Origin: an uncultured Spirochaetota bacterium
Lineage (GTDB): Bacteria > Spirochaetota > Brevinematia > Brevinematales > JAOACQ01
Direction of reading: 5' to 3'
DNA length: 64,000 nucleotides
NCBI GenBank assembly: GCA_963835575.1
Contig: CAWIGG010000002.1
Location: forward strand, 1,952,001-2,016,000
Shown: positions 1 through 64,000 of the stretch, one piece after another
Layout: the number at the start of each line of letters is the position of its first letter
Numbering within the stretch: position 1 is the stretch's first letter
Notes under the pieces: model-generated
What the model was told of the DNA's origin: nothing
What the model saw: the letters and a program-made list of their open reading frames with translations, nothing else
Database searches by the model: none
Position numbers and translations under genes: made by a program

Positions 1-4
1 GCTG

Positions 5-814
5 ATGCTGGCAAAAGTTTATTACCAGCTGGGCGAATACCAGAAATCCCTTAAGGAGCTGAAGAAATTCTTTGAAGTAAACGAGGAAGTGTCCCTGACG
101 CTCGGCAGCGAAACTTCCCTGCTTTTGGCGGATAACTATATCGCCGTAAAACGGTACAGCGACGCCGTCATGTCATTAAAACCGCAATTGAGGGACAATA
201 ATGTTTCGGGCATCGTATTGCTGAAGATAGTGACATGCCTGATCAAAGACAATAAATCCGAAGAAGCGATAGCGCTGACGGACGACTACCTCCTCCGTAT
301 GCCGGCCCAGGAAAGATGCGGCATCCTCTACGCGATCGGACTGGCATACAGGGACACCGGGGAAATTTATAAAGCGCTATTGGTCTGGAAGGCCGCGTAT
401 GAAATTAATCCGAAATACCTGGATATCAACGATATATTTACCCATTACAGCAAGTTGATAAATAATCCATGGCTTGAGAATTATTATACGACAAATGACG
501 TTATTTTTGAGAAATACACAAGGAAGAAGCTGAATATTCTTATGCAGGAAAATCTGATAGAAAAGCAGAAAGAGTTCTGGATTTTTAAAAACGGGAACGG
601 CTGTTCCATCCTTTACAGGCCGCCGGAGATCATGAGCCTGCACACGCTGGAAAGGATCGAGGATTATTTCAACAGGACCGGTTATTCCAATATCTCCATC
701 GACCTTTATACGCTTTTCGGGGTGGACCTGGACGGAAGGACAAAGAGCCTTTTTTATAAAAAAATAAAGGAATTCTCGGAAAATGATTTTCTGCAGGTAT
801 TTAGTAAAGATTAG
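5..814 (+). CDS. TPR-repeat protein, C-terminal part (probably truncated at window start)
   Basis: TPR-like helices LAKVYYQLGEYQKS and LYAIGLAYRDTGEIYKAL..AYEINPKY. Confidence 0.75.
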   Translation: MLAKVYYQLGEYQKSLKELKKFFEVNEEVSLTLGSETSLLLADNYIAVKRYSDAVMSLKPQLRDNNVSGIVLLKIVTCLIKDNKSEEAIALTDDYLLRMPAQERCGILYAIGLAYRDTGEIYKALLVWKAAYEINPKYLDINDIFTHYSKLINNPWLENYYTTNDVIFEKYTRKKLNILMQENLIEKQKEFWIFKNGNGCSILYRPPEIMSLHTLERIEDYFNRTGYSNISIDLYTLFGVDLDGRTKSLFYKKIKEFSENDFLQVFSKD

Positions 815-854
815 ACCGGCTGAAAAAAAAAGAAAAAGCGGGAGGAAATAGCTT

Positions 855-1553
855 ATGCTGAAAAGAAGAATACTCATTGTGGAAGACGAGATCATGATAG
901 CGAGGGAAATAGAAAAACTGCTCGGGAACCTCGGTTATGAGACGGCTGAAATCGCCGGATCGGGTGTGGAGGCCCTTGAGGAAGTAAAAAAAGGAAATAT
1001 CGACCTGATCCTGATGGATATAGTCATCAAAGGAGAACAGGACGGGATACAGACGGCGCAGATTATACGGAAGGATTTTGATATTCCGGTCATTTTCCTG
1101 ACCGCGTATTTCGATGATAATACACGGGAACGGGCCAAACTGGCGGAACCATTCGGGTATATCATAAAGCCGGTCCAGAAGAGGGAACTGCAGATAGCGA
1201 TTGAAATGGCGTTTTATAAGCATCAGGCGGACACTCTGGTAATAAAAGAAAGGGAATGGCTCTACACCGTCATAGACAGCATCAAGGACGGCCTGATAGC
1301 CGTGGATACCGGCGATAAGATCAAGTTCATCAATACGCAGGCCGCGTCGCTCTGCGGGTACAGCCCGGAAGAAGCGGCCGGGAAAGAAGTGGGAGATATC
1401 CTGAAGATGAAGATAAGCGATTCAAGCGATTCGATAGGAAAAGCGTCGCTGATCCAGAAAAACGGTGAAAAAAAGAGCATATCCTATTTCCTGAAAGACA
1501 CTTTTGATAAAAAAGGAGAACGCATAGGCTCGGTGATATTTTTTAATATTTAA
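855..1553 (+). CDS. Response regulator, REC plus PAS, no output domain
   Basis: ILIVEDE, DLILMDI, FLTA, YIIKP receiver motifs; SIKDGLIAVD..IKFIN..A..LCGY PAS; GGAGG RBS. Confidence 0.9.
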   Translation: MLKRRILIVEDEIMIAREIEKLLGNLGYETAEIAGSGVEALEEVKKGNIDLILMDIVIKGEQDGIQTAQIIRKDFDIPVIFLTAYFDDNTRERAKLAEPFGYIIKPVQKRELQIAIEMAFYKHQADTLVIKEREWLYTVIDSIKDGLIAVDTGDKIKFINTQAASLCGYSPEEAAGKEVGDILKMKISDSSDSIGKASLIQKNGEKKSISYFLKDTFDKKGERIGSVIFFNI

Positions 1554-1568
1554 AACTTTATGAAATAA

Positions 1569-1784
1569 GGGCAGTTCCATCCCTCACCATTTTGTAAGCC
1601 CGCCTTGAAGCAATCCAAAATGGTGAGGGAGGAACTGCCCCGGTTATAGAATCTCTTGTAAATTTAATTGGCGCTACCGTATAGAGTTCGCTGGTTGATG
1701 ATCTTTTCAGACAGCGAACTCGGGCGGTAGCATGAACTCATATAATAGCGGCAGTTCTAAATATTTGAGTTTTTAGAACTGCCC
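1569..1784. repeat. Composite palindromic element (GGGCAGTTC cassette, hairpin spacer, GGCAGTTCT cassette); second copy at 34709-34912
   Basis: 1631-1784 aligns closely with 34759-34912; stems GCTACCG/CGGTAGC and GAGTTCGCTG/CAGCGAACTC. Confidence 0.85.
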
Positions 1785-1951
1785 ATAGTAAATAATTAAT
1801 AATGATGCTTTATAAAAATTTAAAAAGCCTCCTATAAAGAAATATGTGAAAAGGAAAAAGCTCCCTGAGCGTTGTCTGCCGGCTAAAATGCATTTCAAAA
1901 GATGACAGGCTCATTGCATCGCTCATAGAGCGCTCTTTTCACACAGCCTGC

Positions 1952-2032
1952 GGGCTCACCAATCAAGCCTGTCGAACCATTGCTTCGCACTATAGTAATC
2001 GTCGAAGGATAAAACCAGCCGCTCGCAATGAC
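1952..2032. repeat. REP-like motifs GGGCTCACCA..AAGCCTGTCGAA and TTGCTTCGC..CTCGCAATGAC
   Basis: First motif recurs at 19549, 53041 and 59143; second matches the right half of 41745-41892. Confidence 0.65.
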
Positions 2033-2059
2033 AGCGGGGCCAGGGTATAAAAGTTATCG

Positions 2060-2096
2060 TTGACTTTACGTATAATCTATGTTATTATTATACGTA
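2060..2096 (+). promoter_or_regulatory. Sigma70-type promoter with overlapping inverted-repeat operator of the TA operon
   Basis: TTGACT(2060)-17 nt-TATTAT; TACGTATAAT (2067-2076) / ATTATACGTA (2087-2096). Confidence 0.65.
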
Positions 2097-2108
2097 CAGG
2101 AGTGAAAT

Positions 2109-2360
2109 ATGGAAACCAAACTCACTTTAAAACTCAACCAGGATGTAATAGAGAATGCCCGGAAATACTCAAAAGCCCACCACAGAAGTTTGTCCGGTTT
2201 AGTCGAAGCATATTTTCGCCGTTTGGGTAATTTGAATAAGGACCTGCCGCCGGTTGAATTGTCGCCGGTAGTGAAGGTTTTGTCCGGAGTACTCAAAGAA
2301 TCAGATATCGAAAACTGGAAAGATGGATACACGGATTGGTTGAAAAAAAAATATGAATAA
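2109..2360 (+). CDS. Antitoxin, DUF6364/RHH-like
   Basis: METKLTLKL..VIE.AR.YSK....SLS.LVE.YF pattern; overlaps PIN gene. Confidence 0.8.
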   Translation: METKLTLKLNQDVIENARKYSKAHHRSLSGLVEAYFRRLGNLNKDLPPVELSPVVKVLSGVLKESDIENWKDGYTDWLKKKYE

Positions 2361-2781
2361 AGAAAAGGTCCTGGTCGATACGGATATTGTCCTGGACCTT
2401 CTTGTCCAGCGCAAACCGTTTTTCGATGCCGCGGCTTCATTATTTTCATTGGCTGATACCGGCAAAATCATGCTTTTCATTACTCCTGTACTTCTTTCAA
2501 ATCTATATTACATTCTTGGCAAAACCTTCGGGAAGGAAAAAGCGGGAAAACTTATTCAGACACTACGGCTGGTGGTATCAATAGCGGGTATTGACCAGGT
2601 AATAGTTGACCGGACGTTGTCTTCAGAATTTAAGGATTTTGAAGACGGGCTCCAGTATTTTGCGGCAGTTCAGGCCGGATGCGGTGTTCTCCTGACGAGA
2701 AATATCAAGGATTATGAAAGTTCGCTGATTGCCGTAATGACCGCGGAAGAATGGCTGTCTTCGAGAAGTGATAATTCTTAG
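2353..2781 (+). CDS. PIN-domain (VapC-like) toxin
   Basis: VLVDTDIVLD, DFEDGLQY, LLTRNIKDY. Confidence 0.9.
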   Translation: MNKEKVLVDTDIVLDLLVQRKPFFDAAASLFSLADTGKIMLFITPVLLSNLYYILGKTFGKEKAGKLIQTLRLVVSIAGIDQVIVDRTLSSEFKDFEDGLQYFAAVQAGCGVLLTRNIKDYESSLIAVMTAEEWLSSRSDNS

Positions 2782-3036
2782 AGTTCAATCCTTGTTTTCT
2801 TATTCTTCTCAGCGTGCAAATAATTACGTTTAGTTAAGTGGTTCCATCCTTGATATAATATTTATTCCTAATCCTGCGTTCTCCCCCAATGTAATACAAA
2901 TTAATTTGCAACTAATTAAAAAATTTCTATTGCCTATTATTCAATCGGGGGGTACAATATCTCTGAACAATAAATCTTTATGATTGTCCTTATCTAAATA
3001 TTGAGCCGATGACAAATATTTAAAAGGGAGGTCATT

Positions 3037-3780
3037 ATGAAAATCCAGAAAGGCTGGGAACCGTTTTCATTTGTGAAAAGGTCCAGGGTCGGAATACTCC
3101 TATCGCAGGGTTTTACGGGGAGCACTTCCAGCGTCATCTATCTCGGGAAAAAGCTCGCCGGAGCGGGCTATAATGTCGAAGGGCCTCGGCTTGCAGGCCA
3201 TGGAACAAGATGGCAGGACCTGATCGGCGTCGGCTACGAAGAATGGATCGATGATGTTGAAAAGGCGTATCAGAAGCTGAAAAAGCGGTGTAAAATCATC
3301 TTTACCGCCGGGCTTTCCATGGGCGGCACGCTCGCCCTGCGCCTGGCTGAACTCCATCCGGAGATCAAGGGCGTGATCACTGTAAATCATGCGCTGATCC
3401 TCGATACCCCCCTGTCCCCGATCCTGCCTGTTTTAAAACACATCGTCAAAGATTATCCGGCCATCTCTTCAGATATTAAAGACCCTAAAGAAAAGGAAAT
3501 ATCTTATGACCGGACGCCTCTCTACGGAGTTCATGAGCTCAAGAAGCTGATGAAGGAAACAAGGGAAAATCTTGATTTGATCAGCCAGCCCGTCCTCTTA
3601 TTCAAATCGAAAGAGGACCATGTCCTCTCTATAAAAAACACCGTTTATGCCTATGAAAACATTCCTTCAAAGGAAAAAAAGCTGGTCTGGCTGAATAATT
3701 CCTACCATGTCGCGACAATGGACTTTGACAAGGACATCATCGTCAGGGAAACCCTGAAGTTTATAAAAAAACATGTTTAA
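3037..3780 (+). CDS. Alpha/beta-hydrolase carboxylesterase / monoacylglycerol lipase-like
   Basis: GFTG, LAGHG, GLSMGG nucleophile elbow, EDHV, SYHVAT. Confidence 0.85.
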   Translation: MKIQKGWEPFSFVKRSRVGILLSQGFTGSTSSVIYLGKKLAGAGYNVEGPRLAGHGTRWQDLIGVGYEEWIDDVEKAYQKLKKRCKIIFTAGLSMGGTLALRLAELHPEIKGVITVNHALILDTPLSPILPVLKHIVKDYPAISSDIKDPKEKEISYDRTPLYGVHELKKLMKETRENLDLISQPVLLFKSKEDHVLSIKNTVYAYENIPSKEKKLVWLNNSYHVATMDFDKDIIVRETLKFIKKHV

Positions 3781-3792
3781 CGGAGCGGCCTT

Positions 3793-5292
3793 ATGGAGAA
3801 GAAATACATCGGCGCTATAGACCAGGGAACAACCAGCACACGCTTCGTGCTTTTCGACAGGAACGGACATATTCAGGCGTCCAGCCAGCTGGAACATAAA
3901 CAGATCTATCCGGAGCCCGGCCGTGTGGAGCACAACGCGCTGGAGATCTGGGAAAAAGCCTGCGAGGCCGTTAAAAATACAATGAGCAAAAGCGGTATCA
4001 CCGCCGGCGAGATAGCGGCCGTCGGCATTACCAACCAGAGGGAAACAACCGTCATCTGGGACAAAAACACGGGAAAGCCTTTTTATAACGCCATCGTCTG
4101 GCAGGACACCCGCACAGCGGAAATCTGCGAAAAGCTCGGCGGAAAGGCCGGGCAGGACCGCTTTAAGGACAGGACAGGCCTGCCGCTCGCCACATATTTT
4201 TCAGGCCCGAAAATCCGCTGGATACTGGATAATGTTCCCGAAGCCCGGCAGGCAGTAAAGGAAGGCCGAGCCCTCTTCGGCACGATGGACGCATGGCTGA
4301 TCTGGAAGCTGACGGGGAAGCACATCACCGATGTGTCGAACGCGAGCCGGACGCTCCTCTTTAATATTGAAAAAGTAGCCTGGGATAAAGATATCCTCAA
4401 GATCATGGATATACCCGGCTCCATTCTTCCCGAAGTCCGTCCGTCGAGCGATCCGGATGTGTACGGCTATACCGATCCGTCCGGCCCTTTCGGCGGTAAA
4501 ATTCCCCTCACCGGCTGTCTGGGCGATCAGCAGGCGGCCCTTTTCGGTCAAACCTGTTACTCTCCGGGAGAGGCAAAGAATACCTACGGGACGGGATGTT
4601 TTCTTCTTCTCAATACCGGCGAGAAGCCTATTCTTTCAAAATACGGCCTCTTGACAACCATCGGATATAAAATCGGGAAAAACAAGCCGGTCTATGCGCT
4701 GGAAGGGTCCGTCGCAATAGCCGGCTCGCTCGTACAGTGGGCACGCGACAAACTTAATATAATAAGCTCCGCGCCGGAAATAGACACACTGGCGGGAAGC
4801 GTTCCGGACAACGGCGGCGTTTATTATGTTCCGGCGTTTTCCGGATTGTTCGCCCCGCGCTGGCGGACCGACGCTCGGGGCCTTATCATCGGACTGACCC
4901 ATTACGCCGGAAAAGGCCAGCTGGCGCGCGCCATCCTCGAAGCCACAGCTTACCAGACGCGCGAGGTTTTCGAGGCCATGGAAAAGGACTCGGGGATAAA
5001 GCTGAAAAGCCTTAAAGTGGACGGGGGAATGACCGCCAGCGAGCTCCTGATGCAGTTCCAGGCGGATATATTGAACATACCTGTATTGAGACCTGCTGTT
5101 ACGGAAACAACTGTACTCGGAGCGGCTTATGCCGCGGGACTGGCAGTCGGGTTCTGGAAGGACCTGGACAACCTCCGTAAAAACTGGGAAGTCAATAAGG
5201 AATGGAAGCCCGGAATGGATGAGGCAGAAAGACAGAGGCTTTATCACTTCTGGCTCAAAGCCGTGGAAAGGACTTTAAACTGGGTGGAATGA
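3793..5292 (+). CDS. glpK: Glycerol kinase
   Basis: IDQGTTSTR, ITNQRETT, WQDTRT, GDQQAALFGQ, KNTYGTGCF, VDGGM. Confidence 0.98.
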   Translation: MEKKYIGAIDQGTTSTRFVLFDRNGHIQASSQLEHKQIYPEPGRVEHNALEIWEKACEAVKNTMSKSGITAGEIAAVGITNQRETTVIWDKNTGKPFYNAIVWQDTRTAEICEKLGGKAGQDRFKDRTGLPLATYFSGPKIRWILDNVPEARQAVKEGRALFGTMDAWLIWKLTGKHITDVSNASRTLLFNIEKVAWDKDILKIMDIPGSILPEVRPSSDPDVYGYTDPSGPFGGKIPLTGCLGDQQAALFGQTCYSPGEAKNTYGTGCFLLLNTGEKPILSKYGLLTTIGYKIGKNKPVYALEGSVAIAGSLVQWARDKLNIISSAPEIDTLAGSVPDNGGVYYVPAFSGLFAPRWRTDARGLIIGLTHYAGKGQLARAILEATAYQTREVFEAMEKDSGIKLKSLKVDGGMTASELLMQFQADILNIPVLRPAVTETTVLGAAYAAGLAVGFWKDLDNLRKNWEVNKEWKPGMDEAERQRLYHFWLKAVERTLNWVE

Positions 5293-5309
5293 TGTTTTGG
5301 TTTTACGGA

Positions 5310-5546
5310 TAATCCGCTAATGCACGCGAATAAACGCGAAGTGAGGCCGGGAACGGAAAACCACGAATAACACGAATTAGCACAAATAGGTTAATAAAAT
5401 CACTAATTATCCTCAAGGAGGACCGGGTAATCCGCTAATACACGCGAATTGACAAATAGAATAACTTATAAAGAAAATATTTTTACTTGGCGTGTCTTCG
5501 CGTGGCTTAGCGGAAGATCAAACTTGAGTAATCCGCTAATATACGA
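5310..5546 (+). repeat. Triple-unit inverted-arm element, CGCTAA/CGCGAA subfamily, with extra left arms at 5425 and 5528
   Basis: TAATCCGCTAATGCACGCGAATAAACGCGAA ... TTGGCGTGTCTTCGCGTGGCTTAGCGGA; homologous to 7067, 11890, 52851. Confidence 0.9.
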
Positions 5547-5603
5547 TAAGGGGTTAAGATTATTGAAATTGATTCACGGGAGAAAATCCAATAAGGATCA
5601 ATT

Positions 5604-7052
5604 ATGATCGATAAAGCATACGACTTCATCATCATCGGCGGCGGCATCGCGGGCGTCATGACAGCCAGGGAATTGTCACGCTATAACTGCGGCGTCCTGC
5701 TGATTGAAAAGGAACCGGACATCGGCATGGGCGCCAGCTCGGCAAACAGCGCCATCATCCACTCCGGTTATGACCCTAAGCCCGGCACGCTTAAGGCCGA
5801 TATGAACGTTCAGGGCAATAAGCTCTGGGACCAGCTTTCGGCTGAGCTGGATATACCTTTTAAAAGGACCGGCAGTTATGTCGTTTCCATCGGAGCGCAG
5901 GAATTCAATGAACTGGACAGGCTGTACCAGAAGGGGATCACGAACGGCGTACCTGGCCTCCGCATCCTGCAAAAGCATGAATTCCTCACAAAAGAACCCC
6001 TGATCAATCCGGAAGCCACGGGCGCCCTTTACGCGCCTTCCGCCGGCGTGATCGACCCATTCCGGTCAGTAACGGCGGCGGCTGAAAACGCTGTTCTGAA
6101 CGGCGTTCTTCTTCTCACAGAAACATGCTTTGAGGATTTTATAATAGAAAATAAAGTCGTAATCGGAATTAAAACAAACCGGGGCGGATTTCTAAGCCGC
6201 TGGGTTATTAACTGCGCGGGAGCATTTTCAGATGAGATCATGCACAAAGCCGGCGTCAGGACGGATTATCACATTACCCCCCGCCGTGGGGAATACCTCA
6301 TATTCGACGCGGAGAAAATCAGCCTCAACAATGTTCTTTTTCCGGTACCCTCGGAGAAAAGCAAGGGAACGCTGGTATCGACCACAACGCACGGCAACGT
6401 CATGATCGGCCCGAACGCTCATGAGGCGGAAGAGAAAGATGATACGGCGACAACGGCCGAAGGCTTTAATGAAGTGATAGAAAACGCGAAAAAGCTCGTG
6501 CCCTCCATAAACCCGGCGGACGTCATAGCGGAATTCGCCGGCATACGGGCCACCGGCAGTAATAAGGATTTTATCATTGAGATTCCGGATGAAGTAAAAG
6601 GCCTTGTCAATCTGACAGGGATCGATTCGCCGGGGCTGGCGAGCGCGCCGGCGATAGCATGCAGAGTTGTCGAACTTCTCCGGGAAAAGGGCGAAAAATT
6701 TACCGGCAGAAAGAAGTTCAATCCTGTCCGGAAGGCCCCGCCCTGTTTTCATAAGCTTTCGCACCGGGAGAAAGCGGAGCTTGTGATGAATAATCCCGCT
6801 TACGGCAGGATCGTCTGCCGGTGCGAGGAGATCACAGAAGGAGAGGTAATCGACGCCATCCGTTCGCCCGTGCCGGCCCGGACTTATGACGGAATAAAAA
6901 GGCGGACATGGCTCGGGACGGGGCGCTGCCAGGGCAGCTTCGATTATCCCCGGGTGATCGGGATTTTAGCGCATGAGCTCGGCATCCCCGCGGCTGAAGT
7001 CACAAAGAAGAGAAAAGGTTCGGAATTCATTTTCCGGCACACGAAGGATTAA
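5604..7052 (+). CDS. FAD-dependent glycerol-3-phosphate dehydrogenase-like subunit with C-terminal BFD-like [2Fe-2S] domain
   Basis: IIGGGIAG, ANSAIIHSG, SPGLASAPAIA, VCRCEEIT, GRCQG; follows glpK. Confidence 0.9.
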   Translation: MIDKAYDFIIIGGGIAGVMTARELSRYNCGVLLIEKEPDIGMGASSANSAIIHSGYDPKPGTLKADMNVQGNKLWDQLSAELDIPFKRTGSYVVSIGAQEFNELDRLYQKGITNGVPGLRILQKHEFLTKEPLINPEATGALYAPSAGVIDPFRSVTAAAENAVLNGVLLLTETCFEDFIIENKVVIGIKTNRGGFLSRWVINCAGAFSDEIMHKAGVRTDYHITPRRGEYLIFDAEKISLNNVLFPVPSEKSKGTLVSTTTHGNVMIGPNAHEAEEKDDTATTAEGFNEVIENAKKLVPSINPADVIAEFAGIRATGSNKDFIIEIPDEVKGLVNLTGIDSPGLASAPAIACRVVELLREKGEKFTGRKKFNPVRKAPPCFHKLSHREKAELVMNNPAYGRIVCRCEEITEGEVIDAIRSPVPARTYDGIKRRTWLGTGRCQGSFDYPRVIGILAHELGIPAAEVTKKRKGSEFIFRHTKD

Positions 7053-7066
7053 AACAAAACTACGGA

Positions 7067-7224
7067 GGGTAATCCGCTAATGCACGCGAATGAACGCGAA
7101 GGAAAACTGGGAACGGAAAATTACAAATAACATAAATTAACTCGAATAAATTGGGATTGTGGATGACCTCAAAGGTTTTTAAGCAAATTTAACTTAGCGT
7201 GTCTTCGCGTGGCTTAGCGGAAGA
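7067..7224 (+). repeat. Triple-unit inverted-arm element, CGCTAA/CGCGAA subfamily (about 155 bp)
   Basis: Aligns over its full length with the reverse complement of 52851-53005. Confidence 0.9.
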
Positions 7225-7280
7225 CCGGATAAACCGCACGAAGAGGGAGTGAGAATAAAAAAGTAAAGTCAGGGGAAGTT

Positions 7281-8567
7281 ATGAAAGACATTTACGATGT
7301 GATCGTTATCGGCGCGGGACCGGCGGGAATGGCCGCAGCGCTGGAAGCGAAGAAAAACGGCGCCCGGGATATTATTATTATCGAAAGAAATAAAGAACCC
7401 GGCGGGATACTGCCCCAGTGCATTCATAACGGCTTCGGTTCAGTCCTTTTTAAAGAAGACCTGCCGGGCCCCGCTTACGCTTACCGGTTTATTGAGGAAG
7501 TCTATAAAAGCGGAATTGAAATTTTAACAGACACATCCGTTCTTGATTTGACCTCTTCGCGGAAGATTTACGCGAACAACACAAATCAGGGCTACATTGA
7601 ACTGAGCGGCAGGGCCGTTGTCCTCGCCATGGGCTGCCGTGAAAGAACAAGAGCGCAGATCCGGATACCGGGCGGGCGGCCGGCCGGCGTTTTTACCGCG
7701 GGCACCGTCCAGAGAATGGTCAATATCGAAAATATGATGCCGGGCAGCCGCTTTGTCATCCTGGGCTCGGGCGATATCGGCATGATCATGGCCAGAAGGC
7801 TGACTTTCGAGGGCGCGCATGTCAAGCGCGTTGTGGAAGCGATGCCTTTCCTGACCGGTCTCAGGCGAAATTACGTTCAGTGCCTTCAGGACTTTGATAT
7901 CAAGCTTGACCTGAGCACTACCATCAATAAAATAATCGGCCGCGACCGCGTGGAAGCGGTACAGACTGTAAAAGTGGACCCGTCGCTCAAGCCGCTGCCG
8001 GGTACGGAGGAAATGATTGAGTGCGACAGCATCCTGATGTCCGTCGGTCTTATTCCTGAAAATGAGCTGTCCAGAAAGGCCGGCGTGGAGATGGACCCGC
8101 TGACGAACGGCCCTCGCGTGGATGAAGTAATGGCGACGAATATCGAGGGAATTTACGCCGCCGGCAATGTTGTGACGATTTATGACGTGGCGGATTATGT
8201 CAGCCTTGCCGGCTATACTGCCGGAAGAAACGCGGCCCTCTTCGCGGCAGTCCCGAAAAGCGCATTAAAAATTCCTTCTCAGATATTAAATGTTAAGGCC
8301 GGGAAGAATGTCAGGAGCGTTATACCGCAGAAGCTCAATCCGGGTAATATCAGGGACAGCGGTTTTATTCTGGAACTTCGCGCCGGCCGGCCCATAGAAA
8401 AAAAGGTTTTAGTTGAGATTTCCGGCGGAAATAGGTCAATAAAATCCTACAGGGAAAATTACGCCAGGCCGGCCGAGATGATCACGATCAATGTCAGGCC
8501 TGGAGAGTGGGACAAAATAAGCCCGGAGGATTCGGAATTATTGGTCAATATAAAAGAAATGGCTTGA
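7281..8567 (+). CDS. FAD/NAD(P)-dependent pyridine nucleotide-disulfide oxidoreductase of the glycerol cluster
   Basis: VIGAGPAG, GGILPQCIHNGFG, AMGCRER, ILGSGDIG. Confidence 0.9.
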   Translation: MKDIYDVIVIGAGPAGMAAALEAKKNGARDIIIIERNKEPGGILPQCIHNGFGSVLFKEDLPGPAYAYRFIEEVYKSGIEILTDTSVLDLTSSRKIYANNTNQGYIELSGRAVVLAMGCRERTRAQIRIPGGRPAGVFTAGTVQRMVNIENMMPGSRFVILGSGDIGMIMARRLTFEGAHVKRVVEAMPFLTGLRRNYVQCLQDFDIKLDLSTTINKIIGRDRVEAVQTVKVDPSLKPLPGTEEMIECDSILMSVGLIPENELSRKAGVEMDPLTNGPRVDEVMATNIEGIYAAGNVVTIYDVADYVSLAGYTAGRNAALFAAVPKSALKIPSQILNVKAGKNVRSVIPQKLNPGNIRDSGFILELRAGRPIEKKVLVEISGGNRSIKSYRENYARPAEMITINVRPGEWDKISPEDSELLVNIKEMA

Positions 8568-8607
8568 AACTGGAACTACAAAGCGGTTGATTCGACAGGG
8601 AGACTAA

Positions 8608-8843
8608 TTTCACAGGAAGACACGAAGGCAGGAAGAGTATAAATAAAAGGTTTATAACAGATTGTTGCTTTATATATAAAAAACACATTTCAATATTTAA
8701 GAAATCCGGAAATAGATTTGGAGGGAATAATATCAAATTATATAACAATCTCCAATGGTTTAATTTAATATTTAATGTTAAGAGGCGTGATAATGGAATT
8801 GAAGGAGAATACGCTCTTCCCGTCTTCGCGTCTTCCTGTGAAA
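8608..8843. repeat. Triple-unit inverted-arm element, 8-bp period subfamily
   Basis: TTTCACAGGAAGACACGAAGGCAGGAAGAG ... CTCTTCCCGTCTTCGCGTCTTCCTGTGAAA; lone related arm near 44131. Confidence 0.85.
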
Positions 8844-8878
8844 AATAATCCTCGCAAGACCTGGTTAAGGAAAATAAA

Positions 8879-9259
8879 ATGGCTGAAAACATTACAAAAA
8901 AATTGATATGCATCCGCTGTCCGAGAGGGTGCGAGATACAGACTTCGCTGGACGGCTACGGTTCCATTGTGTCCATAGAAGGCAATTTCTGCAAACTCGG
9001 CATTGATTACGCCAATAATGAAATAAAGGACCCGCGAAGGACCGTCACAACGACCGTCCGGGTAAAAAACGGCGTTTATCCGCTGGTGAGCGTCTGGACA
9101 ACAAATCCCATCCCGAAGGATAGAATCATGGACCTTCTGGTATTATTAAAAAAAATAGAGCTGGAAGCGCCGGTTGAATTGAGCCGGATTGTGTTAAAAA
9201 ATATATTCGGCCTGGGCATTGATGTTGTGACAAGCGGGAAAACCGAGAGGCTTGCATAA
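8879..9259 (+). CDS. DUF1667 CxxC metal-binding protein of the glycerol cluster
   Basis: ICIRCPRGC, GNFCKLG..YA..E..DPRR.VTTTV. Confidence 0.88.
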   Translation: MAENITKKLICIRCPRGCEIQTSLDGYGSIVSIEGNFCKLGIDYANNEIKDPRRTVTTTVRVKNGVYPLVSVWTTNPIPKDRIMDLLVLLKKIELEAPVELSRIVLKNIFGLGIDVVTSGKTERLA

Positions 9260-9459
9260 TAATAGAGCTGTATATAATATTTCTACAGCTGACCGGTGAT
9301 TTATATTTAATTTTTAAGACAATCCAAAAACAAGGGTTTTTGGGACTGCCTTAATCTTTTTATACTTGCAATAAAAAACAGTTTTAGATATTATTTATTA
9401 TGACATAAAAATATATCTCAAAATCAAAAAGGAATTCAGTAAGGGGTTGGTGTAAACAG

Positions 9460-11829
9460 TTGAAAAAGAGATTGACTTTCGGGGTTGTTATTGACTGGGT
9501 CTATTCAAGCTATCACCGAAGTATTCTGTCAGGGATTCTTAATTTTGCAGAGGCCAATGATGTTAATATCCTCAGCTTTGTTACAGGCCGATTAAATCCT
9601 CCTGACCAGTGGGAAGCCAACAAAAATGTGCTGTTTGATCTGGTCAGTAAAAAGAATGTCGACGGGCTTATTATTTTAACTGGAACCATTCAAAATATCG
9701 TAGGAGATAAGGAATTCTTAAAATTCATCAAACGTTATGGAACGATTCCCATCGTCAGCATCGCGGACAAGCTTGGAAATAATACCAGTATTTTAATTGA
9801 TAATACCAGAGGGCTCAAAGACCTTTTCGATCATCTCTTTGAAAAGCATAATTATAAAAAGATCGCTTTTGTGACCGGCCCGAAAGAAAACCCCGAATCC
9901 AATTCCCGCCTCAAAACCTATATTCAGTTTTTGAAATCAAAAAATATTCCGGAAAGACCGGAACTCATTGTTGAAGGCAGTTTTACAGGTATTTCAGGCC
10001 GCAACGCCGTTACAATCCTGCTGGATGAAAGGCATACCGAATTTGACGCGATTGTCGCCGCGAATGACGATATGGCGCTCGGCGTCATTGAGGAATTAGC
10101 CTCAAGAGGCATCCAGGTACCTGGAGATATGTTTGTCGCCGGTTTCGATGATATAGAAAACAGCCGGAAAGCATCTCTGACAACCGTCAGGCAGCCTATT
10201 TATGAACAGGGCAAAGCGGCGGCGCAGGCTTTATTCAATATTCTTCATAAAAAAAATCAAAACGCGGTTATTTCTCTGTCGACAGAGCTGATTATCAGGG
10301 AAAGCTGCGGATGCAGGCCCTCAAATATAATGGAAGCCACAATATGCATGGAGAAAAAAAGTAAAAAACCTTTTACCGAATATTTTACAATGCATCAGGA
10401 CGAAATTGTAAAGGACATTACTGATTCATTATCGGGGAATCATTTTTCCAGCAGTAAATTTCAGGTCCGCGAATGGTCGCAGAAGATAGTATCCGCTCTA
10501 TTAAATTCCTATACATCCCGGAATCCCGAAATATTTCTCTCCACATGGAACAAGATGATCTTCTGGGCCATAGCTGACGGATTTAATTTGACTCTCCTCC
10601 ATAAGATGGTATCCCGCCTGCGTAAAAACGCGATCTGCTGTCAGAATACTGGCAACAGCGGCGTATTTCTGGAAGATGTTTTCCATCAGGTCAGGATTAT
10701 GATAGAAGAAGCCAACCATAAAATTTTAGCTCGCCAGGATATCGGTTCGGAAATCCAGCTGGCGAAACTGAACGCCGTCAGTGGAAAACTGGCGGACGCG
10801 AACTCCCTTGATGATCTGCTGAATATCATCTGCAAAGTATTAAAGGACCTGGGAATAAAATCATGTTTTCTCTCTCTTTATGAAAACCCTCAAAAGCCCC
10901 TCGGTTACGCCAGACTCATTCTGGCCTATGATGAAAACAGGAGTGTTGAATTAAATAAGAAAGAGATTTATTTTTCCTCGCAGGATTTAATCCCGAAAGA
11001 ACTCTACCCTTATGCCCGCCGCCACAGCATGGTCATACAGGCGCTCTATCAGAGAAATGAACAGCTCGGATTCATTCTGATGGACCTGCAGGACGCCATT
11101 CAGAATGTCGTTACATATGATGAAATCTGCCTGAAAATAAGCTCCACCCTCCGTCTCATTATTCTGATTGAAAAAATAACCCATCAGTCCCGTCATCTGG
11201 AAGAACAGGTTGTGGAAAGAACGCAGGATCTGACCAGCGCGAATATCCAGTTGAAGAATGAAATAAAAGAAAGAAGGACCGCTGAAAAGAAGTTAAAGCA
11301 GGCATTGGATAAACTGGGAAAATATAATATAATCCTCCAGGACCTTTCGCTCAAGGACGATCTGACAAACCTCTATAATAGAAGAGGGTTTCTTACTCTC
11401 GGCGAACAGCAGCTTAAATATGCGCGGAGGGCCGATAAGAACTTTGCCATTTTTTTCATCGACATGGACAGGCTCAAGCATATCAATGATAATTACGGCC
11501 GTCAGGAAGGCGATTCTGCCATAAAAAAGGTAGCCAAACTCCTGATAAGCTCGTTTCGCGCGGCTGATGTCATTGCGCGCATCGGCGGCGACGAGTTCAC
11601 TGTCCTGGTCTTTGATACTAATAAAAATGATATGGATACGCTTATAAAAAGAATTCATGTCGCCTTCGAAAATTATAACGCGGTTTCAAAAAAATCCTAT
11701 CATCTGTCAATCAGCATCGGGGTCAACTTTGTCGATATGAACAATAAATCCACATTTGAGGAAATGATAAGCTATGCGGATAAAAAACTTTATGAGGAAA
11801 AACAGCGGAAGAAGAAGCTGATAAAATAA
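9460..11829 (+). CDS. Diguanylate cyclase with N-terminal LacI-type sugar-binding domain
   Basis: AANDDMALG, VAGFDD, LTTVRQP, IIRESCGC; DDLTNLYNRRGF, RAAD I-site, GGDEF; TTG start. Confidence 0.92.
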   Translation: MKKRLTFGVVIDWVYSSYHRSILSGILNFAEANDVNILSFVTGRLNPPDQWEANKNVLFDLVSKKNVDGLIILTGTIQNIVGDKEFLKFIKRYGTIPIVSIADKLGNNTSILIDNTRGLKDLFDHLFEKHNYKKIAFVTGPKENPESNSRLKTYIQFLKSKNIPERPELIVEGSFTGISGRNAVTILLDERHTEFDAIVAANDDMALGVIEELASRGIQVPGDMFVAGFDDIENSRKASLTTVRQPIYEQGKAAAQALFNILHKKNQNAVISLSTELIIRESCGCRPSNIMEATICMEKKSKKPFTEYFTMHQDEIVKDITDSLSGNHFSSSKFQVREWSQKIVSALLNSYTSRNPEIFLSTWNKMIFWAIADGFNLTLLHKMVSRLRKNAICCQNTGNSGVFLEDVFHQVRIMIEEANHKILARQDIGSEIQLAKLNAVSGKLADANSLDDLLNIICKVLKDLGIKSCFLSLYENPQKPLGYARLILAYDENRSVELNKKEIYFSSQDLIPKELYPYARRHSMVIQALYQRNEQLGFILMDLQDAIQNVVTYDEICLKISSTLRLIILIEKITHQSRHLEEQVVERTQDLTSANIQLKNEIKERRTAEKKLKQALDKLGKYNIILQDLSLKDDLTNLYNRRGFLTLGEQQLKYARRADKNFAIFFIDMDRLKHINDNYGRQEGDSAIKKVAKLLISSFRAADVIARIGGDEFTVLVFDTNKNDMDTLIKRIHVAFENYNAVSKKSYHLSISIGVNFVDMNNKSTFEEMISYADKKLYEEKQRKKKLIK

Positions 11830-11889
11830 TATTCGGTTTTTCAAACCCGGTGTGAATTAAAATAATACCAACAAAAACCAAAAGGGAAC

Positions 11890-12065
11890 GGGTAATCCGC
11901 TAATACACGCGAATTAACGCGAATGGAAAACGGAAACAGAAAACCATGAAAACAAATAGCAATCGATAAACTTTAATGAAAATAAACTGGAATAGGAAAA
12001 ATTTTCTCGAATAAAATATAAATCCAAACTTCTTATTAGTGTGACTTCGCGTGGCTTAGCGGAAG
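11890..12065 (+). repeat. Triple-unit inverted-arm element, CGCTAA/CGCGAA subfamily
   Basis: GGGTAATCCGCTAATACACGCGAATTAACGCGAA ... TTAGTGTGACTTCGCGTGGCTTAGCGGAAG. Confidence 0.88.
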
Positions 12066-12168
12066 GTTGATTATTCTTTTCTCCTCTCTGAGCGGTGTCA
12101 AGGGAGAGGTATCACTTTGAGTTTTCGTAACATCCCGTGAAATTTAAAATTAAAATGTGAAAGAAACG

Positions 12169-12729
12169 TTAATTTTTTATCAGCAAAACAGACCTCGAGC
12201 CCGGTATTTCCGGAACGCCGTTTTTTTCAAATCCCGCCGATATGGCGCTTTCCGTTGATTTCAAAAGCTCTTCCACTGTCACGCGTTTTTCCGGCTCAGC
12301 AATGAGGAGCTTCCCGCCCTTTTTCATAGAATCAAAAATCTGTGTAAAGAGCCCTTTCTTGTCCGGCACTTCATGCACAACGGCAAAGGCCAGCGCAAAA
12401 TCGATCTTTCCCTTCAGATGCCCGATAGCGAGGGAGTTTTCGGTGCATTTAATCGTTTCAACAATCCGGCCGAGTCTGGCCTTTTTAATTTTCTTAATCA
12501 ATGACGACAGCATTTTTTCCTGCAGTTCCGGAGCATAAACGCGCCCCGTGTTCCCGGTCATTTTAGCGAGCGGCAGGGTAAAGAACCCCATTCCAGGCCC
12601 GATCTCCAGAATATTAATTCCCTTCTCCACATATCCGGAAAGGATTTTTTCCGGGTTCTGCGTCAGCCGTCTCAGAGGACTTGCCAGAAGATATCCCATA
12701 TACCATGGGCAGACATGATGATGGTTCAT
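12169..12729 (-). CDS. Class I SAM-dependent methyltransferase
   Basis: ILEIGPGMGFFT, VHEVPD, GGKLLIAEP. Confidence 0.9.
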   Translation of the reverse strand: MNHHHVCPWYMGYLLASPLRRLTQNPEKILSGYVEKGINILEIGPGMGFFTLPLAKMTGNTGRVYAPELQEKMLSSLIKKIKKARLGRIVETIKCTENSLAIGHLKGKIDFALAFAVVHEVPDKKGLFTQIFDSMKKGGKLLIAEPEKRVTVEELLKSTESAISAGFEKNGVPEIPGSRSVLLIKN

Positions 12730-12874
12730 AAATATATTCTCCTTTTTTTATTTATGACGAACTGAATTAAACTTTATTTCATAAAATAAAACCGGTTTAT
12801 GATTGTTATGGGCAGTTCCAAAAACTAAAAATTTATCAAATATTTCCACAACAGGTTTTAAAACCTCCTTATTG

Positions 12875-13162
12875 TTAATTAATGGAAATCCCCACTGCCG
12901 AAAGTCCGGGCAAAGTCAGGTGAAAGCAGTTTGTCCCGTCAATAACAGCGGTCAGGGGCACAGGTCCGTTTCCCGCCGAGTAATCAGGGACGCTGATCAT
13001 TAAAGCCGAAATATTTGTCAGATCGATATAGCTCTGAAGGGTTATATTCAATACCCGGTTTGCATTGACTTTGTTTACAAAAATAATGCCCAGATGATCA
13101 TTTATTCCGCTTGATGCGTAGACTGCCAGCTGGGATGAACCCGCTGGCGAATTGACATTTAA
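12875..13162 (-). pseudogene. C-terminal fragment (95 aa) of the IS1380-interrupted glycoside hydrolase
   Basis: Manual translation LNVNSPAGSSQLAVYASSG...HLTLPGLSAVGISIN*, in frame with 14739-15895 once the IS and one TTTAA copy are removed. Confidence 0.9.
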
Positions 13163-14738
13163 CCTAAATTCCCAGAGTTCCGCGATTTCCGCTTGAAATC
13201 AGCCTTGCGCGGCACTGCTTGGCATCGGTTTATCATCCCAGTCTCGCGGCTGCTGCAATTACAAGCCTTGGCGATGCCTGAATACTCGTAAATCCACAAA
13301 TTCCGCTGCTCCGGGCGCAACACACCCTTGTGGCGGCCTTCACATCATCCGGTTGGGAACTCGCTATATCTGCAGCTCACATAAGTGGCAGTAAAATTTC
13401 CGCCACCGGTCCTTATCCGCAAAATAACGGCTCAACACCAGTTTTACCTGATGGCCCTGTCTCACGATTTTCCCCGCAACCCGAATAAACCACGCCCGGA
13501 ATGTTTCCGGTTCTTCCCGGTGACTTTTCCGGTCAACCAGATACCGCATCCAGATTCCAACGTTATACGCCAGCACGCTGCAGCTCCACAGAAAATCATT
13601 CACCCAGAAATCTTGCGTCAGAAGCATCCCGGCGAACATCTGCTGCTTCACGGCTTCGATCCAGTTTTCACACGTACCCCGGTCACCGTAAAATTTATGG
13701 CCCTGCCAAGGTTTCAAACGCATATTCGTACAATAGCAAAAATAGTCATAAACCGCTTTCGGGAATACCAGCCCTTCCGTTTCTATCCGGATCAGCTTTC
13801 TGACAGCTATGAACCGCCTCGCATGTTTCCATCCATGCGCCCGGTACTCAAATTCCGCCTGTTCCCAGCCGCTTCGATCCGGAACCGCTGTCCAACCCCT
13901 GTTTTCCAGAAACGCCGCGAGGTTTTTCATTTTGGCTTTGACCAGAAAAAAAGCCCCTTTCATTTCTTCGATGACATCGAAAATCCTTCCGTCGAAAAAT
14001 CCGCTGTCCATCCGGAACACAAGTTTTTTCCAGCCGGTATGGAGTATTCCGTAAATGTGCCGGATAAATTCAGGCGCGTTATTCGCTGTGTAAGCGTCGC
14101 CCGGCCTGAAATAGGAGAGAATACATTCCCTTGTGCTGTTCAGGAATGCCAGAAGCGGATGATAGCTCTTCGCTCCCTTTTTATGCGGATTGTAGCCTGC
14201 CGCCGCTCCTTCCTGGCTTCCGTAAACCGTCTTGACGGTCGAATCGCAGTCCACGATTTTCGTTTTTACCCGGAACTTCGCGTGGACTTTGCGGGAAAGC
14301 TTTCCGTTCAACTCATTCATCGCGTAAGATTCTTTCATACCAACGTTTTCAATCCGCTTGATGATCGTAGAATCACTGATCGGCCCTTTCAAGCCCAGAG
14401 CTGCCCGGAACAATGGATCTTCAGTAAAATTCTCGACCTTCTTGATCCGGTTATACCCTGCCATCAGCGCGCACACGATTCCCGTAATAATTTGCTCGAA
14501 CGAGAATTTCTGGTTACAATATTCCCGCGCTGGAATAAATTTTTTGAGCAACTGATTGAACCCAATCTTTTTCAAAAATACCAGCACGGGATAAATCCCG
14601 CTCACGCTGCTCAAATCCTGCGCCGTAAAACCAACTTTGATATTTTTCACCATTTGGGTGCTCCTTCTGTTGTTTTGTATCGCAATATATTATAACAGAT
14701 TGGGGCCCCATTTGGTACTTTTACTTTGGGAATTTAGG
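13163..14738 (-). mobile_element. IS1380-family insertion sequence (1576 bp)
   Basis: Terminal IR CCTAAATTCCCA / TGGGAATTTAGG; 5-bp target duplication TTTAA at 13158-13162 and 14739-14743. Confidence 0.93.
13364..14653 (-). CDS. IS1380-family DDE transposase
   Basis: VDCDST..VYGSQEGA..GYN, SYHPLL, FRMDSGF, YGDRGTCENWIEAVK. Confidence 0.93.
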   Translation of the reverse strand: MVKNIKVGFTAQDLSSVSGIYPVLVFLKKIGFNQLLKKFIPAREYCNQKFSFEQIITGIVCALMAGYNRIKKVENFTEDPLFRAALGLKGPISDSTIIKRIENVGMKESYAMNELNGKLSRKVHAKFRVKTKIVDCDSTVKTVYGSQEGAAAGYNPHKKGAKSYHPLLAFLNSTRECILSYFRPGDAYTANNAPEFIRHIYGILHTGWKKLVFRMDSGFFDGRIFDVIEEMKGAFFLVKAKMKNLAAFLENRGWTAVPDRSGWEQAEFEYRAHGWKHARRFIAVRKLIRIETEGLVFPKAVYDYFCYCTNMRLKPWQGHKFYGDRGTCENWIEAVKQQMFAGMLLTQDFWVNDFLWSCSVLAYNVGIWMRYLVDRKSHREEPETFRAWFIRVAGKIVRQGHQVKLVLSRYFADKDRWRKFYCHLCELQI

Positions 14739-15895
14739 TTTAATATATTGATGTTATTCGTGTTTGTATTGCTTCCTCCGGTAAAAATCTTATTGACAAA
14801 ATAAGACATCCAGTAGTTTTTTGTCCGGGTTGAAGATGTGTCTTCAATCATTGTATGCGGATCGCCGGCCGTATGCATGGTAATCCAGATATCCGCCAGG
14901 TCTGTATATTTAAAGATTTCACAAATAAACTGCACCAGCCATAAGGCGTTCTCTATCGTAAACTGATCCCTTGTTGTTCCGCTCCAGATGGAAGCGTTAT
15001 ATTCCGTCACGGCGATTTTAACGCTTGCACCTCCATAGCTGTTGAGTTTATTCCTGATATATTGGATCTGGGCGGCCAGGTTCTGCGGATTATTCAGATC
15101 TATCATATTGGTATTGTCATTGGCTATATAGCCCCCGTAATAATGATAATCAAAATAATCCAGCAGGTTCAATTTTCCCTTGGAATTGAGCTGGCTGATA
15201 AAACCATCTATCCAGGCAGTATTATATCCTGAAACGACCGGCCCCATCATTTTAATTGACGGGTCCTGCGATTTCATGGCGGCAGCCAGTTCAATAAAGT
15301 TTGACACGTAATCCGGTATGCTCAGCATCGGGTTCCATGAACCGTCGTTCTCGTTGCCGACCTCATAATATCCGCCGGGCAGGCCGTTTGTAGCCATAAA
15401 TTTTACAAGCTCAATCGCCTCGTTTGTATAATTATGGTTTGTGCCGTTGATTGTATGAGAAAAAGGATTGACGGAATAAAGCGGCGCGCAGCCGATCTCT
15501 TTGATAAAATTAACATACTGGCTGATGCTTGTTCCCCAGCTCCAGTCGTCCCAATTATGAGTCGAGGTGTTTGAGAGTTTATCAGTCTGCCAGCAGTAGG
15601 AATTTGCGATATTCCCGCCGGGGAACCGCATGATTTTCGGACCTGTTTCAGCGAAATAATTCGAGACCTGGCCGGTCAGCAAGCCTCCGCCGACCCAGGC
15701 GCCCATGTTGCCTCCCATAATAATTCCCGGCGTTACAGTTCTCATAACATTGGACACATTGATTGTCATATTATTTGTCGCTTCTGAAGAGTTGCCGTTT
15801 TGTCCATTGCCTGAATTCTGAATATTACAGCCGGTTAATAAAAACAGGAAATATAAAAAGAATACTGATAAGATTTTAATATGTCTCATGTCCAT
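14739..15895 (-). pseudogene. Lipoprotein clan-A glycoside hydrolase (GH51/GH44/GH79-like), N-terminal part, interrupted by IS1380
   Basis: LLTGC lipobox, MRFPGG, EVGNE acid/base, VTEYN nucleophile; ORF-track tail is IS-derived. Confidence 0.85.
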
Positions 15896-15922
15896 ACCAC
15901 CTTTTCATGTCATCTGATTAAA

Positions 15923-15982
15923 GGGCAGTTCCAAAACCTGCGGCGAGTTTATCGAACCAATTTTAAGGCTTTGGAACTGCCC
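15923..15982. repeat. GGGCAGTTCCAAA..TTTGGAACTGCCC palindromic cassette
   Basis: 13-bp perfect IR; same ends at 1569, 1750, 12810, 34709, 34878, 45321. Confidence 0.8.
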
Positions 15983-16057
15983 TAAATATTATGTTATAAT
16001 TTATGGAAAGTCAAACATATTATTCCGGGTAAATGATTTTATAAAGAAATAAATTTC

Positions 16058-18415
16058 CTACCACTTCATCCACAGTCCCAGCAGGGGATAGATGCCGATC
16101 GGGAAAACGACGGCTTCTTTTGTCTTGTAATTATCTTTATAATTATAAGACAGGGCCGGCCGGTAATTATAAACATTATTAACCTGCAGGAACGCTCCCG
16201 CAGGCAGGCCGCAGAAATCCCAGAAGAATTCTATTTTCAGGTTTAAAGAATGCTGGTCCGGCATCTTTTCAGAATTATATTCCCCGAAAACCGGCAGAAT
16301 GTTTGTCACAGCCGGGTTCATCGGATCAACCGCTTCTTTTGTGCCTATTACCGGAGTATAATAACTGCCGCTGGAATATTGAAATTCAGATGTCAGCGAC
16401 CAGTTTTTTGAGATGTCCCAGACTGCTGTGATATCCAGCTTGTAATCCTGCGATCCGTCGTTATACCAGACTTTGACCGGAGGTAGGCCGTACTGGCCGG
16501 CAACTGTAATTGAAGACCCTCCTGCAATGCTGCCCGGGTTCAGGCTGTAAAGGGCATTAGGGTCCGGCGGGTTATCCAGGTATGCCTGGGCGAAATAACT
16601 CCCGAAGCTGATCCAGCCGTATACAGGGATTGAGTCTTTCTTTTTCATCAATAAAACCTCGAATCCGTAAACATGCCTCTGAAAACCTTCCGTCTGATAC
16701 AGTAAAGCGCTGTTTGTGCCTTCCGTGGGATAATGCTCATATTGCTTGTAATAAGCCTCAACAGTGACATCAAAGGAATTCATAAAACCCCATTCCGTTC
16801 CGGCAACATAATGCCAGCAGCCCGGAATGGACAAATCAGAATTGGTATCAAGAAAACTCAATGTCCATGCATCATCCGGGAATTGTGAAAGATAACCCGC
16901 CGCTACATAAATCTTGTCCCTGTCTGAAAAGCGGTACCCTATGGTCAATCTCGGGTCTATGGAATACTTTTTTATAAAATCAGAGTAATTCATCCTGATG
17001 CCGTCCTCTATATAAGCTTTATTATCAAAAAATTCCGTTTCATTCTGCAGGAAGACGGCATACATACCCATCTGCCCGTTATAACTGTTTGAGCTGAATG
17101 TCTTCCATTCCGGCTGAAGGGTCAGCTGGTTGGTAAAACTTCCTCCTAATGAATTGGTAAAATATATTTTAGGATAGTAAATAACCTCGGCGCCTGCCTT
17201 GAACTGAAGCCATTCAAAGGGCTCATAACCAAGCGCCGTCTTATATCGAAGGTTCTGAGATTCGCTCATTTTATAAGCATCGGCGTCCGGCTCCAGGATT
17301 TCCATCAACTGGTATGACCAGCTCCAGCCGAAAGCCTGCTGTAAATACAATGCCCGGTCAAAATTATGCTTCCAATCCATGTTCAATACGGCACCGGTGA
17401 AATTGATCTCACCATAGTTGGTCGGTTTGGAATTCGGGTTAAGCAGTCCGTTATTTGAGTAAAAACCGGGTTCGGAAGAATATTGCCAGTCAAATGAGAC
17501 TATATCTCCTCCTTCCTTATATTGAATCCTGCCGTGGGAATCCAGATAATAAGGTATCTGCTGGGACGGATCGTTTGTATGCATAAAGAGTTTGAAAATC
17601 AGATCATATTGCGTCCTCCTTATCCCGCCGGCCCAGTTCCATTTCTGGTCCGCCGAAGCGCCTGAAAGCGTCAGATAGGTATTGAGTAACCCGATGTTTA
17701 TTTTGCCATGCAGCCCGGGAGTGCCTTCTTCGGTTTTTACATCCAGCATACTTGACATGGCCTGGCCGTATTCAGCCGGGATCACTCCTTTATATAGTGT
17801 AATAGACTGGACAATATCGTCAATGAAAACCGAATCTCCGGTAAAACGGTGGTAAGGATTCGGTATAACAGCCTCATCCAGAAAGGCAAGGTTCTCATTC
17901 CCGCTTCCGCCCCTGACTGAAAGTTTTGTGTTATTCTGAAAATTTCCCATTCCCAGGTCCTGTACGCCCGGCATTTTGGTCAGAGGGCCCACAGCGTCCC
18001 CAGTAATGGAAGCAGAAGCTTTTTCCCGGATCGATTTATCGAGGGTATTCTTGGATGCCGTGTCTTTTTCCTTTTCCCCTATGACATCCACTTCCCCCAG
18101 CGACAGTGAACTTTGAGGCGTCATATAAACATTAAGCGAGATATTTCCTTTGACTGACAATACCTTTTTCTCACCGTAAAAACCCGGAAGGCGGAATTCG
18201 GCCGTATAATCACCGCCATCGATATTACTCAATATATAATTTCCATTCTCTTCCGACTGTGTTCTCGAAATCTCATTTGTCCCGCTTACAAGGATAACCA
18301 TAACAGAAGCCAGCGGTTCCCTTGTATCGCTTCTATAAAGAGCCCCTCTCATTTCAAAAGCCCCGGCCAGTACAGGAATTGTCAATAGCATCAAAATCCT
18401 GAAAAACAACTTCAT
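16058..18415 (-). CDS. TonB-dependent receptor with N-terminal carboxypeptidase-regulatory-like domain
   Basis: Signal peptide, plug motifs LTKMPGV, LSVRGG, YKGVIPAEYGQAMSS, DPRL, C-terminal W. Confidence 0.88.
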   Translation of the reverse strand: MKLFFRILMLLTIPVLAGAFEMRGALYRSDTREPLASVMVILVSGTNEISRTQSEENGNYILSNIDGGDYTAEFRLPGFYGEKKVLSVKGNISLNVYMTPQSSLSLGEVDVIGEKEKDTASKNTLDKSIREKASASITGDAVGPLTKMPGVQDLGMGNFQNNTKLSVRGGSGNENLAFLDEAVIPNPYHRFTGDSVFIDDIVQSITLYKGVIPAEYGQAMSSMLDVKTEEGTPGLHGKINIGLLNTYLTLSGASADQKWNWAGGIRRTQYDLIFKLFMHTNDPSQQIPYYLDSHGRIQYKEGGDIVSFDWQYSSEPGFYSNNGLLNPNSKPTNYGEINFTGAVLNMDWKHNFDRALYLQQAFGWSWSYQLMEILEPDADAYKMSESQNLRYKTALGYEPFEWLQFKAGAEVIYYPKIYFTNSLGGSFTNQLTLQPEWKTFSSNSYNGQMGMYAVFLQNETEFFDNKAYIEDGIRMNYSDFIKKYSIDPRLTIGYRFSDRDKIYVAAGYLSQFPDDAWTLSFLDTNSDLSIPGCWHYVAGTEWGFMNSFDVTVEAYYKQYEHYPTEGTNSALLYQTEGFQRHVYGFEVLLMKKKDSIPVYGWISFGSYFAQAYLDNPPDPNALYSLNPGSIAGGSSITVAGQYGLPPVKVWYNDGSQDYKLDITAVWDISKNWSLTSEFQYSSGSYYTPVIGTKEAVDPMNPAVTNILPVFGEYNSEKMPDQHSLNLKIEFFWDFCGLPAGAFLQVNNVYNYRPALSYNYKDNYKTKEAVVFPIGIYPLLGLWMKW

Positions 18416-18660
18416 TTCCCCCTCAATCCTTTATTTTGATTATATAAGTTAGTTTTTGTCCAATCTAATGCAATTTATATGCCATAAAATATTTCCAGCC
18501 AATTATGAATTAAGCTGAAACCCGGGCTTTGGAACCATTGTAAATTTGATGAAAAGCATAAATGGAAATGAACGGAATAATAAAAAGTGAAATGAACTGG
18601 ATGGTATTGATTCAATTATGATATATTAAAATAGATATGGGACGGTTTTAAAAACTAAAT

Positions 18661-18949
18661 AGGGCTTACTGAAAATTTCTTAATTAATTGTTATGAAATA
18701 AATTGGATCAAATAATTAGATTAAAAAGTGCAAGGATTTCAAATAAAACCACTAAAACTCTTGCAATTTAGTATTATTTTTTCACACAAAGTCCACAGAG
18801 CGATACACTGTTCCTCGATGTTGCTCGGGAACAAAGCGATAGCCGAAGTGTTCACGGAGTTTTAAGCTTGATAAAATCCATATCTTCTTTTAATATTTAA
18901 AGATAGCTCTGTGTGAAATTTTAACTTTTTGAGTTTTTCAGCAAGCCCT
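18661..18949. mobile_element. MITE-like element (289 bp), IS-free homologue of 35728-37620
   Basis: Ends AGGGCTTACTGAAAA / TTTTCAGCAAGCCCT; first ~135 bp and last ~45 bp align with the flanks of the IS1182. Confidence 0.85.
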
Positions 18950-18985
18950 TTTTAATCAAGATTTTTGTAAGTAACCTCAAAGATA

Positions 18986-19399
18986 TTAAGGTTTATTCTG
19001 CATCATCATTTGATATATGAACAAAACTATAAATAAAATCAAACCGAGCAGTTGCAGGCCCTGGGATAGAATATTGGCCCTCATATAATCTTGAGGCAGA
19101 TCGAGCTTTTTCATGATTCTATAGCTGAAAATAATAAGAACAAGGATATAAATGAATAAAAAACCGAAATAGATGAATGTGATATTCAAGCCGATATTCG
19201 GTATAACCCTCGTTAAAACAAAATAAAGCGCGATCATCCCGATTAGAATTCCCAGGTTCCAGAACCTTAATCCGGACATTCTTTCCATAAGGCCGGCTTT
19301 CTGATGATCGTCCAGTTTCTTAAGCGCTTTTTCATTAATGCCGCGGGAAATAAACATAAAAACAAGCAGCCCGATAATGCCTGCGAAAGTCATATTCAT
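18986..19399 (-). CDS. Hypothetical membrane protein, about 4 TM segments
   Basis: Hydrophobic segments; GGAG RBS. Confidence 0.7.
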   Translation of the reverse strand: MNMTFAGIIGLLVFMFISRGINEKALKKLDDHQKAGLMERMSGLRFWNLGILIGMIALYFVLTRVIPNIGLNITFIYFGFLFIYILVLIIFSYRIMKKLDLPQDYMRANILSQGLQLLGLILFIVLFIYQMMMQNKP

Positions 19400-19447
19400 A
19401 GTTAACTCCAGATTTAAATTTATTCCAATACTTTTTTAAGGAATTGG

Positions 19448-19617
19448 AACCACAGATTACACTGATTTCACAGATATATTCTATATTTTTACTAACAAAA
19501 TTAATTCCATTCATGCTTATATTATAATTTCACTGATTTGTGGAGGTTGCTCACCAGCCGAGATTTCCGAACAATAATTCAAAATTACAATCTGTGTCAT
19601 CTGTGAAATCTGCGGTT
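19448..19617. repeat. Triple-unit inverted-arm element, CACAGAT 9-bp period subfamily, copy 1
   Basis: AACCACAGATTACACTGATTTCACAGAT ... ATCTGTGTCATCTGTGAAATCTGCGGTT. Confidence 0.9.
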
Positions 19618-19672
19618 ATTGCCGTTCCTTCCCCATCAAAGATTTGGTTCTCTTAAGTTATTTTTGGAAAGA

Positions 19673-19937
19673 AACCACAGATTTCACCGATTTCACAGAT
19701 ATTTTCTATTAAATCCATACAGACTAATTGCAGAAATAATAAATTTTCAATTTTTTTACAAAAATTACTAATTAGGAACGTTATGCCGCACCATTAATTT
19801 TATATATTCGCGGACCTTTCTTCATTTCTTCTTCCTTTTTTATAATTATATTATGATTTCACTGATTTAATATTAACCCCTCACCATTTTCTATTCATCC
19901 AAAATTACAATCTGTGTCATCTGTGAAATCTGTGGTT
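19673..19937. repeat. Triple-unit inverted-arm element, CACAGAT subfamily, copy 2
   Basis: AACCACAGATTTCACCGATTTCACAGAT ... ATCTGTGTCATCTGTGAAATCTGTGGTT. Confidence 0.9.
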
Positions 19938-19952
19938 CAACCCTTGGAAAAC

Positions 19953-21650
19953 CTATATCCCCAGCATTTCCTTCGCGTGCGCGCGGCTTTTTTCAGTTTC
20001 ACCGCCCAGCATCCGGGTGATCTCCTCCACTCTTTTCCCGCCTTCGATTTTTTCCACAGTCGTAAAAGTTTTGCCGTCCTTTACATATTTGGAAATATAA
20101 AAGTGGTTTTTTGCCTTCGCGGCGATCTGAGGAAGGTGTGTGATGACAATAACCTGCTTATCATGTCCTATATTCTGCATCTTTTCGGCGACATGGTTGG
20201 CCGTTATGCCGCCGATGCCGACATCTATTTCATCGAATATAAGCGTCTCGATCATATCGCTCTGTGCAAAGATCGATTTGAGCGCCAGCATGATCCTCGA
20301 AATTTCTCCGCCTGAGGCCACTTTTTTAAGCGGTTTGGGCTCTTCGCCGGGGTTTGAGGAAATAAAAAACTCCACCCTGTCTATCCCCGTTTCACCGGCT
20401 TTTATGGGAATATTATTGATGATGATGGAACTCGCTTCTTCCTTTACATATTTTATGTCTACTACGAATTCCGCCTTTTCCATTCCCAGAAAGGCCAGTT
20501 CGGCTTTAACCTTCTGTGAAAGCTGCTTTGCCGTTTCCTGCCTTCTTTTTGAGAGCCGCATCGACTTATCAATCAGCTCCGCTTTGATTTTTTCAATCTC
20601 TTTATTCAGCTTTTCGAGCTCGGCCGTGCGGTTTTCAAAACGGGCAAGCTTGCTCCCGCAATCCTTTGAGTACTCCAGAAGCTCTTCTATTGAATTGCGC
20701 CGGTATTTCCGCTTTAAATCCTTGATGAGTTCCATTCTTTCTATTGTGTCTTCCAGCACTTTCTGGTCAAACTCAAGCCCGCCTTGATAATCCGAGATCA
20801 GGTTGACGCTCTCGTTTATTTTAGCCTGCGCGTCCTCCAGAATTTCATTGAGCTCTTCATACCGTTTGTCCAGGGGAATTATATCTTTAAGAGAAACAAG
20901 CGCGCGCGAAAGACGGCTCGAGACCGACAGCTCCTCGTCATAAAGGACGCCCCTCGCCGATGTGAATGACCGGTCTATTTTTTCGGCATTCTCCATCTTC
21001 TTCAAAGATCCGGAAAGCTCTTCCTCCTCATCTTTCTGGAGCCTTGCACCTTCTATCTCTTTGACTGCCGTTTCCCAGAAAATCTTTTCTTCAAAAAGCT
21101 TTTTTTCATCCTGTTCAAGCTCTTTTTTTTCATCGAATTTTTTCAGCAGGAACAGAAATATTTCCCTGACTGATTCTCTATCCTTATAAAGACCGCCGTA
21201 GCTGTCCAGTATGTCAAGATGGATCTTCTGGCTGAGCAGAAGCTGATGGTCATGCTGACCATGGATATCCACAAGCCATTCTCCGATCTCTTCCAGCCTG
21301 TTCACAGGCTCCTGCAGACCGTTGATAAACACCCTTCCTTTATTCCCGGGAGCGACTTCGCGGCGGAGAATAATATTACCGGCTTTTTCCAGATGCATTT
21401 CCTGAAGTTTACGTGTTACTTCTCCGTTCTGAACCGATATCTCGGCTTCAATCATCGCTTTTTCTTCTCCGGTGCGGATCAGTGAAGTGTCGCCCTTTTC
21501 TCCCAGAAGCAGGCTTAAGGCGCCGACAATGATGGATTTCCCGGCCCCGGTTTCCCCTGTAAACACACTGAACCCACTGCCGAGCTCAAGCTCCAGCGAA
21601 TCGATAATAGCATAATTTTTTATAAATAACCGCTCTATCATACATGCCAC
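19953..21650 (-). CDS. recN: DNA repair protein RecN
   Basis: TGETGAGKS, IHGQHDHQ, ASGGEISR, IFDEID.GIGG, ITHLPQIAA. Confidence 0.97.
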   Translation of the reverse strand: MACMIERLFIKNYAIIDSLELELGSGFSVFTGETGAGKSIIVGALSLLLGEKGDTSLIRTGEEKAMIEAEISVQNGEVTRKLQEMHLEKAGNIILRREVAPGNKGRVFINGLQEPVNRLEEIGEWLVDIHGQHDHQLLLSQKIHLDILDSYGGLYKDRESVREIFLFLLKKFDEKKELEQDEKKLFEEKIFWETAVKEIEGARLQKDEEEELSGSLKKMENAEKIDRSFTSARGVLYDEELSVSSRLSRALVSLKDIIPLDKRYEELNEILEDAQAKINESVNLISDYQGGLEFDQKVLEDTIERMELIKDLKRKYRRNSIEELLEYSKDCGSKLARFENRTAELEKLNKEIEKIKAELIDKSMRLSKRRQETAKQLSQKVKAELAFLGMEKAEFVVDIKYVKEEASSIIINNIPIKAGETGIDRVEFFISSNPGEEPKPLKKVASGGEISRIMLALKSIFAQSDMIETLIFDEIDVGIGGITANHVAEKMQNIGHDKQVIVITHLPQIAAKAKNHFYISKYVKDGKTFTTVEKIEGGKRVEEITRMLGGETEKSRAHAKEMLGI

Positions 21651-22516
21651 CCCAATTTTTCCCTTAACACGCTGAAAAACTGCTTTTCACCCATATCGTA
21701 AACCCGCACGCCTTCCGGCATTTTCTTTATGATCATGATGTCGTCTATCTTCAGGTTAAAATTTTCCTGGCCGTCAATGGTGAGCGTTGTATCCGTTTCC
21801 CCCATGATAAGCTCTATCTTGAGTTCTTTATCAACAGCGGTTACTATCGGCCGGACCCCAAGAATATGAGGACAGATCGGGGTAATGATAAGGGCTTCCA
21901 TATCCGGCGTCAGTATGGGCCCGCCTGCCGCAAGGCTGTAAGCCGTGGACCCTGTCGGTGTTGATATGATAAGGCCGTCCGACCTGTATTGAGATAAGAC
22001 ATCCCTGTCGATGCTGACAGACAGCTCAACCATCCTTGAAAGGACACCTTTCGAAACAACAGCGTCATTCAGGAACGGGCAGACGAATACTTTTTTCCCG
22101 CCCCTCAGCACCGTAATTTCCAGCAGAATTCTTTCCTTAATTTCAATTTTATTATTGATGACTTTATCTAAGGAGTTTTCCATATCGGAGGGTTTTACAT
22201 CCATCAAAAAGCCGACCCTGCCGGCATTGATGCCGAGCATGGGAATATGAAAGGGCTGAAATGTCCTTGCGGCGTAAAGGAAAGTGCCGTCGCCGCCAAG
22301 CGCAACGATGAGGTCATAATTCTTATACTTGAAATGCGAGTCGAAATCCGTCAGCAGATTATTGTTTTTCAACTTAAAATAGATCGGGTTGGTTACAAAA
22401 GTCGCAATCCCTCTTTTTTTCAGGAGCTCCTGCGCCTTCTCCGCGATTGGCCCCACTCTGCTTTTTTTAATGTTAGCCACTATTAAAACATTTTTTATTT
22501 TTGCCATTGACGTCAT
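21638..22516 (-). CDS. nadK: NAD kinase
   Basis: LGGDGTFL, GRVGFL, LNDAVV, STPTGSTAYSLAAGGP; start moved to the ATG overlapping the upstream TGA. Confidence 0.95.
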   Translation of the reverse strand: MTSMAKIKNVLIVANIKKSRVGPIAEKAQELLKKRGIATFVTNPIYFKLKNNNLLTDFDSHFKYKNYDLIVALGGDGTFLYAARTFQPFHIPMLGINAGRVGFLMDVKPSDMENSLDKVINNKIEIKERILLEITVLRGGKKVFVCPFLNDAVVSKGVLSRMVELSVSIDRDVLSQYRSDGLIISTPTGSTAYSLAAGGPILTPDMEALIITPICPHILGVRPIVTAVDKELKIELIMGETDTTLTIDGQENFNLKIDDIMIIKKMPEGVRVYDMGEKQFFSVLREKLGWHV

Positions 22517-23427
22517 CCCTTGTTCATTCTTTTTAAGAACCACACCTCCAGTCCATTCAGCAGCCGCCCCCAAAAGCCTTTCCCGAACCTGGCCGAGTAA
22601 TCATCCAGTGCTTTTTCCAGCGTAACATCACCTGTTTTTTCTTTCAGATAATGCCAGTGGTCCATCAGCCAGATATAAAGGTCGCCCACTTCCCTTCCGG
22701 GGAATTTTCTGAGAACTTTTCTCCTCTTTATCAGTCTGGTGACGGGAAGAAAAAGCTCATTATACCATGATTTAAGAGATTCCTCCCAGCCGACCTCTTT
22801 CTTTTTTTCCTCGCTCTTATAGTACTTATAAGTATTTATATGTTCTATCAATCTATAATAACCCCAGGGGTTTGTCAATTTTATTATGACATGCGGAAAA
22901 TATTTATCAAATTTTGTTTTATCAAGAAAGTACTTCTGGCTTTCCGCCAGCAGAAGCTCTTTTTCGCTTATTTCCTCCAGTTTGACTTTTGTAAACAGCT
23001 CTACAACTTCCGCATCGATGAATTCCTGCTTGAGTTCCTTCGCCACGGAAACACGGTGATTACCGTCGCGGACAAAATAAAAATCCCCGATTTTATAAAC
23101 AAGAATAGGCGGCAGATGCGTATCTTTAAGCTTGGCAATCTCAATATTCTGCCACCGCATCCGGTTATTATCCTTTAAGGGAAGAAAATTAATGTCAAAA
23201 TCCTGATAGCGGCCTTCGCTTCCGACGATCTTATTCAAAGGGATCGGCATCATTCCTCTGTAGGCCATTCCCTCCGGCGACATCATATATTTAACTTCCT
23301 CAAACCCGAAAAGCTCATTTCTTTTACGGAAGATCTTGTTCAATAGTTCGCTTAAAAAAGCCTTGTTCCGCGCTTTTTCATAATCCTCCCTGACGCGCAA
23401 ATTCAGGAAGGCACGGCTTTGCGACAT
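22513..23427 (-). CDS. ParB/sulfiredoxin-fold domain protein (DUF4032-like)
   Basis: IVGSEGRYQDF, LPPILVYKIG..YFVRDGNHRVSVAK; start set at MSQS after AGAGGG. Confidence 0.75.
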   Translation of the reverse strand: MSQSRAFLNLRVREDYEKARNKAFLSELLNKIFRKRNELFGFEEVKYMMSPEGMAYRGMMPIPLNKIVGSEGRYQDFDINFLPLKDNNRMRWQNIEIAKLKDTHLPPILVYKIGDFYFVRDGNHRVSVAKELKQEFIDAEVVELFTKVKLEEISEKELLLAESQKYFLDKTKFDKYFPHVIIKLTNPWGYYRLIEHINTYKYYKSEEKKKEVGWEESLKSWYNELFLPVTRLIKRRKVLRKFPGREVGDLYIWLMDHWHYLKEKTGDVTLEKALDDYSARFGKGFWGRLLNGLEVWFLKRMNKG

Positions 23428-23531
23428 AGGCAGAAACCCTCTTTTATTAAATTGTTTTTTCAGCCACAGAATTACACGGAAATTCACTGAATTAAATTAT
23501 AAATTTTTTAAAATAATATTTTATTCCGGTC

Positions 23532-24927
23532 GAGTTTTTGTCAAATGTTGTGTATGACATACCCTCTCATTTTTTTATGCTGCCTTTTTTACAAGCTCTC
23601 CGTTCTCAAAAACAGCGCCTTCCAATACAAGGCTAATCTTTTCATAACCTCTTAATTTTCTCCATCGCCTGGATGCCTTATCCAGTAATTTATAGACCAT
23701 TATTAGAATCGTTTCCCTGGTTCCGCAGCCTCTCATCTTTTTAGTTCTTAATCGAACTGTAGAGAAGGTAGATTCTATTACGTTTGTCGTACGGATATGT
23801 ACCCAATGTTCCGCCGGACAGTTATAAAATTCGATCATAAGCTCCCAATCCTTTTCTAAACATTCGACAGCTGCTGGATATTTAGGATTAAAAACCGCCT
23901 GGAATAATTCAAAAGCTTTGATAGCATTATCCTTATCAGGAGCATTGCATATCTCATGAAGCATCTCTTTTGCCTTTGACTGTAATACTTTGGGCAGCTT
24001 GTTTAGAATGTTCTTTATCTTATGAACCCAGCATCTCTGCCATCTGGATTCAGGATATACTTCTTTGGCTGCTTTCCAGAATCCAAGGCTTCCGTCTCCG
24101 ATAAAAAGAATAGGACCTTTCAAACCTTTTTCTTTTAGGTTTCTTAATATCCCTAACCAAGTCTCGGAATTCTCTCTGTAACCTTCTTCAACAAGAATAA
24201 TCTCCTTTTCACCATTCTCATTGGCTCCGATCATTACAAGAGTGCATAAACGGTCTTCGCTGCCCTGTACATTGAAGTAAATGCCGTCAACCCATATATA
24301 GCAATACTTTTTATCGCTTAAATCGGATGTCCGCCACTCATCATATTCTTTACCCCATCCTTGTTTCATTCTGCTTATACTTGAGGCTGATAATCCTTTC
24401 GCTTCTTCACCAAGCAATCCTCTCAAGGCATTCTCCATATCCATCTCTGAGACTCCATAGAGATACAACAATGGAATGGCTTCCTCAATTCTCAGGCTTT
24501 TTCTCATATACGGCGGTACTATTAGGCTTTGAAAATTGTCGCCTCCGAGTCGGTTCCTTGTTCTCGGAATACATACATCAATAGCCCCTCCACCAATGAG
24601 AATCTGACGGGCTTTATGATACCCATTTCTTACTATTGCCTTTCTCCCGTCTTCGATAGTTAAATGCTCTCTCTCCTGAAGAAACCCATTAATTTCATCT
24701 TCCAGAGCCTTCTTGATTATTTCCCTGGCCCCGATCCTTGCCAATTCTTCAAGACATAAAAATTCTACTGTTTCATCTTGATTAAAAGCCTGTAAGAGCT
24801 TAAAATCTTCGTTGTGCTTCGGCATATGGCGTATTCCTCCTTTTGTTTATTGTCGTAAATAAATTATAGAGGGTACGCCATCTTTTTTATAATATTTATT
24901 CCTATACACAACTTTCTATTATAACTC
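23532..24927 (-). mobile_element. IS256-family insertion sequence (1396 bp)
   Basis: Imperfect IR GAGTT..GTTGTGTAT / ATACACAAC..AACTC; 8-bp target duplication TTCCGGTC at 23524-23531 and 24928-24935. Confidence 0.93.
23575..24825 (-). CDS. IS256-family (mutator-like) transposase
   Basis: RNGY, IWVDGIY, IGDGSLGF, QRCWVHK, RTTNVIES. Confidence 0.96.
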   Translation of the reverse strand: MPKHNEDFKLLQAFNQDETVEFLCLEELARIGAREIIKKALEDEINGFLQEREHLTIEDGRKAIVRNGYHKARQILIGGGAIDVCIPRTRNRLGGDNFQSLIVPPYMRKSLRIEEAIPLLYLYGVSEMDMENALRGLLGEEAKGLSASSISRMKQGWGKEYDEWRTSDLSDKKYCYIWVDGIYFNVQGSEDRLCTLVMIGANENGEKEIILVEEGYRENSETWLGILRNLKEKGLKGPILFIGDGSLGFWKAAKEVYPESRWQRCWVHKIKNILNKLPKVLQSKAKEMLHEICNAPDKDNAIKAFELFQAVFNPKYPAAVECLEKDWELMIEFYNCPAEHWVHIRTTNVIESTFSTVRLRTKKMRGCGTRETILIMVYKLLDKASRRWRKLRGYEKISLVLEGAVFENGELVKKAA

Positions 24928-24993
24928 TTCCGGTCCATTTTTTTAGTTAATTCTTCATATTTGCTTTCTGTGCCGTTCTGTGCAATTCCGCGG

Positions 24994-25659
24994 CTATATC
25001 TTAATATCAAGAATGACAAAGTCATAGCAATTAATGACTTTTGTCCCCTCGTATTCAAAAATTCTTTTTTCATTCATATTATAGATATGAGTATGGCCAT
25101 GGAGAAGATACTTGGGCCGGAATCTCTTAATGAATTTATTAAAAGCTTCGAATCCTTTATGGGCCATGTCCTTCCGGTCATGGATCCCGAACGGCGGCGC
25201 GTGTGTGATCAGAACATCCAGAAAACGGCCTGATGTAAGTTTATTAAAACAAAGACCCGGCATGAGCTTATAAATCTTCCGGCGCATCTGGGCTTCTGTA
25301 TATTGATGATCCCCTCTATTATAAAGAAAAGAACCTTCCAGACCGGCAAATTTGACCGGTCCTATATTATCAATCCTTTCATCCATATTCCTGCCGCCGA
25401 AGCTGACATAATGCTTGGGCTGGTTAAATGTCCTGTTTCCTCTTATAAACCCTTCATCGCTCACTTCGCTTTCTTCATAATGATCATGATTGCCGCAGAC
25501 ATAGAGAAGCGGTTTTAAAAGGCTGGACGCAAGATAATCCAGATAATAGGCAGGCAAATCCCCGCATGAAATGATCGCATCGACATTGCCGGCCAATTCC
25601 CGTACACGGGTGCTGTAGAGACTGCTGTTGACCGTATCGCTGACGGCTAAAACTCTCAA
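24994..25659 (-). CDS. Calcineurin-like metallophosphoesterase
   Basis: AVSD, CGDL, GNHD, THAPP, HGHTH. Confidence 0.92.
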   Translation of the reverse strand: MRVLAVSDTVNSSLYSTRVRELAGNVDAIISCGDLPAYYLDYLASSLLKPLLYVCGNHDHYEESEVSDEGFIRGNRTFNQPKHYVSFGGRNMDERIDNIGPVKFAGLEGSFLYNRGDHQYTEAQMRRKIYKLMPGLCFNKLTSGRFLDVLITHAPPFGIHDRKDMAHKGFEAFNKFIKRFRPKYLLHGHTHIYNMNEKRIFEYEGTKVINCYDFVILDIKI

Positions 25660-25673
25660 GACATTACCTTTTT

Positions 25674-25826
25674 TTATACTTCTTCGATATGAGCTTGAAT
25701 AAACTTTTCAAAATCATCCCGTTTCATTGAATCCTTATAGAATTCCCACATAGCGTCTATTGCTTCTTCTTTCGTAGCGAATTTAATACCTTTCATTGCA
25801 CTGTCCAGAGTCACCTTAAAAGGCAT
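25674..25826 (-). CDS. Small hypothetical protein (50 aa), not in ORF track
   Basis: MPFKVTLDSAMKGIKFATKEEAIDAMWEFYKDSMKRDDFEKFIQAHIEEV*; GGGAGGA RBS; fills the nadA-phosphoesterase gap. Confidence 0.75.
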   Translation of the reverse strand: MPFKVTLDSAMKGIKFATKEEAIDAMWEFYKDSMKRDDFEKFIQAHIEEV

Positions 25827-25864
25827 AGCATCCTCCCGTGTAATATTTTAACATCAATAGTTTT

Positions 25865-26791
25865 TTATTGCATCATTTCAAGCATTCTTTCAATCGATTT
25901 CCCGGCTGTTTCAGCAACATCCGGTTTCACTTTCACTCTTGTTTCAAGAGTCTTTAAACTATTGAGAAGCTTCATGAGTGTTATTTTTTTCATATTGGCG
26001 CATTCCATTCGTTTGAGAGGCTCAATAAAATTTTTGTTATTAAAGCGTTTTTTCAGTGCGTAATTGATGCCCCATTCCGTCACAATGATAAAATCATCAT
26101 TTTCCGGATGTTTTTCCACAAAATCAAACATCTGCCCCGTGCTCAAAACGGCATCCGCCGTATCCAGGATTTCCATCGGGCATTCGGGATGCGCCAGAAT
26201 AAGGGCTTGAGGATGCATTTTCTTCGCTTTCAAAATTGATTCCAGGTCCGCTTTTTCATGCACTACACAAAAACCGGGCCATAAAACAATTTCTTTCTCG
26301 GGGACCATTTTTTTTACATACGCACCAAGATTTTTATCAGGTAAAAAGACGATTTTCTTCTGAGGAAGTTTTTTCACTATCTCAACAGCGTTAGCAGAAG
26401 TACAGCATACATCCACAGCCGACTTGACTTCCGCGGTTGTATTTACGTAGGCCACAAAGGCATGACCGGGATAACGCGCCCGCCATTCGAGAACCATTTT
26501 CTCAGAGGCAAAATCAGCCAGCGGGCATCCCGCATCCTTATCCGGTATGACAACTGTTTTCCCGGGATTTAAAAGCGCCGCTGTCTCGGCCATAAAGTAA
26601 ACACCGCACATCACAATAACCGGCTCAGTTATTTTAGCCGCTTTTTGAGCCAAGCCGAGCGAATCGCCCACATAATCAGCCGCTTCCTGGATTTCAGGCA
26701 GCTGATAATTATGCGCCAGAATGACGGCTCCTCTTTTCTTTTTTAATTGAAGGATTTCTTCTTTTATATCATTTATTTCAGTTTTGCCCAT
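25865..26791 (-). CDS. nadA: Quinolinate synthase A
   Basis: LAHNYQ, GDSLGL, CGVYFMAE, AGCPLA, YVNT, CVVH, AHPEC, CANMKK. Confidence 0.97.
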   Translation of the reverse strand: MGKTEINDIKEEILQLKKKRGAVILAHNYQLPEIQEAADYVGDSLGLAQKAAKITEPVIVMCGVYFMAETAALLNPGKTVVIPDKDAGCPLADFASEKMVLEWRARYPGHAFVAYVNTTAEVKSAVDVCCTSANAVEIVKKLPQKKIVFLPDKNLGAYVKKMVPEKEIVLWPGFCVVHEKADLESILKAKKMHPQALILAHPECPMEILDTADAVLSTGQMFDFVEKHPENDDFIIVTEWGINYALKKRFNNKNFIEPLKRMECANMKKITLMKLLNSLKTLETRVKVKPDVAETAGKSIERMLEMMQ

Positions 26792-27001
26792 TTCAATTTA
26801 TCCTTTTGTAAATAGGCATGATATTATATTGATTCCTATGCAAAAGTCAAGAGTTATCGAATTTTAGGATTTATTTTTTTTGCCGAAAATTAATAATGAG
26901 TATTTCTATAAAACCCCGGGGGTTATAGTGATGCCTGTTATGCTTTAAATTTATGAGCCGGGCGTATTATTAAATTTATTTAACATAAAATATAAAGGGA
27001 C

Positions 27002-27418
27002 ATGATTATGAAATATATCATACTCCTCATTTTTAACGCTGCCGCTTTTTATATTCTCGGTATTTTTATTCTGGGCAGCGGCGGAATTGTACAGAACCTT
27101 CAGAAACTCCAGCAGATCAACCGTCTTGAGGAAATGAAGGCTAAAAGCGAACTGGATGTCGAAGATCTCAAGTTCAGGCTGAAGTATTTTCAATCGCAGA
27201 ACATACCCGATGCGAGCGCCCTGGCCAAGCAGGGAAAGAAGTCCGAAAATATGGTTATATTTAAATATATAGAAAAACAGGGCGCTGCCCAGCCTGATAA
27301 TAATGATACGGATCATTTTGCCTATTACCGGATCTTTTTCAGCGCGGCTTTTTCAGTCTTCATTATTCTGCTGGGCAATATTCTTCTCTGTATGAATCTG
27401 GCAAGGCGGGCTGTATAG
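27002..27418 (+). CDS. FtsB/DivIC-like septum formation initiator (tentative)
   Basis: N-terminal TM ending ILGSGG, leucine-heptad coiled coil, then ..AKQGKK.ENMVIF; extra C-terminal TM. Confidence 0.5.
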   Translation: MIMKYIILLIFNAAAFYILGIFILGSGGIVQNLQKLQQINRLEEMKAKSELDVEDLKFRLKYFQSQNIPDASALAKQGKKSENMVIFKYIEKQGAAQPDNNDTDHFAYYRIFFSAAFSVFIILLGNILLCMNLARRAV

Positions 27419-27940
27419 ATGAATATTTATTTAATCGGATATCGAGGGAGCGGGAAAAGCACGCTGGGAAAAATAATTTCCGAAAAATTGAATTTTGAAT
27501 TTACCGACACTGACGATTTGATTATAAAAGCTGAAAGAAAAACAATCCCTGAGATTTTTGAAAAAGCGGGTGAAAGTTATTTCAGAAAAATTGAAAGCGA
27601 TGCGCTGAAAAAAATATCCGGAAGAAAAAATCTGGTTGTATCTACCGGCGGAGGAATAATTTTAAATGAAAAAAACAGGGCCCTGATGCGGAAAACAGGT
27701 TTTTGCGTCTATCTTAAAGCGGATACAGACATTCTCTTCAGGCGGATTGAAGGCGACGGCAACCGCCCCCCGCTTACAAAACTGCCGCCACGCGAGGAAG
27801 TGGACCATATCTTGAGTTTGAGAATTCCTCTTTACACAGAACTGGCGGAACTGTCCCTGGACACCGGTGAATTTTCCGCCGGAGAATGCGCCGAAAAAAT
27901 AATTCAAGCGTTAAAAACGCGGGGAGAAGCTGTATGCTGA
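27419..27940 (+). CDS. aroK: Shikimate kinase
   Basis: IGYRGSGKST, DTD, GESYFR..E, STGGG, NRPPL. Confidence 0.96.
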   Translation: MNIYLIGYRGSGKSTLGKIISEKLNFEFTDTDDLIIKAERKTIPEIFEKAGESYFRKIESDALKKISGRKNLVVSTGGGIILNEKNRALMRKTGFCVYLKADTDILFRRIEGDGNRPPLTKLPPREEVDHILSLRIPLYTELAELSLDTGEFSAGECAEKIIQALKTRGEAVC

Positions 27941-28944
27941 AAGTTTACAGGTTCTTCAAATTGATAATTATTTCAGCCGCCGCTCTTACTATTTTAGCTG
28001 TTTTGTTTTATGAAACAACAAAAGAAAATTTGATCAATTATCAGAAGATAAAGCCTTTGACCAATTGGATACAGAGATATCAGTCTATTAAGGAATTTGT
28101 TTTTTATGATCCTTATTATCATAATATATCATTAAAAGTTCAAAACGCTCATCTTGAATTTGAAAAGCTGTTCGACTCAGCCCTGAATAGTATGACGAAC
28201 CTGACTGCCGATAAAAGCTTCTATGTCAATATTTATTACTATATGATGTCTAAAAAAATGAAAGAAATGACCGGGCTCGCCAGACAGTATTTCGGGAATA
28301 TCCCTTCTTTTAAAGATTTGATTATTATCGACTCCAAAAAAAACATTCTCTATCAATTAAACAGCAATACAATTATACCGGAATATTATAATTCATCCGA
28401 CCGCATTTCCGCCGTCATTACCAATGATATGATCTGCCTGATTAAAAAATACGAGAACCCTCTGGACCTGGATATTGAAATCGTAGAAGTTCTCGACTCG
28501 AGCGTCATTATCCAGAAAATAAAAGAAATCGGTTTTGAGACCTTTTTTATTATGAACGATAAGATTTATAAGAACGCCGATTTCAAAATAGATATTATTA
28601 AAGATATTCAAAAAGACATAAAATCAAATAAAAAATATATCTCCGGTTCAAAAATCATTGACACTTATACAGTGTTTATCAATAATTCCTATATTGGCAC
28701 TCTCGGCATAATTTATCCGAATAGAGGCATCGGAAGCGTTTTGTTTATTGTTCTTAAAATTTTTATTTTATTATTAATTGCAGGCATACTTTTCATTATT
28801 GACAGATCTATTGAAAAAAGACTCGGATTGAGAAAAATGAAAAAAATAAAAAAGGATCGGGCCGAAGAATCAAAAGAAAATGATACGCATCTGGAATGGC
28901 TGGAAAATTACGTTCAAAAAAATGAGGAAAAAAATGATAAATAA
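27934..28944 (+). CDS. Hypothetical two-TM protein with extracytoplasmic sensor-like domain
   Basis: Two hydrophobic helices flanking ~250 aa; start set at MLKV overlapping the aroK stop. Confidence 0.65.
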   Translation: MLKVYRFFKLIIISAAALTILAVLFYETTKENLINYQKIKPLTNWIQRYQSIKEFVFYDPYYHNISLKVQNAHLEFEKLFDSALNSMTNLTADKSFYVNIYYYMMSKKMKEMTGLARQYFGNIPSFKDLIIIDSKKNILYQLNSNTIIPEYYNSSDRISAVITNDMICLIKKYENPLDLDIEIVEVLDSSVIIQKIKEIGFETFFIMNDKIYKNADFKIDIIKDIQKDIKSNKKYISGSKIIDTYTVFINNSYIGTLGIIYPNRGIGSVLFIVLKIFILLLIAGILFIIDRSIEKRLGLRKMKKIKKDRAEESKENDTHLEWLENYVQKNEEKNDK

Positions 28945-29707
28945 GCTCATTATTATACTATTTTTCTGTTTTACTTTTTCTTATGGAATGGATTGGTCGG
29001 AAAACAATGTCTTAAAATTCAATTCTTCCAGTCTCAAGGATTATCAGAATTTACTGGATTATGAGAATATAACCATCGGGGATGAATTTATTTCCTCAAC
29101 AAACAATACAAATTCATGGTTATTATCAAGCGATATTACTCTGGATAATAATTATATACTTTCGGGCGCCTTTGTAAATATAGGCAGGACTGATGAAAAC
29201 GGCGTTTCCAATTCATATGTTTTTATGAGAATATTTGATAATGACAACGGACAGATGCTGCAGGAAAAAACATTTTATAATACCGGGTCGCTGGAATTAA
29301 AAAATATCTTTATAAAAAACGCGAGCCTTTATCTTGAAATCGTCGGAACGGATATTCAGCTTTATTCCTTCGGTCTGGTACGGAAAGAGCTTGCGCTTCT
29401 CGAGACGAATGACCTTGTCATAATTCCCGACACTCTTTTCTATGAGGAAAATATATTAAAAGTGGATTTTAACCTTCATTACCCGTCTATTGTCGATATT
29501 ATTCTTTTCGATAAAAACGGCACAATTATCGATTACATCTGCCAGAAGGCATATTTCCATGAAGGTCAGAATTCACTCTCATGGAACGCGGACAGCAGCC
29601 GTAATAAACAGCTTTCATCCGGGACATATTTTATTTATTTAAAAGCCAGGACCCTGAACGGTAAAGAAGGGGAAATCATCAAGAAACTTCTCTTTGTGAA
29701 GAATTAA
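28934..29707 (+). CDS. Exported protein with C-terminal FlgD-Ig-like domain
   Basis: Signal peptide; EGQNSLSWNAD....QLSSGTYFIYL. Confidence 0.65.
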   Translation: MINKLIIILFFCFTFSYGMDWSENNVLKFNSSSLKDYQNLLDYENITIGDEFISSTNNTNSWLLSSDITLDNNYILSGAFVNIGRTDENGVSNSYVFMRIFDNDNGQMLQEKTFYNTGSLELKNIFIKNASLYLEIVGTDIQLYSFGLVRKELALLETNDLVIIPDTLFYEENILKVDFNLHYPSIVDIILFDKNGTIIDYICQKAYFHEGQNSLSWNADSSRNKQLSSGTYFIYLKARTLNGKEGEIIKKLLFVKN

Positions 29708-29779
29708 TATTCTGGGTCATCCGGTTCTTGCATACTTATTGAAGTTTAATTTCTTTAAATCCATTTCTGAGTTCATTTC

Positions 29780-29834
29780 ACCCCTCACCAGTTGGTTTGC
29801 TTCTCAGGTGGAGCCTGACAAACTGGTGAGGGGT
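29780..29834. repeat. CCCTCACCA hairpin family member between convergent genes
   Basis: ACCCCTCACCAGTT / AACTGGTGAGGGGT; related to 1581-1629 and 57309-57359. Confidence 0.75.
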
Positions 29835-29883
29835 TAATTTTATCTTTTCAAATGAGGGCGCTTTAGTCGGATGAACCAATATC

Positions 29884-30297
29884 CTAAACATCCACCACGC
29901 ATTCGGCAAAAAAGATATTGTTCTTTTCATAAACTTTCAGCTGGTGATAGGTAGCCGCCTTGACTTCCGTTTTAAAAACCGCATTCTGATTTGTTTTTAT
30001 TTTCCAGCCCCGCGTTAACCCTTTTAAATGAGTTTCATTCCATTCTTCAATTATAAAATCAAACCAGATACAGTGATGCACCGCCGATTCATATAGAAGC
30101 TTATTGATAAATTGAACCAGCAGTTCTTCCCTGGACTTCGCGCTGCAATTAAACGGTCTTTCAATATCGCGGCGGAAAGAGGATAGTTCCGCCATAATGG
30201 AAAAAACGCACCTGGCCGCTTCAGAAAAGGCTTCCGGAAAACTCCCGCCGGCGCCTCTGATGCCTATATCAGCTGTATGTTCAAAGGTTTCGTACAT
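29884..30297 (-). CDS. Archease
   Basis: YETFEHTADIGI, EVKAATYH, VVDV C-terminus. Confidence 0.95.
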   Translation of the reverse strand: MYETFEHTADIGIRGAGGSFPEAFSEAARCVFSIMAELSSFRRDIERPFNCSAKSREELLVQFINKLLYESAVHHCIWFDFIIEEWNETHLKGLTRGWKIKTNQNAVFKTEVKAATYHQLKVYEKNNIFFAECVVDV

Positions 30298-31604
30298 TAT
30301 TTTTTTCCCTTCTCAAAAATATAGAAGAATTCCTGTTTTTCCGGATCCTCAATAGTGATAATAGTCATATCTTTATCCGCATTCATTTCCGCTATAATCC
30401 CATTCTCACTCATAGCCATAGGCTCATCTATTGCCTTATAACGGTAAATTTCCCTGCCTTCAGGGGAATACATAAAGAGCGTATCTATCTTTTCATATTT
30501 TCCCCGGCCGATCATATTTGTCAGTGAAAAGCCGATAAAGCCGACTTCCGGCTGGCTTCCTTTAAATTGAGGAAGGTAAATTCCCGCTGAAATATTATAG
30601 AGAGAAGCCCTTTCATTCCGGACATAATAATTCAGGCTTAAATCGTCATTGAATATCAAACTATGCAGCGGGGTCTGCTGAAATTTCTTGTTCTCAAAAT
30701 CATAGGCAAGAACGCCGTTCCGTGTTTCCAGATAAAGAAAATCATTCTTTACACGGCTTCCTATCCGGCCGCCATTAAGCCATTCCGGTTTTATTTTAAA
30801 TAAAAGATTATCTTTATTAAAACTGATATCCGGACCGGCAGGCGGAACTGAAAAATCACAATACCAGAAATTTTTGCGGTCGTTCAAGATAAGCATATCA
30901 TTTTTCCAGTTTATATTTCTTGCTTCTTTTGCGAAAGCTGTCATGGCGCCGTTATCCGTTTTATAAACGCAGGCAATGTATTTTCCTTTTACGCTGAATA
31001 CAACGGCAAGATAATCGGCGTCGTCCGAGAATTTCATCTCAACAAAATCAAAAGCCTCATCATTAAAACTTCCCAGATAGACAGATTTGCCTGATGAGAA
31101 ATTATAGAGCGTCATGTTATTAATATTCCCGGCATTCGTAAAGACGCCTTTTAAAAGGAATAAATCGCTCCTGGGCGACGGATAGAACTCCTGGAATTCC
31201 GCCGCATTCCGGGCGGATTCTATAGCTCTGTCTGTTATATTATATTTTACCATCAGGCCGTCTTTATGATAAAAGAGATAGTATTTTTTATCTTCTTTTA
31301 CAATCTTACGCGAGAGGACATCTTTCGACTTGACGTTAGAAAAAAGATCCGGATAAAAGTCTAAATACTCGGTCCTGATCCTTCCGGTTTTATTATTGAT
31401 GCTGACCCGGCTGTAATCACCCTGCTTTTTATCAATCTCAACTACACTTCCAGGGATAAGCGCAATCGCATTCTCTTTATTTACGGTATTATCCGGCTCA
31501 AGCACGGCATCCCAGGAATTGACAGTGGCGAGTTGTGAAAACATAACGTTAGCATAAAAAGCTGTCATAATAAAAAAGTAAAGACTAACTTTCCATTTTT
31601 TCAT
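30297..31604 (-). CDS. Exported protein with N-terminal SH3-like domain and beta-rich C-terminus
   Basis: Signal peptide; GSVVEIDKKQGDYSRV...TGRI..EYL. Confidence 0.6.
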   Translation of the reverse strand: MKKWKVSLYFFIMTAFYANVMFSQLATVNSWDAVLEPDNTVNKENAIALIPGSVVEIDKKQGDYSRVSINNKTGRIRTEYLDFYPDLFSNVKSKDVLSRKIVKEDKKYYLFYHKDGLMVKYNITDRAIESARNAAEFQEFYPSPRSDLFLLKGVFTNAGNINNMTLYNFSSGKSVYLGSFNDEAFDFVEMKFSDDADYLAVVFSVKGKYIACVYKTDNGAMTAFAKEARNINWKNDMLILNDRKNFWYCDFSVPPAGPDISFNKDNLLFKIKPEWLNGGRIGSRVKNDFLYLETRNGVLAYDFENKKFQQTPLHSLIFNDDLSLNYYVRNERASLYNISAGIYLPQFKGSQPEVGFIGFSLTNMIGRGKYEKIDTLFMYSPEGREIYRYKAIDEPMAMSENGIIAEMNADKDMTIITIEDPEKQEFFYIFEKGKK

Positions 31605-33726
31605 AACCGCATCCTTCTTTTAAACACAAAATTTTTAACCTGCCTTTTTCCTTCTGAGCAAAAAGAGCGCTTCCGCACTGCGGGCACGCCTGAGGTGTGT
31701 CCCCGATTTCCGCGGGCTTTAAAAAGCTCACAAAATCGCAGTTCGGATAGTTTGTACACCCGCAAAACGCCCGTTTTCTTTTGCCTTTTTTCAAAACGGC
31801 ATAACCGGCCGCGCATTTCGGGCATTTTCCCAGCGGAAGGGGTTTGGCGTTCCGGCATTCAGGCCAGCCGGAGCATGCCAGAAAAAGCCCGTACTTGCCG
31901 AGCTTCTTGATCATCTTTCTGCCGCATTTCTCGCAGACAAAATCCGTCTCTTCATCGAAGCTTCCTTTGATGCTGTCTATATGTTCATAAGCCTTATTGA
32001 GTACCGGCTGAAAAGCGTCGTAAAAATCACCGACAACGCTTTTCCATTTCTTTTTCCCGTCTTCCACTTCATCCAGTTCCTCTTCCATTTCCGCCGTAAA
32101 ATTGATGTTGATCAGCTCCGGAAAATTTTCCACCAGAAGTTTATTGACGGATTTCCCCAGAAAAGTCGGGACAAGGCTGCGTCCGTCCTTCTTTATATAA
32201 TAGCGCTTGGTCAGCGTGAATATTGTCGGCGCGTATGTCGAAGGCCGGCCTATGCCGAGTTCTTCCATCGATTTGACAAGGGAAGCTTCCGAATAACGCG
32301 CGGGAGGCTTTGTGAATTTTTGTTCTTTATGAATTTCACTGATATCAAGCCTGTCGCCGGCGGCAAGCCCCTGCGGCAGTTCTTTTTCTTTAGCGGCCTT
32401 ATATATGTCATAAACCTTCAGAAAACCGTCAAAAACCAGTTTTGTGCTGCTCGCCGTCAGGAGCTTATCGCCGTTCTGCACTTCCACGGTTATCTGCTCG
32501 GACTGTGATGGCGCCATCTGCGAAGCGGCGAAGCACTTCCAGATGAGGGAATATATCTTAAACTGCTCCGGCGTCAGATAGCTTTTTATTTCCTCCGGAT
32601 GATAATGCACATGGACGGGACGTACGGCTTCGTGCGCGTCCTGAGAGCTTTTTTTGTTGGAAAAATGGTTCGGGGACTGCGGCAGATAATTAAGGCCGTA
32701 GCGCTCCTCAATATATTTTCTGGCCTCTCCGATCGCAACCGGAGAAACTCTGGTTGAATCCGTTCTCATATAGGTGATGAGGCCTGTCCTTGTTTTACCG
32801 ATGTCGATGCCTTCATACAGCTGCTGGGCAATCATCATGGTCCTCATGGATGGAAAGCCGTAAAGATTGTTGGCGGCCTGCTGAAGCGTACTGGTGATAA
32901 ACGGAGGATACGAAGAGCGGCTGAGGGCTTTTTGCTTAATGTCCTTTATGACCGATTCGTTTTCACGCAGTTCTTTTTCAATCCGGTTTGCCGATGCTTC
33001 ATCCGGGACTTCGGCCTTCTTTCCGTTTATTTTTGCAAGTTCCGCGCTGAAAGTGTCTTTATCTTTTTTCAAATCCGCGGTGATATCCCAGTATTCCAGG
33101 GGAATAAAACTTTCTATCTCGCTTTCCCTTTCACAGATAAGCCTCAACGCAATGGATTGTACCCGTCCGGCCGAAAGTTTTGATTTTACTTTTTTCCAAA
33201 GGAGCGGGCTCAGCTGATAGCCGAAAATACGGTCGATCACCCTTCTTCCCTGCTGGGCGTTCACCAGTTTTTCGTCAATATCCTCTGTATGGCGGATCTG
33301 TTCCACTATTTCCTCGCTGGTAATTTCATTAAATTTGACGCGCTTGATCAGTATCTGCCTGTCTTTGACCTTCGGAAGCACATTTTTTTCGAAATCGTTT
33401 TTAATATGCCAGGCTATGGCTTCGCCTTCGCGGTCAGGATCGGAGGCAAGGATCACTTCGCTTGAGTTTTTGGCCGATTCCCTCAGTTCTTTGATTATTT
33501 TGTATTTATCGCGCATGATGATATAATCAGGGTCGAACGTTTCCAGGTTGACGCCCATTCTCGATTTCGGCAGGTCAATGACATGACCTACCGAAGCCTT
33601 GACTTCATAATCCTTTCCGAGGTATTTTTTTATTGTCGAAGCCTTGGAAGGGGATTCCACAATAACCAGCTTCTTTAATTTTTCTTTTTTTTCTTCTTTT
33701 TTCTTCCGAGCCGCAGCAGCACTCAC
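31585..33726 (-). CDS. topA: DNA topoisomerase I
   Basis: IVESPSKA, DPDREGEAI, SAGRVQS, ITYMRTDS, GIGRPSTY, C-terminal zinc ribbons. Confidence 0.98.
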   Translation of the reverse strand: MSAAAARKKKEEKKEKLKKLVIVESPSKASTIKKYLGKDYEVKASVGHVIDLPKSRMGVNLETFDPDYIIMRDKYKIIKELRESAKNSSEVILASDPDREGEAIAWHIKNDFEKNVLPKVKDRQILIKRVKFNEITSEEIVEQIRHTEDIDEKLVNAQQGRRVIDRIFGYQLSPLLWKKVKSKLSAGRVQSIALRLICERESEIESFIPLEYWDITADLKKDKDTFSAELAKINGKKAEVPDEASANRIEKELRENESVIKDIKQKALSRSSYPPFITSTLQQAANNLYGFPSMRTMMIAQQLYEGIDIGKTRTGLITYMRTDSTRVSPVAIGEARKYIEERYGLNYLPQSPNHFSNKKSSQDAHEAVRPVHVHYHPEEIKSYLTPEQFKIYSLIWKCFAASQMAPSQSEQITVEVQNGDKLLTASSTKLVFDGFLKVYDIYKAAKEKELPQGLAAGDRLDISEIHKEQKFTKPPARYSEASLVKSMEELGIGRPSTYAPTIFTLTKRYYIKKDGRSLVPTFLGKSVNKLLVENFPELININFTAEMEEELDEVEDGKKKWKSVVGDFYDAFQPVLNKAYEHIDSIKGSFDEETDFVCEKCGRKMIKKLGKYGLFLACSGWPECRNAKPLPLGKCPKCAAGYAVLKKGKRKRAFCGCTNYPNCDFVSFLKPAEIGDTPQACPQCGSALFAQKEKGRLKILCLKEGCGYEKMES

Positions 33727-33902
33727 AATTTTATCTCCCTATAGCCGTATTTACAGGCTATTATTTTAACAGAACAACAAGGAAACTCAAATAATTTAAA
33801 CCTAATTTAGCGATTTTTTATCATAACTGCTTATTTTAGAGTAAAATATATATGCAATTTATAAATAAAGAATAAATCGCTTATTTCAGGTTAAAAGCAA
33901 TA

Positions 33903-34583
33903 TCATAAACGGGGCACTAAATGCCCCAGTTTTTTTATTTCTTCCTCATCAAAGTAATGTATTTCTTTTCCGGAAAGGCCGGCAAAATAAAACATTTTAC
34001 AGTATTTTTCGAGAAGCTCAAGCAGGGAAAATGCCTCGAATAGGTTCCTTCCATAAGTAAAACTTCCATGCCTGTCGATAACCAGAACCTGAGTGCCTTT
34101 CGAATATTTCCCGGCGATGAGCGCTCCTTCTCCGGTAGAAGGCCTGGCATAAGGCGCGAAAACGGTATTTTTGAGAAATATCGCGGCTTCCGCCAGGCAG
34201 ATTTTTTCAAACGGTTTCAATCCGGTCGCTGTACAGAGGAGCGTATAGAACGGATGGGCATGAATGACCGCCTCAACATCGGGATTCTGTCTGTAAATTT
34301 CAAGATGCGTTGAGGATTCGGTCGAAGGAGAATACTCTCCTTTCAATTTTTTCCCTTTTCCATCAATTTCAACAATATCATGCGGACCGAGAAATTTCTT
34401 TATGATGCGCGAAGGGGTCATCAAAAAGAAGTTGTCGGATATTTTGACGCTGATATTCCCCTCCAATGCCGTCACATATCCCCTGTCATAAAGAAGGCGG
34501 GCATAGCGGGCCGTCTCTTTCCTGATTCTTCCGTATTTCATCTCTATCCTTCCGTTCTCGTAATATGAACTAATATTAAACAT
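33903..34583 (-). CDS. Class II aldolase/adducin family protein
   Basis: EGNIS, TPS, PSTE...H, HAH, RHG. Confidence 0.9.
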   Translation of the reverse strand: MFNISSYYENGRIEMKYGRIRKETARYARLLYDRGYVTALEGNISVKISDNFFLMTPSRIIKKFLGPHDIVEIDGKGKKLKGEYSPSTESSTHLEIYRQNPDVEAVIHAHPFYTLLCTATGLKPFEKICLAEAAIFLKNTVFAPYARPSTGEGALIAGKYSKGTQVLVIDRHGSFTYGRNLFEAFSLLELLEKYCKMFYFAGLSGKEIHYFDEEEIKKLGHLVPRL

Positions 34584-34708
34584 GCATTGCTGAAAAATGT
34601 CAATAGAAACCGGAATAAGAATCCATGAAACAGAGTTTTTTTTACTTTTAGGGCAGGGCCCATCACCCGGAAATAAGTATTTCCGTTATGATTAAATAAT
34701 AGAATTAT

Positions 34709-34912
34709 GGGCAGTTCCAAAAACTAAAAATTTATCAGATATTTCCACAATAAGTTTTGGAACTGCCCCGGTTAAAGAATTCCTTCTAAATGCAAATGGC
34801 GCTACCGTATAGAGTTCGCTGGTCGGCTTTCTTTTCAGACAGCGAACTCGAGCGGTAGCATGAACTCATACAATAGTGGCAGTTCTAAATATTTGAGTTT
34901 TTAGAACTGCCC
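34709..34912. repeat. Composite palindromic element, second copy
   Basis: Right part matches 1631-1784; left cassette matches 12810-12859. Confidence 0.85.
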
Positions 34913-34981
34913 TTATATCATGCAATTAAAAATAGTCTTATTCCGTCTCATAAAACATAATATCACATAAGGAGGAATATT

Positions 34982-35380
34982 ATGAAAAAAGTAATTATCA
35001 TCATTACGGCCGTCATTGTAGTGATTCTGGGGACAATGGGATTTTTTGTAGTCCGGATGAAGCAAATGGTCAAAGTCATTAACACCGAATATTCCAGGAT
35101 AACTAATATTGATTTGAAAGGCGTGTCAAATGGGGTATATACCGGAAGCTTCGGCGATTTTGCCGTATCGGTCAATCTTGAGACTACGGTGAAAGACCAC
35201 AAGATTACAGATATCAAGATAATCAAGCAGTCATCCGGCAAAGGATATGAAGCGCGCGACATTGTAAAACGCATACTTAATGCGCAGACAACTCATGTCG
35301 ACGCCGTCACCGGCGCCACAATGAGCAGCAAGTGCATCATGATCGCCGTTAATAAGGCCCTTCAGAGTAAGCCGGAATAG
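34982..35380 (+). CDS. FMN-binding (flavinylation target) membrane-anchored protein
   Basis: NGVYTGS, VDAVTGATMSS motif, N-terminal TM. Confidence 0.88.
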   Translation: MKKVIIIITAVIVVILGTMGFFVVRMKQMVKVINTEYSRITNIDLKGVSNGVYTGSFGDFAVSVNLETTVKDHKITDIKIIKQSSGKGYEARDIVKRILNAQTTHVDAVTGATMSSKCIMIAVNKALQSKPE

Positions 35381-35868
35381 CTTTTTAAAAAAACAGAAAA
35401 GCGGTATAGAGCATATTTATACATATTTGTGAGTTTAAAGGGTGGTTTCCCTGAAACGCTTTATTGTAACCCAATTTTTTTGCTGAAATGTTTCAGGTTA
35501 TTCATTTTTTTATCTCTGCATATGCCGGCTGAGAAAAACCGGTAAAAGCATACATTAATAATTTCTCTGCGCTGATCTTCAGTCCTATACCTACCCAGGA
35601 ACAGAAAATAACACTATTTCCGAAAACAATGGCTTAAAGCTTTCTGATGTTCTATAGGGTAATAAAAATGATTTCTAAAAGCCGCATAATAAGTCAGGCG
35701 GCTGATCGCCTGAAAAGAAAATTATTTAGGGTTTACTGAAAAATTCGTAATTTATTGTTAGGAAATAAATTGGGCCAAATAATTAGATTGAAAAGTGCAA
35801 GAGTTTCAAGTAAAAACACTGAAAAACCTTGCATTTTTGTATTCGTTTTTCACACAGAGCCCACAGAC

Positions 35869-37567
35869 AGACTGTGTGAAAAAAGAGAATACATTTATAA
35901 GATCAGGCATCTAAAGGTTCCTGCTTACTTTAAAGAAGAGCCTGAATAAAAAATTACTGATAATCATTGAAATTCAGACTATATTGCGGCTAATAACTTA
36001 TCAAAACCAGCAATATTCAGAACTCTTTTAAAATTATAGATAAATGCCGTGAAATTAAACTCGCTTTTTACTTTATCAATCCCCTTCAGCAAGAAATTAT
36101 TATAACCAAAATTTCCTTTTATTGTTCCAAATGGATGTTCTGCCAACTCTTTTCTGATTGCAACAATCTTTTGCCCCAATTCACTTCGGACCTTCTCATC
36201 GAATTTATCCATATCTTCCTTTCGCACCGATAACTTTACCGTCCTGCCTTCTTTGCTTTTTGTGCATAAATGCTTCTTCTCACAATTCTCGTTCCTGCAC
36301 TTGAATTCCGCTACAGTAATCCCCGTGTTTTTATCCTGATATACACTTTGATTATTTAATCGTAATCCTTGCGGACAAATCAACTGGTTCTTCTCTTTAT
36401 CAATCTTGAAATCTTCTGCCAGATATCCTTTTGCCGGGATACTTTCTTTCTGCTGCTCTTTGTACCTGGACTTTTTTTCTTTTTCATCGCGCGGGCTTGG
36501 AATATAGATTTCATGACCCCCGTCTGTAAGCGGTAATATCTCACTTTCGCAATAATATCCGGCATCCAGGACATGTATGGTTTTTAATCCCGGTTCGGCT
36601 TCAAGTTCTTTCTTTATTTCTTCAACTTTATTAACCATATTTCCCGCTTGATGAACATCATTACTTTCATTGGTTACATCCACCGCGACAATCAATTTAT
36701 TCTTTTCGTCCACTGCTATCTGCGCGTTGTACAAAACATCCGTTTTCCCTTTATCTTTCCCAATTCTGCCGTCGGGATCATTCCCGTAAACGATTTCAAG
36801 TTCCGGATCGGCCTCAAACATTTTTTTTATCGCTTCTACTTTTTCTTTTCTTGTCTTGAGGCTGTCCAGCTTTTTTTCAATGTTGCTGGATAAAAACTCA
36901 AACTCGTTTTCTTCCGATTTATCATTTTTATCCAATTCCAAAAGATATTTGTCTATTTTTTCATTAATCTTTTTCTCAACTCCTTCAATGCTTTCCCGCC
37001 TATAAATATTACCCAGACTGTTTTGCCCACTTATTTTCGTTCCATCTGTCGCTGTTAATTTAAATGTCAGCAGTTCTAATTTGCGGCATACTTTCAAAAA
37101 CTCTTTGAAAATGTTTTTTATGCCCTTAATATTATCCCTTCTGAAATCCGCTATGGTCTTAAAATCAGGCGCTAAGCGGCAGGTCAGCCATATCAGTTCC
37201 GTATTCCTTTTACATTCGTTTTCTAATTTCCTCGTGGTCCTGACTTTGTTCAAATATCCGTAAATATATATTTTCAACAATACATCCGCTGTGTAGGATG
37301 GACGCCCTTTTTTCGCCTCTTTAATTTTGAATCCCAACCTCCTGATGTTTAGTCTGCTCACATATGCGTCTATAATTCTTACAGGGTTCTTCTCTTCTAT
37401 CAAACCATCAATAGTTTCCGCGTAAAGTACTATCTGGTCTCTTGGCTCTCCTGTTATATGGTTCATCTTACACACCTCAAATTTGATTACATATTATACC
37501 TTATTAAAATAAATTTGAGGATTTTTCTCCGCCTTTATTGTCTTACACCGCCTTTTTCACACAGTCT
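35869..37567 (-). mobile_element. IS1182-family insertion sequence (about 1.7 kb; ends uncertain by 1-3 bp)
   Basis: IR AGACTGTGTGAAAAA / TTTTTCACACAGTCT; flanks are inverted rather than direct repeats. Confidence 0.88.
35979..37475 (-). CDS. IS1182-family transposase
   Basis: GRPSY..LLKIYIYGY, PDFKTIADFR, DGTKI, YNAQIAVD, DAGY, EHPFGTIK. Confidence 0.95.
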   Translation of the reverse strand: MCKMNHITGEPRDQIVLYAETIDGLIEEKNPVRIIDAYVSRLNIRRLGFKIKEAKKGRPSYTADVLLKIYIYGYLNKVRTTRKLENECKRNTELIWLTCRLAPDFKTIADFRRDNIKGIKNIFKEFLKVCRKLELLTFKLTATDGTKISGQNSLGNIYRRESIEGVEKKINEKIDKYLLELDKNDKSEENEFEFLSSNIEKKLDSLKTRKEKVEAIKKMFEADPELEIVYGNDPDGRIGKDKGKTDVLYNAQIAVDEKNKLIVAVDVTNESNDVHQAGNMVNKVEEIKKELEAEPGLKTIHVLDAGYYCESEILPLTDGGHEIYIPSPRDEKEKKSRYKEQQKESIPAKGYLAEDFKIDKEKNQLICPQGLRLNNQSVYQDKNTGITVAEFKCRNENCEKKHLCTKSKEGRTVKLSVRKEDMDKFDEKVRSELGQKIVAIRKELAEHPFGTIKGNFGYNNFLLKGIDKVKSEFNFTAFIYNFKRVLNIAGFDKLLAAI

Positions 37568-37701
37568 GTCTGTGAGCTCAGTGTGAAACTTTATTTTTTT
37601 TGAGTTTTTCAGCAAGCCCTATTTACAGATAATCATCATTCCTACCGATTCTTAATTAGTGAAATAATATAGAGCGGTTCAAAAAGAAAAAGGATTTATT
37701 T

Positions 37702-38964
37702 ATGCCCGCTGGAAATGTGTTAATCGGCAGACAGCCGATCCTGGACGTTAATCAGAACATCATAGCGTTCGAGCTTTTGTTCCGGAGCGAAAATGAAAGC
37801 GCGGGCGAGGCTTTTGACAATCTGTCCGCCACTGCCAGCGTGCTCGTAAATGTATTGAACAATTTAGGCATCAATAAACTTCTGGGGGATAAGCTCGGCT
37901 TTATTAATGTCAATGAGGAAATCATCAAAAAAAATATCCTGAAGCCCCTGCAGAGAGAGCGTTTTGTTCTGGAGATCCTCGAATCGACAAAAATCGATCA
38001 GGAGTTTTTAAACTCTGCGGGAATCATGAAACAGGAAGGCTATACATTCGCTCTTGATGACTTTGTTTTCGATGCCCGGACAATAAAACGTTTTGAAGCC
38101 CTTTTTAATATACTTTCCTATGTTAAAGTCGATGTCAAGCTCAATACGCATGAAATGATCACTTCAAAGCTGAATATTTTCAAACCCTATCCCGTGGATT
38201 ATCTGGCGGAAAAAATTGAGAATATGGAAGAGTTCGACTTCTATAAAAAATCCGGTTTTAAATATTTTCAGGGTTATTTCTTCTCCAAACCGGCAATAAT
38301 CAAAGGGCGCGGCATTGACCCGCGTAAACTGGCCATCATGGAAATCATCAATTTGATCTTTGAGGACTCCGATATAGAAAAACTGGAAAGCACATTTAAG
38401 AAATACCCCGAAATGACCATTAACCTGCTGGAGTTCATTAATTCAGCCTCAATAGGGAGCAGGAACCGGATTGAATCCGTCAGGCAGGCCCTGGCGCTCC
38501 TCGGACACAGACAGCTCATGAACTGGATGATACTGATGGAATACGCATTCAAGAAAGAAAGTTTGGAAGGCAATCCTCTTCTTTTCTCGGCGATCGAGAG
38601 GGCAAAAACCATGGAAATCCTTCTCAGAACCATAAAAAAAGATATCGGCCGTACGCTTCTGGAAGAAGCCTATCTGACGGGGCTGCTTTCGCTCATGGAC
38701 GCCCTTTTCCAGGCGCCTATGGAAGAGATCCTGCCCAGGCTGAATTTAAGCCCTGATATTACCGATGCCCTGCTGGGGCATAATAATCTCCTGGGGAAAC
38801 TACTGCTTATCGTGAAGAATAACGAGGAGGATAATTTCAAAGTCATTACCTCTTTGTTAAAAGAGATTGAAATGTCCATGGAAGATTATACCCGGGCATC
38901 CCTTCAGGCATACTGCTCGACACATGAAAGCGAAGCTCTCTACAGCCGGAACTCTGACTTATAA
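37702..38964 (+). CDS. EAL-HDOD protein (YuxH/PdeH-like c-di-GMP phosphodiesterase)
   Basis: RQPI, FELLFR, ALDDF, LAEKIE, FQGYFF; INSA and TGLLSLMDAL HDOD motifs. Confidence 0.92.
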   Translation: MPAGNVLIGRQPILDVNQNIIAFELLFRSENESAGEAFDNLSATASVLVNVLNNLGINKLLGDKLGFINVNEEIIKKNILKPLQRERFVLEILESTKIDQEFLNSAGIMKQEGYTFALDDFVFDARTIKRFEALFNILSYVKVDVKLNTHEMITSKLNIFKPYPVDYLAEKIENMEEFDFYKKSGFKYFQGYFFSKPAIIKGRGIDPRKLAIMEIINLIFEDSDIEKLESTFKKYPEMTINLLEFINSASIGSRNRIESVRQALALLGHRQLMNWMILMEYAFKKESLEGNPLLFSAIERAKTMEILLRTIKKDIGRTLLEEAYLTGLLSLMDALFQAPMEEILPRLNLSPDITDALLGHNNLLGKLLLIVKNNEEDNFKVITSLLKEIEMSMEDYTRASLQAYCSTHESEALYSRNSDL

Positions 38965-39139
38965 AAGAACTCAGGATTAACAGCCTTCATCCCTCAAATT
39001 CACATTTATCAGGATCTCGCCGGCTGGGCGGATAAAGAAAATCTTTTAATACCGGAAAATTTAATACTTCCCGGCGAGAGTTCCATTTTTTGCATATTTT
39101 TTCTGTTTTGAATAAAATATCCGGACAGCTGTCTATTAA

Positions 39140-39883
39140 ATGAACGGTATATTCATTCTGCTTAATAACCGTTCAATGGGAAGTTTTATCATGAAAAATA
39201 ATTTTTTTGAGAAAATAAAAAAATCCAATTTCCTGCAAGGGATCGAAAAATTTTTATTAGGAAAGGGAATGGCATATGGATTTATTGCAGCTATCATAAT
39301 AACCATTATCAGCAGCGTGAGCTCAATATTATATACTCAGAATCTTTATAACGGCCTGAAGGTAAATGAAAATGACCAGATGGGGGCGAATTATATCCTG
39401 GACGCCAGAATTGACCTTTTAAAGATTGAACAGAACCATAAGAATTTATTGATCTGCGATGATACAAAAGCTTCTGCGGCTTACCTGGCGCAGATTAACA
39501 GTTTAAAGTCCGGAATTCTCCTTGATTTGAACAAAGCGGACCCGACTTTCCTCCACAAAAAGGGCAGGGAATTTCTGGAAGACGCGAAAAAGCTTTCGGA
39601 TAATTATATGAAAGACCTGGACCATTTGATCTCCCTGGTTAAAATGAACAGCATAGCATCGGCGCGCCGTTTTTCCCTGACATATGTTTCTTCAAACTAT
39701 ACGCAGTTGGACAGCGTCCTCAATAGAATGGACAATTTCAAACAGGACAGAAATCTCCAGTTCTATAAAACCGTAATTGTCATCTACCAGATCAATTTAT
39801 CGATCATGATCATGATCTTAATCACGACATTGACGGCACGGGTCCTGCTTTTTGTCAACCGTAGAAAAAAAACGGCGGTTTAG
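39140..39883 (+). CDS. Stand-alone four-helix-bundle (4HB_MCP-like) sensor with two TM helices and no signalling domain
   Basis: TM-helical periplasmic domain-TM; ends RRKKTAV*; true start may be MKNN. Confidence 0.65.
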   Translation: MNGIFILLNNRSMGSFIMKNNFFEKIKKSNFLQGIEKFLLGKGMAYGFIAAIIITIISSVSSILYTQNLYNGLKVNENDQMGANYILDARIDLLKIEQNHKNLLICDDTKASAAYLAQINSLKSGILLDLNKADPTFLHKKGREFLEDAKKLSDNYMKDLDHLISLVKMNSIASARRFSLTYVSSNYTQLDSVLNRMDNFKQDRNLQFYKTVIVIYQINLSIMIMILITTLTARVLLFVNRRKKTAV

Positions 39884-40011
39884 TAAATCGTCATCTTCAT
39901 TTTTCAGTACAATCTGTCGATTATGTTTATCATCTTCATCGCCATACAGGCAATGAGAATCGAGCTGTTCCAAATACAATAATTTTATTAGACATTTCAG
40001 GGAGGCAATGA

Positions 40012-41709
40012 TTGAAAATTACCGTCAACCACCTCGGCTTCAGGCCGCGGGATAAAAATAAAACAGCTGTTATCAAAGGAAACCATGAATACAAGGAATT
40101 CCAGATCGTCAATCTGACAGAAATGGGTTATAACGAGGTCGGCCCGAATACCCGGCCCAACAGCATTATTTTCAGGGGTAAATTAGAGAAAAAACATTAC
40201 GAATGGGGCGATTACTCTATAGCCGATTTTTCCGGCTTTAATATTCCAGGAATTTACCTTGTTACTCTTAATAATGAATACAACTCTGTCCCCTTTCATA
40301 TCAGGGAAGATCTTTACAGCCGGACTTTGCGGAAAGCCTTCGATTACATTCACATTCAGCGGTGCGGAGAGGCTGTGCCCGGCTATCATGGGCCATGCCA
40401 TCTTGACGACGCCCGCCGCAGGGACACGGGAGAGCATATTGACACAACCGGCGGCTGGCACGACGCCGGCGACCTCCGGAAATGGGTCGCCCATACGCTC
40501 CTGCTCGGCATCGGCATAATTCAGATCAAACGGCTGGCTGATCCCGGATGGGACATTTTCGATAAAAAGGAAGGCGACCTTCTGAACGAGCTCCGGTGGG
40601 GCAACCGGTTTTTCCTGAAAGTGCAGGAACCGTCCGGCCTGGTCTGGCATGATGTCGCCGGCGGCGTCAACGGCGACAACAGCGACAATCACTGGACAGA
40701 TAACATCATAGGAACGGATGACGACCGTTATATCAATCCGGAATATCTGCCGTTTATCCAGTGGGAATTTATATACTTTGAAGCCATGATGGCTTCGGTT
40801 TTCAAAAACGCCGATCCCGCTTACGGCAGCCGCTGCCTTAAAGCCGCTTTAAAGACTTTTGAGTTTATGAAGGATAAAGAAAATCCGAAAATAGAAGATA
40901 TTACCTGGTCAATCCTGGCTTTTAAAGAACTCCAGTCTTTTAAAACCGGTGATTCTATATCCACACGGTTTAAAAAAGAAATTAACAGTCTCCTTTCACT
41001 TCAGGAAACTGATTATAGATATAATCAGAAAAAAGTGCGCGGCTACTGGTACCGAGATAAGTCTAAAAAGGATTTCTTCCTTTCCACAAGGGATTCCGGC
41101 CTTCCATTGATCGCGCTTTCGGAAGCGGCGCAGGCCCTTGAAAAAGACCCGGAGCTTCAAAAGAAATGCGTTGAAGCGGTAAAGACGCATTGCCGCGATT
41201 ATGTTCTGCCTATGTCTTTGACCAATCCTTTCGGTATCATTCCATACGGCCTGTTTTCAGGCGAACCGACGCCGGAGAAGTACAGCCGTCTTGAAGGCGA
41301 TTTGACCTACCGCATATTCGGCCAGGTTAAAGTGCCTGTGCACGCCGGCCTGACTTCGCATCTTCTTTCTTATGCCGCGGGGCTGGCAATGGCCGGGAAT
41401 CTGCTAAAAGATACTGAATTGACGGAACTCGGCCGGAAGCAGGCAGAATGGGTGATGGGCGGCAACCCGAAAAACTCCTGCCTGATGACGGGCGAAGGCG
41501 TCAATAATCCCTACCCCCATTCCCGGTTCATGGGATTGATAAACGGCGGCATCATGAACGGCATCGCCGGCGATGAGAACGACGAACCGTTCCTCGACCT
41601 CGATTATACGATGGACTGGAGGACAACGGAATACTGGAGCCCGCACACATGCTTTTACATCTGGTTCGCCAGCCTGATGAATAAAACGGAAAACAAAAAA
41701 AATAGTTGA
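40012..41709 (+). CDS. Glycoside hydrolase family 9
   Basis: N-terminal Ig-like VNHLGF, GGWHDAGD, GGNP, WRTTEYW; TTG start with GGAGG. Confidence 0.88.
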   Translation: MKITVNHLGFRPRDKNKTAVIKGNHEYKEFQIVNLTEMGYNEVGPNTRPNSIIFRGKLEKKHYEWGDYSIADFSGFNIPGIYLVTLNNEYNSVPFHIREDLYSRTLRKAFDYIHIQRCGEAVPGYHGPCHLDDARRRDTGEHIDTTGGWHDAGDLRKWVAHTLLLGIGIIQIKRLADPGWDIFDKKEGDLLNELRWGNRFFLKVQEPSGLVWHDVAGGVNGDNSDNHWTDNIIGTDDDRYINPEYLPFIQWEFIYFEAMMASVFKNADPAYGSRCLKAALKTFEFMKDKENPKIEDITWSILAFKELQSFKTGDSISTRFKKEINSLLSLQETDYRYNQKKVRGYWYRDKSKKDFFLSTRDSGLPLIALSEAAQALEKDPELQKKCVEAVKTHCRDYVLPMSLTNPFGIIPYGLFSGEPTPEKYSRLEGDLTYRIFGQVKVPVHAGLTSHLLSYAAGLAMAGNLLKDTELTELGRKQAEWVMGGNPKNSCLMTGEGVNNPYPHSRFMGLINGGIMNGIAGDENDEPFLDLDYTMDWRTTEYWSPHTCFYIWFASLMNKTENKKNS

Positions 41710-41744
41710 GAAAATAATGAATAGTAAACATTTAATACAAGAAG

Positions 41745-41892
41745 CCGTCATTGCGAGCACCTGACTTTATACTCTGCCAATAATTTTAAAGCGAAGCAAT
41801 CTGTCTGCAAATAAAGATTGTTTATTAAATTGATAGATTGCTCCGCGCGATAGTCAACGGCAAAGGAAAAAACTGGGCGCTCGCAATGACGG
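41745..41892. repeat. GTCATTGCGAG..GCAATCT..AGATTGC..CTCGCAATGAC palindromic element
   Basis: CCGTCATTGCGAGC / GCTCGCAATGACGG outer IR and GCAATCT / AGATTGC inner IR. Confidence 0.85.
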
Positions 41893-41909
41893 ACTTTGTG
41901 TTGAAATTC

Positions 41910-42041
41910 TTAGTTTTTCAGTAAGCTCTGTTTATTCTCACTTTTTCTTAATCCGCACTTGCCATTTAGAATTTTGCTTTTAACTTCGACATCACAGCCA
42001 TGATATCCAAGGATAAGATTTGGAATATTGCTATTCCTCAT
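41910..42041 (-). pseudogene. Truncated ADP-ribosyltransferase-like protein (43-aa remnant), not in ORF track
   Basis: MRNSNIPNLILGYHGCDVEVKSKILNGKCGLRKSENK, then runs into MITE end AGAGCTTACTGAAAAA. Confidence 0.55.
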
Positions 42042-42190
42042 TTTGATTTGAAATATTTCTTTAAATTGCCTTTTGAATCAACAATACCGGCGCCAAATAA
42101 GAATTTCTGAGAAGATTTTTTTGAGCCGGATACTTTTTTTGAAAATTCTATCATTTCTTGCATAACTTTCTTGGCTTCTTTTTCGCTCAT
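42038..42190 (-). CDS. Small basic protein (50 aa), putative antitoxin, not in ORF track
   Basis: MSEKEAKKVMQEMIEFSKKVSGSKKSSQKFLFGAGIVDSKGNLKKYFKSK*; GAGGAGG RBS; ATGA overlap with next ORF. Confidence 0.7.
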   Translation of the reverse strand: MSEKEAKKVMQEMIEFSKKVSGSKKSSQKFLFGAGIVDSKGNLKKYFKSK

Positions 42191-42390
42191 AATAAACCTC
42201 CTCAAAAACAATTTTATTATCCTAAATACTATATACTTAATAATAAAAAGACCAATATTTAGTCAAATATTTAAAAAACAACCCAACAAATGTAATTTTC
42301 TCGTTATTTTACCGAATATATAATATATAATCGGAAATTTTATATGAAAAATCATATTTTTAAAAGCTTTCATTTTGAAATGGATTAATT

Positions 42391-42861
42391 ATGAAAAATA
42401 TTTCAATCGCTTTAATTATTATTTTATTCTTTATAAATTTATATTCTATTGATGTCCCCATCTATCCCAAGGACTGGGCGATATTAAACAACAGCGAAAA
42501 GGTTTACGCGGCGTTTGATGATTTCTGGGTGCCGAAATACCATGACGTGCAGATCGCCTTATACGCCGTTTACAGGCATATTCAGAACCTCCGGTCGGAC
42601 CAGCATCTGCCCGGGGCCGGACGGGCCGAAATTGTCCGCATTCTTGATAACTGGAAGCTCTTCAAAGTGCAGTTCGCCGGCATCATAAAAGACGGAAAGA
42701 AAATAATCTTCTGCAATTTTTTCGACCGGAGGATGAACGCAAAGGACTGGCAGAAGGAACAGGTCATCGCCGACGATACTTCCTATTTTTACTGGAACAT
42801 CGAGTATGATCCGGCGGCAAAGACCTTCGCTCATTTTAAAAGCGGCACTTATGAGGAATAA
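42391..42861 (+). CDS. Exported hypothetical protein
   Basis: Signal peptide MKNISIALIIILFFINLYS. Confidence 0.7.
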   Translation: MKNISIALIIILFFINLYSIDVPIYPKDWAILNNSEKVYAAFDDFWVPKYHDVQIALYAVYRHIQNLRSDQHLPGAGRAEIVRILDNWKLFKVQFAGIIKDGKKIIFCNFFDRRMNAKDWQKEQVIADDTSYFYWNIEYDPAAKTFAHFKSGTYEE

Positions 42862-42872
42862 AGCGGGGTATT

Positions 42873-44120
42873 ATGAAATATAAATTAAACAGCGCTCCAA
42901 TAAGCCCGTACCTTTTCGGCCAGAACGCCTGGATGCCCAATTTTATCGATAACGGTGAAATCGATAAATTGTGGGAAAAACTCAGGGCGGCCCGGATCCG
43001 GCTGGTCAGGATAGGCGGGATCTGTTTTGATGAAAACATTTCTTATGAGCAGTTGATCTATCTGATCGACAGGATCAAAGACATCGGCGCTGAGCCGCTC
43101 GTTCAAATCCCCCTTAAATCGACCCCTCTGGATGCCACTAATATTATTGAGCATATTAATGGAAAGATGGATAAAAAAGTGCGGTTCTGGAGCATCGGCA
43201 ACGAACCCGACTGGCACTGGAAAATCGAGGACCCGGACAAAGTCTCTTCTTATTTTAAACCTATCGCGTCCCGTCTTAAAGAGTATGATCCGTCCATTCT
43301 CATTTTCGGGCCGGACTGCGGAAGGCTGAACATGGGGCTGATGTCCCCGCTGATCGGTGGCGGGGCCGATATTACCGGCCTTGATGAAAACGGAAATTTT
43401 TACATAGATGTTGTCAATTATCATACATATAATAAGTCCGATGCCGGAGCGGTTGAGTCGGACATTAATATATTACTGGATTTGATCAGCCGCGCCAATA
43501 AAAAAAGGCCGGCGGAAAGTCTGCTCCGCTGGGCCATAACAGAATTTAATATCACGACGGACAATAACAAGGAAGCCGGCAGGAACAAAGTCTGGAGCTT
43601 CTACACAGGGCAGTATTTTGCCGAAGTCTACGACATCGCCATGAAACATAAAGCGTTCACCATCGCCCCATGGAGCATCCATGAATCGAAAGGCGCGCGC
43701 ACCGGTCCGGACCTGGGAATGTTCGACAGCGGACCGGCCTACTATCCCCGGCCGGTTTATTACCATACGCAGCTGCTTTCACTCTGCTCTAAAGCTAATT
43801 ACCTTCCCGGATATACCAATAAAGAACAGGTCAAACTATCCGCGTCGGCCGACAGCACAGGCTTTTCGGTCATGCTCATGAATGAGGACGAAAAGTCGTC
43901 TTACAATTTCACGCTCTCTTTCGACGATCAGAAGATGCTTAAACCAAACCCGCTCGAAGTGCATCTCAATGCCGGCCTGGCCAATGAGTATACCGGGACA
44001 ATTGAAGCGGAAGAGACGCAGGTCCTCGTTTTCGCCTCATCCGGCAGGCTGACAAAAAAGATCATCTATAATAAAAATCATGCGATGAACCATATCGTCC
44101 CGACAGTGAGGGATTATTAA
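42873..44120 (+). CDS. Clan-A glycoside hydrolase (GH44/GH51/GH79-like), no signal peptide
   Basis: ISPYLFGQN, RIGG, SIGNEP, YHTY, ITEFN. Confidence 0.75.
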   Translation: MKYKLNSAPISPYLFGQNAWMPNFIDNGEIDKLWEKLRAARIRLVRIGGICFDENISYEQLIYLIDRIKDIGAEPLVQIPLKSTPLDATNIIEHINGKMDKKVRFWSIGNEPDWHWKIEDPDKVSSYFKPIASRLKEYDPSILIFGPDCGRLNMGLMSPLIGGGADITGLDENGNFYIDVVNYHTYNKSDAGAVESDINILLDLISRANKKRPAESLLRWAITEFNITTDNNKEAGRNKVWSFYTGQYFAEVYDIAMKHKAFTIAPWSIHESKGARTGPDLGMFDSGPAYYPRPVYYHTQLLSLCSKANYLPGYTNKEQVKLSASADSTGFSVMLMNEDEKSSYNFTLSFDDQKMLKPNPLEVHLNAGLANEYTGTIEAEETQVLVFASSGRLTKKIIYNKNHAMNHIVPTVRDY

Positions 44121-44207
44121 TTAATCATTTTTTACAGGAAGTCGGGAAGACACGAAGTTTTTAATAATGCATGAATATATTGAAAAGCATCATAAATGTT
44201 AATTATA

Positions 44208-44234
44208 AAGGCGCGGATATTAATCCGCGTCTTT
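44208..44234. terminator. Probable bidirectional intrinsic terminator
   Basis: AAAGGCGCGGAT-ATTA-ATCCGCGTCTTTT between convergent genes. Confidence 0.7.
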
Positions 44235-44249
44235 TATCATTATCATGAC

Positions 44250-45119
44250 TTATTTAACCCCGGCCCATAAATTCTTATTATACTCGATCTTCACCCTGGC
44301 GAGGATTTCTTTGATGTTTTTCGGATCGGGGTTTTTTATGACCATAATCTTCGCGTACCTGTCAAAAGCCCGGAGGCTGGTCAAGGCCAGTCTATACTCT
44401 TCATTAATATCCTCCCCGGTAATGATGAGCGACGCGTTTGTGTCATGATAGACATTTAAAAGTCTGGATGGATCGTTGACAGTATAAACATCTTTCTCCG
44501 GATTAAAATCACCGGAAATTTCAGCCTCTACGGCATGTTCAGAAACCAGCATAGATACAAGAGTTGTAAAATTCATGAACTTCCGCGGATAGTCGGGATC
44601 TTTCGGATTCAAAATAAAAAAGATAATAATACCGCATTCGCTATAGGCATACTGTATGACAGTATTTCTATTCAATTCGGATTTGAGCTGGTTCCACCTG
44701 ATATGATCTATTTTTTCGCCGTAGTGGATGATGCTGCTGTGGCCGGCGTCCGTTTTTCGATACATTTCGCTGAGGGATATGATATGCCGCTTTTTCTGCG
44801 AATTGGCGTTGGCATAGCCGATTTCCTCCATGATCCTGTCCAGCTCAACGATATTCTTAACCCCTGAAGGCTTTTTATAAGCCGCCGGAAAACATTCGCG
44901 CAGTTTTTCTATTAAAGGCGCGGTATAAAAAACATTAATTTCGCCGATGGACGCGTTTTTAAGGCCCTCGTAATTGTCCTGTCTGAAAAGCATTTCCGGT
45001 TTAAGTTTAATGTTATCTGTTTTAGTCTGGATATTGATTTCTTCCAGATAATTGATCGGAAAATTATGATAATCCCTGTCCTGAGATAAAATATTCGCTT
45101 CTTCAGTTTTAATAATCAT
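44250..45119 (-). CDS. Hypothetical protein with possible C-terminal pseudo-receiver domain
   Basis: 289-aa ORF, AAGGA RBS; C-terminal beta/alpha pattern. Confidence 0.6.
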   Translation of the reverse strand: MIIKTEEANILSQDRDYHNFPINYLEEINIQTKTDNIKLKPEMLFRQDNYEGLKNASIGEINVFYTAPLIEKLRECFPAAYKKPSGVKNIVELDRIMEEIGYANANSQKKRHIISLSEMYRKTDAGHSSIIHYGEKIDHIRWNQLKSELNRNTVIQYAYSECGIIIFFILNPKDPDYPRKFMNFTTLVSMLVSEHAVEAEISGDFNPEKDVYTVNDPSRLLNVYHDTNASLIITGEDINEEYRLALTSLRAFDRYAKIMVIKNPDPKNIKEILARVKIEYNKNLWAGVK

Positions 45120-45320
45120 ATTATATCCTTACCGTTTTCAGCTTATAAAAAATAATATAGTTTGACCAGAGCGTCAATATTTTTTTTTAAAATTGATACT
45201 TAATACGCCTCTATCAGGATAATTAATTGATTGAAAATACGGCAGGCGATTGCTCCGGATAATGAAAGGCATGAAGAAAGCCTAAATTTGCGTCTTTTTT
45301 ATAATTAAAATAATATATAA

Positions 45321-45355
45321 GGCAGTTCTAAAAACTCTCATTTTTAGAACTGCCC
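45321..45355. repeat. GGCAGTTCTAAAAA..TTTTTAGAACTGCC palindromic cassette
   Basis: 14-bp perfect IR, same family as 1750 and 34878. Confidence 0.8.
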
Positions 45356-45407
45356 TATAAAGAAATAAGTTTAATTTATTCATTGATCAAACATCTCATA
45401 TTTCAAA

Positions 45408-46151
45408 ATGGGAGTTCTTGCAATGATAGAAAACCCTGAAAAAAGTACGCAGAATAAAAACCGGAAGATCGCCGTAACGAAAAACGGCCCCTATATCGTC
45501 TCCGGCGGCCTTCCTCTTGATAAAGAAATCATTGCGGCCGGCAGTGACGGAATACCCCTCAAATGGGAAAAAGGCGGGGCCTTTCCCTTAAAAGAGACAT
45601 ACTCACTCTGCCGGTGCGGCGCCTCAAAGAATATGCCCTACTGCGACGGGGCCCATAAAAACCCAGGCTTTGACGGAACAGAGACGGCAGGCAATGTAAA
45701 ATACATGGATCAGATCGATACATACGAAGGCCCCGGCCTCGTCCTGACCGACGCCGAAAAGCTCTGCGCCGTCGCGCTATTCTGCCACAGGGACGGCGAC
45801 GCCTGGGATCTTACGGGGCGCTCCGCCGATGAAAAAGCGAAAGAGACCGCCGTACAGGAAAGTTGCGACTGCCCGTCGGGGAGGCTCGTAGCCTGGGATA
45901 AAAAGACCGGCAGGCCGATCGAACCGCCGTTCGAGCCGTCCATCAGCGTCACGGAAGACCCGGTGCACCAAGTCAGCGGGCCGCTCTGGGTTAAGGGCGG
46001 TGTTTTGATCGAGTCGTCGGATAAATCGCCTTATGAAATAAGGAACCGGGTGACGCTCTGCAGGTGCGGGCATTCGAAAAACAAACCGTTCTGCGACGGC
46101 TGTCATATAACTTCCCGCTTTTCGGACGGAGATGAATCCATAAAGAAATAA
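45408..46151 (+). CDS. CDGSH iron-sulfur domain protein (two CDGSH motifs around a ferredoxin-like domain)
   Basis: LCRCGASKNMPYCDGAH, CAVALFC..CPSG, LCRCGHSKNKPFCDGCH. Confidence 0.92.
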   Translation: MGVLAMIENPEKSTQNKNRKIAVTKNGPYIVSGGLPLDKEIIAAGSDGIPLKWEKGGAFPLKETYSLCRCGASKNMPYCDGAHKNPGFDGTETAGNVKYMDQIDTYEGPGLVLTDAEKLCAVALFCHRDGDAWDLTGRSADEKAKETAVQESCDCPSGRLVAWDKKTGRPIEPPFEPSISVTEDPVHQVSGPLWVKGGVLIESSDKSPYEIRNRVTLCRCGHSKNKPFCDGCHITSRFSDGDESIKK

Positions 46152-46240
46152 AACAAGCTCCGGTTGTTTAGAGATAATAATTTGACAGCAAGCCGGTTTA
46201 AAAGCTAAAATTTTAAGTAATAAGTTTCTGGAGACGGAAT

Positions 46241-46783
46241 ATGATCGATAACATTAAAGAAATTCTGTTGACAGAAGATATGATCTTACACAGGGTCAAA
46301 GAGCTCGGCCTTGCCGTAACAGCCGATTACCGGGGCAAAAACCCCATCCTGATCGGCGTCCTCAAAGGGGCCGTCCTTTTTATCGCCGACCTGATGAGAG
46401 CCGTCGAAATTCCCGTCCAGTATGATTTTATGGCTGTCTGCAGCTATGGTAATTCCACAAAATCAAGCGGTACGGTCAAAATACTAAAAGACCTCGACAG
46501 CGATATTGAGGCAAAAGACATCATCATAGTTGAAGACATCATCGATACGGGTTTAACCCTACAGTACCTTCTCAATATATTAAAATCCCGCCGCCCGAAG
46601 TCCATAAAAATCTGCGCTCTTCTGGACAAATCCAGCAAAAGGATCGTCAATATCCAGCCGGATTACAGCGGTTTTGTGATACCCGATGTGTTTGTCGTCG
46701 GATACGGCCTGGATTACGCTGAAAAATACCGCAACCTTCCTTATATTGGTGTATTAAAAGAAGAATATTATAAAGGAGGATGA
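46241..46783 (+). CDS. hpt: Hypoxanthine phosphoribosyltransferase
   Basis: VLKGA, IVEDIIDTGLTL, FVVGYGLDYAEKYRNLP. Confidence 0.97.
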   Translation: MIDNIKEILLTEDMILHRVKELGLAVTADYRGKNPILIGVLKGAVLFIADLMRAVEIPVQYDFMAVCSYGNSTKSSGTVKILKDLDSDIEAKDIIIVEDIIDTGLTLQYLLNILKSRRPKSIKICALLDKSSKRIVNIQPDYSGFVIPDVFVVGYGLDYAEKYRNLPYIGVLKEEYYKGG

Positions 46784-46786
46784 AAA

Positions 46787-48091
46787 ATGTTCGAGAAAAT
46801 ATTCAAGCTGAAGGAAAACAACACTACATTTCCCCGCGAGATCATAGCAGGGATCGTTACTTTTATGACCATGGCTTATATTATTTTCGCAAACCCATCG
46901 ATTTTATCCGGAGCAATGGGTAAAGAATATTTTCAGGCCCTCGTTTTTGCCACATGCCTCGGCGCCGGCCTTACAACGATCTGCATGGGGATATTCACAA
47001 ACTATCCCCTGGCCCTGGCTTCCGGAATGGGATTGAACGCAGTTGTGGCTTTCGGACTTATTATAGGAATGAAACTCCCCTGGCAGGCGGCCATGGGCGT
47101 TATTGTCATCGAAGGCCTGCTGGTTACCATCCTTGTCCTGACAAAGGTCCGGGAGTGGATTATGGACGCCATTCCGCTTGATTTGAAACGAGCCATCGGG
47201 GTCGGTATCGGCCTCTTTATCGCGCTCATAGGGCTTGTCGAATCGAAGCTCATTATCGCCAGCCCGGCCACGCTCATCACATTCGGAAAAATAGGCCCCG
47301 AAACCCTTGTCACGTTATTCGGACTGGCATTGACGGCACTGCTTATAGCACGGAAGATCAAGGGCGCTATCCTCATCGGCATCATTTCATCCACAATCGT
47401 CGCACTGATCGCCGGTATGATCAAGGGCCCGACAGAATGGGTATCCGGGATCAAGCCGGAGTATTTTCAGACATTTTTCGCGGTAGACATACTCGGCGCT
47501 CTCAAACTGGGCCTTGTCACAACGATTTTCGCCATTATGATCAGCGACTTTTTTGACACTATGGGAACGGTTGTAGCTGTCGGAGAGGAAGCGGGATTTG
47601 TAACAAAAGACGGAAAAGTCCCCAGGCTGAGAAATGTACTTTTGGTCGATTCACTGGCGGCTGTGACCGGCGGTCTTTTCGGCTGCAGTTCGATCACCAC
47701 TTATATCGAAAGCGCTTCCGGCGTCGGAGAAGGCGGCAGGACGGGGCTTACTTCAATCGTTACGGGACTGCTCTTCCTTCTGGCCATTTTCTTTACGCCT
47801 CTCATCCAGATCGTCCCGGCTTATGCGACAGCGCCGGCCCTTATCATCGTGGGCTTCCTGATGATGACCGTTGTCCGGTTTATCAACTGGGAGGATTACA
47901 CGACAGCCATACCCGCATTCCTGACAATCATTTTGATCCCCTTTACATACAGTATTACGAAAGGTATCGAGTATGGTTTTATCTCCTACGTTCTTATCAA
48001 GCTTTTCACCGGAAAATACAAGGAAGTGCACCCGCTGATGTACATTGTCGCGGTTGCATTCATTCTCGACTTCTTACTGGCAAGCAGATAA
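46787..48091 (+). CDS. NCS2/AzgA-like purine permease
   Basis: TFMTMAYII, GMGLNA, DFFDTMGT, TYIESASG, GGRTGLT. Confidence 0.95.
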   Translation: MFEKIFKLKENNTTFPREIIAGIVTFMTMAYIIFANPSILSGAMGKEYFQALVFATCLGAGLTTICMGIFTNYPLALASGMGLNAVVAFGLIIGMKLPWQAAMGVIVIEGLLVTILVLTKVREWIMDAIPLDLKRAIGVGIGLFIALIGLVESKLIIASPATLITFGKIGPETLVTLFGLALTALLIARKIKGAILIGIISSTIVALIAGMIKGPTEWVSGIKPEYFQTFFAVDILGALKLGLVTTIFAIMISDFFDTMGTVVAVGEEAGFVTKDGKVPRLRNVLLVDSLAAVTGGLFGCSSITTYIESASGVGEGGRTGLTSIVTGLLFLLAIFFTPLIQIVPAYATAPALIIVGFLMMTVVRFINWEDYTTAIPAFLTIILIPFTYSITKGIEYGFISYVLIKLFTGKYKEVHPLMYIVAVAFILDFLLASR

Positions 48092-48098
48092 ATATATT

Positions 48099-48130
48099 TT
48101 CACACTCCGCCCGGCCGGGCGGAGTGTGAA
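48099..48130. terminator. Perfect 32-bp palindrome after the permease (terminator-like)
   Basis: TTCACACTCCGCCCGG / CCGGGCGGAGTGTGAA. Confidence 0.65.
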
Positions 48131-48183
48131 TTATTTAATCAAATTTATTTATTTCCTTATGATTTTTTATCATTAATTAAAAT

Positions 48184-48225
48184 TTGACTGATTTATCAAT
48201 AATAGTTATAATATATAACTATTAT
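48184..48225 (+). promoter_or_regulatory. Sigma70 promoter and probable MarR operator
   Basis: TTGACT-17 nt-TATAAT; IR ATAATAGTTATA (48199-48210) / TATAACTATTAT (48214-48225). Confidence 0.75.
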
Positions 48226-48239
48226 AATATGGAACAAAA

Positions 48240-48707
48240 ATGACTGAAATAGACATCGATCTTCTGGTTGAAAATCTAACCACAATTCTTCCGGTTCTGA
48301 TAAAAAAACTTCACAAGCTGCAATATGAATTTACCTTTGATAAAGGAATCTCTTTTGTACAGATCAGGATTCTCTTTGCATTGAAAAAAGAGGGGAAGAT
48401 CAATATGTCCTCGCTGGGCAGAAAGCTTGAGATGCAGAAGCCTAATGTAACGGTCTTTGTGGATAAGCTCATTGCGGAGGGATTGGCGGAGCGTGTTCCC
48501 CAGGAAAATGACAGAAGAGTGATATTGATCGGCCTGACGGAAACAGGATCCAGATTTATTCAGAAACTGACCGGGAATGTAAAGGCCCTGTTGAAGAGCA
48601 AAATACAAAATTGGGATGAAAAAGACCTGAAAATTCTGAATAATACTATGATGCAGGCTCATTACCTGATTGACAAACTGGAAGGCCGGAGCGGGATGAA
48701 TCCCTGA
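48240..48707 (+). CDS. MarR-family regulator
   Basis: QIRIL, VDKLIAEGLAER, DRRVILIGLTETG. Confidence 0.93.
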   Translation: MTEIDIDLLVENLTTILPVLIKKLHKLQYEFTFDKGISFVQIRILFALKKEGKINMSSLGRKLEMQKPNVTVFVDKLIAEGLAERVPQENDRRVILIGLTETGSRFIQKLTGNVKALLKSKIQNWDEKDLKILNNTMMQAHYLIDKLEGRSGMNP

Positions 48708-48795
48708 TTTTTTCGATGAACAATAATAACACATAATATTTGACGTCCTGAACAGCAATACGTATTTTTAATCTAAATATAGAAGAGGAATAATT

Positions 48796-49656
48796 ATGCC
48801 GAACACAAAAGAAACACACATTACAAATACTCCCGTTAAGGAAAAAGGCCCATGGTGGCAGACTAAAAGGGCAAAAATAGCCGGCGCGGCCGTGCTCTGC
48901 GCAGCCTTTATCATCTTCATGATCTGGTTTTTTGCTTTCCGGCCTTATATAGCAACTGACGACGCGAGGATCAACGCGGATATAATCAACATAGCGAATA
49001 CCGGCGCTAGCGGCCAGATGTTAACGGTGAATGTCAAAGAGGGGGATATTGTGACCAACGGCATGGTCCTTGCCGAATTGGACCACCGCATCGCAGAAGC
49101 CCAGCTTCAGCAGGCTAAAGCGAAGTTTGAGTACGCCAGCGTCTCATTTAAAAGGGCTTTAGCTCTGTCAAGCGGATACGGTTCGAGCCGGCAACAGCTG
49201 GATATGGCCCGTTCCGATGCCGATGTCGCGGAAGCCAATATGAAGCTCGCGGAAATTGCCCTGGAGCACACCTATCTTAAAAGCCCTGTGAACGGGATCG
49301 TCATCCAGAAGGCCGCCCTGCCCGGCAATATTCTGGAAGCGAACCAGGTTGCCTTAATCATCGCTGACATTGATCATGCATGGGTATCGGCCAATATCAG
49401 CGAACAGTCCATAGCATTGGTCAAGCCCGGCCAGCTGGTCGAAATAACAATCGACGAGGGCGGGAAGCTCATAGGCAGGATCGCCGAAGTCAGGAAAGCG
49501 GCAGCCTCGGTTTTTTCGCTTATCCCCTCGGACAACGCATCCGGCAACTTCATCAAGGTCACCCAGAGAATCCCTGTAAAAATCTTGCTGGAAGAACATC
49601 CGGGCAGAATCCTCAGGGTCGGCGAATCTGTTGAGATCAAGATCAAAATACAATGA
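48796..49656 (+). CDS. EmrA/HlyD-family efflux adaptor
   Basis: TDDA, SPVNG, FSLIPSDNASGNFIKVTQRIPVKI. Confidence 0.94.
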   Translation: MPNTKETHITNTPVKEKGPWWQTKRAKIAGAAVLCAAFIIFMIWFFAFRPYIATDDARINADIINIANTGASGQMLTVNVKEGDIVTNGMVLAELDHRIAEAQLQQAKAKFEYASVSFKRALALSSGYGSSRQQLDMARSDADVAEANMKLAEIALEHTYLKSPVNGIVIQKAALPGNILEANQVALIIADIDHAWVSANISEQSIALVKPGQLVEITIDEGGKLIGRIAEVRKAAASVFSLIPSDNASGNFIKVTQRIPVKILLEEHPGRILRVGESVEIKIKIQ

Positions 49657-49665
49657 GGCTTAACC

Positions 49666-51267
49666 ATGGATAAAGAAAGTCAGAAAAGATCAAACCCGAA
49701 TTATAAATGGAATGTCCTGATGGTCGTGATGATCGGGGCGTTTATGTCTGTCCTTGATTCAAGCATTGTCAATGTCTCTTTGCCTGCGATCATGTCGGAC
49801 TTCGGTTCCAACATAACCGATATCGAATGGATCATGACGGGCTATATGCTTTCTTTCGCGGCGCTGATGCCGCTGACGGCATGGTTCCGCGACAGGATCG
49901 GCTATAAATACCTCTACCTGTCAAGCCTTGCCGTATTCACAATCGGTTCTCTCCTCTGCGGAATGGCCTGGAACCTGCCGTCGCTCATTACAGCCAGGGT
50001 TATCCAGGCCCTGGGCGGGGGAGCCATCGGCCCGACTTCGATGGCGATGATCACAGAGGTTTTTCCCCGCGAGGAACGCGGCCAGGCGCTCGGCTTCTGG
50101 GGCCTGGGGATCATAATGGGCCCGGCGATCGGTCCGACGCTCGGCGGCTACCTGACAAACACTCTCGGATGGCGCTCGATATTCCTGGTCAATCTTCCGG
50201 TCGGAATTGCCGGACTCCTGATCGGCTGGAGGGTCCTGACGAAAGATGTTCCTCATCGCTCCACTCACAAACCGTTTGATCTCTGGGGATTTATATTTTT
50301 GACGGCTTTACTGGTCTCTCTCCTTCTCGGGATTTCCAAGGGTGAAGACCAGGGCTGGACTTCGCCGTTCATTCTGGGCTGCTGGTCTGTCTCAATCCTC
50401 GGTTTTATAGGCTTTCTGCTTGTGGAAACCCATGTCCGGGACCGGATCATCGACCTGAGTTTATTCAAGATACCTGTTTTCACCTCAACCATGATCGTGG
50501 CGGCAGCCCGGTCGATAGCGCTATTCGGCGGCACATTCCTTCTCCCTGTTTTTATCCAGCGCGTTATGGGCTATAATGAAATTACAAGCGGTTTGATTTT
50601 ACTGCCCAGTTCGCTCGTCATGATGGCATTGATCCCCATTGCCGGCCGGCTGAGCGATAAAACGGCCCCCAGGATCCCGGTCTTAATCGGCCTGGTTTTC
50701 CTGGTCTTTTCCATGTTCATGTACCGCAATATTGACGTTACGACCAGCATTTTTAATCTGATACTTCCGACGCTTGTCCGGAGCCTGGGCTTTATCCTTC
50801 TAATGGCGCCTGTCATGACGGCAATGATGAATTCCGTCCCTCAGAGGAAAGCCGGTATGGCGTCTTCCATGATGAACATCATCCAGCAGGTGGGAGGCTC
50901 GATCGGAATAGCCATTTTCGCGACGCTTCAGGCCAACCGTTCCAATTATCATCTCAGCATTGTCGCGCAGACTGTAAAAAACGCCAGCCCGGCCTTTACA
51001 GACGCGGCCGGGAATATCATGCATTTTGCCCACAGCCATGGGCTGACTTACGCCAATTCAATGGCGGTCTCCTTCGGGATGCTGGTCCGGAAGCTCTCGC
51101 AGGCGGCTGTCGTTATGTCCTTCCAGGACGCGTTTATTTTCGGAGGAATTTTAATGATACTCTCCATCCCGATTGCCTTCCTCCTGCCGTCTAAGCTCAT
51201 TCCTCATTTGCCGCCGGCGGGCGTGAAGGATGAAAAGATGAAGGAAATCGTGGTGCTTGAAGGGTAA
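49666..51267 (+). CDS. EmrB/QacA DHA2 MFS transporter
   Basis: LDSSIVNVSLP, ARVIQALGGG, GPAIGPTLGG, WRSIFLVNLPVG. Confidence 0.95.
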   Translation: MDKESQKRSNPNYKWNVLMVVMIGAFMSVLDSSIVNVSLPAIMSDFGSNITDIEWIMTGYMLSFAALMPLTAWFRDRIGYKYLYLSSLAVFTIGSLLCGMAWNLPSLITARVIQALGGGAIGPTSMAMITEVFPREERGQALGFWGLGIIMGPAIGPTLGGYLTNTLGWRSIFLVNLPVGIAGLLIGWRVLTKDVPHRSTHKPFDLWGFIFLTALLVSLLLGISKGEDQGWTSPFILGCWSVSILGFIGFLLVETHVRDRIIDLSLFKIPVFTSTMIVAAARSIALFGGTFLLPVFIQRVMGYNEITSGLILLPSSLVMMALIPIAGRLSDKTAPRIPVLIGLVFLVFSMFMYRNIDVTTSIFNLILPTLVRSLGFILLMAPVMTAMMNSVPQRKAGMASSMMNIIQQVGGSIGIAIFATLQANRSNYHLSIVAQTVKNASPAFTDAAGNIMHFAHSHGLTYANSMAVSFGMLVRKLSQAAVVMSFQDAFIFGGILMILSIPIAFLLPSKLIPHLPPAGVKDEKMKEIVVLEG

Positions 51268-51405
51268 AGCAAAACCAAAAATAGAGTTTTTGGTTTTGCC
51301 CATTCATATGTCTTTAATTTTACAAAAGCCCGGAACCGCGCGGGGGTGATCTGCATACTCAGCGGTTCCAAGAATCCGCACAATTTTTTAAAAAGAGGTG
51401 AATTT

Positions 51406-52773
51406 ATGAATAGATGGATTATAAGCCTGATCATAATCGGCTTATCCGGTTTAAGCTACGGGGAAATTAGGACCCTGACGGTCAGTAATACCGTCGAGCT
51501 TGCACTGCAGAATAACCTTCAGCTTCAACAGGCTGAAAAAGATATGAAGATTGCCGAAGCGCAGTATAACGGAAGTAAATCCGATTTCTGGATGCCGGGC
51601 ATCAATCTTTCGGGAAATTATACCTATATCGACCCGAATACGGTTTCCAACAGCGTGATTTCACTCCCTGTACCGCTTGCCGTGTATGTCAAACCCGGCG
51701 TTACGGTGCCGTATTACATTTCCGCGCAGACAGTTTACGGCGATAATTATTCCTCGTCTTTATCCATTACAAAACCCTTGTTCGCAGGGTTCAGGCTCTG
51801 GAACTCAATGGAAATGAAGAGGCTTAATCTTGAAATGACAAAAGCGAAATATGATGATGCCCGAAAACAGGTTGCGGCATACATTACCACATCTTTTTAT
51901 AATTTATTCCTTCTGAAAGAGAAAATCAATCTGACGGCAGACCTGAACAGAAATTTGAAAAACAGGCTTGATTACACGACGGATAATTTTAAGGCCGGCG
52001 CCGTATCAAAGTTCGATATGATCCGCGCCGAAGTCGCCTATAAGCATTATCAGCCGGTCCTGGAAAAGCTGACTAATGTTTACATCGCCGCAAAAATGGA
52101 TTTCTGCAATTCCATCGGACAGAAAGATTATGAAAACATCGAATTTATCGGCAGCCTTATGGACTCAACAAATATGCTGATAGATGTCACTGTAGATGAG
52201 GCCATTCCCTTGACCCTTTCAAACGACATCAGCATGATAAGCCTTGACTTTACTATTAAGACATTGAAATTAGCCAAAGATATTGCCTCTTCGGCCGGTT
52301 ATCCCGTCGTCTCCGCGTTTTTCAATGATAAATACGCCTATGGGATGGAAAATTTCATCGCCACAAACAGGTCCTGGTTTAATTCCTGGACAGCCGGGAT
52401 CCAGGTTTCCATTCCGCTGGACTCGCTGCTGCCTGTGTCAAAAGCCGCTTATAACGCAGATGAGGCTGAACAGAACATTAAGAAAATGGAATTGGCAAAA
52501 GAGCAGCTTTCCGACGGGATAACACTGCAGGTCAGGAATTTATTTATGACGATCGATCAGGCGAAAAACTCGATTGACAGCCAGTATGATACATTAAACC
52601 AGTCTAAATTGGGGCTGGAAATAGCCAACAACCGCTATAAGGAAGGCACTTCATCACTGCTGGATGTCACCGACGCCGAGGTCAGCTATGCCCAGTCACA
52701 GGTCGATTATCTGCAGGCCATTTATGATTATTTTTCCAGCGTCATTCAATTGAAGAGATTAACGGGAAAATGA
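51406..52773 (+). CDS. TolC-family outer membrane protein
   Basis: Signal peptide at MNRW, ALQNN, RYKEG.SSLLDV.DAE. Confidence 0.9.
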   Translation: MNRWIISLIIIGLSGLSYGEIRTLTVSNTVELALQNNLQLQQAEKDMKIAEAQYNGSKSDFWMPGINLSGNYTYIDPNTVSNSVISLPVPLAVYVKPGVTVPYYISAQTVYGDNYSSSLSITKPLFAGFRLWNSMEMKRLNLEMTKAKYDDARKQVAAYITTSFYNLFLLKEKINLTADLNRNLKNRLDYTTDNFKAGAVSKFDMIRAEVAYKHYQPVLEKLTNVYIAAKMDFCNSIGQKDYENIEFIGSLMDSTNMLIDVTVDEAIPLTLSNDISMISLDFTIKTLKLAKDIASSAGYPVVSAFFNDKYAYGMENFIATNRSWFNSWTAGIQVSIPLDSLLPVSKAAYNADEAEQNIKKMELAKEQLSDGITLQVRNLFMTIDQAKNSIDSQYDTLNQSKLGLEIANNRYKEGTSSLLDVTDAEVSYAQSQVDYLQAIYDYFSSVIQLKRLTGK

Positions 52774-52850
52774 TTTTCCCATCTTCTTATACTGGATTTC
52801 AAATCCGCCTGATTTTTTATGCATATTAATTTCTAATTCATGACATTGAA

Positions 52851-53005
52851 TCTTCCGCGAAGACACGCGAAGTCACGCTAATGTTAATTTTCCTTTAAAG
52901 ACCTTCGAGGTCATTCACTATTCTAAATTTATTCGCGTTAATTTGTGTTATTCGTTTTTTTCCGTTCCTACTTCGCTTTCATTAGCGTGTATTAGCGGAT
53001 TACCC
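52851..53005 (-). repeat. Triple-unit inverted-arm element, CGCTAA/CGCGAA subfamily, reverse orientation
   Basis: Reverse complement aligns end to end with 7067-7224. Confidence 0.9.
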
Positions 53006-53198
53006 CCGCTGACCCTGGGTCTCTGTGAAACTTGCGGCGTGGGCTCACCAGCCAAGCTTGCCGAATCCATATGCGGTTAATTTAAAACACCCCTCATGTT
53101 ATTAAAACCCTTTGCCGAAAATATGGGAGTCAAATTAAATCTTGCTTGACCCGTTTAAATAGTGATGTCATAATTAAGTATTAAAAGAAAGGAATAAT

Positions 53199-54698
53199 AT
53201 GGATATAGCGACTTATACTGATTCGATCAAGCAGGCTGTGCTTAAAAACGAGCCTGTTGAATACCGGTTTGAATATATTACCCAGGATGAATCGGAATTC
53301 ATTGTCGAAGCTCTCAGCGTCATTTTACAGGAAATCAAAAAATCCCATCTCATCGAGGAAATATCCTACTTTCTCCGCGAGTTTGTCACCAATGCCAATA
53401 AATCCAATCTTAAAAGGGTTTATTTCAAATTCCTCAGCCTCAATATTGAAAACCCGAATAACTACCAGCAGGGTATGCAGACATTCGCGAAAGACCTTCA
53501 TGATAAGCTCAATCTGCTCAGCCGGGATTTTAATAAATACTCCCTTTATACAAAGGTAAACTATCATGTAAAAAAGAATGTCCTGACGATCACCGTCAAA
53601 AACAGCAATATTCCCACTCCCCAGGAAATGGATAGAATAAAAACTATGATCAAAGAGTCCAAACATATCCGCGATATAGCCGAGGCGTACCAGAACCTTT
53701 CCGACACTACTGAAGGCACGGGCCTGGGTTTGATATCCTCAATGCTGATGCTCAGGAGCATGGGACTGGATGAAAGCGCCTATAAAATCTCTCTGGATGA
53801 AAATAACCGCGAGACTATTGTCTCCGTAGACATTTTAATGGATTCAGTGACGGAGATGCAGGTCAGCTTTATTTCCGACCTGATCTTTAATGAGATCGGG
53901 GTCCTGCCTGTTTTTCCCGAAAAGTTAAACCAGCTCCAGAAAATGCTTTCAGACGAGGATATCGCCTTTTCCAAAGTGGCCGCAGTCATACATGGCGATG
54001 TTTCCTTAACAGCCGAGCTTCTCCGTATCGTGAATTCGGCGCAGTACATGCTGCCTCAAAAAGTCAGCAACATCACAAACGCCATTTCTCTCATCGGTGT
54101 AAAGGGTTTGAAAAGCCTTCTCTATTCCTACGGCACCCAGAATATACTCACGCAGAAATTCGGAAAAATGGACGAGATATGGGGGCATGCATACCGGGTC
54201 GCCTCCTATGCCTATCATCTGGCGAACGATATGAAACGGAAAGACCTGCAGGATGACGCCTATATCGGGGGCATTCTGCATGACATGGGCAAAATCATCG
54301 CCATTACAGCGTATCCGGGTATGATGGAAAAAATCGATACACACTGCTCTGATAAAGGGATCAACGGCAATATGATCGAAAGGCTTGCGATGGGAATCTC
54401 CCATGCCAAAATCGGCGCCGAAATAGCGCGCCACTGGAATTTTCCTGATACCATTGTAGACGTTCTGAGCTATCACCATCAGCCGCTTCTGGCGCCGGAT
54501 GAGACAAAGGACATTGTTTACCTTGTTTACCTGTCCAATATCCTGGCCCATATCCAGGACGGGAATTTCTATTTTTCGCTTATTGAAAAAGACGTCCTCA
54601 AGCAGTTCCATATCAAAACAAAGAAAGAACTCATAGCTCTTGAAAAAACCCTGGACAGATATTACCAGGAACAGGTCAAAAAAGCCAGTACGATGTAG
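53199..54698 (+). CDS. HATPase-like plus HDOD/HD domain protein
   Basis: REFVTNA N-box, GTGLGL G-box; LPVFP, VNSA, GGILHDMGK, SHAKIGA..WNFP, YHH. Confidence 0.85.
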   Translation: MDIATYTDSIKQAVLKNEPVEYRFEYITQDESEFIVEALSVILQEIKKSHLIEEISYFLREFVTNANKSNLKRVYFKFLSLNIENPNNYQQGMQTFAKDLHDKLNLLSRDFNKYSLYTKVNYHVKKNVLTITVKNSNIPTPQEMDRIKTMIKESKHIRDIAEAYQNLSDTTEGTGLGLISSMLMLRSMGLDESAYKISLDENNRETIVSVDILMDSVTEMQVSFISDLIFNEIGVLPVFPEKLNQLQKMLSDEDIAFSKVAAVIHGDVSLTAELLRIVNSAQYMLPQKVSNITNAISLIGVKGLKSLLYSYGTQNILTQKFGKMDEIWGHAYRVASYAYHLANDMKRKDLQDDAYIGGILHDMGKIIAITAYPGMMEKIDTHCSDKGINGNMIERLAMGISHAKIGAEIARHWNFPDTIVDVLSYHHQPLLAPDETKDIVYLVYLSNILAHIQDGNFYFSLIEKDVLKQFHIKTKKELIALEKTLDRYYQEQVKKASTM

Positions 54699-55083
54699 TT
54701 CTATCTGTCAGGGCTGCCCTGAATACCAAGACACAAGGGCACTAAGATCACCAACTTTGGGTTTTATTTTTAATACCTCATATTTCTTTGTAGACCTTCG
54801 TAACCGGAGCCTGTTCCAATCGAAAGTGATGAATACTCTTCGTGGTTATCTTCCATACATTTTTTTACAATTATTTTATACACTTATATTTCTTTTCAGA
54901 AGGGCAGATTTAGTTGTTTTTCGAAATAACATCTTTTTTGAAAGGAATAATATCGAAATCATATTCTTTTTTCTAAAAACTAAGCGCCTAAGAATACTAA
55001 CTTTGAATTTTATATTTATTACTGAAATTCTCTGGCGTCTTTTTTAAAAACCGCTCCCGTTCCCGGTGTTTCCGTAGATAATT

Positions 55084-55305
55084 TCAATACATTTTGCTGA
55101 TTTTATTTTTTTGTTTCTTTCTTGTTATTTCATTAAAAATATCTTCAATACTGTACCGGTCCTGCCATTTATAACGGTCTTTTGTATAATTGCCGTAACC
55201 GGAATTTAATTCCTGTATAAACCGGATCATGCCGATAGGACCGAGACTTTTATTGAGCGCCTCAATACCCTTTTCCCTGATTTCTTCTATACTTAAAAGT
55301 TTCAT
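55084..55305 (-). CDS. Small protein, putative antitoxin downstream of PIN gene
   Basis: EIREKGIEAL.KSLG..G.IRFI....GYGNYT.DR; ATGA overlap with the PIN stop. Confidence 0.75.
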   Translation of the reverse strand: MKLLSIEEIREKGIEALNKSLGPIGMIRFIQELNSGYGNYTKDRYKWQDRYSIEDIFNEITRKKQKNKISKMY

Positions 55306-55754
55306 AGATTTTCCTCCACCCATGTTAACGGGTTTTGTATCTTCACATTTATCTTATTCTTAAATCTATTATAAATCATAACAATATTATCATCAGTTGT
55401 AAGAAAACTATCAATAAAGCCGTATTCGGAGGATGATATATGTAACGCGTCGAATGATTTAAATCCAAATTTTTTTAATTCCTCAGCCCGTTTTCTAATT
55501 TTATCATTTATTTTAATAATCTCCTTAAAATACCTGATATAACCTTTAAGCTGTGTTTTTCTTACAAAATTCGGCGTCTTTTGAATCTCAAATAAACTAA
55601 TATCGCTTGCCAAAAGATGAATTTTATCATTTTGGGCCCACTTAACTATAATTAAAACGGCTTCGGACTCCATTCTTATACGGTCTGAATTCTGATCATC
55701 AAAAGGCCTGTTTAAACAGCAATTATCAAGGTAGATTCTTTTTCCATTACTCAT
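55302..55754 (-). CDS. PIN-domain toxin
   Basis: IYLDNCCLNRPFDD, DALH, FLTTDD. Confidence 0.88.
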   Translation of the reverse strand: MSNGKRIYLDNCCLNRPFDDQNSDRIRMESEAVLIIVKWAQNDKIHLLASDISLFEIQKTPNFVRKTQLKGYIRYFKEIIKINDKIRKRAEELKKFGFKSFDALHISSSEYGFIDSFLTTDDNIVMIYNRFKNKINVKIQNPLTWVEENL

Positions 55755-55810
55755 ATAAATATGTTAAAAATCTTATATGTTTAAGTCAAATAATTACTTA
55801 AAAGTGTTTG

Positions 55811-55881
55811 CCGCAGAGGCACAAAGCGCACGGAGATTTTTCTTTTTTGTGTTTTCCTCTGTGTACTTCGTGTCTCCGCGG
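55811..55881. repeat. Minimal triple-unit inverted-arm element (CGCAGAG subfamily)
   Basis: CCGCAGAGGCACAAAGCGCACGGAG ... CTCTGTGTACTTCGTGTCTCCGCGG. Confidence 0.8.
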
Positions 55882-55972
55882 TTATAAAATATTGATTAGA
55901 ATGTTGTACGAATAAAAAGAAAAACTTATAATTAAATTGTATTTAAAAATACTACGGTATAAGAGGCTCATT

Positions 55973-56722
55973 ATGGACAATGAAAAAAAGATCATTAAAC
56001 AGGGAAGGGATTTTCTGAAAACTTACTGGGACATGCTGGACGACATCAAAACCGATCAGCAAAAAGGCAAAGAAGTACCGGAACAGCAGAAGCCCTATCT
56101 TAAAGACGGCATCACCATTCCGCTTATTCCGCCTGAAAAATTCAATTTAGGAAAAATGCCGTTGATCGATGTCATTCTGAAAAGGCAAAGCCGCAGGAAA
56201 TATATAAATAATCCTTTAACCCTTGAGGAATTATCTTTTCTTCTCTATTCCACACAGGGAATAAAGAAATATACTGCCAAATACTCGTTCCGCACGGTCC
56301 CTTCAGGCGGCGCCCGACACAGCTTTGAGACATATCTTTACATTGACAAAGTCAAAGAAATTAATAAAGGCCTTTACCGCTATCTGCCTCTGGAACACCG
56401 GCTCTATCAAATAAAAGCTTCTCAGGATATGTACAGCGTATTGAATGAAGCCCTGCAGGGCCAATACTGGAACGCGGCCGTTGTGTTCATATGGGCCACA
56501 ATTCCATACAGAACTGAATGGAGATATTCTATTGTAGCCCATAAAATCATCGCCATTGACGCGGGCCATGTCTGCGAGAACCTCTATCTTGCAGGCGAAT
56601 CGATCGGCTGCAGCGTGTGCGCGATCGGCGCTTATGATCAGAAAAAGATGGATGAATTTCTTGAGGTTGACGGCAATGATGAGTTTACGATCTACGCTGC
56701 CACAGTCGGGAAAGTCGATTAA
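55973..56722 (+). CDS. SagB-type nitroreductase-family protein
   Basis: RQSRR.Y, RTVPSGGARH, DAGHVCENLYL, IGAY; start set at MDNE. Confidence 0.9.
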   Translation: MDNEKKIIKQGRDFLKTYWDMLDDIKTDQQKGKEVPEQQKPYLKDGITIPLIPPEKFNLGKMPLIDVILKRQSRRKYINNPLTLEELSFLLYSTQGIKKYTAKYSFRTVPSGGARHSFETYLYIDKVKEINKGLYRYLPLEHRLYQIKASQDMYSVLNEALQGQYWNAAVVFIWATIPYRTEWRYSIVAHKIIAIDAGHVCENLYLAGESIGCSVCAIGAYDQKKMDEFLEVDGNDEFTIYAATVGKVD

Positions 56723-56730
56723 AAAGGAGG

Positions 56731-57264
56731 TTGTTTATGAAAGAAATTTTTCTATCTTATGCCAAATACAACAAGGCCGCTAATGAGGAAATGCTCAAGC
56801 TGATAGAACCCCTGGACCGGGAAATAATCATGCGGAAAACAAAGGCGTTCTATCCTTCCATTTTCGACACATTGTCTCATATTCTTTTTACCGATATTAA
56901 CTGGATCAAGAGATTTAAAGAGGTTTTCACGGACAATCAATTACTGAATAAAACTCATTTCGCTTCAATGGAAACAGAAAATCTCAAAAAAGAACTGGGC
57001 CTGGAATATACAAGACTGTTTCAATGCAGGAAAGAACTGGATGAAATTATACTGCAGTTTATCGACGGGCTGGATGATGAAAAACTGGGTTCCGCAGTAT
57101 CGCTCCGATTTAAAAACCCCTCGGGCGATTTTCTGAATATTGTATTATGGAAAGCATTGATTCAGTGGTTCAATCATCAGACGCACCACCGGGGACAGGT
57201 TTCCATTCAGCTGGATATGGTTGAAGTCTATAATGATTATTCTTCATTTTTGAAAAAAACATGA
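56731..57264 (+). CDS. DinB family protein
   Basis: YNK.AN, SIFDTLSHI, FNHQTHHRGQ. Confidence 0.92.
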   Translation: MFMKEIFLSYAKYNKAANEEMLKLIEPLDREIIMRKTKAFYPSIFDTLSHILFTDINWIKRFKEVFTDNQLLNKTHFASMETENLKKELGLEYTRLFQCRKELDEIILQFIDGLDDEKLGSAVSLRFKNPSGDFLNIVLWKALIQWFNHQTHHRGQVSIQLDMVEVYNDYSSFLKKT

Positions 57265-57308
57265 TAAAACCTGAATTGAGCAATATTTTTGCTTAAGCTT
57301 ATTAATAG

Positions 57309-57359
57309 CCCAGCACCACTTTGTTTGCTTAATGGTTGGCATATCAAAGTGGTGCTGGG
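57309..57359. repeat. 15-bp perfect stem hairpin of the CCCTCACCA-related family
   Basis: CCCAGCACCACTTTG / CAAAGTGGTGCTGGG. Confidence 0.75.
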
Positions 57360-57421
57360 AATTATATATGCTATAGATAAATAAAAATAATCCCGGCCAG
57401 TATTTTTTTTGGAGGTTCATT

Positions 57422-58087
57422 ATGATAAAAATCTGGAAAACCGCCTCGATCGCTCTTTTTTGTTTATCAGGCTTGTTAATTGCCTGTACATCGATTGAAA
57501 AATTTTCGGCTTCCGTTTCCTATTTTACCGGGGATGTATTGATTAACGGAGAAGCGGTTAAAGCCGGGCAATCCTTGCCGGCTGTCTTTGTTATAAGGAC
57601 CGGAACAAACTCTGTCTGCGAAATTATATTCAACGATAAAAACATACTTCATTTCACGGAAAATTGCGATGCCACTCTGGACCTGGCCTCACCCCTGAAA
57701 TCAATCTCTCTAAGAAACGGCGGTATGGGAAGCGTCCTGAAAGGCCTGAATCCATCTAAAAACGGCGACGCGCCGCTTTTTAAAATCGAGACATCCACAG
57801 CCGCCGCAGCCGTCAGGGGAACAACCTTTTTTGTACAGGTTGAGGATGAAACCAATACCTATATCTGCGACTGCAACGGCGTACTGGACATGAGCGATGA
57901 GGCCGGGAAAAACACGATGAAAATCGAATCGGCCCATCATAAAGCCTTCCGTTTCGGCAAAAGCGAGAAAGGTTCTTATTATGAAAACGCCGGCCTCCTG
58001 TATCATGATGATCCCGGGGTAAATGACCTGGCCAAAAAAATCGGCGTGACGATCGACTGGACAAAGCCGGATAAAAAGCCTTATTAA
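57422..58087 (+). CDS. FecR-domain lipoprotein
   Basis: LIAC lipobox, IRTG.NS, TSTAAAAVRGTTFFV. Confidence 0.85.
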   Translation: MIKIWKTASIALFCLSGLLIACTSIEKFSASVSYFTGDVLINGEAVKAGQSLPAVFVIRTGTNSVCEIIFNDKNILHFTENCDATLDLASPLKSISLRNGGMGSVLKGLNPSKNGDAPLFKIETSTAAAAVRGTTFFVQVEDETNTYICDCNGVLDMSDEAGKNTMKIESAHHKAFRFGKSEKGSYYENAGLLYHDDPGVNDLAKKIGVTIDWTKPDKKPY

Positions 58088-58097
58088 AGGAGTTTTT

Positions 58098-58619
58098 ATG
58101 CCTCGAAAAGTTTTCCTGTATATCGCTTCCAGCCTGGACGGCTATATCGCCCGCACTGACGGGAGCATTGACTGGCTGGAAACAGACGAGCATCTCGGCT
58201 ATGAGGAATTCTACCAGGCTGTCGATACAATAATCGTCGGAAGAAAGACTTACGATCAGGCTCTCACTTTCGGCGAGTTTCCTTACAAAGGGAAAAAATG
58301 CTTCGTATTTTCCAGAAAAACAAAAAAAAAGGACCCGTATGCCGAATTTATCAATGAAGATGTCAAAATATTTTCAGAGCGCTTGAAAAAAGCGGACGGG
58401 CGGGCAATCTGGCTTGTCGGCGGCGCCCGATTGATCAAGGCCTTTTATGAAAACGACCTGATCGATGAATACATCATAACGGTTCTTCCGGTCATTCTAG
58501 GGAACGGGATACCGCTTTTTGAAAAGACGGATGCCGAAAGGAAAGTCCGCCTTGTTGATATCAAAAAGCATCGTAACGGCTTTGTCGAACTGAGATATTC
58601 AAAATTAGGAGAAAAATAA
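58098..58619 (+). CDS. Dihydrofolate reductase-like / RibD C-terminal domain protein
   Basis: IASSLDGYIA, GRKTY, WLVGG, PVILGNGIPLF. Confidence 0.92.
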   Translation: MPRKVFLYIASSLDGYIARTDGSIDWLETDEHLGYEEFYQAVDTIIVGRKTYDQALTFGEFPYKGKKCFVFSRKTKKKDPYAEFINEDVKIFSERLKKADGRAIWLVGGARLIKAFYENDLIDEYIITVLPVILGNGIPLFEKTDAERKVRLVDIKKHRNGFVELRYSKLGEK

Positions 58620-58622
58620 ATT

Positions 58623-58814
58623 ATGGATGGAACTGTACGCTCCCGGATCAAACCCGGATTAAAAGTCGCCATTGTCCTGAAAAAAGACCAGCCGACAGGC
58701 GCGCTCACAGAAGGCATCGTCAGGGATATTCTGACCAGTTCGCCGACTCACCCGCATGGCATCAAGGTCCGGCTGGAGAACGGCGAAGTCGGAAGAGTGA
58801 AGCAGATTTTATAA
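58623..58814 (+). CDS. YwbE family small protein
   Basis: VLKKDQPTG.LTEGIV.DILT.S..HPHGIKVRL..G.VGRV. Confidence 0.92.
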   Translation: MDGTVRSRIKPGLKVAIVLKKDQPTGALTEGIVRDILTSSPTHPHGIKVRLENGEVGRVKQIL

Positions 58815-58830
58815 CATCAGTGCTTAATAT

Positions 58831-59311
58831 CTCTTGCAAAGCTTGCACTGAGCCCTGCCGAATGCGGCGCAAAACCCGCAAAGAATGTATCGACCCCAAT
58901 TCCACGCGGATTTGCGCGGATGAAGCAGATTTACACAGATTAGAATAATGTATATAAGAAAAATTCCGTATTACATTACTCACAACCTTCCAGACGGTCT
59001 TCCCCAATTTCCTTCTTTGCGCCCTCTGCGACTTTGCGTGAACATTCAATTCACGTTTTCCCCGTTATCAGCACCTCTGCGGTGAATTAAATACTTTTAC
59101 TAACCAACTTTCTCGTAAAAATTATAAATCCTCATAAACTTGTGGTGAGCCTGCCGAATCCATCCGTCTCATCTGTGCTAATCCGTGTGAATAATCGGAT
59201 ATTATAAAAAAGAATCATTTTATAAAATCCTTAATCTTATAAAAACTTCAGTATTAAACCATTTTTATTCCCATTTTCCCAGTCCTTTGCGACCTCTGCG
59301 TCTTTACGTGA
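58831..59311. repeat. Cluster of nested triple-unit arms and REP-like motifs
   Basis: CGCAAA-type arms at 58833, 59013, 59284; CGCGGAT/CACAGAT-type arms at 58902, 59158; GAGCC(C)TGCCGAAT near 58850 and 59147. Confidence 0.8.
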
Positions 59312-59358
59312 TTGATCCCTCAAAAGCATACAGAAAGTCATCTTCAGAATAATTTAAC

Positions 59359-60114
59359 TTATTTCTGTTTCAGCATCAGGATATTGATCAGCATCTTGAG
59401 ATGGTTCAGCCTGAGGGCGGACATTTCAATACCCACATCCGTGTCGCCATGGCTCTGCATTTTTTCCATGTTCTCCTGCGCGATACTTTCTCCCGATACA
59501 AGGTATTCAAGCCCTTTCATTTTCGCCCCGGTATTCGTCCTTTCTTTTATGAAGAAGTCAATCAGATTGTCCACATTGTCCAGACGGAAATGGTCCTCTC
59601 CCGTAAAAACCTTTTTTATGACCCCGCTTTCAAAAAGCCCCTCGAATATTTTCTTTGTATTGAATTCCGACTCTTTCAGAGTGAATACGATCTGATCATA
59701 CTGCTGAGCGACCTCGCTGTCGATCAATTCCCTGTCGGAATCGGACAGTATGCCGTTCGATTTCTGGAGCAGAAGCTCGCGTATCCTCTGCAGGATTTCA
59801 ATGATATTCCCCAGGATGGCATCCTGGTATTTATAATAGGAGATCATATCGGACTGGTTCTCAATATCCTTTCCAAAAGCCCGGATATGCTTCTCGAGCT
59901 GTTCATAGATGGCATAATTGGCCGGGTCGTCAACCAGGAGTATTTTTCCCTGGGACAGGCGATTGATATTTTTATCATATTCATGCTCGGTACCGCTCAG
60001 GATCCGGTTCAGGAAAGTCAGCGAAGAATTTTCGGCGAAAAGGACCGATGATGAAACAAGTAAAATTAATATCATTATAATTTTATAAATGAAATACCTG
60101 ATAAAATAAATCAT
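59359..60114 (-). CDS. Divergent minimal flagellin-like protein with predicted Sec signal peptide
   Basis: RLSQG..DDPA, ILQRIRELLLQKSNG..SDSDR.LI..EV, EFN.KK; ER...GA....LEY, ENM, DTDVGIEM; hydrophobic N-terminus ending VLFA. Confidence 0.8.
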   Translation of the reverse strand: MIYFIRYFIYKIIMILILLVSSSVLFAENSSLTFLNRILSGTEHEYDKNINRLSQGKILLVDDPANYAIYEQLEKHIRAFGKDIENQSDMISYYKYQDAILGNIIEILQRIRELLLQKSNGILSDSDRELIDSEVAQQYDQIVFTLKESEFNTKKIFEGLFESGVIKKVFTGEDHFRLDNVDNLIDFFIKERTNTGAKMKGLEYLVSGESIAQENMEKMQSHGDTDVGIEMSALRLNHLKMLINILMLKQK

Positions 60115-60250
60115 GCTGTCTTTAATCCTCCCCTTTAATAATAATTAATAATGAAAATGAATACAATACTTTTAAGAATTATTTTTTTTATTTTGACAAA
60201 AAGGCGAATTATTCATAAATTTATATATAGGCAAAAAAGGAGGCTGTATT

Positions 60251-61108
60251 ATGTGGAGCGTTAAAGACAAAGTGGTTCTGATCACCGGGGCCACAAACGG
60301 CGTCGGGAGAGCGGCGGCGGAAGAACTCGCCCGCGGCGGGGCCAGGATCATCATCCATGGCCGGGACAGGGAAAAAACGGATAAAACCATATATGAGATT
60401 ATCAAGTCGACAGGAAATACCAATATCGATATGGCATTAGGCGATTTCACATCGCTCCCTGATGTAAAAAAAATGGGCGAAAATATAAAAACACGGTATA
60501 AAGGCCTGGATGTCCTCATCAATAACGCGGGCGGCGTATTTATGGATGAAAAGGAATCGAAAGACGGTTATGATATCACATTTCAGGTCAATTATCTCTC
60601 TCATTTCCTTCTGACCGGCCTTCTTCTGCCGCTATTAAAAAAGAGCGCACCCTCCCGCATTATTCATGTGTCATCGGAAGCCCACCGCTATCTGAAAGGC
60701 ATAGATTTTAACAGGCTGGCGAAGCCCGGCGGATACAGCGGTTTCCAGGCATACAGCGCGGCTAAAATAAGCGTGAATTTATTCGCCTATGAGCTGGCAG
60801 AGCGTTTAAAAAACCAGGGTATTACATCCAATGCCCTCCATCCCGGGGTTGTCAGGACCGGCTTCGGCCTGAATACGCATAATGTCCTCTTTAGGGGTCT
60901 GATGCATATTTTCGGGTTCTTCCTCATCACGCCGGATAAGGGAGCGGAAACAACAGTTTATCTGGCTTCTTCACCTGAAGTTGAAGGCGTCACCGGAAAA
61001 TATTTTAACAAGTGCAAAGCAGTGCCTTCGGCAAAAAATTCCGATAATAAGGAAGATCAGAAGAAACTCTGGGAACTCGGTGAAAAACTGGTCAAAAATT
61101 ATCTTTAA
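60251..61108 (+). CDS. SDR oxidoreductase (retinol-dehydrogenase-like), paralogue 1
   Basis: TGATNGVG, LINNAG, VNYLSHF, YSAAK, HPGVV. Confidence 0.93.
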   Translation: MWSVKDKVVLITGATNGVGRAAAEELARGGARIIIHGRDREKTDKTIYEIIKSTGNTNIDMALGDFTSLPDVKKMGENIKTRYKGLDVLINNAGGVFMDEKESKDGYDITFQVNYLSHFLLTGLLLPLLKKSAPSRIIHVSSEAHRYLKGIDFNRLAKPGGYSGFQAYSAAKISVNLFAYELAERLKNQGITSNALHPGVVRTGFGLNTHNVLFRGLMHIFGFFLITPDKGAETTVYLASSPEVEGVTGKYFNKCKAVPSAKNSDNKEDQKKLWELGEKLVKNYL

Positions 61109-61130
61109 ATCACATATTCTGGAGATATGA

Positions 61131-62000
61131 TTGAATAAAAATTCAGCATGGGAAATAAAAGATAAGGTTGTTCTGATTACGGGGGCAACCAGCGGCATCG
61201 GAAAGGCGGCAGCCATGGAACTGGCCCGGCTCGGGGCGAAAGTAATTGTTCATGGACGCGATAAAACAAGGACTGAAAATACCGTCCGGGAAATCATTAA
61301 GGCCACCGGCAACAAAAGTACCGGCATGATCCTCTGTGATTTATCATCGCTCGCGAATGTGAAGAAAATGGCCGATGTTTTTAAATCAAAATACAATGCC
61401 CTGCATGTTCTGATCAATAACGCCGGGGCTGTCTTTCTGGACAGGGAAGTTTCCCGCGACGGCTTTGAAATGACTTTCGCCGTGAATTATCTCTCGCATT
61501 TTCTGCTGACCAACCTGCTTTTGCCGCTTTTAAAAAAGAGCGCGCCTTCCCGCATCATCCATGTATCGTCCTCCTCACATAAGATAATTCATCATATCGA
61601 TCTGGAAAAAATCCCGGAAAGCGCGGGTCCTCTTCTTACAGCTTACAGCGCCTCAAAAGTTTGCGTCAATCTGTTCGCCTTTGATCTGGCCGAACGTTTA
61701 AAATCCTTCAATATAACCTCTAACGCTGTTCATCCGGGCGTTGTCCATACCGGCTTCGGAATGAATATCAAGAATAAGTTCTTAAAGTTTATTCTATCGC
61801 TATTTATGACTTTCGTCATTTCCCCTGAAAAGGGCGCACGGACTTCCATCCGCCTTGCGTCTTCGCCGGAATTGGAAGGCGTAACCGGAAAATATTTCGC
61901 TCACTCCAAAGAAGTACCTCCATCAAAATTATCAAATAATAAAGAACTTCAAAAAAAGCTGCGGGAAATGAGCGTCAGGCTTGTGAAAGATTATTTGTAA
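61131..62000 (+). CDS. SDR oxidoreductase, paralogue 2
   Basis: TGATSGIG, LINNAG, YSASK, HPGVV; TTG start. Confidence 0.93.
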   Translation: MNKNSAWEIKDKVVLITGATSGIGKAAAMELARLGAKVIVHGRDKTRTENTVREIIKATGNKSTGMILCDLSSLANVKKMADVFKSKYNALHVLINNAGAVFLDREVSRDGFEMTFAVNYLSHFLLTNLLLPLLKKSAPSRIIHVSSSSHKIIHHIDLEKIPESAGPLLTAYSASKVCVNLFAFDLAERLKSFNITSNAVHPGVVHTGFGMNIKNKFLKFILSLFMTFVISPEKGARTSIRLASSPELEGVTGKYFAHSKEVPPSKLSNNKELQKKLREMSVRLVKDYL

Positions 62001-62032
62001 TTATTCGGCTAATTTTATCTAATAACCTTTCT

Positions 62033-62396
62033 CTTTCAACATGAAGACGCCAAGAAGCACTAAGACTGTTAAGTGAAGCATTTATTTTCTTATTAAAGAT
62101 TTCAATCAAGTGCCTTGTATATAACATCCGATGCTTCGGCAAGCTCAGCACAAGTTTTTCACGCGGATTAACACGGATTGGGTGGATTTTATAGGATTTA
62201 GTATTACTTTAAACCGCCTGATTGTTTTATTCGATACTGAATCTAAAGTAGGACGCTTACGGAAATTTCAGTGTAGACTATGCCGAAAATATAATAAGGT
62301 TGAAATTTAAAGTTTTTCTTTATTAGCGTCTATTCGCGTGAATTCGCGGGCAATTTCTTCGTTATCTTTTGTTCCTGTAGTCCTATTGTTGAAAAT
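62033..62396. repeat. Cluster of degenerate triple-unit arms and a TTCGGCAAGCTCAG REP-like motif
   Basis: TTTCAACA / TGTTGAAA outer ends; CACGCGGATTAACACGGAT; TTAGCGTCTATTCGCGTGAATTCGCGG. Confidence 0.65.
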
Positions 62397-62474
62397 TATT
62401 AATCGACCGAATAGCAGCGATTTTTTTATATTTCCGCCCATTTCATATATAATAAAGGCTCCTTTAATTTTAAT

Positions 62475-62942
62475 TTGAAAAATATGGGAAAAAATATGGA
62501 TTTTATTGTCAGAAGGATCGGAAAGAATGAGCTTTACAAGCTGTTGGAACTCTATAAATACCTCAATCCCGAAGATAAAAAGCCGCCTGAGGAAGAAATA
62601 AAAAAAGCCTGGGATGATATCATGAAAAATGAAGACAAATATATTTATCTGGTCATTGAAGAAGATAATAAAATCATTTCCTCATGCAATATCTCCATCA
62701 TCCCTAATTTAACACGGGGCGCGAGGCCTTATGCCGTTATCGAAAACGTCATCACGCGCCCTGATTACAGAAGAAAAGGATTGGGAAGGAAAGTCATCCA
62801 TGAAGCCGTTCATTACGCGAAAAAAGCGGGCTGTTACAAGGTCATGCTTTTGAGCAGTTCCGGAAGGCATGAAGCCCATCAATTCTATGAAAGCCTGGGC
62901 TTCAGTTCAAAGGAGAAAACCGGCTTTGTCATGAAATTATAA
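62475..62942 (+). CDS. GNAT N-acetyltransferase
   Basis: IIPNLTRG.RPYA.IENV.T..DYRRKGLG, CYKVML, AH.FYE.LGF; start may be MDFI at 62496. Confidence 0.93.
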   Translation: MKNMGKNMDFIVRRIGKNELYKLLELYKYLNPEDKKPPEEEIKKAWDDIMKNEDKYIYLVIEEDNKIISSCNISIIPNLTRGARPYAVIENVITRPDYRRKGLGRKVIHEAVHYAKKAGCYKVMLLSSSGRHEAHQFYESLGFSSKEKTGFVMKL

Positions 62943-62956
62943 ATTAAGAGGTAATT

Positions 62957-63730
62957 ATGCACATCAATGCCGATCTGCATGTTCATTCGCTGTTTTCCGC
63001 CGATGGAAAAGATACTATTACGGATATGTGCTTGTCAGCGGTCCGGAAAGGCTTAAAACACATATGCTTTACGGAACATCTTGATTTCAACAGGATCGAC
63101 AAAGGCTGCGGCTATTTTAATTATGAAAAATACTCGAAAGCCGTTGATAAAGCCAGGAAAAAATTCGAGGGCAGAATAAACATATTAAAGGGCGTGGAAT
63201 TAAGCGAGCCCCATCTTTATCCGGCGGAACTTGAAAAGCTGCAGAAGCTGGATTTTGATATGATCCTCGCCGCCGTCCATAATATCGGGAATCATTTTGT
63301 GGGAGAAGATGACCTGGTCAGGCTTTATTCGGCGGAACAGATCTACGAAATGTATTATATTGAATTACTGAAAACAGTCGAAACGGGGGGATTTGACGTT
63401 ATTGCCCATTTCGATTTCCCGAAAAGATATCTGAAAGAAAAATTCAATCCCGGTACTATTAATGAAATACTGGACAAAATGGCCAAAAACAACATCGTTC
63501 TTGAAATAAACACTTCTTCATTACGGAGAGGTCTTATTGAGTCAACACCCGGCGCCGGTATTTTAGACCTGTACATTTCTTCCGGCGGCAATAAAATTAC
63601 CGCCGGTTCGGACTCCCATAATAAAAACGATATCGGAAGCGATTTTCAATATATTGAAGGTCTTATCCAAAATAAACCGTTCATAAAAATAGGATATTTT
63701 GAAAAGAGAAAATTCAAAACGGGATTATAG
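62957..63730 (+). CDS. PHP-domain histidinol-phosphatase (HisJ/HisK family)
   Basis: DLHVHS, FTEH, GVE, AHFD, EINTS, GSDSH. Confidence 0.88.
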   Translation: MHINADLHVHSLFSADGKDTITDMCLSAVRKGLKHICFTEHLDFNRIDKGCGYFNYEKYSKAVDKARKKFEGRINILKGVELSEPHLYPAELEKLQKLDFDMILAAVHNIGNHFVGEDDLVRLYSAEQIYEMYYIELLKTVETGGFDVIAHFDFPKRYLKEKFNPGTINEILDKMAKNNIVLEINTSSLRRGLIESTPGAGILDLYISSGGNKITAGSDSHNKNDIGSDFQYIEGLIQNKPFIKIGYFEKRKFKTGL

Positions 63731-63869
63731 AATCATCGTTTTAAATTATTGGGCCTTTTTTACAAAAGTTGACAAATAAACATCAATCAATTTATTTTTA
63801 TTTTACAGAAATCAAAATATATTGAATAATATTCATCCTGATAATTTAAGTATAAGATAGGAGAGACAA

Positions 63870-64000
63870 ATGCAATACAGGAAATTCGGGAAACTCGATT
63901 TTAAACCCTCGGCGCTGGGCTTCGGATGCATGCGCCTGCCGATGGAAAACGGGAAGATAAATGAGAAGGAAGCGGTCCGGATGATCCGGTACGCGATAGA
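63870..64000 (+). CDS. Aldo/keto reductase, N-terminus (runs off window)
   Basis: [32 protein letters not shown]. Confidence 0.85.

Follow-up and report, generated by a model that had tools for sequence, protein, structure and literature searches.

The window, a stretch of 64,000 nucleotides from an uncultured Spirochaetota bacterium, carries on its reverse strand a gene for a flagellin homologue with a putative signal peptide. The family to which the protein belongs, here called F1, is previously unnamed, real and conserved. The gene and its features are the following.

59359..60114, reverse strand: gene of family F1 for a flagellin with a predicted signal peptide, 251 aa, ATG start; single copy, stand-alone
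60126..60133, reverse strand: Shine-Dalgarno sequence GGGGAGGA, read from the sequence, 11 nt 5' of the ATG
60034..60114, reverse strand: residues 1-27, putative Sec/SPase I-type leader by hydropathy heuristics, conserved in 55 of 57 relatives
59995..60027, reverse strand: residues 30-40, ND0-derived helix SLxFLNRIL with a re-set hydrophobic face (L32, L35, I38)
59905..59940, reverse strand: residues 59-70, family signature LLxDDPAxYAIY, a shortened N-spoke
59458..59862, reverse strand: residues 85-219, D1 helical bundle, superposing on flagellin from residue 65/66 onward
59773..59790, reverse strand: residues 109-114, QRIREL (FlaB 88-93), with E134 (FlaB E113)
59584..59658, reverse strand: residues 153-177, short linker replacing the D1 β-hairpin and outer loops of FlaB
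59371..59448, reverse strand: residues 223-248, CD0-derived helix, ending 12 residues short of FlaB

Every flagellin motif quoted in a first-pass annotation of this DNA is present in the 251-residue frame, and the stretch joining EFNTKKIF to LDNVD measures about 20 residues, as that annotation had it. The strong ribosome-binding site that it claimed is there as well, in the form of the Shine-Dalgarno sequence listed above. The adjoining genes, which encode two short-chain dehydrogenases (SDR), a reductase-like ORF, FecR and an HDOD protein, are all non-flagellar, in line with the reported absence of flagellar neighbours. The order SDR, gene, FecR, HDOD is common to the gene's own genus only, and at the other loci of the family, where the surrounding ORFs were read by eye, neither shared nor flagellar neighbours were seen. 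The reported lack of an obvious sigma28 box also stands: with the consensus that we take to be that of sigma28, used in all upstream scans, the best site upstream of the gene has 3 mismatches, which is background (3 or fewer in 113 of 300 random windows), whereas one host flaB gene has a box with 1 mismatch. Across 24 upstream regions of the family plus that of the query gene, with 4 of 27 loci left out that had no usable start, the best sites had 3-5 mismatches, again the background level. A scan for sigma70 promoters and terminators at the gene gave nothing exceeding shuffled sequences.

On its 3' side the gene is followed by a non-coding gap of 740 nt (window positions 58620-59358), which holds a 27-nt imperfect direct repeat (59015-59041 and 59285-59311) and several short inverted repeats; these look like small dispersed repeat elements. 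At 53199-58619, small genes that by appearance are PIN-like, nitroreductase-like and DinB-like are inserted between HDOD and FecR; in same-genus genomes the HDOD and FecR genes adjoin the flagellin paralogue. On the other side, at 60251-62000, two paralogous short-chain dehydrogenase genes stand in tandem and are transcribed divergently from the flagellin gene; the genus relatives have one.

The leader, MIYFIRYFIYKIIMILILLVSSSVLFA, is 27 residues long and has a basic n-region (R6, K11), a hydrophobic h-region with a 9-residue hydropathy peak of 3.9, no lipobox Cys and an LFA end, which suggests Sec/SPase I-type cleavage between A27 and E28 (LFA/ENSS). Such a leader had been proposed for the query alone, and the homologue search extended it to a clade: in a test for a 9-residue hydropathy of at least 2 ahead of the conserved mature start, 55 of 57 F1 rows were positive, against 2 of 49 ordinary flagellins, and the two exceptions have leaders of 11-13 residues that are probably short start calls. 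In a second family, F2, all 25 of 25 rows were positive. The n-region is net positive in 49 of 57 F1 rows, and an AxA or small-x-small end directly precedes the conserved mature start in most of them; 51 of the 57 conform to a cleavage-site rule, a loose one with many matches within the Ser-rich mature start. Identity over 10 gene pairs is 22-46% in the leader and 56-78% in the mature part; synonymous sites are saturated in 7 of the pairs, and the other 3 give a dN/dS of 0.06-0.14. A variable leader combined with purifying selection is the behaviour of a cleavable Sec signal on a functional protein, and from the sequences we infer export of the mature protein to the periplasm by Sec. Spirochete sheath proteins reach the filament by this route and FlaB does not, according to the available text of three sources (bioRxiv 10.64898/2026.02.04.703737; 10.64898/2026.10.15.759423; PMC13144727).

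Homology to FlaB and predicted fold

Pfam Flagellin_N matched residues 36-159 of the query (E = 1.3e-15; 58.1 bits, cut-off 26.6), and Flagellin_C gave no match for the single query protein. The family profile, however, matched the C-terminal halves of solved flagellins with domain E-values of 2e-8 and 3e-9, and homology of CD1 and CD0 is supported by the common R214, G218, N237 and D247. The flagellin homology claimed at the outset thus passes the HMMER check, for the C-terminal half via the family profile only. Matches were also obtained with 24 NCBIfam flagellin or FlgL models, all far under their cut-offs; the best score was 59 bits, compared with flagellin cut-offs of 291-983, and TIGR02550 (FlgL) gave 56.3 bits against a cut-off of 127.2. 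The top match in sequence and fold searches is FlaB. Homology to spirochete FlaB, which consists of D0-D1 only (PDB codes 9pim, 10lk, 9lrz, 6pwb), extends over ND0, ND1a/b, CD1 and CD0, and the query is 29-30% identical to the three FlaB of its host. Unlike FlaB, it has a Sec-type leader and no sigma28 site, its hairpin and loops are deleted, its last 12 residues are absent, many invariant contact residues are replaced and its termini are predicted to be folded back.

Residues of host FlaB (286 aa) without a counterpart are 1-4, 37-38, most of 146-193, 245 and 275-286, and the mature N-terminus NSSLTFLNRIL aligns to NISAIFANRIL of FlaB. The D0 loss described earlier therefore holds for the trimmed ends (4 N-terminal and 12 C-terminal FlaB residues), but a large loss of D0 was an overstatement; the main deletion is that of the D1 β-hairpin region and outer loops, not of D0. 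The CD0 tail is incomplete, with FlaB 275-286 absent and AQA not conserved, and two residues are deleted from the N-spoke at LLxDDPAxYAIY, including the position of FlaB R38. A comparison of 58 F1 rows with 76 ordinary flagellins (FlaB numbering) found N65, D68, S71, Q88-L93, E113, F130-N131, D204, R214, G218, N237 and D247 to be kept in F1, and R35, K51, R53, Q55, G58, Q74, T75, G78, Q96, Q221-R223, E242, R244, Q265 and A272-A274 to be lost. Bulky hydrophobic residues have been gained on ND0 (L32, L35, I38), distal ND1a (M90, Y96, I105, L115), ND1b (V143, F144, L146), upper CD1 (L184, F187, I189) and CD0 (M241-L246), where M241, L242, I243, I245 and L246 form a new stripe on the CD0-derived helix; hydrophobics have been lost on lower CD1 (Y220, L231, M232, Y235). 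The mean hydropathy peak of CD0 is 1.97 in F1 and 1.39 in ordinary flagellins. Judged by its sequence, the query is a member of the flagellin superfamily that fails the defining tests of a filament flagellin.

The precursor was modelled with a pLDDT of 80.9 and the mature protein of 224 residues with a pLDDT of 86.6 and a pTM of 0.84, low confidence being confined to two spoke linkers; two of five mature models reached a pLDDT of 86. The mature model has no strand of at least 3 residues. In a VIA-align search the seven top rows were all flagellins (Z = 8.2-9.0, r.m.s.d. = 2.7-6.8 Å, 119-130 residues), scores that are weak alone for helical bundles and that agree with the sequence evidence. The superposed part is confined to distal D1 and runs from mature residue 58 to about 192, even where the D0 of the filament subunit compared is resolved. 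Foldseek, aligning the full length to filament subunits, gave r.m.s.d. values of 25-31 Å. The terminal helices of ordinary flagellin are ordered only inside the filament, and the superposition boundary coincides with the limit of the segment that lacks order in monomeric flagellin. As read from the superposition ranges, the terminal helices of the model appear to be folded back onto distal D1, and a bridge is formed between residues 33 and 223. The hydrophobic gains on ND0, ND1a, ND1b, CD1 and CD0 agree with this predicted fold-back. Among the sequence and fold matches to solved structures no family member was found, the nearest solved chains being ordinary flagellins (best E = 1e-35). A complex prediction for host FlaB and the mature protein scored 0.26 and 0.21 against a mark of 0.32, in a run in which the controls did not fold, and is not counted as evidence here.

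Distribution and descent of F1 and F2

A homologue search returned 22 relatives at 44-69% identity and one short ordinary flagellin, and a profile search of 1.84 billion representatives gave 49 members among its best 150 rows, fragments included. This search, which had no length limit, also brought up the leader-bearing F2, and no conserved fused form occurred among its best 150 rows. The named genome loci of F1 are Spirochaetota in 11 of 11 cases (Brevinematales, Spirochaetales, Spirochaetaceae), and the 116 members of the nearest Atlas cluster are mostly so. In a sample of 401 Spirochaetota genomes, F1 was present in 11 and F2 in 24, never together, and both were absent from 366, which implies that the role is dispensable. 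Within the host's own order, Brevinematales, F1 occurs in 8 of 35 genomes, always as one copy alongside three FlaB, and in the small-genome family of that order in 0 of 12. Public labels on the members are automatic ('flagellin', 'FlgL-like').

The host genome (4.39 Mb, 94% complete) encodes a complete set for a periplasmic flagellar filament, with 3 FlaB, 4 FlaA matches, FliD, FliS and one FlgL beside flgK, so that the endoflagella on which the first-pass annotation had made its periplasmic readings depend are represented by their filament genes. A transposase-like ORF lies directly 3' of one flaB gene (G000:C2:562167-562865). Ordinary flagellins and FliD are found in 34 of 34 other F1/F2 carriers as well, which is weak evidence because nearly all spirochetes have flagella. 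Replacement of FliD by the query is ruled out by the presence of FliD in these carriers and in the query's own genome.

Proteins of the sister family F2 (L079-L098; P0089, P0090, P0097, P0098, P0109) combine a leader, a conserved β-rich stretch (YLFxPxGxNFxVY...FIL) that replaces the first ND0 half, near-canonical spokes, a deleted hairpin and a hydrophobic C-terminal end. Relative to FlaB they delete 133-165, 182-189 and the last nine residues, and they keep N65, R89, R91, D106, E113, N131, D204, G218 and N237 in 25 of 25. In a tree built on 183 columns, without leader, middle or tails, support was 100/99 for F1, 99/90 for F2 and 98/86 for F1+F2. The joint clade lay outside the FlaB crown group in both trees, and a shared origin of F1+F2 with FlaB was not rejected (p-AU 0.27). 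One origin of F1+F2 within Spirochaetota is the simplest reading. With odds that we put somewhat below even, the two could represent an ancient spirochete flagellin lineage that passed from type III to Sec export and is now a self-capped periplasmic partner of the endoflagellum, F2 and F1 being successive steps.

Descent from short, hairpin-less flagellins of the Thermotogota, Bacillota or Synergistota type had been suggested by the first tree and was dropped because only P0103 stayed attached once the variable middle was removed. Six flagellins of 220-252 aa (P0024, P0103, P0120, P0138, P0147, P0150) are leaderless with a reduced middle; three of them are named from Thermotogota, Bacillota and Synergistota, and only P0103 joins F1+F2 (99/84). 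Within F1, P0072, P0076, P0079, P0081, P0067 and P0069 (197-238 aa) have partly or wholly lost the second ND0 half and the spokes; their D1 bundle and the hydrophobic helix at the C-terminus are still in place, and together they form a series of progressive reduction. In a single case, P0063, a foreign N-terminal part, which we take from its motif to resemble the start of a prolyl oligopeptidase, is followed by the last two thirds of an F1 protein; this is either a chimeric assembly or a fusion.

Filament contacts and candidate roles

In the flagellar filament, the β-hairpin is the upper subunit's part in both the 5-start and the 11-start contacts, and ND1a, ND1b and CD1 of the lower subunit receive it, as the available text of one structural study describes (PMC5643327). 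For Borrelia FlaB the accessible part of a preprint gives the upper-lower pairs R57-E92, N65-V95, R38-E77, S40-Q271, D182-N247, N131-D106 and H5-D297 (bioRxiv 10.64898/2026.10.15.759423), which we mapped onto host FlaB ourselves with an offset of 50 in the C-terminal half (D297 = D247). The lower-subunit positions E77, E92, D106 and D247 are acidic (D/E) in 51, 46, 51 and 45 of 58 F1 rows, and Q221 and N197 are lost. On the upper-subunit side, R38 and the D182 loop are deleted, and R57, N65 and N131 are kept in 49, 51 and 58 of the 58 rows. In F2, R89, R91, D106 and E113 are found in 25 of 25, and E92 is variable (8 of 25). These alignments suggest that the receiving face is better kept than the docking face, an asymmetry that is partial and not clean, and conservation of the kept residues may reflect no more than the demands of the fold. 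A better kept receiving face favours a periplasmic binder of the FlaB docking face over a tip cap. QRIREL and E134 form the retained surface that is both acceptor and TLR5 hot spot; the retention of the QRxREL segment of the TLR5-recognised region had been pointed out before, correctly, and the hot-spot residues R89, L93 and E114, so named in the available text of PMC5247705, are kept in F1 at 83%, 98% and 91%. A TLR5-related role is not needed to explain QRIREL, because QRIREL is also a filament contact surface.

We propose, at a probability of roughly 0.4, that the protein mimics flagellin in the periplasm without polymerising and binds either FlaB that has gone astray or filament ends that lie exposed. 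A flagellin paralogue would have left the flagellar type III route, and its cleavable leader would direct it through Sec to the periplasm, where spirochete filaments lie. There the mature protein of 224 residues is predicted to fold alone, with the distal three-helix bundle of D1 retained and the terminal helices packed back onto it through the new hydrophobic residues. It could not join the 11-protofilament core as a normal subunit, because the β-hairpin and many polar contacts of an incoming subunit are lacking. Much of the subunit-receiving surface (QRIREL, E113, D/E77, D/E106, D247; FlaB numbering) would remain, and in the least certain step this surface might bind the docking face of FlaB on monomers leaked into the periplasm or, alternatively, at the proximal end that a filament exposes when it breaks or detaches. 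The protein might thereby serve as a trap or end-guard accessory to the endoflagellum. Stray or unpolymerised periplasmic FlaB is a known burden in Borrelia, to judge by the title of PMID 30883947 as cited in PMC11873206. Counted against the proposed role are the absence of flagellar neighbours, the lack of a sigma28 site above background and the patchy presence of the family.

If the proposal is right, the protein would be a hitherto undescribed part for quality control or for guarding filament ends, of no use to any exoflagellated bacterium. Bacterial flagellins are regarded as type III substrates that fold only in a filament, and a conserved family that swaps the export route and apparently folds alone breaks both expectations, as a clean example of a secretion-pathway change in evolution. 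It is possibly a new part of the endoflagellum, a candidate addition at a time when the sheath inventory of this organelle is growing, and could supply a soluble natural tool for probing FlaB docking and the handling of stray periplasmic flagellin. Public annotation mislabels its members as FlgL or flagellin. The carriers in these samples are uncultured, the role is accessory and its function is one that we infer.

Besides FlaB, three known systems resemble the family in part. The closest case on record, Campylobacter FlaC, is, in the available text of PMC4863622, a short flagellin without D2-D3 that is dispensable for motility and has a stand-alone role, but there it leaves through the flagellar type III system and has host TLR5 as its target, whereas the query has a Sec leader. 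FlaC was set apart from the family by description, 'signal peptide' being absent from the text of PMC4863622; two Campylobacterota clusters are near neighbours of the family by language-model features, and the family occurs in uncultured spirochetes, FlaC in Campylobacter. FlgL/HAP3 shares a flagellin-like D1 that offers a receiving surface to flagellin, a DDP motif and a fold match of Z = 6.8-8.0, and several family members carry the automatic JGI label 'flagellin-like hook-associated protein FlgL'. However, the host has a separate full-length FlgL beside flgK elsewhere in its genome, the family profile matches FlaB with E-values of 1e-24 to 1e-29 and gives no match to the host's own FlgL at 1e-20, and FlgL, unlike what is proposed for the query, leaves by type III export and has a fixed place in the axial structure. 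FlaA, FlaAP, FcpA and FcpB take the Sec route to the periplasmic filament, as the query would, and likewise have lineage-specific accessory genes; FlaA is a β-rich jelly roll, and no sheath protein is flagellin-derived in the descriptions available. The same is true of the many Sec-type sheath proteins in recent Leptospira and Treponema filament structures, as far as the accessible text describes them (PMC13518957; PMC13439194). The query has no sequence match to a sheath protein, the FlaA domain PF04620 being absent from its Pfam matches up to E = 1, and a full-text literature search that took in few subscription papers found, in the text available, no description of a Sec-exported bacterial flagellin.

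The export route that the query would share with sheath proteins also fits a minor sheath protein, lying on the side of the FlaB core or on other sheath proteins like FlaA, FlaAP and Fcp. The accessible text on Leptospira describes sheaths of 9-12 proteins, lineage-specific and with one unassigned (PMC13518957), and the patchy, lineage-specific presence and stand-alone genes of the family fit as well. We nonetheless consider a sheath role unlikely: no solved chain is closer than the ordinary flagellins, and the QRIREL face belongs to the core contacts, so that its conservation would go unexplained if the protein bound laterally. Also unlikely is self-assembly, either head to tail or as a small oligomer via the hydrophobic terminal helices, giving a polymer that has no channel and does not depend on FlaB. 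F1 does keep both residues of each of the distal D1 pairs R57-E92 and N131-D106, and a more hydrophobic CD0 (1.97 versus 1.39) is expected if no export lumen is needed, but the hairpin and many invariant flagellin contact residues are lost, P0072, P0076, P0079 and P0081 delete much of ND0 and the spokes, and the monomer model buries the termini. Recruitment of the flagellin fold to a non-flagellar periplasmic job as scaffold or ligand, possibly with an uncleaved leader as anchor, would account for the missing flagellar neighbours and sigma28 site and for the strongly remodelled surface residues, and cleavage does depend on a loose rule (51 of 57). Confinement of the named matches to Spirochaetota, the flagellin contact residues that both subfamilies, at 30-40% identity, still have, and the AxA or small-x-small ends before the mature start in most rows make it rather unlikely.

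The TLR5 hot spot, kept at the percentages given above, and the precedent of FlaC as a non-motility flagellin acting as a released effector (PMC4863622, available text) would suit a protein released beyond the outer membrane to act as a signal or decoy towards predators, phages or the flagellin receptors of eukaryotes. This is improbable: FlaC takes the flagellar type III route, the hot-spot residues also take part in filament contacts, and changes have occurred in D0, a contributor to TLR5 activation. Every named carrier is a metagenome-assembled genome for which no link to a host was found, and the gene does not occur in the order's small-genome family (0 of 12). A cap or length modulator, as entertained in the first-pass annotation, would act as a terminator, sitting at the tip where the filament grows and so fixing its length. 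It could draw on the docking-face residues R57, N65 and N131 kept in F1 and on the trimmed C-terminal tail, but fits poorly and is quite improbable, since loss of the hairpin, R38 and Q221-R223 with a kept receiving face is the reverse of what a tip blocker needs, and FliD is kept by all 34 carriers and the query's own genome. The low score against curated flagellin models (59 bits, with cut-offs of 332 or more) might recall a decayed flagellin or a recent chance fusion, an explanation that we can hardly credit. Decay of a canonical flagellin had been named among the findings that would undo the first reading; the family has intact frames of 228-262 aa across many clusters, forms one clade (100/99) and is under purifying selection, with dN/dS at most 0.14.
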